Source of the DNA: a virus
Lineage: Duplodnaviria; Caudoviricetes
DNA: 29,789 bases
Direction: 5' to 3' (one strand)
IMG/VR virus record: IMGVR_UViG_3300032373_000080
Coordinates: 1 to 29,789 of that record
This document shows positions 1 to 29,789 of the stretch, piece by piece. Each line of letters starts with the position of its first letter. Position 1 is the first letter of the stretch. The notes below the pieces were generated by a model. It saw only the letters and a list, made by a program, of their open reading frames with translations, did no database searches and had not been told where the DNA came from. The translations under genes and the position numbers were made by a program.

Positions 1-2
1 AC

Positions 3-536
3 ATGATTATGGATAATTTAGACACTTCAGATGTGCTCTTAAACCGTGGATTAAACGGTTACTATGGAATGGGTGGCCAGCGCGGATACAACGGCAACTT
101 CACGTATGATGGCTCAGTTGCAAATGCTAAACTTGATGCCAATCGAGAGATTTTGACATTAGGGCATGTAGGACTTTCTCAGCAAATCTCAGACAACGCA
201 GACAGAAATCGTGATATCTCACGTACACAACAGTCAGATGGACATTTTACCGGAATTCTAGGAAAAATTGATGACCAGACTCGTTTTTTCACTTCAGAAA
301 TAAACTTAATTGTTAGAGAGCAAGCGGCTAACGCAAGAGCAGCAGCAGAGTGTTGTTGTGAAACAAAACTCTTGTTAGCTGAGAACCAAGCTAAGACGGA
401 CGCAGGACTTGCTAGTATCTTGGCCAATCAAAATTGTGACCAACGTGTAGAGCAAGCAATGGCGAATGCAGCGCAAAATGCCAAGCTTGATTCTATTCTA
501 GCAAGCAACGGTCACGGGGGAGGTCGGGGAAACTAA
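3..536 (+). CDS. Hypothetical protein with Gly/Tyr/Asn-rich N-terminus, coiled-coil body and ECCCET motif; start uncertain at window edge
   Basis: 177 aa ORF; GYYGMGGQRGYNG low-complexity segment, Ala/Gln/Asn-rich helical region with AAAECCCETK; ATG at 3 or 9, upstream context not visible. Confidence 0.75.
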   Translation: MIMDNLDTSDVLLNRGLNGYYGMGGQRGYNGNFTYDGSVANAKLDANREILTLGHVGLSQQISDNADRNRDISRTQQSDGHFTGILGKIDDQTRFFTSEINLIVREQAANARAAAECCCETKLLLAENQAKTDAGLASILANQNCDQRVEQAMANAAQNAKLDSILASNGHGGGRGN

Positions 537-540
537 CGGG

Positions 541-638
541 GCAGGTTGAAACTACACCTGCTAAGTCAAGGAAGAGTCCGAAAAAACAGGGAGGTTTTTT
601 GCAGTTTTAAAGGACATGGAAGGGGTAGGGATACCCCT
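541..638 (+). promoter_or_regulatory. Structured intergenic segment with three hairpins (possible terminator or leader)
   Basis: GCAGGT(541-546)/ACCTGC(556-561); AAAAAAC(581-587)/GTTTTTT(594-600); AGGGGTA(621-627)-GGGA-TACCCCT(632-638), just upstream of the AAGGAG RBS. Confidence 0.4.
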
Positions 639-656
639 CACTTTAAGGAGAAATTT

Positions 657-953
657 ATGTTACCAATGATAGAGGAATTACTAACAGGTATTACTTCAGG
701 TGATGCTAGATTTGTTATGGAGGACCATGAACATATTTGTGATACTAAAACTAATTTACGTTATCACTTATATGATATGGCAAGTGAAGAACCCATGCAT
801 ATTAGTCATCCTGATTATCCTATGCCTATCGCAATAGCTAGAGATTTTAGTACACTCGAAATGCAAAAATTTGATGAAGTGAAACGTAAGTTAGAATCTT
901 TAGTTACTCAGGCCGCTAGGAGTAAATTACAAGAATTATACGTAGCCACTTAA
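657..953 (+). CDS. Hypothetical protein (98 aa; start revised from 546 to 657)
   Basis: AAGGAG Shine-Dalgarno at 645-650 precedes in-frame ATG 657; the TTG-start extension runs through the hairpin-rich intergenic region. Confidence 0.75.
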   Translation: MLPMIEELLTGITSGDARFVMEDHEHICDTKTNLRYHLYDMASEEPMHISHPDYPMPIAIARDFSTLEMQKFDEVKRKLESLVTQAARSKLQELYVAT

Positions 954-961
954 ATTATTAT

Positions 962-990
962 TTGTAAGTAAAGGATGACCCTTATATACT
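962..990 (+). promoter_or_regulatory. Sigma70-type late promoter upstream of the terminase genes
   Basis: TTGTAA (962-967), 17 bp spacer, TATACT (985-990); N4 late genes are transcribed by host sigma70 RNA polymerase. Confidence 0.6.
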
Positions 991-1029
991 AAGTTGAAAT
1001 TTTGGCTTAACTACATAAGGGTTTTTTTA

Positions 1030-1731
1030 ATGGCTGATGAGAAGATAACTATAGAGCAGTTCAGGGGTGCACTACCTACTTACTGCAGAGAAAACTTAAA
1101 ACCGGAAATGGTAGATAACATAAATGCAGCTATTTCTAATCCAATACTAAGAGAAAATTATAGGGAGAATTTAATAAGCTACACTCATGTGTTAAATGAG
1201 GGTAAGTTTAAAATGACTAGCTACATTGATGCAGTTAAGTACGTTAGCTGTAAGTTGATGGGAGCTACGAATACACAAGCCTATATCAAGACCTTCCCTG
1301 ATAGATACCAACGATTCCTAGATAGAAATGTTAATCCAGATGACATAGCTAGTTATGTTTCTGCCTACAATAAGAATAAGCTGGTTAATCTAATACTAGA
1401 GCAGACTCTAGTTCCTACTTACGTACTCAATGCTGATATGTACCAGAAAGCCTTAAATACCCAGGTAGAACTAATGACTACCGCCAATAGTGAAAAAGTA
1501 CGTACTGATGCAGCAAATAGCATTCTTACTCACCTGAAACGCCCTGAAGCTAAGAAAGTAGAGATTGATATCGGTGTTAAGCATGATAGTGCTATTGACG
1601 ATTTAAGGGACGCAGTTAAAGATTTGGCTCAAGCACAGAAAGAATCTATTATTTCTGGTGGCTCAACAGTAGAGCAAATTGCCCATAGTAATATCAGACC
1701 TAAAGTAATTGAGGGTGAGGTAATTAATTAA
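1030..1731 (+). CDS. Putative terminase small subunit (N4 gp69-like); start revised to ATG 1030
   Basis: Directly upstream of the large terminase; motifs YIDAVKYVSCKLMG, YIKTFPDRYQR, VSAYNKNKLVNLILEQ, SEKVRTDAANSILTHLKRPE resemble N4-like gp69; AAGGG before ATG 1030. Confidence 0.75.
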   Translation: MADEKITIEQFRGALPTYCRENLKPEMVDNINAAISNPILRENYRENLISYTHVLNEGKFKMTSYIDAVKYVSCKLMGATNTQAYIKTFPDRYQRFLDRNVNPDDIASYVSAYNKNKLVNLILEQTLVPTYVLNADMYQKALNTQVELMTTANSEKVRTDAANSILTHLKRPEAKKVEIDIGVKHDSAIDDLRDAVKDLAQAQKESIISGGSTVEQIAHSNIRPKVIEGEVIN

Positions 1732-1732
1732 A

Positions 1733-3328
1733 ATGGAATATACCAAGGTAGCAAAAACAGTAGAAAAGTACGTAAATGAAATACGCTATGGTGATGAACA
1801 TGGATATGTTCCAAGTGATTTTGCATTAGAGTTTATCAATTTCATAAAGCTAGTTAATGGGGATGAGGGTGAAGAACATAATTCACCTATTGTTCATTAT
1901 AAGATGTTAGATTTGATTCCAGGGCCTAGACAGAATATAGCTAATATGTGTTCTCGTGGTTTAGCTAAGACCACATTACTAGGTGAATATTTATTTCTGT
2001 ACATTGCCGTATATGGAAAAATACCCGGATTTGGTAAAGTAGATTTTGCATTGTATGTCTCAGATAGTATTGAGAATGGTGTTAAGAATATGCGTAAGAA
2101 TCTTGAATACAGATGGGAGAATAGTGACTTTCTCCGTAAATATGTACCTAAGATTAAGTTTACTGATGTTAGATGGGAATTCAATAACATTGAGGGTAAT
2201 GTATTCATTATAAGGGGTTATGGTGCTACCACTGGTGTTCGTGGAGCTAAAGAGATGGGTAAACGTCCAGTACTGGCTGTACTTGATGATTTGGTTTCAG
2301 ATACAGATGCTAAGTCCCCTACAGTAATTCAAACAATTGAAGATACCATTTATAAAGCAGTTGATTACGCATTACATCCTAGACGTAATAAGATTATATG
2401 GTCCGGTACCCCATTTAATGCAAAAGACCCATTATATAAAGCAGTCGAGTCTGGGGCTTGGTATGTAAACGTTTATCCTATTTGTGAGAAGTTTCCTTGT
2501 ACTCGAGAAGAATTCAGAGGCGCTTGGCCTGATAGATTCACTTATGACGATATATTAAGTAAATATAATAAAGCAATGAAAGCTGGGAAAATTAATACAT
2601 TTAACCAAGAGCTTATGCTTAGAATCATGTCAGATGATGAACGCGCAGTAAAGGATGAAGAAATTCATTGGTATAGTAGAACGAGTCTTTTACGTAATAA
2701 AGGTAATTATAATTTTTACATTACTACCGATTTTGCTACATCAGAAGAAACAGCAAGTGATTACTCTGTTATCTCTGTATGGGCTTATGACCATGCAGGT
2801 AATTGGTATTGGGTAGATGGTATTTGTAAGAAACAACAAATGAATGCCAATATAGATGACTTATTTAAATTGGCTCAGAAGTATCAACCACAAGGGGTAG
2901 GGGTAGAAGTATCAGGACAACAAGGTGGGTTCATATCAATCATTCAGGACCAGATGATAGAACGTAACATATACTTTGTATTGTCAACTCAAGGCAATAA
3001 TAATAAGCCAGGTATTCGCCCTAATACTAATAAGATGCAACGATTCAACGTAGTTCAACCTTGGTTTACTTTAGCAAAAATTAAGTTCCCTAAAGAATTA
3101 GAATTTGATAGTAGAATGATTGAATGTATGGAAGAATTACGTTTAATTACATATGGGGCTTTTAAAAGTAAATATGATGATTTCATTGATACTATAACAA
3201 TGCTACCCTTAATCAATGCATGGAAACCTTCAAACGCTACAGAAATGCAGTATAATGACGGAAACAAGATGTGGGAAGATATAGATGATTACTCTACTGG
3301 TTCCCGCTTAAGCTCCTATACAGTCTAA
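1733..3328 (+). CDS. terL: Terminase large subunit (N4 gp68-like)
   Basis: 531 aa; Walker A-like SRGLAKTT, Walker B LAVLDDL, coupling motif WSGTP, nuclease acidic motifs TTDFA, DYSVI, DDFIDT. Confidence 0.95.
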   Translation: MEYTKVAKTVEKYVNEIRYGDEHGYVPSDFALEFINFIKLVNGDEGEEHNSPIVHYKMLDLIPGPRQNIANMCSRGLAKTTLLGEYLFLYIAVYGKIPGFGKVDFALYVSDSIENGVKNMRKNLEYRWENSDFLRKYVPKIKFTDVRWEFNNIEGNVFIIRGYGATTGVRGAKEMGKRPVLAVLDDLVSDTDAKSPTVIQTIEDTIYKAVDYALHPRRNKIIWSGTPFNAKDPLYKAVESGAWYVNVYPICEKFPCTREEFRGAWPDRFTYDDILSKYNKAMKAGKINTFNQELMLRIMSDDERAVKDEEIHWYSRTSLLRNKGNYNFYITTDFATSEETASDYSVISVWAYDHAGNWYWVDGICKKQQMNANIDDLFKLAQKYQPQGVGVEVSGQQGGFISIIQDQMIERNIYFVLSTQGNNNKPGIRPNTNKMQRFNVVQPWFTLAKIKFPKELEFDSRMIECMEELRLITYGAFKSKYDDFIDTITMLPLINAWKPSNATEMQYNDGNKMWEDIDDYSTGSRLSSYTV

Positions 3329-3343
3329 TTTAAAGGTACTGAT

Positions 3344-4060
3344 ATGAAACTACAAACGATATTTGACCAACTCGTTCATGGTGAGTTAGCTCACTTATTT
3401 ATAGGTGGCAGTGAAACCGATAACATTATCATACCCGAGAATTATCCTAAAGTTGTTACCTATATCAACATGGCACTATTGGAATTATATAAGAGATTTC
3501 CTATCCATGTAGCACAAGTTGATGTTCAACAGTATGAAAGTATAGGCACTTACGTTATGGCTTACGATTATGCCATTAGTAACGCTACATCGACCCAACC
3601 AACTAAGTACATACAGGATAGTTTAACTAATCCCTTTAAGGATTCAGCCTTTCTTAAAATAGAAAATATATTTGACGAGAACGGTTGTGAGTTAATATTA
3701 AATAACTCAGTAGAGGCAAAATCATACTTTACCCCACATTATAATCAAATTCAGGTTCCTAACCCATCAGATGATGTAATGTTTAGTGTTATGTACAGGG
3801 CTTCTCATGCCTCCTTAGCTGCATCATCGGATATAGACCCTGAAGTTGTAGAAGTCTCATTACCCTTCTCTTTATTACTTCCTTTATGTTCATTCGTAGG
3901 TGCTAGGGCTTTTGCCGGCACTAGTACACTTAATGGGGTAGATGATTCACAGCGTATGATGCAACAGTATGAATTGGCTTGCGCTAGAATTACAGAATAT
4001 GATTTACTTAATTATGATATTACACCTAACTATAAGGCGGTAAATAACGGATGGGCATAA
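3344..4060 (+). CDS. Virion adaptor/head-tail connector protein (N4 gp67-like)
   Basis: 238 aa directly after terL; N-terminal MKLQTIFDQLVHGEL, INMALLELYKRF and C-terminal NNGW as in N4-like gp67; synteny. Confidence 0.75.
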   Translation: MKLQTIFDQLVHGELAHLFIGGSETDNIIIPENYPKVVTYINMALLELYKRFPIHVAQVDVQQYESIGTYVMAYDYAISNATSTQPTKYIQDSLTNPFKDSAFLKIENIFDENGCELILNNSVEAKSYFTPHYNQIQVPNPSDDVMFSVMYRASHASLAASSDIDPEVVEVSLPFSLLLPLCSFVGARAFAGTSTLNGVDDSQRMMQQYELACARITEYDLLNYDITPNYKAVNNGWA

Positions 4061-7000
4061 AGCACTGCAAACCTAAGACCTCAACGGTCGGGGGTGTAGA
4101 GCAATATATCAATACCGCATATGACAACATTAAAAAGGTATCTGATAATTTAGAAGCTCTGCTTAATCTTAATTCTACGTTTAATAATTTACAGGGCATT
4201 TACTTGGGAGCATACGCAACTGCTCCTATAGAACGCCCGGACACTTCAGCTTTAATTAATGGAGACCATTACTTAAATACTGATGCTAATTTACTATATG
4301 TGTACATTGATGATTCTTGGATTTATCATTCTATTTTCTATACCCAGGATGCATTAAATGATGCTGTAGGGGATGGACCATTTAATGTTTGGATTGTGTA
4401 TGCCGATGATAATAATGGTACAGGCGTATCATTAACCCATCATGGTAAAAAATTCATTGGTTTTGCTGCAGGTAATGTAGGAACGGTACCGGATACTTCA
4501 GATGCCTCAATATACAGATTTGTACGTTTTTATGGGGATACCGGTGAAGCAGGCGTTAGTCCTCAATTACATATCATGTATGCAAACTCTGCTGACGGCA
4601 CTACAGACTTTAGTTCTACTACTGGCTCATACATTGGTGAACACGTTAGTACGGATACCACAGCCTCTACAGACCCTGCTGATTACAATTGGAATAAGAT
4701 TACTGGTGAGAAGGGTGATGCAGGGATTAGTGTAACCGTTGTAGACAATGGAAATGGGACGTATACATTTACTGCATCCAATGGGAGTGTAGTAGTTAGT
4801 GATGGATTAACTCCAGAGAAAGATGTTGATTACTTTGATGGTAATTCAGGTGATTATGTTTCAATGGTTTACGGTCATGTGGATGCAAGTGACCCAGCTC
4901 CTACTATAGATGCAGGTACAGGTTCTTATGATGGAACCACTGAAGTTATGCCTACTGGTTCAACTACATGGGAAAAAGACCCTGTATTTATTGCTGGTAG
5001 GACTACTTATGTCGCAACTAATCGATATATGCACGCATACACTTCAGATACGTGGTCACTTAGATATAATGATTGGAGTGTTCCTGCTCCTTTTATTCAA
5101 AATCCCGAATCTCCTCCGCAAAGTCAAGTTAAAGGATTTACATTCAAACGTTCATCAGATACTAATTTTAGTGAAGTACCTACAGGTGGTACATTTGATA
5201 ATCCAGACCCTACTACTATAGGCTGGGAAGATGGTATCCCTACAGGTACAGCCCCTATTTGGGTATCTACGGCTACTTTTACTTCAGATGGATTATCACC
5301 TCAAAATGTTGGAAATCCTGTTGTATGGGGAGAACCAAGGCTCTTATCTGAGAATGGTGAAGGAATAAGACTTAAGTTTGGACCTACTGAAACAGGACCA
5401 TGGTCACTTACTCCAAGCATTAACGATGAATACATGATTACCAGTACTAGAGATTCTTCTGGTATATGGATTGATGACACAGCTAATCCCGTAAGGATTA
5501 AAGGCGAATCAGGTGTAGCACCTCAAGCTAAGTTAAGAGCATTTGCATTTAAACGTTCTGCAGACCCAGCATTCAGTGAAACACCTACCGGTGGTACATA
5601 CACTAGTCCTAACCCTATAGATAATATTGTTACTGGTTGGTCAGATGGAATTCCAGCAGGCACAGATAGACTATATGTAAGTGTACGTACATTTACTGAT
5701 GATGGACTACCTCCTCAGAATACTTCATGGAGCCTTAGCCAAGTATTTTCATATAATGGTACTGGCTTCCGTATATTATTCAGTGTTGACGGTATTAGCG
5801 ATTGGCATGAAGAACCTACAGAGTTTGATGAATGGGCGCAACCACAGGTAAGTACTGATGGTGGCAATACTTGGATTAATTCTGGAATAGCATATAGATT
5901 CAAAGGGGAGAAAGGTGACCCAGGAGAAACAATACTACAGGTATCAATATTTCAGAGAGGGACTAGCTTACCAAGTAAACCACTAGATGGTAGTTTTAAT
6001 TTTGATACTAGAACATTAACTCCTCCAGCCGGATGGGAGTCTACTGTTCCTGATGGTATTGATAATGTATATATTTGTGCTGCTTGGATTAATAATTCAT
6101 TAGGGCAACAGTTAAATACTATTTTATGGGAAGACCCTGCATTACTTACTTCTCCGGGAGAAGCAGGAGCAGATGGGCCTAGGGGTAGTCGACATTTTTA
6201 CGGTACGTCTGCAGCAGGTGTATGGTCAGATGTAGAAGCAGATACAGTTATAGCTAACGCTGGTGAAGTTAAAACAGGTTGGGATGTCGTAACTATGTCT
6301 AATCCTGCATTTGGTTTCTCAGAAAGTAGATATTGGAATCTAGATGAAGACCCAGATGAATGGACTAAAATTACTGAAGTTATTGATGGTAACTTGGTTG
6401 TATTTGGTACTATTGGTGCTGACCAAATAGCTGCTAATGGAATTAAAGCAGGTAATATTGATGCAGATGCTATAACAGGTCGACATCTTAATATTAATAC
6501 TGATGGTACAGAATCAGGTAATATATCTGGAGTAAGTATGACTCTAGACCCTTACTCAGCTTCTCCGATGACCATTACAGACAATTCCACAGGCGATAAC
6601 GTATTTTCTATACAGTTAGTTGATGGTCAGGCACTGGCTACTGTTAATGGGGTAGCAGGTAATGAATTTATTACTAATATTTCTGCATTAACTCAAGACG
6701 TCATTTATGCACTAAATCCTTACTACTTAGGGGCCGGCTCTAGCGATTCTGCCACCGTTCCTGCTACATTAAGTTCAGCACAAAGCTCAACTATTACCTT
6801 AACCAATGAAGAAGATGTAAATGTTAATATAGACTTTAATGTGAGCACTTCAGGGGATTACTTAGGTGTTAACCAGAATTGGACAGCTCCCTCATGGAGA
6901 GTTGAAGTTAAAAGAGGAGGTTCACTAGGTACCGTACTTTATAGTAAAGTACATACCGGTAATGTATGGAATACTCCAGAAGATACTTTAGGGCTATTCT

Positions 7001-7440
7001 TTGGTGGGTATACTTTAAGTATTGCTGATGGTTTAGTGGATACTAATCCCGGCGTTAACCAGAATTATACCTTAGTAGTTACTCGCATTAGTGGTACTGC
7101 AACTCAAGTTACTTTGGACGCTTTTAATGGGAATGTACCTTCATTCACTAAAAATGAGTTAGACACTAATTCAACAGGTGGTTACTCTTGGGTAGATAAA
7201 GATACAGGCTATACACGTAAAAGTGGGACAATAAGTGTTCCTGGCAATAGCTCAGCAACTGTAGTATTTACTGATTCATTTACCACTATATACTCTGCTA
7301 ACGCTACAGCATTAACTCCTGATACTGGTTCAGATAATGGAGCTAATTTGTGGAATGTATCTAATAATGAACTCACGATTTACAATCCTGAAGGTACGGA
7401 TAGAGTATGTCATTGGCAAGCTGATGGACATACAGCTTAA
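4051..7440 (+). CDS. Tail fibre/appendage protein (N4 gp66-like N-terminus, mosaic body)
   Basis: 1129 aa; N-terminal VEQYINTAYDNIKKVSDNL attachment-type motif; short collagen-like GxxG linkers; duplicated 135 aa module; GTIGADQIAANGIKAGNIDADAIT repeat; C-terminal small beta domain ending CHWQADGH. Confidence 0.85.
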   Translation: MGIKHCKPKTSTVGGVEQYINTAYDNIKKVSDNLEALLNLNSTFNNLQGIYLGAYATAPIERPDTSALINGDHYLNTDANLLYVYIDDSWIYHSIFYTQDALNDAVGDGPFNVWIVYADDNNGTGVSLTHHGKKFIGFAAGNVGTVPDTSDASIYRFVRFYGDTGEAGVSPQLHIMYANSADGTTDFSSTTGSYIGEHVSTDTTASTDPADYNWNKITGEKGDAGISVTVVDNGNGTYTFTASNGSVVVSDGLTPEKDVDYFDGNSGDYVSMVYGHVDASDPAPTIDAGTGSYDGTTEVMPTGSTTWEKDPVFIAGRTTYVATNRYMHAYTSDTWSLRYNDWSVPAPFIQNPESPPQSQVKGFTFKRSSDTNFSEVPTGGTFDNPDPTTIGWEDGIPTGTAPIWVSTATFTSDGLSPQNVGNPVVWGEPRLLSENGEGIRLKFGPTETGPWSLTPSINDEYMITSTRDSSGIWIDDTANPVRIKGESGVAPQAKLRAFAFKRSADPAFSETPTGGTYTSPNPIDNIVTGWSDGIPAGTDRLYVSVRTFTDDGLPPQNTSWSLSQVFSYNGTGFRILFSVDGISDWHEEPTEFDEWAQPQVSTDGGNTWINSGIAYRFKGEKGDPGETILQVSIFQRGTSLPSKPLDGSFNFDTRTLTPPAGWESTVPDGIDNVYICAAWINNSLGQQLNTILWEDPALLTSPGEAGADGPRGSRHFYGTSAAGVWSDVEADTVIANAGEVKTGWDVVTMSNPAFGFSESRYWNLDEDPDEWTKITEVIDGNLVVFGTIGADQIAANGIKAGNIDADAITGRHLNINTDGTESGNISGVSMTLDPYSASPMTITDNSTGDNVFSIQLVDGQALATVNGVAGNEFITNISALTQDVIYALNPYYLGAGSSDSATVPATLSSAQSSTITLTNEEDVNVNIDFNVSTSGDYLGVNQNWTAPSWRVEVKRGGSLGTVLYSKVHTGNVWNTPEDTLGLFFGGYTLSIADGLVDTNPGVNQNYTLVVTRISGTATQVTLDAFNGNVPSFTKNELDTNSTGGYSWVDKDTGYTRKSGTISVPGNSSATVVFTDSFTTIYSANATALTPDTGSDNGANLWNVSNNELTIYNPEGTDRVCHWQADGHTA
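5116..5721 (+). repeat. Intragenic duplicated domain in the tail fibre (period 405 nt, 135 aa)
   Basis: PQSQVKGFTFKRSSDTNFSEVPTGGTF...GWEDGIPTGT...TFTSDGLSPQN (from 5116) versus PQAKLRAFAFKRSADPAFSETPTGGTY...GWSDGIPAGT...TFTDDGLPPQN (from 5521). Confidence 0.85.
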
Positions 7441-7469
7441 TTGCATATGATGCGTATTAATATTATACT
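7441..7469 (+). promoter_or_regulatory. Sigma70-type promoter for the peptide/membrane protein/lysis operon
   Basis: TTGCAT (7441-7446), 17 bp spacer, TATACT (7464-7469); same architecture as the promoter at 962-990. Confidence 0.65.
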
Positions 7470-7516
7470 CTGCTAGACATTCTAACTTAACGTAATTAAC
7501 TAGCGGAGTATACATC

Positions 7517-7621
7517 ATGCCAACAGGTACAGACGGTAATAAAACACCCCCAGGTAAAGATAAGAAAGAAAGCTCTGAATCAGATTCTAAAGCTGAATCT
7601 GATAAGCAGAAAAAGAAATAA
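7517..7621 (+). CDS. Small hydrophilic peptide, 34 aa (not in ORF track): MPTGTDGNKTPPGKDKKESSESDSKAESDKQKKK
   Basis: GGAG RBS at 7505-7508, ATG 7517, TAA stop 7619-7621 overlapping the next ATG (TAATG coupling); fills the gap between the promoter and the next gene. Confidence 0.75.
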   Translation: MPTGTDGNKTPPGKDKKESSESDSKAESDKQKKK

Positions 7622-8109
7622 TGTACCAACTTCCTATAGAATTTGACGGTATTGCTATATTACTGGCTTTACTCTTTTATCGTCAAAGTGCTCCTGAACA
7701 TGAACGTACCGCATTCTGTGTGTTGTGCTTCTTTGTTGTTTCAGAAGTAGTATACCAAAGGTTCTTTTTGGATATACGTAGTCAAAACAATTGGCTAATT
7801 TTTATACTATATAATGTAATAAACACCGCCGTTTGCTACAAGCTACATCAATTAAAATCTCATCTAATTATATTACTTACAATCTTACTAAATGTTTTGT
7901 TAAATATTGTTGTCTCCTTCAATACCACTAGCGACTTAGTGGGACAAATTGTCTATACTTCATACAGTTACATAGCAGCAGCCTTAATGCTAGTGTGTTT
8001 ATGGTATATGTGGAGTATCAAGAATGGAAATAGAATTTTGGAGCGTTTGGCTGATAGTAAGAGTAAGTGGGGGATTCTTTTTCGGCCTAATAATGGGATG
8101 GTTTTCTAG
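7621..8109 (+). CDS. Multi-pass membrane protein (about 5 TM segments)
   Basis: 162 aa; hydrophobic stretches GIAILLALLFY, AFCVLCFFVVSEVVY, WLIFILYNVINTAVCY, LIILLTILLNVLLNIVVSF, YSYIAAALMLVCLWYMW; basic C-terminal tail. Confidence 0.8.
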   Translation: MYQLPIEFDGIAILLALLFYRQSAPEHERTAFCVLCFFVVSEVVYQRFFLDIRSQNNWLIFILYNVINTAVCYKLHQLKSHLIILLTILLNVLLNIVVSFNTTSDLVGQIVYTSYSYIAAALMLVCLWYMWSIKNGNRILERLADSKSKWGILFRPNNGMVF

Positions 8110-8236
8110 GGGTTACTATGAGCGAAGAAAAGATTTCATTTCCAATGTTCAAACTCTGGACAGACTCACACGACAAGATGATGGGTGCGTTCATAGAAGA
8201 AATGAAGGAAATGAAGAAAGAGCAGCAACAAACTAA
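8024..8236 (+). CDS. Possible overlapping small membrane protein (70 aa)
   Basis: GGAG 8 nt upstream of ATG 8024; N-terminal hydrophobic segment FWSVWLIVRVSGGFFFGLIMGWF followed by YYERRK; overlaps both neighbours in a different frame. Confidence 0.35.
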   Translation: MEIEFWSVWLIVRVSGGFFFGLIMGWFSRGYYERRKDFISNVQTLDRLTRQDDGCVHRRNEGNEERAATN

Positions 8237-8573
8237 CACATTACTTCGTGATGATATTAATGTAACTAAAGGGATACTTTCACAACATATTACTGAATAC
8301 ACTAAAATGGTTCATGAATTTACTGAACTACATAAAGAATTTGTAGAAAATACAGATAAGAAATTTGCTACTATATTTAAGATTCTAAAAGCCAGAGCAG
8401 GACTCTATACAGGATATCGTTGGGTTAAAGGGGTTATTGGTATTATTGCTGTAGGGGCACTTACTGCTGCTGGTGCTTCATTTTGGAATACATATTACGC
8501 TACCAAGAATACCAAAACAGACACTGTAATTACGCAGCAAGAACCTCGTAAGCAAAAGGTAGAGCAAAAATGA
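8118..8573 (+). CDS. Holin/antiholin-like single-TM protein with N-terminal coiled coil
   Basis: 151 aa; charged helical N-terminus, TM segment VIGIIAVGALTAAGASFW; ATGA overlap with the endolysin-like gene; AGGGG RBS. Confidence 0.6.
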   Translation: MSEEKISFPMFKLWTDSHDKMMGAFIEEMKEMKKEQQQTNTLLRDDINVTKGILSQHITEYTKMVHEFTELHKEFVENTDKKFATIFKILKARAGLYTGYRWVKGVIGIIAVGALTAAGASFWNTYYATKNTKTDTVITQQEPRKQKVEQK

Positions 8574-8962
8574 GTAATATAATAGTTGATAGATGGTATC
8601 GTCCTAAAAGTACGGTAGGTATATTTACAGTACAAAATTTTTCATGTTTTAGTTTAGAATTGCCAGATTTAGAAAATCAAACTGGTATATCGTGTATTCC
8701 TGAAGGTACCTATAATTATTTCTCTCGGTATAGTCCGGGCAATAAGAGTCAAGTTATACAATTACTTGAAGTGCCCAACCGTTCATATGTTCAAGTACAT
8801 GCGGGAAATTTCACACGACAAATAAGAGGTTGTATCCTAGTAGGGGATGCAATTAAATTCATTGATGGTGACGAAATTCCTGATGTTTCTAACTCTAAAA
8901 ACACATTAGTTAAAGTTTTAGACTTGGCTGGGGATACTGGAACCATAACAGTAAGGAGTTAG
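8570..8962 (+). CDS. Putative endolysin, DUF5675-like (L,D-peptidase-like His/Cys motif)
   Basis: 130 aa; STVG...CFSLELP...SCIPEGTY...VPNRSYVQVHAGN...GCILVG matches my recollection of the DUF5675 pattern; lies between membrane proteins. Confidence 0.75.
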   Translation: MSNIIVDRWYRPKSTVGIFTVQNFSCFSLELPDLENQTGISCIPEGTYNYFSRYSPGNKSQVIQLLEVPNRSYVQVHAGNFTRQIRGCILVGDAIKFIDGDEIPDVSNSKNTLVKVLDLAGDTGTITVRS

Positions 8963-8964
8963 AT

Positions 8965-9423
8965 ATGTCATTTTGGGGTAGATTATTCGGTTCTTCGGAA
9001 ACTACCAAAGAAGCAATGAGCATGGTCAGAGATGGCTTAGACTCTATGTGGTACACTGATGAAGAAGAAGCAACAGATAAAGCTAGAGCAGTATCTGAAG
9101 GAAGACAAGTATTACTTGAATGGGTTAAAAACTCGCAAGGCCAAAACCTATCTAGACGTTTTCTAGCTATATCAATATCCGTAACTTGGTTATTTGGTAA
9201 ACTTTGTGGTGTAGGCATAGGTATTTATGCCTCATTTACCGAAAGTAAAGAACTGGTAGGTAAGTTACAAGAATCATCAAATATCGTAAGTGAGTTTTCT
9301 AGTGATATGACACCGGCCGTCATGTTAATTCTTGGTTTTTATTTTGCTGCTCCTCATATGGGTAAAATAGCAGAGGCTGCTTTAACTAAGTTTGGGGATA
9401 GAAATACTAAAGATGTTAAGTAG
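8965..9423 (+). CDS. Putative holin (resembles GTA 3TM-type holins)
   Basis: 152 aa; MSFWGRLFG start, WYTDEEEA, SQGQNLSRRFLA, TM segments and MLILGFYF; adjacent to the endolysin-like gene. Confidence 0.65.
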   Translation: MSFWGRLFGSSETTKEAMSMVRDGLDSMWYTDEEEATDKARAVSEGRQVLLEWVKNSQGQNLSRRFLAISISVTWLFGKLCGVGIGIYASFTESKELVGKLQESSNIVSEFSSDMTPAVMLILGFYFAAPHMGKIAEAALTKFGDRNTKDVK

Positions 9424-9480
9424 TGTTACAATACACACACACTGTACTAATTTTAATTAAACCAACTGAGGATAAATAAC

Positions 9481-9933
9481 ATGGCTAAAGGTGATACCGT
9501 ACTATTTGAGGAATTTCCCTATAATCTTGCACAAGCAACAATGAATCTAAGTACAGATTCATTTGCTTTAATTTTAATTAACTCTTTACCAAGTGCTGAC
9601 CAAGCAACACCAGGTTCTGCTGATTTTACTGAAGTAGCTGCTGGCGGTAATTATTCTACGGGTGGTATTGCACTGACAACTACCTTTGTAGAAGCTGCAG
9701 GTATTGCTACTTTTGATTCATCTGTAAACCCTTCTTGGGCTTTAGGTGCAGGAGGACCGACTGATATAGTAGCTGCTTTACTTATTAATACTACTATGGC
9801 AGGCGCTCAAGGTGATGCAGTAGGCTTCGTTGATTTAACTAATGATGCTGGGGTAACTCCTGTATCTTTGGTTGATGGTCCCGTATCTGTTAATTGGCAC
9901 GCTAACGGTATCTATAGAATTTTACGGGCATAG
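9481..9933 (+). CDS. Small beta-rich virion fibre subunit (module A)
   Basis: 150 aa; DSFALIL...TEVAAGGNYSTGGIAL...PSW...GFVD...VNWHANGIY pattern typical of small phage proteins that precede fibre genes; GAGG RBS. Confidence 0.65.
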   Translation: MAKGDTVLFEEFPYNLAQATMNLSTDSFALILINSLPSADQATPGSADFTEVAAGGNYSTGGIALTTTFVEAAGIATFDSSVNPSWALGAGGPTDIVAALLINTTMAGAQGDAVGFVDLTNDAGVTPVSLVDGPVSVNWHANGIYRILRA

Positions 9934-9946
9934 ATGAGGTGACACT

Positions 9947-12900
9947 ATGCCAGTAACTATACTCAATCCCGCAGTAGGTACTGCTGATAGCAATTCAAAT
10001 CCTGTAGCCCCTTCTGCAGGAGTTGACCGCTATTGGCGTATTACCTATATATACGATTCCAGTTCTTGGGCTAGTAGACCAACACAAATCCAAGTATCTG
10101 GGGATACTAATACAACATTAGATAGGATACATAGTTTTACTGGTACAGATTTTCAAATATTAACATTTGGGTGTAAAGACGCAGACATAGGCACTAACCC
10201 TAGCATTGCTAACGGTAGTCTATCTGCTTTAGATGGTGCACTTCCTCCTAACGATAACTTAACTATTGTCATCGGTGAAGTATTTGCAGGTGTAGACCAA
10301 ACTACTCCATTTACTGATACCATTAATGATGGTTATGATGTAAGTGATAGAACCAACAACGCAGATATACCATTTACTATTGACGCATTAAATGGTGCAC
10401 TTTGTTCTGTGGTAGTAGTTGCTAATGAGACTGCATTAACATGGGCGCTTACTGCTAATGGTTATACTGCTGGTAGTGCAGCAACAACTAATACAGCCTT
10501 TGAAGCACATACAGCTACTAAGTCGCTAACCGCTGCCGCAACCGATGAACTAACTACTTTCGGTACTGGTTCAAGTACTTCTGAGAATGCTGTAGCAGCT
10601 TTCGTATTTTTACCTACGGCTATAACTACTGTTGTATCTCCAGATACTGTTGATATTAATTTTGTTGTAGAAACTCCAACTGTACAAAGCGGTCTGATTG
10701 GGGAGCATGTTTACCCTGATACTGTGGATATACAGTTAGATGCTGACAATGCAGAGGTAGTTGCCGGTCCTCCAGAATTTCCTGGACTTATCGGACAACT
10801 ATCAAACTACACGGCTTCTACCGGTGTACTTACATTCTCTGGTATTGGTAATAATGGTTCAGGTTGTGGTTATAATCATGAGACTAAAAAAGTTTATGTA
10901 GTACGTAATAATACTGCTGAAGTTTTTGAGTATAACGAAGGTGACTACGATAATTTAATTCGTATCATTACTGTTTCCACTAACTATAAAGATACCGAGG
11001 GTGTCACTTATCTTGGTGATAACCGTATTGGTGTAGCAAGTGAGAATGGTAGTTCATATCGTCAAATTATCTTTACAATACCTACAGGTACCACTAACGT
11101 TAATGTAGTCCCTGACCAAACTTTATTCTTAGCTGAATCAGAAACAGATAACAATTCTGGATTAGAAGGTAATACTATTAATCTAGCTACTGGTGTTTGT
11201 TATGGTGTAGGTGAAGGAGAGCAGGCTAGTACCCCACGTAAGTTTTTACAGTGGACCTTACCTGTTGACCAAAATACAGATTATAACCATGCTGAGCCTG
11301 AATTAGATGCGTATGAGCCTTGGGACGCTGATACTGTATTTACTGGTTCAGGTAGTACATTGGATTTATCTGGTTGTTGTTTTGACCATACTAGTGGAAA
11401 TGTAATTATATCTTCCCATCGTGGAAGAAAAGTTATGTTGGTTGACCCAGCTAATGGAAATATACTAGATGAGTTACCTGCTACAGATTTAAGTCAAATT
11501 GAGTCTGTACAGATATTATCTAACGGTACTCTATTAATTGGTGGTGAAGCCAATGAATATCAATTATTCGTTCCTAACTTGGGTGAAGGAGAAGTTTCAG
11601 CTACCTTCGCTAACATAGAGATAGTGACAGAAAACGCTACTGTATCTAGTTTCTCTACTGTTGCTCCTATAGAAGCTACATCGGCTAATATAAACTTTGT
11701 AACTTACAGGGCTACGGTTGCTACCGGACAACTACCGGTAATATCTCCTATACCTCACGCAACTATTGCATTAGGTAATACCTATTCTTATACACCAGCA
11801 CTCTCTAATGGTGAAGACCCTTTCTGGTTTAAAGAGTATGGTCCCGACTCAATGACTGTTGACCCAGAAGATGGAAGTATCTCATGGGATTCATCTGTAT
11901 TGCTTCGTGGTCAGGGCATTAAAGTAGGTATTGGCTGTTCTAACGAAAGTGGTCAAGATATCGCATGGTTTGTAATTCATGTTGATAATACTGGAACCTC
12001 TAAGTTACTTGAACTAGGTATTGATACCGTATCTCCTTATATTAGGATTGCATGTCAAGAATCTATTGTAAATGGTGGAGATACTTTAGTAGTTCCTAGT
12101 GGGCATAGGTATGCTTCTGTAACTGCTGACCAATCATTTGAAAATACTTTTGCTGATGCAAATGTTAATGAAGTGCCAGAAGGCACTAACCTTCAAATGA
12201 CTACCATAATGTCCGAAGACTTTACTATTATTGATGCTGGACCTCATGATGGTATTCCAAGACAGGATGAAGCATTAGAATTGCTTATGCAGCCTAATGC
12301 ACCATCTAATTATGTTAAATGGTCAGGATTAGAGTGGACAGGTAATAATCGCCAAGCAATCAATTGCGGAGCTACACATAACGTATTTGAATTGGTGGGT
12401 GCTACTGATTCTGGGTATAACCTAGCTCCTACAACCTTTGTCGAAGCTGATGGGGCCTATGGTTCTGTTGCTGCAGGTTATTTACATGGTGAAGGTAGTG
12501 TATGGGAAAATAGTTACTGTTTTGGTCAATTTAGGTATGGCTTACAGTTTGGCGTAAGCATGTCAAATACTGTAATGAGCAGATGTATTGCACGCCCTGA
12601 TGAATATCATGGTGACCAGCCTAGAGGTGCATTAGTGCACTACACAGTAAGCTCTGCTAATATTCTTAATAACTTTGTTATTGATGGTGACCAAGAACAT
12701 TTATCACCATTCTACAAGAATTACGCCGGCGCATTTGGGTTACCTGCTACAGGCAATGAGACTGTTCCTGAAGACCAGTTAATGAATTGTAATATGGCTA
12801 TTAATAACCAAATGGTCACACTTACTAATGATGCAAGTAGAGCATCGGATACTCCTGACTTCACAGTTAAGAATTTGGTAGCTGCTGCGGTAACAAGTAC

Positions 12901-14392
12901 CGATACTCCACAAACTGGTTCTAAGTCTCCATTTATATTTAGAACTAAACTACAAACTGATTTAGATGGTTTTACCTTCTATGACGCCTCTCCGTATCCA
13001 GGGTCTAGCTACAATAGTGCTTATCTTGTGCAGTCCGGTTCTAATAACACCTTTGAAGCAAAAAATGGTATTGCATATAGAATGGGGTGGGATGGTGCAG
13101 TTAATGTAAATAATGGTGATTTTACTTCAAGTAACCAAGTAGGAAGTACATTAGATAATATAAATATATTTGATTTTCCTGCTAATGTTGGTGGTACTTA
13201 TACTACGACATCTAACGTCACTACTGATACTAACCCGACAAATAATGGATTAGATTACTTACCCCGAACTGAGGAAGGTAGTCCGGTACATACAGCAGGA
13301 CAAGGTGCTAATATCCTTACTTTTGCTGGACCATCTAACGTACTTGGTGGTGATGTGGGCTGGAGAGATGTAACTGATGAATGGTGTTGGCCTCATCCTG
13401 CTGAAGAACATATTGCTTCACGTATGTCATCTTACAGTAAGTCAGGCTTACCAGTACGTAATGCTACCATCGGAGTCGACCCAACTGACTTTACTGGTGC
13501 TATCAATGGTGCTCGTGGATTTGCTGCATCGGGTGAAAGTTTCTCAGAGTATATTTGGGGATACTTAGGCCGTACAGTTCCCCCATTAAGAGTTGAGGTT
13601 AAACAACTAACTAATGATTCTGCTAAGTTTTATATTGGTAAGTATCGTTCAGTTAGAGGTGACTCAATAACTAAGTTTAACTTGTATCATAAAACTGATA
13701 CTAACAATCCTGTTGCTACATTTACTGGATTAAACCATACCCTTACTAATATACCTGAAGGTACTAATGAATATGTACTTAGGGCTGTAGACCCTAGTAA
13801 GGTTACTGCTTATGATGGTAATGAGGCAGGTGAATCAGGAAACAGTAGGACTTTATTAGTTACAGTCGACGCTGTACCAGTGACAAGTGTTGATGCTACT
13901 TTAGCTACGATTAATCTTACTACATATCAAGCTGCTGTAGTTTCTTCCCCGGTAGGTGGTACCGTACCTGACCCAGTTGATACCTATCCAATTTTTATGA
14001 ATTATGGAACCAAGCCAGAGATACCGGATGTTATGAATAGTCCTATATTACCTCTGGGAGATGATGTTGATTTGGTGGCTCAATTATTACGCCGATGGAG
14101 ATTTTTCTCTATTAGTACTGGTACTGATATTTATGCTACTATTATCTCACTTGATAGACGTACCCAGTATACCAATCCAATTGCCCAGTTAGATTCACAA
14201 TCGGAAGCAAATTGGGGAACGTCACTAGTTAACGTTTCGATACCGGCAAATGAAACCGCCACTATCGCAAATTTACCAATATCTTGGACCAATGGAATAG
14301 CCCCAGCATGGTTAGAAATTCAGGTGAGATTACCTCACGGAACTAAAACTTTCTACGCAGGTGTTAATTTAAGTCTAAGCACTATCGACTAA
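9947..14392 (+). CDS. Large multidomain fibre/adhesin-like virion protein (module A)
   Basis: 1481 aa; N-terminal beta-sandwich-like domain, five ~20 aa linker repeats, SdiA-regulated-like propeller (DTEGVTY, NSGLEG, DLSG), Ig-like domain, beta-helix-like region, FN3-like domain, C-terminal domain shared with 16323-19379; GAGGTG RBS. Confidence 0.75.
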   Translation: MPVTILNPAVGTADSNSNPVAPSAGVDRYWRITYIYDSSSWASRPTQIQVSGDTNTTLDRIHSFTGTDFQILTFGCKDADIGTNPSIANGSLSALDGALPPNDNLTIVIGEVFAGVDQTTPFTDTINDGYDVSDRTNNADIPFTIDALNGALCSVVVVANETALTWALTANGYTAGSAATTNTAFEAHTATKSLTAAATDELTTFGTGSSTSENAVAAFVFLPTAITTVVSPDTVDINFVVETPTVQSGLIGEHVYPDTVDIQLDADNAEVVAGPPEFPGLIGQLSNYTASTGVLTFSGIGNNGSGCGYNHETKKVYVVRNNTAEVFEYNEGDYDNLIRIITVSTNYKDTEGVTYLGDNRIGVASENGSSYRQIIFTIPTGTTNVNVVPDQTLFLAESETDNNSGLEGNTINLATGVCYGVGEGEQASTPRKFLQWTLPVDQNTDYNHAEPELDAYEPWDADTVFTGSGSTLDLSGCCFDHTSGNVIISSHRGRKVMLVDPANGNILDELPATDLSQIESVQILSNGTLLIGGEANEYQLFVPNLGEGEVSATFANIEIVTENATVSSFSTVAPIEATSANINFVTYRATVATGQLPVISPIPHATIALGNTYSYTPALSNGEDPFWFKEYGPDSMTVDPEDGSISWDSSVLLRGQGIKVGIGCSNESGQDIAWFVIHVDNTGTSKLLELGIDTVSPYIRIACQESIVNGGDTLVVPSGHRYASVTADQSFENTFADANVNEVPEGTNLQMTTIMSEDFTIIDAGPHDGIPRQDEALELLMQPNAPSNYVKWSGLEWTGNNRQAINCGATHNVFELVGATDSGYNLAPTTFVEADGAYGSVAAGYLHGEGSVWENSYCFGQFRYGLQFGVSMSNTVMSRCIARPDEYHGDQPRGALVHYTVSSANILNNFVIDGDQEHLSPFYKNYAGAFGLPATGNETVPEDQLMNCNMAINNQMVTLTNDASRASDTPDFTVKNLVAAAVTSTDTPQTGSKSPFIFRTKLQTDLDGFTFYDASPYPGSSYNSAYLVQSGSNNTFEAKNGIAYRMGWDGAVNVNNGDFTSSNQVGSTLDNINIFDFPANVGGTYTTTSNVTTDTNPTNNGLDYLPRTEEGSPVHTAGQGANILTFAGPSNVLGGDVGWRDVTDEWCWPHPAEEHIASRMSSYSKSGLPVRNATIGVDPTDFTGAINGARGFAASGESFSEYIWGYLGRTVPPLRVEVKQLTNDSAKFYIGKYRSVRGDSITKFNLYHKTDTNNPVATFTGLNHTLTNIPEGTNEYVLRAVDPSKVTAYDGNEAGESGNSRTLLVTVDAVPVTSVDATLATINLTTYQAAVVSSPVGGTVPDPVDTYPIFMNYGTKPEIPDVMNSPILPLGDDVDLVAQLLRRWRFFSISTGTDIYATIISLDRRTQYTNPIAQLDSQSEANWGTSLVNVSIPANETATIANLPISWTNGIAPAWLEIQVRLPHGTKTFYAGVNLSLSTID

Positions 14393-14406
14393 AAGGCGAA
14401 GAAAAT

Positions 14407-14583
14407 ATGAATACATCTAGAGGAAAAGTAGATTTATACGCAGTAGTTTATTGTCAACATACAGGGATGCCAAAGATTGATAACCCTCTGAGTGTACCGG
14501 ACGTTGTATGGCATGGATTGTCTCAACGAGAAAAAGACCACGTTAACAATAGCGTCTTAGAACATTTAAGGCGCTATGATTAG
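14407..14583 (+). CDS. Small hypothetical protein, 58 aa (not in ORF track): MNTSRGKVDLYAVVYCQHTGMPKIDNPLSVPDVVWHGLSQREKDHVNNSVLEHLRRYD
   Basis: ATG 14407 to TAG 14583 fills the gap between the module A long gene and the module B subunit gene; purine-rich upstream sequence. Confidence 0.65.
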   Translation: MNTSRGKVDLYAVVYCQHTGMPKIDNPLSVPDVVWHGLSQREKDHVNNSVLEHLRRYD

Positions 14584-14615
14584 AATTTTTTAAACTTAAC
14601 TAGAGGTGATAAACC

Positions 14616-14990
14616 ATGGCTGTAACACACGAAGTTGCTGTACGCAACGCAATGGCAGACGCTGCTGTAGACCTACTTGATGTAGGTGCTGGAGCAAACG
14701 GTACGCTTGAGTTTCATACCGCAGGAGATGTAGAGGTTGCAACACTTGCCTTATCAGCTACTGCTTTTGGAGCTGCTGCTGCTGGAGTAGCAACTGCTTC
14801 CGCTATTAGTGATGATACTAATGCAACTGGAGGTACAACTACTAAAGCTGTATTTAAAGACCAAGACGGTAACGCAGTTATTAATTGTTCCGTTGGTACA
14901 TCAGGAGAAGACATTAATTTATCCAGTAATGTAATATCCGCTGGAGACACTGTACGAGTTACTTCTTTAACTTACACAGCACCAGCATAA
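14616..14990 (+). CDS. Small Ala/Thr-rich beta virion fibre subunit (module B)
   Basis: 124 aa; VRNAMADA...TLEFHT...VATLALSATAFGAAAAG...VGTSGEDINLSS...GDTVRVTSLTYT pattern of small fibre-associated phage proteins; GAGGTG RBS. Confidence 0.7.
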   Translation: MAVTHEVAVRNAMADAAVDLLDVGAGANGTLEFHTAGDVEVATLALSATAFGAAAAGVATASAISDDTNATGGTTTKAVFKDQDGNAVINCSVGTSGEDINLSSNVISAGDTVRVTSLTYTAPA

Positions 14991-15007
14991 GTAATACTTA
15001 AATGTTT

Positions 15008-15040
15008 GCCCAATATTGTTATAATCTAGCAATATTGGGT
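15008..15040 (+). promoter_or_regulatory. Inverted repeat enclosing a consensus extended -10 element (promoter/operator and/or terminator hairpin)
   Basis: CCCAATATTG (15009-15018) / CAATATTGGG (15030-15039) flank TG-T-TATAAT (15017-15025). Confidence 0.6.
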
Positions 15041-15089
15041 TATTCATATATAAACAACTCATCAACTACAATTTACTAGAGGATAGAGC

Positions 15090-15434
15090 ATGTCAGACCC
15101 AATCCCCAACATTGATGACAAAGCAATGTCTGAGTTAAAGAAAGAAGCTCTACGCCCTGTAATTGTTATATCTGCATCAATTCTCATATTATCAATAACA
15201 TTCAATAACGTTGGCTTTAGACGTGTAATCGACGCTTATGCAAAATCACTTGAACATAAAATAGAAAATTCTGTTGAGTGTAAAACTGAAATTGCTAAGG
15301 TAAATACTGCCGAATTAAATACACAAATAGAAAGCCAAGTTAAATTATATTTAGATTCTTATATGAAGCCGTACAATAGTAGATTAGTAAACGTAGAAGA
15401 ATTAGCTCACAGTAAAGGGAATAAGAAACAATGA
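15090..15434 (+). CDS. Single-TM membrane protein with C-terminal helical region
   Basis: 114 aa; TM segment PVIVISASILILSITF; GAGGA RBS; ATGA overlap with the next gene. Confidence 0.75.
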   Translation: MSDPIPNIDDKAMSELKKEALRPVIVISASILILSITFNNVGFRRVIDAYAKSLEHKIENSVECKTEIAKVNTAELNTQIESQVKLYLDSYMKPYNSRLVNVEELAHSKGNKKQ

Positions 15435-16321
15435 AAAGAGTAATAATTTTACTTCTGTCGTGTTTAGTACTTAATGTACATTCAGCAGAATTAGCTGACT
15501 ATGTACCTGAAGGTCCAGCAAGCACTATAGGAAACGGTACAGACCTTAGCGGTGTTGCTTATGGCTCAACGCAAGAAGGCCTATTTGGGGAATTCACTGT
15601 AGATAACTACAATGCGACATTATCATACCCCGGTGACAAAACTTGTAACTTAGGTGGAGATTTAGAAGGCGTAACCATGGGCCAAAACCCAGGAGATGTC
15701 TATGTCTTAAATGAATCCATTAATGGTATTAGAGGGGTAACTGTAAGTTCCTCTGGATGTACTGACACTAATAAGTTTAAAGTCAATCTATCTAGTTCAA
15801 GTAGTGATGGTTTAGAGGGAATAGTGTATAAAGACAATTGGTTATATTTCATTGATGAAAGAACTTCTGTTATTTATAAAGCACCTTCAGACAGTACTGG
15901 CTATTCAGTATCTCTTACTACTTTATTTACAGTACCTAATTGCTTTTTAGGTAGTGGACTGACATTTAATGGCGATAATCTGGTAATTGCTTGTGATAAT
16001 CAGGAAGGTAATGGAGGAAATGGTACGTTATACGAATACACCTTAGATGGTGGTTACGTATCTGAATTAGATGTAGACTTCACTAATGTTGAGGGTGTTA
16101 CATTTAATGGTAGTCAATTAATTGTTACCGGTGAACCAAACGTAATACAGAGATTCTCTGCAGGTGACCCAGTTGACCCTCCACCGCCACCACCAGGACC
16201 GACTGAAGAAACCTGTACATTTTCAGGTGAAGTAGTAGTAAATATTGAAACAGGACTTTGGGATGCTCAAACGGTACCTTTTGTCTGCCCAACTTTAACT
16301 GTCAGCGGGACATTAAACTAA
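15431..16321 (+). CDS. Signal-peptide-bearing SdiA-regulated (YjiK-like) beta-propeller protein
   Basis: 296 aa; MKRVIILLLSCLVLNVHS|AE signal; blade motifs DLSGVAY, DLEGVT, DGLEGIVY, GSGLTF, NVEGVTF, GEPNVIQRF; Pro-rich linker and a small C-terminal domain with two Cys. Confidence 0.75.
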   Translation: MKRVIILLLSCLVLNVHSAELADYVPEGPASTIGNGTDLSGVAYGSTQEGLFGEFTVDNYNATLSYPGDKTCNLGGDLEGVTMGQNPGDVYVLNESINGIRGVTVSSSGCTDTNKFKVNLSSSSSDGLEGIVYKDNWLYFIDERTSVIYKAPSDSTGYSVSLTTLFTVPNCFLGSGLTFNGDNLVIACDNQEGNGGNGTLYEYTLDGGYVSELDVDFTNVEGVTFNGSQLIVTGEPNVIQRFSAGDPVDPPPPPPGPTEETCTFSGEVVVNIETGLWDAQTVPFVCPTLTVSGTLN

Positions 16322-16322
16322 T

Positions 16323-19300
16323 ATGTCAGTATCTGTTGCTCTTAGTAGTTTTTCCGGTACTAATGTAAGTACCGGTATAGACATCTCACATGCTCATGTA
16401 GGTACGCCTAAAGGCGTCTTAGTGACTATAATTGAGCGTGCTCCTACGGGTGACAGAATATCAGGTGTTACTTATGGGGGAGAAAGTTTAGTTGAAGTTA
16501 CCACTGGTGTAACTACTGCTTCCCCCATAATATATACAAACGCTGAACCATTTACGATACATTACTTTTTCTTGGGTACTAGCGTACCGGCCGGTACACA
16601 GACAGCTACTATAAGTCCTTCTTCTGCAGGCGGTAGGCTATGTGTAGTAACTACCTTCGATGGTGCAGCAGATTTAGAAATAAATGACTTAGAAAGTCTT
16701 GCAGATACCAGCGAAGCAGACCCATCTTATACTTTTGGTTTAGGTGGGACAGAATCATTAGTAATGATAGGCTTTGGTTCTGGATATTCAGCAGTAGGTA
16801 ATGTCAGCCCTTACACTGGTTGGTCGGAAGAGGCAGAATTTGATTTAGGCTCTAGTGTTGCAGGTGTTTATTCCTATGACACTGTTGGAACTAGTGACCC
16901 TACAGATTGTGGTTATAATACATCCGGTGCTGATGATGTCTCTCTATCTGCAATAGCAATTAATGAAATCTCTGGTGGAAGTACTACACATACCGGAACA
17001 GGTGGATTAAGTTCAGCAGCTTCTACTATGTCAGGTTCAGGTAGTAGTTTTACTGTTGAATCGGGTACTGGTGGTTTATCTAGTGCTGCAAGCTCATTAA
17101 CCGTAACAGCTAACGCATTCTCAATACTATCAGGTACTGGTTCATTAGTTACTAATGTCAGTACTATTGCTGGTGTAGGTGAAGTTGTACATAGTGGTTC
17201 AGGAGCACTAACAAGCAATAATGTGACATTAACTAGTACTGCTTCAGTTATAAGAACAGGTAGTGGTACGTTAAACAGTCAAGATGTTGTATTAACTGCT
17301 GTGGCTGCATTAGTTAAAAATGCTACAGGTAATTTAGCAAATGTTGATAGTTCCATTACCGCCACCGCAGAAGTTGTAAGGGCAGGTACAGGTACTCTAA
17401 ATTCTGCTGATGCTACTATTGACGGCGCAAGTGTAGGAGTAGTGAGTGCTGCCCCTACTTTAACTGTTGACCCTTCTACCATAAGTGGTTCAGGTGCTCG
17501 AGTAGTTAAGACGCCATCTAATGCCTCATTAATATCTAATGAGTCAACACTATCAGTTACCGCTACTGTAGTTAAAACAGCGCTGGGTACACTAAATAGC
17601 ACGCAAGCTACATTATCAGGTAGTGGCGCCACATTTGCTCTAGGGGCAGGCACAGGCTCTTTAACTAGTCCTAATGGCTCTAGTATTACTGCCACTGTCG
17701 ATATAATACGTAAATCATCGAATGATACTTTAGCTTCTAGTTCTAGTTCACTTACTGTAACAAGTAACATAATTAGAGTATCTAATTCAGATAACATTGG
17801 AGCGGATAGCTCTACTATTAATGGTTCTGGTTTAGGTATTGTTACCGGTGTTGGTACTTTAACTGTAAATTCTGCAGAAATAGATGCTGTAATAGTTAAA
17901 GAAGTTTCTGGTACTGGTGCACTTAATTCAAGTGATTCTGCTGTATTCGGTGCTGGTGGTGACATTGTAATTATTATTGGTGATTTAGTAGCTGACTCTG
18001 CAGTACTTAATAATACTGGAGTTGTATTTACCACTATAGATATAACTGAAGCTATCCAAGCAGATAGTGCTAATATCGTCGGTGTAGGTACTGTAAGCGT
18101 ATTATCACAAGGTACAGGTAACCTTGCAGCAGGTGATTCTGACATATCAGGTGCAGGTATTAACTCTAATGCTATTTTAGTTACTGGCAACCTACAAAGC
18201 GAAGTATCTACGTTATCTGGCGTAGGTAGTGGTTTTACAGTTAATGTAAGTACCAGTGATAATTTACAAAGCACCTCTTCAAGCCTTACTGTTGATGTAG
18301 AAGCTTTCACTATAATCGATACAGTTACTGCAGATTTGCAAGTAAGCAGCTCTACAATGAGTACTGCCGGGGAACGAGTAATTACTGGTTATGGTGATTT
18401 AGTACATCAACTCAGTAATATGTCAGCCACAGTAGAATTATTTAAAGGAGTCTCTGGTAATCTTAGACCTAATCCTAGTGGTATTAGTGGTACCGGACTT
18501 AAAGGTAAAACATATACATCTCTGCGGGTAACAGCAAATAGCTCATCCTTATCAGGACAAGGCATTGCATTTAGTACCTTAACAGGTACCGGTAACCTAA
18601 TTAGTGGCTCACCCCTTATATCTCTGGAAGTAAGTACAGAAGGTGATATTACCCCTGTAGACTTTACGTTTGGCTCACTAACTACTAATTTATTAGATAC
18701 TATAACTGAAGCCTCAGAAACCATTACAATTACGGGATTGAACCTTCAAGTGCCTATTTCAATAGATGGAGGAGAGTACAGTATAGATGGTGGTGCATTT
18801 ACTACTCAGCCAGGTGTAATTAGTAATAACCAAACATTACAGGTAAGATTATTATCTGGTAATGCCATGGGAGTTGTATCCACAACTACTATTACGGTAT
18901 CTGACTATGTAACTACATTTGTTGTAACTACTTCTCCGGGAATTGAAACTAGTGAAGGTCAACCTTTATGTCTTACATCTAATTATGGAACATACCCTAG
19001 AATTGTAGGAAAAATAAACAATATAGAGTTTCACACTGAAGATGCATTAGAAGTATTAGTACAATTAACTAGACGTTGGAAGAGTTTTGAGATTAATCCA
19101 ACTGCTGAGGTTAGTTGTCGATTAGTATCTACTGACCGTCAAAATACGTATACAGATATTAGCTTACAGACATCTACACAGAATGGTGCAGATTGGGCTA
19201 ACTCATTGATTAACTTAATAATACCTCGTGAACAGATGCAAGCATTAAAGGATGAATTATTACCTTGGAATATATGTACATTGCCTTGTTTCATTGAGAT

Positions 19301-19379
19301 AGAAATTAGAGATACTCATGGTACTAAGACGTTCTATACTAGAGTACTACTAATTAAACACTTAATACTGGAAGAGTAG
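16323..19379 (+). CDS. Long repeat-rich fibre protein (module B)
   Basis: 1018 aa; N-terminal ~220 aa globular domain, about 25 tandem 21-24 aa Ser/Thr/Gly repeats, Ig-like domain (DITPVDFTF...GGEYSIDGG), C-terminal domain shared with 9947-14392. Confidence 0.8.
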   Translation: MSVSVALSSFSGTNVSTGIDISHAHVGTPKGVLVTIIERAPTGDRISGVTYGGESLVEVTTGVTTASPIIYTNAEPFTIHYFFLGTSVPAGTQTATISPSSAGGRLCVVTTFDGAADLEINDLESLADTSEADPSYTFGLGGTESLVMIGFGSGYSAVGNVSPYTGWSEEAEFDLGSSVAGVYSYDTVGTSDPTDCGYNTSGADDVSLSAIAINEISGGSTTHTGTGGLSSAASTMSGSGSSFTVESGTGGLSSAASSLTVTANAFSILSGTGSLVTNVSTIAGVGEVVHSGSGALTSNNVTLTSTASVIRTGSGTLNSQDVVLTAVAALVKNATGNLANVDSSITATAEVVRAGTGTLNSADATIDGASVGVVSAAPTLTVDPSTISGSGARVVKTPSNASLISNESTLSVTATVVKTALGTLNSTQATLSGSGATFALGAGTGSLTSPNGSSITATVDIIRKSSNDTLASSSSSLTVTSNIIRVSNSDNIGADSSTINGSGLGIVTGVGTLTVNSAEIDAVIVKEVSGTGALNSSDSAVFGAGGDIVIIIGDLVADSAVLNNTGVVFTTIDITEAIQADSANIVGVGTVSVLSQGTGNLAAGDSDISGAGINSNAILVTGNLQSEVSTLSGVGSGFTVNVSTSDNLQSTSSSLTVDVEAFTIIDTVTADLQVSSSTMSTAGERVITGYGDLVHQLSNMSATVELFKGVSGNLRPNPSGISGTGLKGKTYTSLRVTANSSSLSGQGIAFSTLTGTGNLISGSPLISLEVSTEGDITPVDFTFGSLTTNLLDTITEASETITITGLNLQVPISIDGGEYSIDGGAFTTQPGVISNNQTLQVRLLSGNAMGVVSTTTITVSDYVTTFVVTTSPGIETSEGQPLCLTSNYGTYPRIVGKINNIEFHTEDALEVLVQLTRRWKSFEINPTAEVSCRLVSTDRQNTYTDISLQTSTQNGADWANSLINLIIPREQMQALKDELLPWNICTLPCFIEIEIRDTHGTKTFYTRVLLIKHLILEE
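16986..18638 (+). repeat. Degenerate tandem protein repeat, about 25 units of 21-24 aa
   Basis: Consensus approx. [VI]xxG[TS]GxLx[SA]xx[SA]x[LI][ST]GxG; e.g. HTGTGGLSSAASTMSGSG, RAGTGTLNSADATIDGAS, VSGTGALNSSDSAVFGAG; counted by eye. Confidence 0.85.
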
Positions 19380-19382
19380 TAC

Positions 19383-19411
19383 TTTAATAAGTATTATTTA
19401 GCTGGTATCAT
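19383..19411 (+). promoter_or_regulatory. Possible promoter for the portal-capsid operon
   Basis: TTTAAT (19383-19388), 17 bp spacer, TG-G-TATCAT extended -10 (19403-19411) in the 61 bp gap before the portal gene. Confidence 0.4.
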
Positions 19412-19440
19412 ACTATGCATATTAACTTAGGTTACACTAT

Positions 19441-21576
19441 ATGATTGATAATTCAGATGTAAATACAGAAGAAGTAACGGAACACGGTACTGATGAACCG
19501 AGTAAACGTCCGTCTTGGAATAATGTACCTACGCTTAAACAATTAAAGCAAAATATACAAGATGCTAGCTCTGATAAGAGTATACAAGATTCTAAAATAC
19601 AAACACGTAGAAAGAACTTAAACCCTACTTTTACTCCAGTACGTAAAGGACTATCTTCAGTAGCACCTAAAGTTATTCGTAAACAGGCTGAATGGAAGTA
19701 CTCATCACTGTCAGAACCTTTTTTAAGTACTGAAGACTTATTTGATGTTAAACCGGCTACTCATTTAGACAAAGAAGCTGCTAAACAAAATCAAGCAGTA
19801 TTAAATTACCAATTTAATAATAAGATAGATAAAGTAGATTTTATTAATAGTTATGTGAGAAGTGCTGTCAATGACGGTACTGTCATTACTAGGGTTGGCT
19901 GGGAATATGAAGAAAAGACAGTTATAGAGACTGTTCCTGCATATCAATACGTAGAGACTGATGACCCTCAGACTTTACAGCACCATCAAATGCTCATGCA
20001 GCAGATACAACAAAATCCAGAAATTATAAATAATTTACCTGAGCATATAGCATATGCACATGAATTAACTGTAGAGACTGGTATTCCACATGCTGCTATA
20101 CATGATGGGACTGAAGATGTTGAGAAAGTTAAAATATTAAAGAATCACCCAACTGTGGAAGTATGTAATCCACTCAATTTAATTATTGACCCTAGTTGTA
20201 AAGGCAAGTTAGATAAGGCAGGTTTTATTGGTTATAGTATGGAACAGTCGTACTCTGATTTAGTTCAATCTGGTTTATACTTCGATTTAGATAAAATACA
20301 GGTAGATAATAACTCTCCTGAATCTGATGCTGATTTCATGCGTAGTATGGAGTCCTCATTTAAATATAATGATAAGCCCCGTAAGAAATTAGTAGTACAA
20401 GAGTACTGGGGATATTGGGATATTGAAGGTAATGATGAAGTTGAACCTATTGTTGCAGCTTGGGTTGGAAGTACTTTAATACGCTTAGAGAAGAATCCTT
20501 ACCCCGGTAAAATGCATCCTTTTGATAGTGCTAAATATTTACATACTATTGATGAGAACTTTGGTGAAACTGATGGTGATTTACTAGTTGATAACCAAAA
20601 CATTATAGGTGCTGTATCTAGGGGTATGGTGGATATATTAGCTCGCTCTGCTAATGGGCAAGTTGGTTCACGTAAAGATGCTTTAGATATTACAAATAAA
20701 CGTAGATATGAAAATGGAGAGGATTATGAATTTAATCCTCAAGTAGACCCAAGACAAGCATTCCATATGGGGACATTCCCAGAGGTTCCACAGTCAGCAC
20801 AGATTATGTTAGCTAATCAATACGCTGAAGCAGAGAGCATGACAGGCACTAAATCATTCTCTAATGGTATAAGTGGTGAAGCTCTTGGTTCTACTGCTAC
20901 AGGTATCCGTAGTGCTATGGATGCCACAAGTAAACGTGAATTAGATATACTCCGTAGATTGGCTAATGGTATTATTAATATTGGTAAGAAAGTAATTGCC
21001 ATGAATGCGGAATTTTTATCCGATGAAGAAGTTATACGTATTACTGATGAAGAATTTTTTAATGTTAAGCGTGAGAACTTAATAGGTAATTTCGACCTTA
21101 AATTAACTATTAGTACCGCAGAAGCAGATAACCAAAAAGCCGAAGAGTTGGCTTTTATGTTACAGACTACAGCTCAAGCAATTGGACCGGAGATGACTAC
21201 CCTCATACTTGCCGACATTGCTAGACTTAGAAAGATGCCAGCATTGGCTAAGAAACTTGAAGATTATCAACCACAACCTGACCCGTTAGCTGAACGTAAA
21301 GCTCAGTTAGAGATTGAACTACTCCAAGCACAGATTGTTACTGAACAATCCAAGGCAATTGAGAATAGGGCACAAGCTCAACTGGACATTGCAAAAGCGC
21401 GTTCTGAAGGTAGCAAGGCTGATAAACAAGACTTAGACTATGTAGAGCAGGAAACCGGTGTTACTCAAGAGAGGGACTTGCAAAAGCAAAAAGCTCAATC
21501 AGAAGGTAACATGAATCTAGAACTGCTTAAGAAGGCTTTAGACCCTTCCACTGAGCAAAAAACAAAGGTAAGTTAA
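19441..21576 (+). CDS. Portal protein (N4 gp59-like)
   Basis: 711 aa; SSVAPKVIRKQAEWKYSSLSEPFL, VLNYQFN, EYWGYWDI, ARSANGQ, AESMTGTKSFSNGISG, SKRELDILRRLA, ISTAEADNQKAEELAFMLQT match recalled N4 portal motifs. Confidence 0.95.
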   Translation: MIDNSDVNTEEVTEHGTDEPSKRPSWNNVPTLKQLKQNIQDASSDKSIQDSKIQTRRKNLNPTFTPVRKGLSSVAPKVIRKQAEWKYSSLSEPFLSTEDLFDVKPATHLDKEAAKQNQAVLNYQFNNKIDKVDFINSYVRSAVNDGTVITRVGWEYEEKTVIETVPAYQYVETDDPQTLQHHQMLMQQIQQNPEIINNLPEHIAYAHELTVETGIPHAAIHDGTEDVEKVKILKNHPTVEVCNPLNLIIDPSCKGKLDKAGFIGYSMEQSYSDLVQSGLYFDLDKIQVDNNSPESDADFMRSMESSFKYNDKPRKKLVVQEYWGYWDIEGNDEVEPIVAAWVGSTLIRLEKNPYPGKMHPFDSAKYLHTIDENFGETDGDLLVDNQNIIGAVSRGMVDILARSANGQVGSRKDALDITNKRRYENGEDYEFNPQVDPRQAFHMGTFPEVPQSAQIMLANQYAEAESMTGTKSFSNGISGEALGSTATGIRSAMDATSKRELDILRRLANGIINIGKKVIAMNAEFLSDEEVIRITDEEFFNVKRENLIGNFDLKLTISTAEADNQKAEELAFMLQTTAQAIGPEMTTLILADIARLRKMPALAKKLEDYQPQPDPLAERKAQLEIELLQAQIVTEQSKAIENRAQAQLDIAKARSEGSKADKQDLDYVEQETGVTQERDLQKQKAQSEGNMNLELLKKALDPSTEQKTKVS

Positions 21577-21580
21577 AATC

Positions 21581-21907
21581 ATGAATAGTATTAAACAAAT
21601 TGACTCAGATATTAAAGACTATGAAGCACAGCTAGAAATAGCCAATGCCTTAGACCGCTTATTATCAAACAAAGACTTTAAAGCAGTAATCATTGAGGGG
21701 TACCTTAGAGATTATGTTTCAGACTTGGTTTGTCAATTGAATTACCCAGAGTTTGCACAAATGAAAGATTTCCATGAAGAGGCCATTAAAGGCGTTAGTG
21801 GATTTTCAATGTATTTGCGTCAGTTACGTGACCAACAGCATTTAGCAGCTAAGAACTTAGATGATGCTAGAGAAACTAGACAGTCAATGTTAAGAGCAGA
21901 GGACTAA
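21581..21907 (+). CDS. Conserved N4-like protein (gp58-like)
   Basis: 108 aa; ALDRLLSNKDFKAVIIEGYL motif; lies between the portal and gp57-like genes. Confidence 0.7.
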   Translation: MNSIKQIDSDIKDYEAQLEIANALDRLLSNKDFKAVIIEGYLRDYVSDLVCQLNYPEFAQMKDFHEEAIKGVSGFSMYLRQLRDQQHLAAKNLDDARETRQSMLRAED

Positions 21908-21911
21908 TATT

Positions 21912-23081
21912 ATGTCAGACGCTCCTAACTATGAAAGCATGTCAGATGAAGAATTTTTAAATCTACCTCTTGAAGAGATTCACCAGGAAGATGAAATTGA
22001 CGTTAATGCTGAAAATGATGCAGAACCTGAAGGTGATGTAGTTGATGATGAGGAAAATATTCATGAAGATGCTGCGTCCGAAGATACCGAAGAAGATGAA
22101 GGTACAGATGAAGAATCAGATGATGAACTTGAATCTGAAGAATCGGAAGATGAAGACACTGAGTTAAATGATGAAGAGTCTGATACTGACCCCGATGATG
22201 AAGATGACATCTCTGAGGACGCTCCTGAGAAGGATAAAGACCTTAAAGAAGATAACGGTAATGATGTAGGTGATATAGACTACAAATCCGAATACGAAAG
22301 AATTTTAGCTCCATTTCGTGCCAATGGTAAAGAAATGAAGTTAGACTCTGCAGATGATGTGATTAAGCTTATGCAAATGGGGGCCGGCTTCAATAAGAAG
22401 ATGGCCGAGTTCAAACCATACCGTAAGACTATGAAGATGTTGCAGAATAACGACTTACTTGATGAAGGAAAATTATCATTTTTAATTGACCTCCACAAGA
22501 AAGACCCAGCAGCGATAACTAAGCTAATCAAAGATTCTGAAATTAATCCTCTGGATTTAGACTTAGAAACGGCTACTGAATACAAACCAAATACTCACAC
22601 TGTTGATGATAAAGAAATAGATTTTGAAGATGCAGTATCAGACATTAAAGATACTGATACATATGATAGAACTATTCAAATTGTTGGTACTGAGTGGGAT
22701 GATTCTAGTAGACAAGCGTTGTTTAGAGAACCCGCCATCTTAAACGTTATCAATGGTCATATAGCTTCGGGCATATATGACAAAATAGCAACTCAGATGG
22801 AAAAAGACAAAATGTTAGGTAATCTAACAGGGCTGTCAGATTTAGAAGCTTATATGAAAGTTGGTAAACAATTAAATGACCAAGGTGCTTTTGCTCCAAA
22901 ACCTGCACCGGTTGCTAAACGTAAACCTGCTCCTAAAGCGCCTGACCCCAAAGTAACTAACCGTAAGCGCAAATTAGCGCCTACTAAAAGTAATAAGTCT
23001 AAAACAGCTCCAGATATAGATTCTTATGCGAGTATGTCGGATGAGAAGTTTATGGAGTTAATGGACGAATCGCTTCTTTAA
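21912..23081 (+). CDS. Scaffold-like protein (N4 gp57-like, often annotated as tape measure)
   Basis: 389 aa; very acidic N-terminus, PFRANGKE, LMQMGAGF, LSFLIDL, Pro/Lys-rich tail, MSDE[EK]F motif at both termini; directly before the capsid gene. Confidence 0.8.
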   Translation: MSDAPNYESMSDEEFLNLPLEEIHQEDEIDVNAENDAEPEGDVVDDEENIHEDAASEDTEEDEGTDEESDDELESEESEDEDTELNDEESDTDPDDEDDISEDAPEKDKDLKEDNGNDVGDIDYKSEYERILAPFRANGKEMKLDSADDVIKLMQMGAGFNKKMAEFKPYRKTMKMLQNNDLLDEGKLSFLIDLHKKDPAAITKLIKDSEINPLDLDLETATEYKPNTHTVDDKEIDFEDAVSDIKDTDTYDRTIQIVGTEWDDSSRQALFREPAILNVINGHIASGIYDKIATQMEKDKMLGNLTGLSDLEAYMKVGKQLNDQGAFAPKPAPVAKRKPAPKAPDPKVTNRKRKLAPTKSNKSKTAPDIDSYASMSDEKFMELMDESLL

Positions 23082-23101
23082 CTTAACAGAGGAAATGTGC
23101 T

Positions 23102-24538
23102 ATGACACAGTTATATAACGACCCGGCTGGTGGAACAGAGTCCAGTATCGGTAATCAATTTGAGACTTTCAAATGGGAGCGTAAAGCACTCATTGAAGCT
23201 CGTAAAGAGATGTATTTCTCTCAACTGTCTTCTACCAAAAATATGCCTAAGCATATGGGTAAGACTATTAAAAAGTATCATTACATTCCATTATTGGATG
23301 ATGCTAATATTAATGACCAAGGTATAGATGCCGCTGGTGTTACTACTACTCGTAGTAAAACTATCGTTATCCGTAAACCAGGTACATTAAAAAATATCTA
23401 CACTGATTTCTACGCTGTAGGTGAAGGTGCTAATGATGGGGCTGCTGTAACTGCTGCTGAAGCACGAGCTATGGAACTATTCGCTAGTCCTGCTGTTGCT
23501 GGTTTAGATACATCAGATGTGGCTAATGATACCTATGCTGAAGCTAAAGCTGTACTTGAAGGCTTAGGTTGGGTTATCGATGATACTGCTGCTGCTGTAC
23601 CGGTAGCCGGTAATCTTTATGGTTCATCTAAAGATATCGGAACTATTGTTAGTAAGTTACCTACTCTTTCTGAGACAGGTGGACGAGTTAACCGAGTTGG
23701 CTTCAAGCGTGTTGAAATTGAAGGTACTATTGCTAAATTTGGTTTCTTCCAAGAGTACACTAAAGAATCCATGGACTTTGATACTGATGCGGAACGTATG
23801 CAACATATCAACCGTGAGATGCTTAACGGTGCTGTAGAAATTACTGAAGATGCAATCCAGATTGACATGTTAAATGGTGCTGGTGTTGTACGTTACGGTG
23901 GTGCTGCTGCTAGTGCTGCAGAAATTTCTGGTGAATCAGGTGAAGTATCTAGTCCTACTAACGCAGGGTTAACACGTTTAGCTATCGATTTAGATAATAA
24001 CCGTACCCCTAAAAGTACTAATTTAATTACTGGTACTCGTTTAGTAGATACTAAAACTCTTCCAGCAGCTCGTTTCATGTACATCGGTTCTGAGCTAATC
24101 CCTACTGTAGAAAAAATGGTTGATGACTTCGGTGATAAACTATTTAAATCAGTTGAGACATATGCCGCAGGTACTACTGTTGCTAATGGTGAAATTGGTT
24201 CTGTAGGTAAGTTCCGAGTAATCGTTGCTCCTGAGATGGTTCATTGGGCTGGCGCCGGTAAAAGTGTAACTACTAATACTGGTTATAGAGAAACTGGCGG
24301 TAACTACGATGTCTTCCCAATGTTAGTTATTGGTTCAGAGGCATTCACTACTATAGGTTTCCAATCTGACGGTAAGTCTAAGAAATTTACTATATATGAC
24401 AAGAAGCCTGGTCTTGAAACTGCTGACCGTACTGACCCGTATGGCGAAATGGGATTCAGCTCTATTAAGTGGTACTACGGTTCACTTATCGAGCGTCCTG
24501 AACGTATCGCTGTATACAAAGTTGTTGCTGAGTGGTAA
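23102..24538 (+). CDS. Major capsid protein (N4 gp56-like) with an internal insertion
   Basis: 478 aa; MPKHMGKTIK, YIPLLDD.NINDQGIDA, GNLYGSSKDIG, GGRVNRVGF, DPYGEMGFSSIKWYYG, RPERIA. Confidence 0.97.
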   Translation: MTQLYNDPAGGTESSIGNQFETFKWERKALIEARKEMYFSQLSSTKNMPKHMGKTIKKYHYIPLLDDANINDQGIDAAGVTTTRSKTIVIRKPGTLKNIYTDFYAVGEGANDGAAVTAAEARAMELFASPAVAGLDTSDVANDTYAEAKAVLEGLGWVIDDTAAAVPVAGNLYGSSKDIGTIVSKLPTLSETGGRVNRVGFKRVEIEGTIAKFGFFQEYTKESMDFDTDAERMQHINREMLNGAVEITEDAIQIDMLNGAGVVRYGGAAASAAEISGESGEVSSPTNAGLTRLAIDLDNNRTPKSTNLITGTRLVDTKTLPAARFMYIGSELIPTVEKMVDDFGDKLFKSVETYAAGTTVANGEIGSVGKFRVIVAPEMVHWAGAGKSVTTNTGYRETGGNYDVFPMLVIGSEAFTTIGFQSDGKSKKFTIYDKKPGLETADRTDPYGEMGFSSIKWYYGSLIERPERIAVYKVVAEW

Positions 24539-24558
24539 TCACTAGGTAACATCCCCTA

Positions 24559-24590
24559 AAGCCTCTGCAATTCCGCAGGGGCTTGTTTTA
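24559..24590 (+). terminator. Rho-independent terminator after the capsid gene (short U tract)
   Basis: AAGCCTCTGC-AATTCC-GCAGGGGCTT 10 bp stem (one G-U pair) followed by GTTTTA. Confidence 0.7.
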
Positions 24591-24606
24591 CTAAGAGAAA
24601 TACATA

Positions 24607-25227
24607 ATGACTAATTCAGACCAAAATGCAGTTACAACTGAGCCTGCACAAGAAAGCAAAGACCAAGCATTATTGGAACTTAAAGAAAGAGCAGATGCTT
24701 TAAATGTTCCTTACCATCCTAATATCGGTATTGAAAAATTACAGATGCGTATTGATGCACATTTGAGTGTTATGGATGACAAGCGATTTAATACTACTAC
24801 CCATCATAACCAAGATTCTATAGCTACTTCCCAACATGTTGATGAAGATACAATAAAACGTCAATCGTTAGAAAAGAAACGAAGAGAGCAATTAAAATTA
24901 GTTAGAATAATCCTTAATAGTAACGACCCAAATAGAACTGAATGGGAAGGTGAAGTAATTACATGCTCTAATGATTTGGTAGGTACAGTGAAGAAATTCA
25001 TACCCTATGGTCATGAAGCTGGTTGGCATATTCCACAGATTATGCTTAACACGTTACGAGAGAAACAAGTACAGTTACATTCACAGAAAGTAAATAGAAA
25101 GACCGGAGTAAGAGTTCATACTACTCGTTTAGTACCTGCGTATAGTATTGAAGTGCTTCAACCTCTTAACTCTCAAGAGTTAGATTTGTTGGCTAAACAG
25201 CAATCTAATGTAGATGAAATAGACTAA
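24607..25227 (+). CDS. N4 gp55-like protein
   Basis: 206 aa; LKERADALNVPYHPNIGIEKLQMRI, KLVRI, EWEGEVIT, GTVKKFIPY, GWHIPQ; directly after the capsid gene. Confidence 0.8.
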   Translation: MTNSDQNAVTTEPAQESKDQALLELKERADALNVPYHPNIGIEKLQMRIDAHLSVMDDKRFNTTTHHNQDSIATSQHVDEDTIKRQSLEKKRREQLKLVRIILNSNDPNRTEWEGEVITCSNDLVGTVKKFIPYGHEAGWHIPQIMLNTLREKQVQLHSQKVNRKTGVRVHTTRLVPAYSIEVLQPLNSQELDLLAKQQSNVDEID

Positions 25228-25236
25228 GGATAAATC

Positions 25237-26229
25237 ATGGCAGACATCAAAACTTCAGATTTAACGACTCAAGAACTCCGAGGCACTGGAGTATTTGATG
25301 TCTTAATGCGAACTATCCAATTACGTTTAGATGAACAGCATCAGAATGGTAGATTAACTGGTGCTGATTATACTCAAGTATATCTAGGCTCTTTAATCCA
25401 GGTACTGCAATTAGCACAATCATTTGTATTGGGTGAACAACAAGCTGATAAGCAAGCTGATTTAATTGCACAGCAAATTCTTAATGCCCAATCAGAGCGT
25501 GACAATACTATTGCTCAATTGGCTCAAATAAATTCACAGACTGCTTTAATAGACCAACAATTAGCTAATGCCATTATAGAAGGAACCAACCTTACTAAAC
25601 TTGGTTTGAAGATAGATGCCGAGAAATTATTAGTAGACGCTCAAGTTACTAAAGTTAATAAGGACATAGAATTAACTGATGTTCAGATAGCTTCTGAAAC
25701 TCAAAACACTTTAGTCCTTGCACAAGAAGTCCTTAAGCGTACTGAAGAAGTAGCACTTACAATTGCTCAAACCGCTAAGGTTAATCAAGATGTAATTCAA
25801 AGCCAACAAGTAGTTACTAACTTAGTTGAAGAGAGGCTTAAAATTATAGCCGAAACTTCATTACTTACACGTAACGAGGCTAATGCAGTGATTCAAGGTA
25901 CCTTACTAACTAACCAAGGTGATAAAGTATTAAGTGAAGTTGCTTTGCTAGACCAAAAGAAACTTACTGAAGAAGCTGCTATTGTCGATAGAGTTACCGG
26001 CGCTACAGAAGATGTTGCTGGAACAATAGGCAAACAGAAAACTTTGTATACTTCTCAAGCTGATGGATTTGATAGAGATGCTGAACAAAAGGCAGCTAAA
26101 CTATTTGCTGATATATATTCAGTACGTAAGTCTACTGACCCTGCAGGTACTGTTACTCCTTCCTCAGTTAGTGATACAAATACTGACTTAGTAATTAATA
26201 AGTTACGTACCGGTGTAGGAGCCGTGTAA
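25237..26229 (+). CDS. N4 gp54-like tail structural protein with central coiled coil
   Basis: 330 aa; DLTT...GTGVFDVLM, GRLTGADYTQVY, GTIGKQKTLY.SQADGFDRDAEQKAAK. Confidence 0.8.
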   Translation: MADIKTSDLTTQELRGTGVFDVLMRTIQLRLDEQHQNGRLTGADYTQVYLGSLIQVLQLAQSFVLGEQQADKQADLIAQQILNAQSERDNTIAQLAQINSQTALIDQQLANAIIEGTNLTKLGLKIDAEKLLVDAQVTKVNKDIELTDVQIASETQNTLVLAQEVLKRTEEVALTIAQTAKVNQDVIQSQQVVTNLVEERLKIIAETSLLTRNEANAVIQGTLLTNQGDKVLSEVALLDQKKLTEEAAIVDRVTGATEDVAGTIGKQKTLYTSQADGFDRDAEQKAAKLFADIYSVRKSTDPAGTVTPSSVSDTNTDLVINKLRTGVGAV

Positions 26230-26232
26230 AGG

Positions 26233-28392
26233 ATGCCTACCACCATTACAACAGTGGCAGCTACGACAGTGCCACTTGTTACTAATGACCCAGACGTTAT
26301 AGCTAAGTCTGTCTTTGATGCCGTATTGAATGATAAGCCTATATCTACGACTTTACAACAATCTATCAATTATGGTTTTAACTTTAAAACTGACCTATTT
26401 TACAATTATGCTAATAATTACTATTCTTATGGATTACCTGTAGTAACCTTATTTGGGGATTCTGAAGTCTCTGATGATATCAATGATGTTGTTATAGACA
26501 TATTAGAACCATTGCATGGCGTAACCATTAAAGACATCTCAGTTGAATTCACTCCCCCACAATTGATGGATTTATTCCTGCACTATATACAGGAAAGTCC
26601 TGATTACGATTTACTATCATCTAGTAAAGTATCATTGACTGCTGCAAGAACTACGTTAGAAATAGCTACTGGAATTGAATATGCCTCAGCTCAAGTTGCT
26701 GATATGCAGTTAGTGGGTAGTAACTTAGTTGTAGATATTCCTCATAGATACCGAGGTAATCCAACAGGTGACCATCCAAATTTACAGTTAAATATTCCAC
26801 TTAACTTATCGTCAACTACTTACATGTATCATGTGAGATATACGATTGATACTATTCCTGGTTATACATTATGGGTCTATAACCCAGATTTACATACTTA
26901 TCCTGAGCTAACAATAGAAGATAGTACGTATTTGGATTTACGTACATTCCCTATTATTCCAATCAGATATGACAATGAAAATTATGTAGATTATGCTGAG
27001 GAAGAAGATGTAGATTCTTTAGAAAAACTATTACGTTTTATTAATATAGATTTACAAGAATTTACCGAGAATCTAACTGACCCTGATAATACTTCAGATA
27101 TTGATGACATAGATGATATGTTCTTAATGTTTGCTGCTGATATGGATAGTGATGATGATAGTGTTAATCAATTCTTATGTGAGTACTTCAGGCAGTTAAA
27201 GTATACATCTAGGTTTTCTCAACAGGATTATATCGATGCTATTAATGAGGGTTTAGACCCTAATGAACCGTCAGATTTCTTTCCTGCTACACGAATTCAT
27301 TATGACCAGCATAATGTAAGACTCTATATTAAATTTCATTATATTGATGTTCAGGTTAAAGGGGGTAACATTGGTGACCCTCAACCTGCGTATGACCCCA
27401 TGACTGTATCTGGTACCCAAGCAGATATAAGTATAGGTGCCGATAATGATGGTATTGACCCGGTAACTAAAAATGTCTATGTAGACGCTAATAATGATAC
27501 ATACGGTACAAATCACTATGTAACATTTAGACGTCAAATAAATGACAGTGAGTTCTTAGAGATTACTGTTCATGGATTACGCTCAATTAATACTGTCCGT
27601 TACGGTAACGATATAGTTATCCGTACTTTAGCTAACATGCCTGATGGAGGGTTATTTATCCCCTTATCTCAGAGTGTAGTTAAAGATTTCATTGGTTCAG
27701 TAGAAACAACGATATATTATCGAACACTTAATTTAACTGTATATGCCGTTGAAGAGACTAAGTTAGATTGGTATGAGAATCCTAACTTTTTAAATGCTGT
27801 AGGTATATTTATCATTATAGTTGGCGTATTAATGGGGGCAGAAGATATTGCCGTTATGATAGCCGAAGGTGTTACTTATTCCGTTATAGCTGCTGAAATA
27901 GTTATACAGATTATTATGGATGTTATATACGCTGAAGTGTTTGAGGAGGTAGCTAATCTCATTGGTGCAGAGAATGCAATCATATTAGCTATCCTATTGG
28001 CTATAGCAGGTCAAACCATTGATGCTAATACCTTTGCTGAGTTTGGTACTCTAATTGATGCTGAGACTTTAATGAAAGCTGCTACTGCTTTAATAGAGGC
28101 TTCAAATACCATCACACAGGACGATTTCCTTAATCTAGAGAAAGAGTATTCAGATTTCCTAGAAGACGCTAAGGAAGCTCAGGAAAAGCTAGAAGCGGCA
28201 CAGGACTTACTGGATACCGGTATAGATATAGACTTATATACCCTAATCAGTAATAATACGTATACTAACTTTTATGAAAGTCCCGCTGGTTTTTATGATA
28301 GAACCATACACAACACCAATCCCGGTGTTGCTTCTTTGGACTCAATTCAATCTTACTTTGACAGGGCATTACGGTTGCCTTCATTAACTTAA
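26233..28392 (+). CDS. N4 gp53-like virion protein with hydrophobic C-terminal region
   Basis: 719 aa; YYSYGLP, FPIIPIR, FRRQI, FIPL, KLDWYE followed by hydrophobic helices, YESPAGFYDRT; synteny. Confidence 0.7.
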   Translation: MPTTITTVAATTVPLVTNDPDVIAKSVFDAVLNDKPISTTLQQSINYGFNFKTDLFYNYANNYYSYGLPVVTLFGDSEVSDDINDVVIDILEPLHGVTIKDISVEFTPPQLMDLFLHYIQESPDYDLLSSSKVSLTAARTTLEIATGIEYASAQVADMQLVGSNLVVDIPHRYRGNPTGDHPNLQLNIPLNLSSTTYMYHVRYTIDTIPGYTLWVYNPDLHTYPELTIEDSTYLDLRTFPIIPIRYDNENYVDYAEEEDVDSLEKLLRFINIDLQEFTENLTDPDNTSDIDDIDDMFLMFAADMDSDDDSVNQFLCEYFRQLKYTSRFSQQDYIDAINEGLDPNEPSDFFPATRIHYDQHNVRLYIKFHYIDVQVKGGNIGDPQPAYDPMTVSGTQADISIGADNDGIDPVTKNVYVDANNDTYGTNHYVTFRRQINDSEFLEITVHGLRSINTVRYGNDIVIRTLANMPDGGLFIPLSQSVVKDFIGSVETTIYYRTLNLTVYAVEETKLDWYENPNFLNAVGIFIIIVGVLMGAEDIAVMIAEGVTYSVIAAEIVIQIIMDVIYAEVFEEVANLIGAENAIILAILLAIAGQTIDANTFAEFGTLIDAETLMKAATALIEASNTITQDDFLNLEKEYSDFLEDAKEAQEKLEAAQDLLDTGIDIDLYTLISNNTYTNFYESPAGFYDRTIHNTNPGVASLDSIQSYFDRALRLPSLT

Positions 28393-28402
28393 CGAGGTGT
28401 TT

Positions 28403-28852
28403 ATGTACGGTAATAACAATGGGGGCAATATTGATATAGCATCTTTGCTTAGTAGTTTTGGTCCTAACAATACTGGTGGCGGTAACCAAGATTTACTTTC
28501 CCAACTTAATTTTGGTAATTCCAATGATGGTAATAATGACTTTTTTGGTGGCTTTTTTGATGGCTTTTTTGATGGTGATACCCTCACTAATAGCTTAACG
28601 GGTTTAGCTCAGATTATGGGCGCATGGGGTGGACTACAACAGTTAAACCTAGCTAAAGACCAATTTAAGTTCAATAAAGGAGCTTTTAATACTAATTTGG
28701 CTAATCAAGCGAATCTTACTAATTCACAGTTATCTGATAGGCAGGACCGTAGAGTAGCTGATGCAGCTCTTAATGGTGCTAATGCCCAACCAGTTACATC
28801 TACAGCAGATTATCTCAGACAGTTTGGGGCTTCTGGCACAGTGGGGGTTTAA
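28403..28852 (+). CDS. N4 gp52-like small virion (ejection-type) protein; start probably ATG 28403
   Basis: Gly/Asn-rich N-terminus, AWGGLQQLNLAKDQFKFNK.AFNTNLANQ...N.QLSDRQ..R motif; GAGG at 28394-28397. Confidence 0.75.
   Translation: MYGNNNGGNIDIASLLSSFGPNNTGGGNQDLLSQLNFGNSNDGNNDFFGGFFDGFFDGDTLTNSLTGLAQIMGAWGGLQQLNLAKDQFKFNKGAFNTNLANQANLTNSQLSDRQDRRVADAALNGANAQPVTSTADYLRQFGASGTVGV
28541..28576 (+). repeat. 3 x 12 bp tandem repeat encoding FFGG-FFDG-FFDG
   Basis: TTTTTTGGTGGC TTTTTTGATGGC TTTTTTGATGGT. Confidence 0.8.
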
Positions 28853-28854
28853 TT

Positions 28855-29789
28855 ATGCCTATTACATGGAGAAACGTTAATGCACCTAATTTTGGTGCAT
28901 CTAATCGATTACTGCAATCAGGCCAAGAAGCAATACAGAGAAGCTTTCAAGGCTTAGCTAACCTATCAGGTGATATTACTGAAGATAATAGGAATCAAGC
29001 CACTGAAGAGGCTTTAAGTCGTATTGCTAGTGTTGGTTCATTAGAAGACTTCGAGACCGCTAGAGATACTGGATTATTCGATACTTCCAGTTTAGGTAAA
29101 TCAGTAGACCAAGCTAAGATACGTAAAGCACTTAAAACTCGAGGTACTGAATTAGGACAACAACAGACGTTAGCTAATCAACGTGAGAGAGAACAGGTTA
29201 ATCACTTGGCTTTCCAACGTGAACAGGAGCAGCGTCCTATTAGGCAAAATTCTATGAATCTAGTAGCTGAAGGTAAGTTCCAAGAGGCTATAGCGGCTGC
29301 TGAAGGACTTAGTGATAAAACTGGTGTTCTAGATGCAATTAAACGTGCTCAACGAGCTAATACTAAGGCTGAGCGTGAGAAGATTGCATTTAATGAGGAA
29401 CAGGCTCAACGCTTAGCTGCTCCTGAATTAGCAGAACAAGAATTGGCTATTGGACGTCAATTAACTACTATCGATGATAATTATTCACAAGTTGTAAATG
29501 ATTATCCTGTTACTCGTAATGTTACTACAGAAGAGGAAGCCATCAAACAAGGAGATGTGATTGAAAGCATTAAATCTAATTTTAGTAACGCTAAAGAGAA
29601 CTTAGATTTAAATCAAGATGAAATTGATGAAATTGATGCAGGACTTAAACGCATTACAAGTAAAACATTCAAACGACCTTTACCAGTAAAAGAAGGAGAA
29701 AAAGCTCGCAGTGAAACGTTGAAGTATCCAGGATGGGTATTAGAGCAAGCATTTAAAACTGTAGGTTTTGAGGGTGGCATATTCAGGAA
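28855..29789 (+). CDS. N4 gp51-like virion (ejection-type) protein, 3'-truncated by the window end (not in ORF track)
   Basis: ATG 28855; MPITWRNVNAPNFGASNRLLQSGQEAIQRSF...; helical Glu/Gln/Ala-rich frame with no stop seen before the window end; synteny after the gp52-like gene. Confidence 0.75.
   Translation, partial: MPITWRNVNAPNFGASNRLLQSGQEAIQRSFQGLANLSGDITEDNRNQATEEALSRIASVGSLEDFETARDTGLFDTSSLGKSVDQAKIRKALKTRGTELGQQQTLANQREREQVNHLAFQREQEQRPIRQNSMNLVAEGKFQEAIAAAEGLSDKTGVLDAIKRAQRANTKAEREKIAFNEEQAQRLAAPELAEQELAIGRQLTTIDDNYSQVVNDYPVTRNVTTEEEAIKQGDVIESIKSNFSNAKENLDLNQDEIDEIDAGLKRITSKTFKRPLPVKEGEKARSETLKYPGWVLEQAFKTVGFEGGIFR

Follow-up and report, generated by a model that had tools for sequence, protein, structure and literature searches.

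At the head of a lysis cassette in the window (the whole 29,789-nt stretch of phage DNA that was analysed), a 34-aa ORF encoding MPTGTDGNKTPPGKDKKESSESDSKAESDKQKKK is followed by a gene for a five-helix membrane (5-TM) protein, a nested ORF with one transmembrane (TM) helix, and holin-like and endolysin-like genes (Table 1). The TAA of the peptide ORF overlaps the ATG of the 162-aa ORF (TAATG), and the GGAG ribosome-binding site (RBS), the peptide and this stop/start overlap all lie where the initial annotation had placed them. The 70-aa one-TM ORF was missed both by that reading and by gene annotation. The holin-like, endolysin-like and second holin-like genes that had been listed downstream were recovered as presumed roles (gene 4, the DUF5675 match and phrog_9646, respectively). 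Homologues of the 152-aa membrane protein occur in Vibrio and Shewanella phages, mostly labelled hypothetical or TMhelix; behind this gene, no spanin pair was recognised in the window, unlike in many related loci.

Table 1 Promoter-like site and genes of the cassette in the window.
Feature	Coordinates	Strand	Description
Sigma-70-type promoter-like site, TTGCAT-17-TATACT	7441..7469	+	8/12 consensus bases; positional counterpart in 21/25 loci; not called by promoter scan
GGAG RBS of the peptide ORF	7505..7508	+	Seen in the sequence
34-aa peptide ORF	7517..7621	+	Core P-T-G-T-D-G (residues 2-7), variable charged tail, no hydrophobic segment
162-aa five-helix membrane protein	7621..8109	+	Predicted N-out/C-in; without a strong RBS of its own
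70-aa one-TM ORF, unannotated	8024..8236	+	+1 frame; GGAG RBS at 8012-8015; basic C-terminal tail
Gene 4, 151-aa holin-like protein (gp63/XhlA architecture)	8118..8573	+	Coiled-coil-like helical body and C-terminal TM helix 105-123; phrog_937 'hemolysin', E 0.009
DUF5675 protein, presumed endolysin	8570..8962	+	PF18925, E 1.9e-24; endolysin role suggested by position
152-aa membrane protein, presumed second holin	8965..9423	+	phrog_9646; putative holin role

The window comes from an N4-like phage and corresponds to its late region; terminase, portal and capsid genes were found in it. Its major capsid protein best matched those of Alteromonas phage PT15-A5 (Schitoviridae), Vibrio phage VBP47 and Pseudoalteromonas phage pYD6-A (52–61% identity), and judged by this capsid the phage is N4-like (Schitoviridae), with the virion RNA polymerase outside the window. 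An assignment to the phiEco32/SU10 group, taken from the Pfam name of the portal protein, was dropped since the capsid is closest to N4-like phages. A marine gammaproteobacterium is the likely host; a phage-like contig in a Colwellia MAG carries one relative of the 5-TM gene. The capsid gene itself (23102-24538) encodes 478 aa against a family profile of 356 positions and may carry an insertion, and its match to PT15-A5 is split in two pieces. Past the lysis cassette, two genes (9947-14392 and 15431-16321) carry SdiA-regulated-type domains (PF06977), and the 1481-aa product may be a receptor-binding appendage.

The peptide ORF and its promoter across related loci

Searches with the 5-TM family yielded 26 distinct loci including the window, 25 of them complete. 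Duplicates and the window's own DNA (L010-L014, L018, L027, L030-L035, L037, L039, L041-L043) were left out, and close pairs (L002/L003/L015, L009/L016, L007/L017, L020/L038) were kept, bringing the independent count nearer 20. The initial annotation had made its proposal depend chiefly on a small ORF being conserved upstream of 5-TM homologues, and a polar ORF of 21–53 aa indeed abuts the 5-TM start in all 26 loci; with ATG starts picked by hand, its stop lies −8 to +7 nt from that start, and the two overlap by 1 nt in 19/26. A DNA pattern for the peptide core found six stretches in IMG/VR, all six on contigs already known through the 5-TM gene. Of 373 other long ORFs, 2 fit a composition rule derived from the 26 small ORFs, the barba fold look-alike described below being one.

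The peptides (64–100% polar residues) share a core that is kept at the protein level, either M(C)PTGxDG or GG-x-D/E-x-D-G..P, though loosely across subfamilies (17% mean column identity). PT-type peptides, in 14 loci including the window, begin M(C)P-T-x-x-D-G, in which P, T and D never vary and are encoded by mixed codons; over the six core codons pN/pS was 0.31 (pS 0.46, pN 0.14, from pairs that are not independent), so that change is mostly synonymous. GG-type peptides, in the other 12 loci, carry an extension of 5–35 residues that ends in GG (11/12), often with V/I at −4; behind it stand a core that is polar or acidic and then Pro. The tails are conserved in neither length nor charge (net −10 to +8), as would be expected if the short core alone is read. 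No hydrophobic segment and no export signal were found in the window peptide. The lack of a signal sequence and the charged tail noted at the outset thus hold, while the TGxxGxKxPP core proposed with them gives way to P-T-x-x-D-G, without the PP. This conservation argues that the peptide is translated. As a side observation, a CxxCG motif lies in the tail of three peptides (L001:2391-2549, L002:311-472, L003:3852-4007) and may form a metal site behind the core.

The promoter-like site had been located correctly and lies directly behind the stop of a 1129-aa tail gene. A promoter scan of the window returned 13 sites, fewer than in shuffled sequence (16.8) and without TTGCAT-17-TATACT among them; on the window sequence alone the site is therefore no more than chance would give. 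It is backed by the homologous loci, since 21 of the 25 loci with enough upstream DNA have a TTG-N16-18-TATAAT-like site no more than 260 nt ahead of the peptide, compared with 4/25 control windows and 66/708 tiles, under a rule written after some loci had been seen. The site takes only two distances from the peptide, −58 to −76 where the peptide ORF comes first and −226 to −241 where another small gene precedes it. N4 late genes are transcribed by the host sigma-70 polymerase, and the unit described here would be transcribed likewise.

Between promoter and peptide, most related loci hold a conserved ORF of ~53 aa (RW.I...LSGIG...A..IA; L002:136-311, L005:3734-3909, L021:2733-2914). It is overlapped in another frame by an ORF of 32–36 aa, often with a central GG, which seemingly holds the RBS; together they resemble either a frameshift or another overlapping pair. 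The arrangement is absent from the window and from L006, L009, L016, L025 and L036.

The five-helix protein, the nested ORF and gene 4

The ~5-TM protein of the initial annotation was modelled by AlphaFold2 as five long helices (pLDDT 88.5), of which a Kyte-Doolittle scan detects four. Profile searches gave 49 representatives at 50% identity (96–187 aa). Counts of K+R per sequence over 66 aligned rows (loop 1, 2.1; loop 3, 1.65; C-tail, 3.1; versus N-terminus, 0.02; loop 2, 1.2; loop 4, 0.4) predict an N-out/C-in topology by the positive-inside rule. On this topology the conserved polar residues fall mostly on the predicted periplasmic side (D9, Y45, R53, N56, W58, Y61, Y64, N95, Y112 and Y115), with Y64 in 65 and N95 in 64 of the 66 sequences; H81, E126 and Y129, also conserved, are predicted to point towards the cytoplasm.

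The two peptide types have their counterparts in the membrane protein. D9, R53, N56 and W58 are present in 14/14 PT-type proteins; GG-type proteins carry membrane Glu37, His41 and Glu126 (in 11, 10 and 11 of 12), and the PT type lacks these together with the peptide extension. The PT type forms one clade (100/100, branch 1.72), on which peptide type and 5-TM type change together once. A single joint switch is not evidence of the pairwise covariation between peptide and membrane protein that had been proposed as a check. Co-folding of the two scored 0.03 against a mark of 0.32 and was counted neither for nor against their pairing.

We compared the 5-TM protein with known families. A Pfam search of 12 members gave nothing significant (best holin match Phage_holin_2, E 0.29 in 1/12), no named PHROG was reached at E ≤ 0.05 in 66 members, and Foldseek against the PDB gave no match at E ≤ 0.001; known holin and antiholin families are thus without a profile match in these Pfam and PHROG sets. 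The ESM Atlas returned unnamed viral clusters, matches at TM 0.53 to the membrane portions of AraC and GGDEF/EAL proteins, below the bar for naming, and no usable named match. Photosystem I matches in a profile search of PDB sequences (E ≥ 0.026) were taken as hydrophobic noise. Searching cultured phages by tblastn with the window 5-TM protein, gene 4 and two distant members gave nothing. Among 401 genomes of G001's family, only G001 itself and one short match (L044) were found; the latter contains a stop, has a lexA-like gene downstream and was discarded.

Near the 3′ end of the 5-TM gene, an ATG in the +1 frame at codon 127–141 opens an ORF of 56–78 aa in 25/25 complete loci, with a hydrophobic N-terminal helix and a basic tail, which overlaps the 3′ end of the 5-TM gene and extends 76–124 nt into gene 4. 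The +1 frame holds no stop in the 822 codons after this ATG, compared with 330 in the 3218 before it, and the +2 frame over the same codons is not cleared (125 stops in 822).

Gene 4 follows at −3 to +9 nt and encodes 108–160 aa with a helical body and a C-terminal TM helix, both in 25/25 complete loci; the coiled coil was judged by eye and from weak matches to coiled-coil families. Profile matches were few (XhlA, E 8e-4, in 1/23 members; phrog_937 in 2/23), and alignment with N4 gp63 reached 6.9% in hhalign, over the TM helix only; the holin-like label of gene 4 comes from its architecture only. In 19/25 loci the gene directly behind gene 4 is endolysin-like, recognised by eye from known motifs (in the window, by the DUF5675 match); by the same inspection, it is not in L005, L006, L008, L019, L020 and L036. 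The unit occurs in an N4-like phage and, by eye, in contigs with lambdoid-looking neighbours, beside different endolysins. Conservation of sequence and order indicates that peptide, 5-TM protein, one-TM protein and gene 4 are a real, conserved and undescribed four-gene unit.

Fold look-alikes in cultured phages

Foldseek searches of BFVD with the 5-TM model gave best matches mostly of 139–178 aa, unnamed or uncharacterised, at TM 0.45–0.7 and E 0.02–2, below significance. Two of these look-alikes were tied to genomes by protein length and organism rather than by accession. One is a 139-aa protein of Rheinheimera barba phages, which grow on strain BAL341 (115 records). It has no sequence similarity to the 5-TM family, is preceded with a 1-nt overlap by a 24-aa ORF (MPSNSGSKPDKPVKPAEQNKKKSK), and sits with it among DUF5675, holin-like and spanin-like genes, in a cassette that lacks a one-TM ORF. 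The second look-alike comes from what we take, by its organism, to be Shewanella phage 3/49, where a 171-aa gene stands after the peptidase gene and shows weak similarity to the 5-TM family (24% over 88 columns, probability 4.7%). Nested at the start annotated for this gene is a 21-aa ORF (MGSANQKPREKPASTTKPKRK) with a GGAG; a one-TM ORF in the +1 frame has ATGs 94 and 115 nt upstream of the stop of the 171-aa gene, and the next gene has the coiled-coil/C-terminal-TM plan. The annotated start of this gene, S349_48, may be wrong (L054:30806-30888), as the GGAG serves the nested ORF; no canonical start follows immediately after the stop of that ORF.

Both look-alikes, checked after the pattern had been set, thus show a Pro/Lys-containing small ORF in a lysis cassette, and their cassettes have different gene orders. 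The look-alikes may point to a superfamily of such pairs, each with its own core. For a third candidate, Shewanella phage 1/41, the annotation lists no gene of 164 aa, the length expected, and it was not counted. Phages SppYZU01, Vibrio 1.149.O, 1.122.A, PG11 and Alteromonas PT11-V19 share downstream lysis-type genes and show no such pair in their annotation. In Vibrio phage 13VV501A (L046:1227-2010), a membrane-protein ORF that lacks annotation precedes a coiled-coil/TM gene and DUF5675 and is overlapped by a 51-aa ORF containing GG-KRKPKKLP, a similar layout in what is apparently a different family.

Possible roles in holin timing

A role of the unit in lysis is suggested by gene position. 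Our best reading, held tentatively and at somewhat less than an even chance, is a peptide-reading regulator of holin timing, in which both the binding of the peptide and the function would follow from the features above. With the same reserve at each functional step, the roles read best as peptide ligand, 5-TM receptor, one-TM relay and gene 4 target. The TAATG overlap, together with a 5-TM gene that has SD-like matches of only 3–4 nt or none in the 26 loci, makes it likely that this gene is translationally coupled to the peptide, and the overlap would supply peptide and receptor in a fixed ratio. The 5-TM protein would read the short core of the peptide in a pocket predicted to face the periplasm. 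Having no export signal, the peptide would be confined to the cytoplasm until the membrane fails, and could reach the pocket only after a breach of an inner membrane, when the first holin lesions open in its own cell or when neighbouring cells lyse. The occupied receptor may then act, via the one-TM protein, on the coiled coil of gene 4 in the cytoplasm and shift triggering, with delay the likelier direction by analogy with lysis inhibition.

Signalling among cells is possible within this reading, and we give it about half the weight of the whole. In that form, which we consider rather unlikely, spilled cytoplasmic peptide, trimmed to a core of 6–10 residues, would be read by the five-helix receptor in other infected cells and relayed through the one-TM protein to the holin, delaying lysis at high phage density. 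A 3.7-kDa peptide is too big for general porins unless trimmed, and no kinase- or regulator-fused form was seen among the 49 representatives or, in a weak search, among longer proteins. Both points count against the regulator reading, as do the loci without an adjacent endolysin-like gene, the residues predicted to face the cytoplasm, the loose core with its single type switch and the barba cassette without a one-TM ORF. The ligand/receptor pair of the initial annotation stands in part: the conserved small ORF, the core pN/pS and the polar residues predicted to be periplasmic speak for it, and the type switch lends no support from covariation.

We then compared the unit with known systems of lysis control. 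In a recent report, the N4 pinholin gp63 is described as a coiled coil with a C-terminal TMD, encoded ahead of the endolysin, and its postulated inhibitor as still unidentified (10.1101/2025.11.12.688109). The window phage is N4-like and gene 4 shares this plan; however, gene 4 has no gp63 homology detectable by hhalign, the endolysin here is DUF5675 and that of N4 is SAR, and the annotated N4 cassette gp60-63 shows, by annotation only, no peptide/5-TM pair. Rapid-lysis mutations in N4 so far argue against periplasmic regulation in that phage, according to its authors (10.1101/2025.11.12.688109). Holin T of T4, as summarised in the same report, is bound directly by RI, which is soluble and resides in the periplasm (10.1101/2025.11.12.688109). 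RI and RIII resemble the present unit as separate small genes that set holin timing upon events outside the cell, but T4 has neither a multi-pass receptor nor a coupled peptide. Lcc6 of Shewanella LambdaSo is reported as a 65-aa protein that has a single TM helix at its N-terminus and is required for the holin step (10.1101/2024.01.23.576932). By description its size and plan match the 56–78-aa one-TM ORF, and its host is a related gammaproteobacterium, but Lcc6 lies in a separate cluster and, in the text consulted, is not described as nested in another gene.

The P2 LysA-type antiholin, encoded by a separate gene, is a multi-pass membrane protein in the lysis operon; we know of no peptide coupled to it, and the 66 5-TM members differ in having no PHROG antiholin match. 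In arbitrium, which governs lysis–lysogeny in Bacillus, AimP is made with a signal peptide, and AimR, a TPR regulator, is cytoplasmic. The likeness lies in the adjacent genes for a small peptide and its presumed cognate reader, as outlined for AimP/AimR (PMC12768286, PMC10075063); here, in contrast, there is no signal peptide, the reader would be a membrane protein, the presumed host is Gram-negative and the genes lie in a lysis cassette. Consistent with this difference, we found no N-terminal signal sequence, no TPR or RRNPP Pfam match in 12 members, and a five-helix model.

The peptide could, alternatively, be an intracellular subunit, a split-off cytoplasmic tail on the cytoplasmic face of the 5-TM protein or on the holin coiled coil, with the same role in lysis timing but never outside the cell. 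Its missing export signal, its fixed coupling to the 5-TM gene and the predicted cytoplasmic orientation of H81, E126 and Y129 would all fit. The N-terminus of the 5-TM protein is, however, predicted to be periplasmic, so that the peptide cannot be its lost cytoplasmic N-tail, and most invariant polar residues lie on the opposite side. Moreover, no fusion is visible among the 49 representatives or, in a weak search, among longer proteins, and we regard the subunit as unlikely.

Less probable still is a translational leader, in which the small ORF brings ribosomes to the 5-TM start or stalls them on Pro codons and the free peptide is inert. The frequent 1-nt overlap, the weak or missing SD-like matches of the 5-TM gene and a Pro content of 14% of peptide residues are what such a leader would show, but PP is present in 18/26 peptides and missing in 8, and PPP occurs in only 8/26. 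We found no conserved RNA structure (mean folding z −0.05, with 1/26 below −2, the window at −2.09); polyproline (EF-P) leaders such as MgtP are matched neither by this value nor by the PPP count, and a conserved GG/PP RNA hairpin is unsupported by folding z in the 26 loci. No RNA holder is listed for the peptide/5-TM region. The PT-type core is N-terminal and the tail behind it varies in length, so that a stall would come at no fixed distance from the next start, and coupling alone leaves the invariant P, T and D unexplained.

Similarly improbable, in our view, is a trio of peptide, 5-TM and one-TM genes that rides as a passenger on the late transcript and does another inner-membrane job (superinfection exclusion or counter-defence), leaving the holin untouched. 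Its own sigma-70-type promoter, the 6/25 loci without an adjacent endolysin-like gene and the lack of homology to known lysis regulators are compatible with this, but gene 4 follows closely in every complete locus and is overlapped by the one-TM ORF, and the look-alikes in two cultured phages likewise stand among lysis genes, in different gene orders.

V/I at −4 before the GG is reminiscent of double-glycine leaders; GG is absent from the window's peptide type, and by eye no exporter lies beside the unit. A 5-TM protein that works as a membrane enzyme or exporter akin to AgrB, cleaving the peptide behind Gly-Gly and secreting the core, is highly improbable: although GG-type loci pair the GG-ending extension with Glu37, His41 and Glu126, the window's subfamily has neither these residues nor a leader and so could not have such an enzyme, the type switch is one event, and no Pfam peptidase match, no AgrB match at E ≤ 1 in 12 members and no PDB match were obtained.

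For the regulation of holin timing, the unit gives named candidates: the peptide, its membrane-protein partner, whose fold is unassigned, and the nested gene missed by annotation, all linked to a holin-like gene. Such candidates bear on phages other than T4, including N4, whose own inhibitor is missing according to its authors (10.1101/2025.11.12.688109). Since look-alike pairs exist in cultured phages (Rheinheimera barba on BAL341, Shewanella 3/49), the proposal is testable now. If the peptide acts between cells, phages of Gram-negative hosts would be communicating through a membrane receptor and a ligand set free by lysis; the literature searched, with most subscription papers outside its scope, held no description of such communication or of the unit. 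The weaker reading would still add a conserved lysis regulator and correct the annotation of many lysis cassettes. In PT15-A5, the closest cultured N4-like phage, the lysis cassette includes a gene for a CheY-like receiver (L050:10251-12365), which stands between an N-terminal-TM coiled-coil gene and spanin-like genes.

Follow-up and report, generated by a model that had tools for sequence, protein, structure and literature searches.

In several phages, dimers of a small bead protein are strung along a rope in chain-like virion fibres, a design that has been solved in GP4, Bas63, Sf14, and A1002 (PMC12609058, PMC13730344). In Bas63, an Ig-like collar extends N-terminally into a rope around which the whisker dimers are wrapped; each rope carries two dimers and completes their sandwiches (PMC12609058). 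Fiber I of the Ralstonia podophage GP4 has five gp80 dimers, and its rope is a protein of its own that locks into the collar (PDB 8JOU; PMC12609058, PMC13730344), and the Pseudomonas podophage A1002 loads 11 dimers of gp40 and gp41, two beads of 16% similarity, by beta-sheet augmentation onto a single nozzle-rope protein, gp39 (PMC13730344). The garland of phage Milano was likened to beads on a string, for which no string was identified and a string protein was proposed by its authors (PMC10811340). The available text of PMC13730344 likewise names no string for the VP1 fibre, and the neck fibres of A-1(L) are described as chains of trimeric beads. An initial annotation of the DNA analysed here had described two modules, each of a small subunit and a repeat-bearing long chain, as a possibly under-described filament system in which the chain would be the template. 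Because the structures of Bas63, GP4, and A1002 are known, this template-and-subunit idea belongs to a solved class and the system can no longer be called under-described. In the following, we refer to the small and long proteins of the two modules as beads and ropes A and B.

Genomic setting and gene content

The window, i.e. the whole stretch of DNA analysed, is a record of 29,789 bases that is about 40% complete. PHROG and Pfam matches outlined an N4-like virion block composed of terminase, a gp67-like gene, a 1129-aa fibre, lysis-type genes, the region studied here, portal, a scaffold-like gene, and capsid. The N4-type portal and capsid, together with the gene order terminase, gp67-like, fibre, lysis, portal, capsid, assign the virus to the Schitoviridae (N4-like phages), and its portal shares 54.7% identity with the portal of Escherichia phage Pollock, a member of this family. 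The record end (29,789) precedes the place where relatives encode the giant virion RNA polymerase.

The ORFs of 150, 1481, 124, and 1018 aa are present where the initial annotation had placed them, with lysis-type genes on one side and the N4-type portal on the other (Table 1). These approximately 10 kb are indeed extra to the N4 layout, as had been claimed, because the portal of phage Pollock directly adjoins the lysis genes and neither bead nor the anchor described below occurs in the DNA covered at 42 N4-like portal loci (more than 3 kb upstream in 29, more than 8 kb in 14). The description of module B as subunit plus chain holds in that both genes are present, but the small gene follows a 58-aa ORF, and ORFs of 114 and 296 aa separate it from the long chain; these three ORFs were absent from the earlier description.

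Table 1 Features of the two fibre modules and of the long fibre in the window
Feature	Position	Strand	Details
Ordinary N4-type long fibre (1129 aa)	4051-7440		
Bead A (150 aa)	9481..9933	+	Predicted dimer with predicted fold of GP4 gp80 / Sf14 whisker type
Rope A (1481 aa)	9947..14392	+	N-terminal domain, repeats 1-2, propeller, repeats 3-4, Ig-like, large beta-rich region, FN3-like, repeat 5, anchor
A repeats 1-2, variant subtype	10628..10768	+	aa 228-274; tandem pair
SdiA-regulated / YjiK-like propeller in rope A	10778..11581	+	PF06977, E 2.3e-15 over aa 285-500
A repeats 3-4	11591..11731	+	aa 549-595; tandem pair, leave-one-out rank 1
A repeat 5	13886..13951	+	aa 1314-1335; leave-one-out rank 1; repeat used in complex prediction
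Anchor A	13997..14392	+	34% to anchor B, E 4e-16
58-aa ORF	14407..14583	+	Family located just before B-type bead genes
Bead B (124 aa), relative of phage 7-7-1 garland protein	14616..14990	+	PHROG, profile, Foldseek
14-bp hairpin, terminator-like, directly after bead B stop	15008..15040	+	z -4.98; 0/200 shuffles
114-aa ORF, one hydrophobic segment	15090..15434	+	Hydropathy peak aa 20-38; weak phrog_17690 match, E 0.005
296-aa ORF, signal-peptide-like N-terminus and SdiA-regulated propeller	15431..16321	+	PF06977, E 3.9e-5; hydrophobic aa 4-14
Rope B (1018 aa)	16323..19379	+	N-terminal domain, 25 tandem repeats, Ig-like domain (by eye), anchor
25 B repeats, period 21-24 aa	16989..18659	+	Autocorrelation and profile
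Anchor B	18975..19379	+	22 representatives at E 0.001 or better

The 58-aa ORF belongs to a family with 17 jackhmmer matches (four by single-pass phmmer), of which several are near-duplicates and about a dozen independent. All are in B-bead loci, where they end within approximately 185 bases of the bead ORF, and none was found in A-bead loci or N4-like portal loci. The hairpin that follows bead B, no general feature of the bead B family, would suit a bead to rope ratio of 50:1. The 296-aa protein is likely exported and no part of the virion, judging from its N-terminus, and a role as receptor mask is a guess. Its propeller and that of rope A are of the same Pfam family.

Bead proteins

Bead B matched phrog_3758 (virion structural protein, E 1e-13) and, as a profile, 9rkv_A (E 5.4e-5). 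Foldseek with its predicted model also retrieved 9rkv_A (E 5.9e-5, TM 0.77), the chain that by its length appears to be the garland protein; TM-scores were up to 0.59 to Bas63 9mt4, 0.57 to Sf14, and 0.50 to 8jou_a. Bead A had no Foldseek match at E 0.001. The predicted models of both beads resemble the beads of chain-like fibres (7-7-1 garland, Bas63 and Sf14 whiskers, GP4 gp80), and each module would thus encode the small bead protein of gp80/whisker fold that marks this class. The initial annotation had judged the two small proteins not clearly similar, which is correct for sequence and profile (no similarity; hhalign probability 0.2% and 0.4%) but not for the predicted models, which have a common fold. 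Pfam Gp80 (PF23140) was matched at E 1 by none of 32 bead A members and, for 120 bead B members, was not among 25 listed of 27 matched families, with a Pfam copy that may lack PF23140. The Atlas score to Gp80 was 0.88, which is a lead only.

Rope proteins and their common anchor

The repeats of rope B span aa 223 to approximately 775. Register yielded 25 copies, in accordance with the earlier estimate of about 25, and a profile built from them recovered 24 of the 25 and had no match in rope A. Autocorrelation of rope B at lags 21 and 23 was above the best lag of all 200 shuffles. A diverged orthologue, P0154, keeps about 25 repeats at identities to rope B of 93% (N-terminal domain), 35% (repeats), and 43% (anchor), which suggests, from this one pair of sequences, that rope length is under selection.

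Rope A has five repeats, as had been counted, three of them firm and two variant. They are not one block but are split 2+2+1, and the notion of a single run after the N-terminal domain had to be abandoned, as the copies are separated by other domains, about 1000 aa in all, including the SdiA-regulated propeller (Pfam E 2e-15). At lag 25, the tandem pair at aa 549/574 was reached by 1 of 500 shuffles and that at aa 230/255 by 2 of 500. In leave-one-out searches copies 3, 4, and 5 ranked first (reached by 2, 3, and 0 of 200 shuffles), and copies 1 and 2 were not recovered (199 and 200 of 200 shuffles reached them); copies 1 and 2 are therefore regarded as a motif variant. The short extended docking segments that characterize a rope thus number 25 in rope B and three firm plus two variant in rope A. 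The rope A propeller also matched YjiK (3qqz, E 8e-4), and the ropes of two other bead A loci, L086 and L088, contain the same propeller domain (E 5e-41 and 4e-45). The labels Ig-like, beta-rich, and FN3-like were assigned by eye to parts of rope A (approximately 700 aa) that had no Pfam match at E 1.

The C-termini of the two ropes are homologous (rope A aa 1235-1475 to rope B aa 771-1010, 29% identity, E 3e-24), as the initial annotation had stated. Of the 22 representatives of the anchor family, most are stand-alone proteins (109-152 aa) and a few are longer fusions; locus L086 has the order bead A, rope with the same propeller, and a stand-alone anchor directly after the rope. Anchor A may be an LtfC/BppU-like beta-sandwich. 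The Atlas pointed to the LtfC (0.94) and BppU_N (0.93) clusters, with recognition below the bar, which is a lead only; Pfam LtfC was reached by 1 of 21 anchor members, at E 0.03, and a search against sequences of solved structures gave no match for the anchor. The neck collar of the N4-like phage DEV is built of long-fibre N-termini (PMC11445570), i.e. it is the long fibre itself, which was weighed against a collar-like docking site for the anchors.

Predicted complex of a rope repeat with bead dimers

The complex was predicted as a competition between two copies of bead A and two copies of bead B for one A repeat (aa 1310-1342), with a peptide alignment of 23 rows that were selected by a motif based on repeats of the window. 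The repeat scored 0.78, compared with 0.17 for the best control, and lies across the bead A dimer only; with bead A replaced and bead B kept the score was 0.01. Confident contacts (peptide residues 1-29) were listed only to both bead A copies, runs agreed in at least 88% of contacts, and partner pLDDT was at least 70. This score mark was attained for 116 of 157 solved pairs and for 2 of 215 mismatched ones, counts that apply only roughly to this job, which is unlike the calibration. Because similar complexes are already solved, the result may partly be memory. The modelled groove is filled by the rope peptide.

For module A, with one repeat in one direction, the prediction speaks for a repeat that takes up one dimer and prefers its cognate bead; it is in module A only that a rope segment was placed in silico across a bead dimer by beta-augmentation. 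The proposed binding of repeats by beta-strand addition is consistent with the fold matches, this complex, and the covariation described below, but its unit would be a dimer and not one subunit, so that the expected ratios of 5:1 and 25:1 become about 10:1 and 50:1 in the predicted arrangement. The analogy to pili needs a similar correction. Donor-strand complementation in pili likewise closes a beta-sandwich with a strand from a second chain, but there each subunit supplies the strand for the one that follows, and no template fixes the length. In the present model, a separate rope, and not the next subunit, is predicted to donate the strand that completes the bead sandwiches, and to do so for all dimers.

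Covariation of repeat type and bead family

We compared 80 viral loci per bead (the best 80 of 431 and the best 80 of 107 confirmed). The window's B profile was found in at least three copies in 27/80 B loci, 0/80 A loci, and 0 shuffles, and the window's A profile in at least two copies in 0/80 A and 0/80 B loci; A and B profiles had no cross-match at threshold 12. Repeats were also identified de novo and passed through a composition filter that was written after the labelled list had been seen, that dropped some true B ropes, and that kept a few non-rope repeats (103 loci kept, 39 rows dropped). After dereplication at 70% bead identity to 54 loci from the best-80 sets, the nearest repeat belonged to a locus with the same bead family in 46/54 (28/28 B, 18/26 A; null mean 26.6, maximum 42) and was B-type in the remaining 8/26 A loci. 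Within families, bead identity and repeat likeness were weakly correlated (Mantel rho 0.24, p 0.005, and 0.15, p 0.026). All 58 kept B units resembled the window's B repeats more than its A repeats; the A units were mixed (23/45 closer to B), and three of the six closest A loci among the best 80 clearly favoured A. With a profile made from L086 and L088, two true A repeats came first within rope A without exceeding the 95th percentile of shuffles, and one position in rope B had a higher score.

Repeat type thus tracks bead family clearly for B and weakly for A, and the covariation of subunit and repeat types expected by the initial annotation stands for the one module more than for the other. 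As neighbouring genes share descent, such covariation could arise without binding. Bead B lies beside a B-type chain in Vibrio phage K354 (at least 15 repeats) and Sphingopyxis phage VSN-002, and bead A near an A-like chain in a Manatee Spring phage. Both beads occurred together in two of the 160 loci (L065, L075; best 80 per bead).

Proposed model and alternative explanations

We consider it probable that the region encodes two chain-like virion fibres of the GP4/Bas63/A1002 kind, built by the dimer mechanism. Each rope repeat would run across one dimer of its own bead. Rope B, with 25 B dimers (about 50:1), would form a long tether whose length we estimate at no more than approximately 180 nm (550 aa at 3.3 Å per residue), with its conserved N-terminal domain presumably at the tip. 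Rope A would carry five A dimers (about 10:1), stiffening its linkers between the propeller and other folded domains. Both ropes may dock by the homologous C-terminal domain on a collar-like site, and the fibres could aid the first, reversible contact with the host surface or its polysaccharide, beside the N4-type long fibre. Fold matches, the A complex, and covariation also favour the earlier proposals that the long chain sets the subunit count and that both chains have a common dock.

Each bead likely pairs with its own rope, as the initial annotation had suggested; the complex controls (0.78 compared with 0.01) and covariation agree. Loose pairing, with either bead on either rope or both mixed along one as in A1002, is unlikely in our view, although A1002 accommodates two such dissimilar beads on one rope, the models of beads A and B have a common fold, nearest repeats are B-like in 8/26 A loci of the dereplicated best-80 set, and the in silico support for cognate choice comes from one repeat in one direction. 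What speaks against loose pairing is the score of 0.01 in the presence of bead B when bead A was replaced, the restriction of at least three B repeats to B loci (27/80, compared with 0/80 A loci, best-80 sets), and the lack of any cross-match between the window's A and B profiles at threshold 12.

It is improbable that the beads polymerise alone into a garland or chain without a rope and that the long proteins are independent fibres with repeats that fold on their own as a beta-solenoid. The Milano garland and the VP1 fibre, as described without an identified string, and the trimeric bead chains of A-1(L) would be precedents, and 7/47 B loci and 10/33 A loci with 3 kb on both sides (best-80 sets) had no repeat ORF by the filter. 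However, the A-repeat complex prediction and the covariation of repeats and beads argue for a rope, the single or paired repeats of rope A are too few for a solenoid, and the Milano authors themselves propose a string protein (PMC10811340). We give still less credence to the cassette being recent cargo that stays outside the virion, whether as a relic or with a role at the surface of the infected cell, in concert with the putatively exported 296-aa protein. The absence of bead and anchor from 42 N4-like portal loci (14 with more than 8 kb upstream) and the exported appearance of the 296-aa ORF would fit such cargo. Against it, none of the ORFs is disrupted, the PHROG that contains bead B is annotated as virion structural, inspection by eye showed no signal-peptide-like start in ropes or beads, and the diverged P0154 keeps the rope length.

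Building on the two-fibre model, we tentatively put forward a more elaborate reading as a possibility: two orthogonal channels on one N4-like virion, in which a code in the repeat sequence would send each bead to its own rope. Rope B would be a length-conserved tether of 25 dimers, over twice the longest solved, and rope A a display scaffold whose bead dimers space the propeller and other host-binding or glycan-acting domains. Both would use one common dock, and the 58-aa protein would be an undescribed B-specific cap or loader.

As the basic design is already published, the value of this locus lies in the pairing rule. A1002 sorts two beads along one rope, for which the available text of PMC13730344 offers no explanation, and Milano and VP1 have no identified rope. 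Two bead families and two repeat types in one genome, together with the family-wide B signature, make it testable whether repeat sequence determines bead choice and repeat number determines fibre length. The B repeat signature also provides a way to spot ropes beside thousands of unannotated bead genes, and bead/rope pairs, if orthogonal, would be simple programmable protein rulers. Judging from genes and models, the fibre type would extend to N4-like phages.

Comparison with known systems

We found no report of rope-and-bead fibres in N4-like phages, nor of a two-rope arrangement, in the main texts of the openly accessible papers searched. Bead B is related in sequence and predicted fold to the garland protein of Agrobacterium phage 7-7-1 (gp014; PDB 9RKV; PMC12796354), and the garlands of 7-7-1 and of Milano (gp125/gp127), likewise an Agrobacterium phage, are described as ringing a myophage baseplate, with the string not identified (PMC12796354, PMC10811340). 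With the whisker and collar of the Felixounavirus phage Bas63 and those of Sf14 (PDB 9MT4, 9C39), the locus shares the predicted bead fold (bead B TM 0.57-0.59) and predicted rope-strung dimers with completed sandwiches; its ropes would also be N-terminal to a fused domain that may be an Ig-like collar. Bas63 and Sf14 are myophages with a single bead type and two dimers on each rope, in contrast to the 5 + 25 sites, two beads, two ropes, and extra domains found here. The GP4 rope is a separate protein, whereas here the anchor is fused and the sites of rope A are spread among folded domains. A1002 resembles the locus in its two different bead proteins per phage, beta-sheet augmentation, and ordered loading, and the available text of PMC13730344 discusses no repeat-sequence code for it. 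It has one rope with 11 sites that is fused to a nozzle part, whereas the window encodes two ropes with their own repeat types and a common C-terminal anchor. New here are the N4-like setting, the presence of two distinct ropes that likely have their own cognate beads, a rope that bears cargo domains, a B-linked 58-aa gene, and 25 sites on rope B, compared with at most 11 in the solved fibres as described.

Rope B and its flanking genes

The long repeat chain rope B and its orthologue P0154 are 93% identical in the N-terminal domain, whereas their repeats are 35% identical. This contrast would reflect either strong selection on the tip or its recent exchange. The 58-aa ORF, which had no Pfam match and no convincing PHROG match, belongs to a family present in 17 locus fragments, in each of which it directly precedes a B-type bead gene; it occurred nowhere else among the loci examined (160 bead loci, i.e. 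the best 80 of 431 and best 80 of 107 confirmed, and 42 N4-like portal loci). The 296-aa propeller protein, which is likely exported as we infer, has a Pfam family in common with a domain inside rope A, the other long repeat chain, and no relatives of it were found in the same loci.

Coordinates of features in the window
Feature	Position	Strand	Context
58-aa ORF	14407-14583	+	Family directly upstream of B-type bead genes
14-bp hairpin	15008-15040	+	Directly 3' of bead B gene
296-aa ORF, propeller	15431-16321	+	Between bead B and rope B
Rope B N-terminal domain	16323-16982		
Major capsid protein, 478 aa	23102-24538		

Bead and rope genes in other viral loci

A- and B-type beads, the small proteins, lie near each other in L065 (8001-11127), where a repeat ORF (9819-10433) adjoins the A-type bead gene, and in L075 (7132-8127). 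Two beads of the same family are encoded in L044, L045, L097, L104, L105, L108, and L149; in L108, one of them is fused to a 784-aa protein. Sphingopyxis phage VSN-002 (L002) has a B-type rope gene (5956-7422, 488 aa) that is missing from the record's listed annotation. A distant A-bead subfamily (L112, L117-L119, L130-L132, L141, L146, L150, and others) has its own glycine-rich, acidic 20-aa repeat in up to 18 copies and likely represents a third bead/repeat type.

Major capsid protein

The capsid protein of the window is longer than both the matching PHROG profile (356 positions) and its counterpart in the N4-like Escherichia phage Pollock (~395 aa, as calculated from coordinates), and the extra length is possibly an insertion or an added domain.
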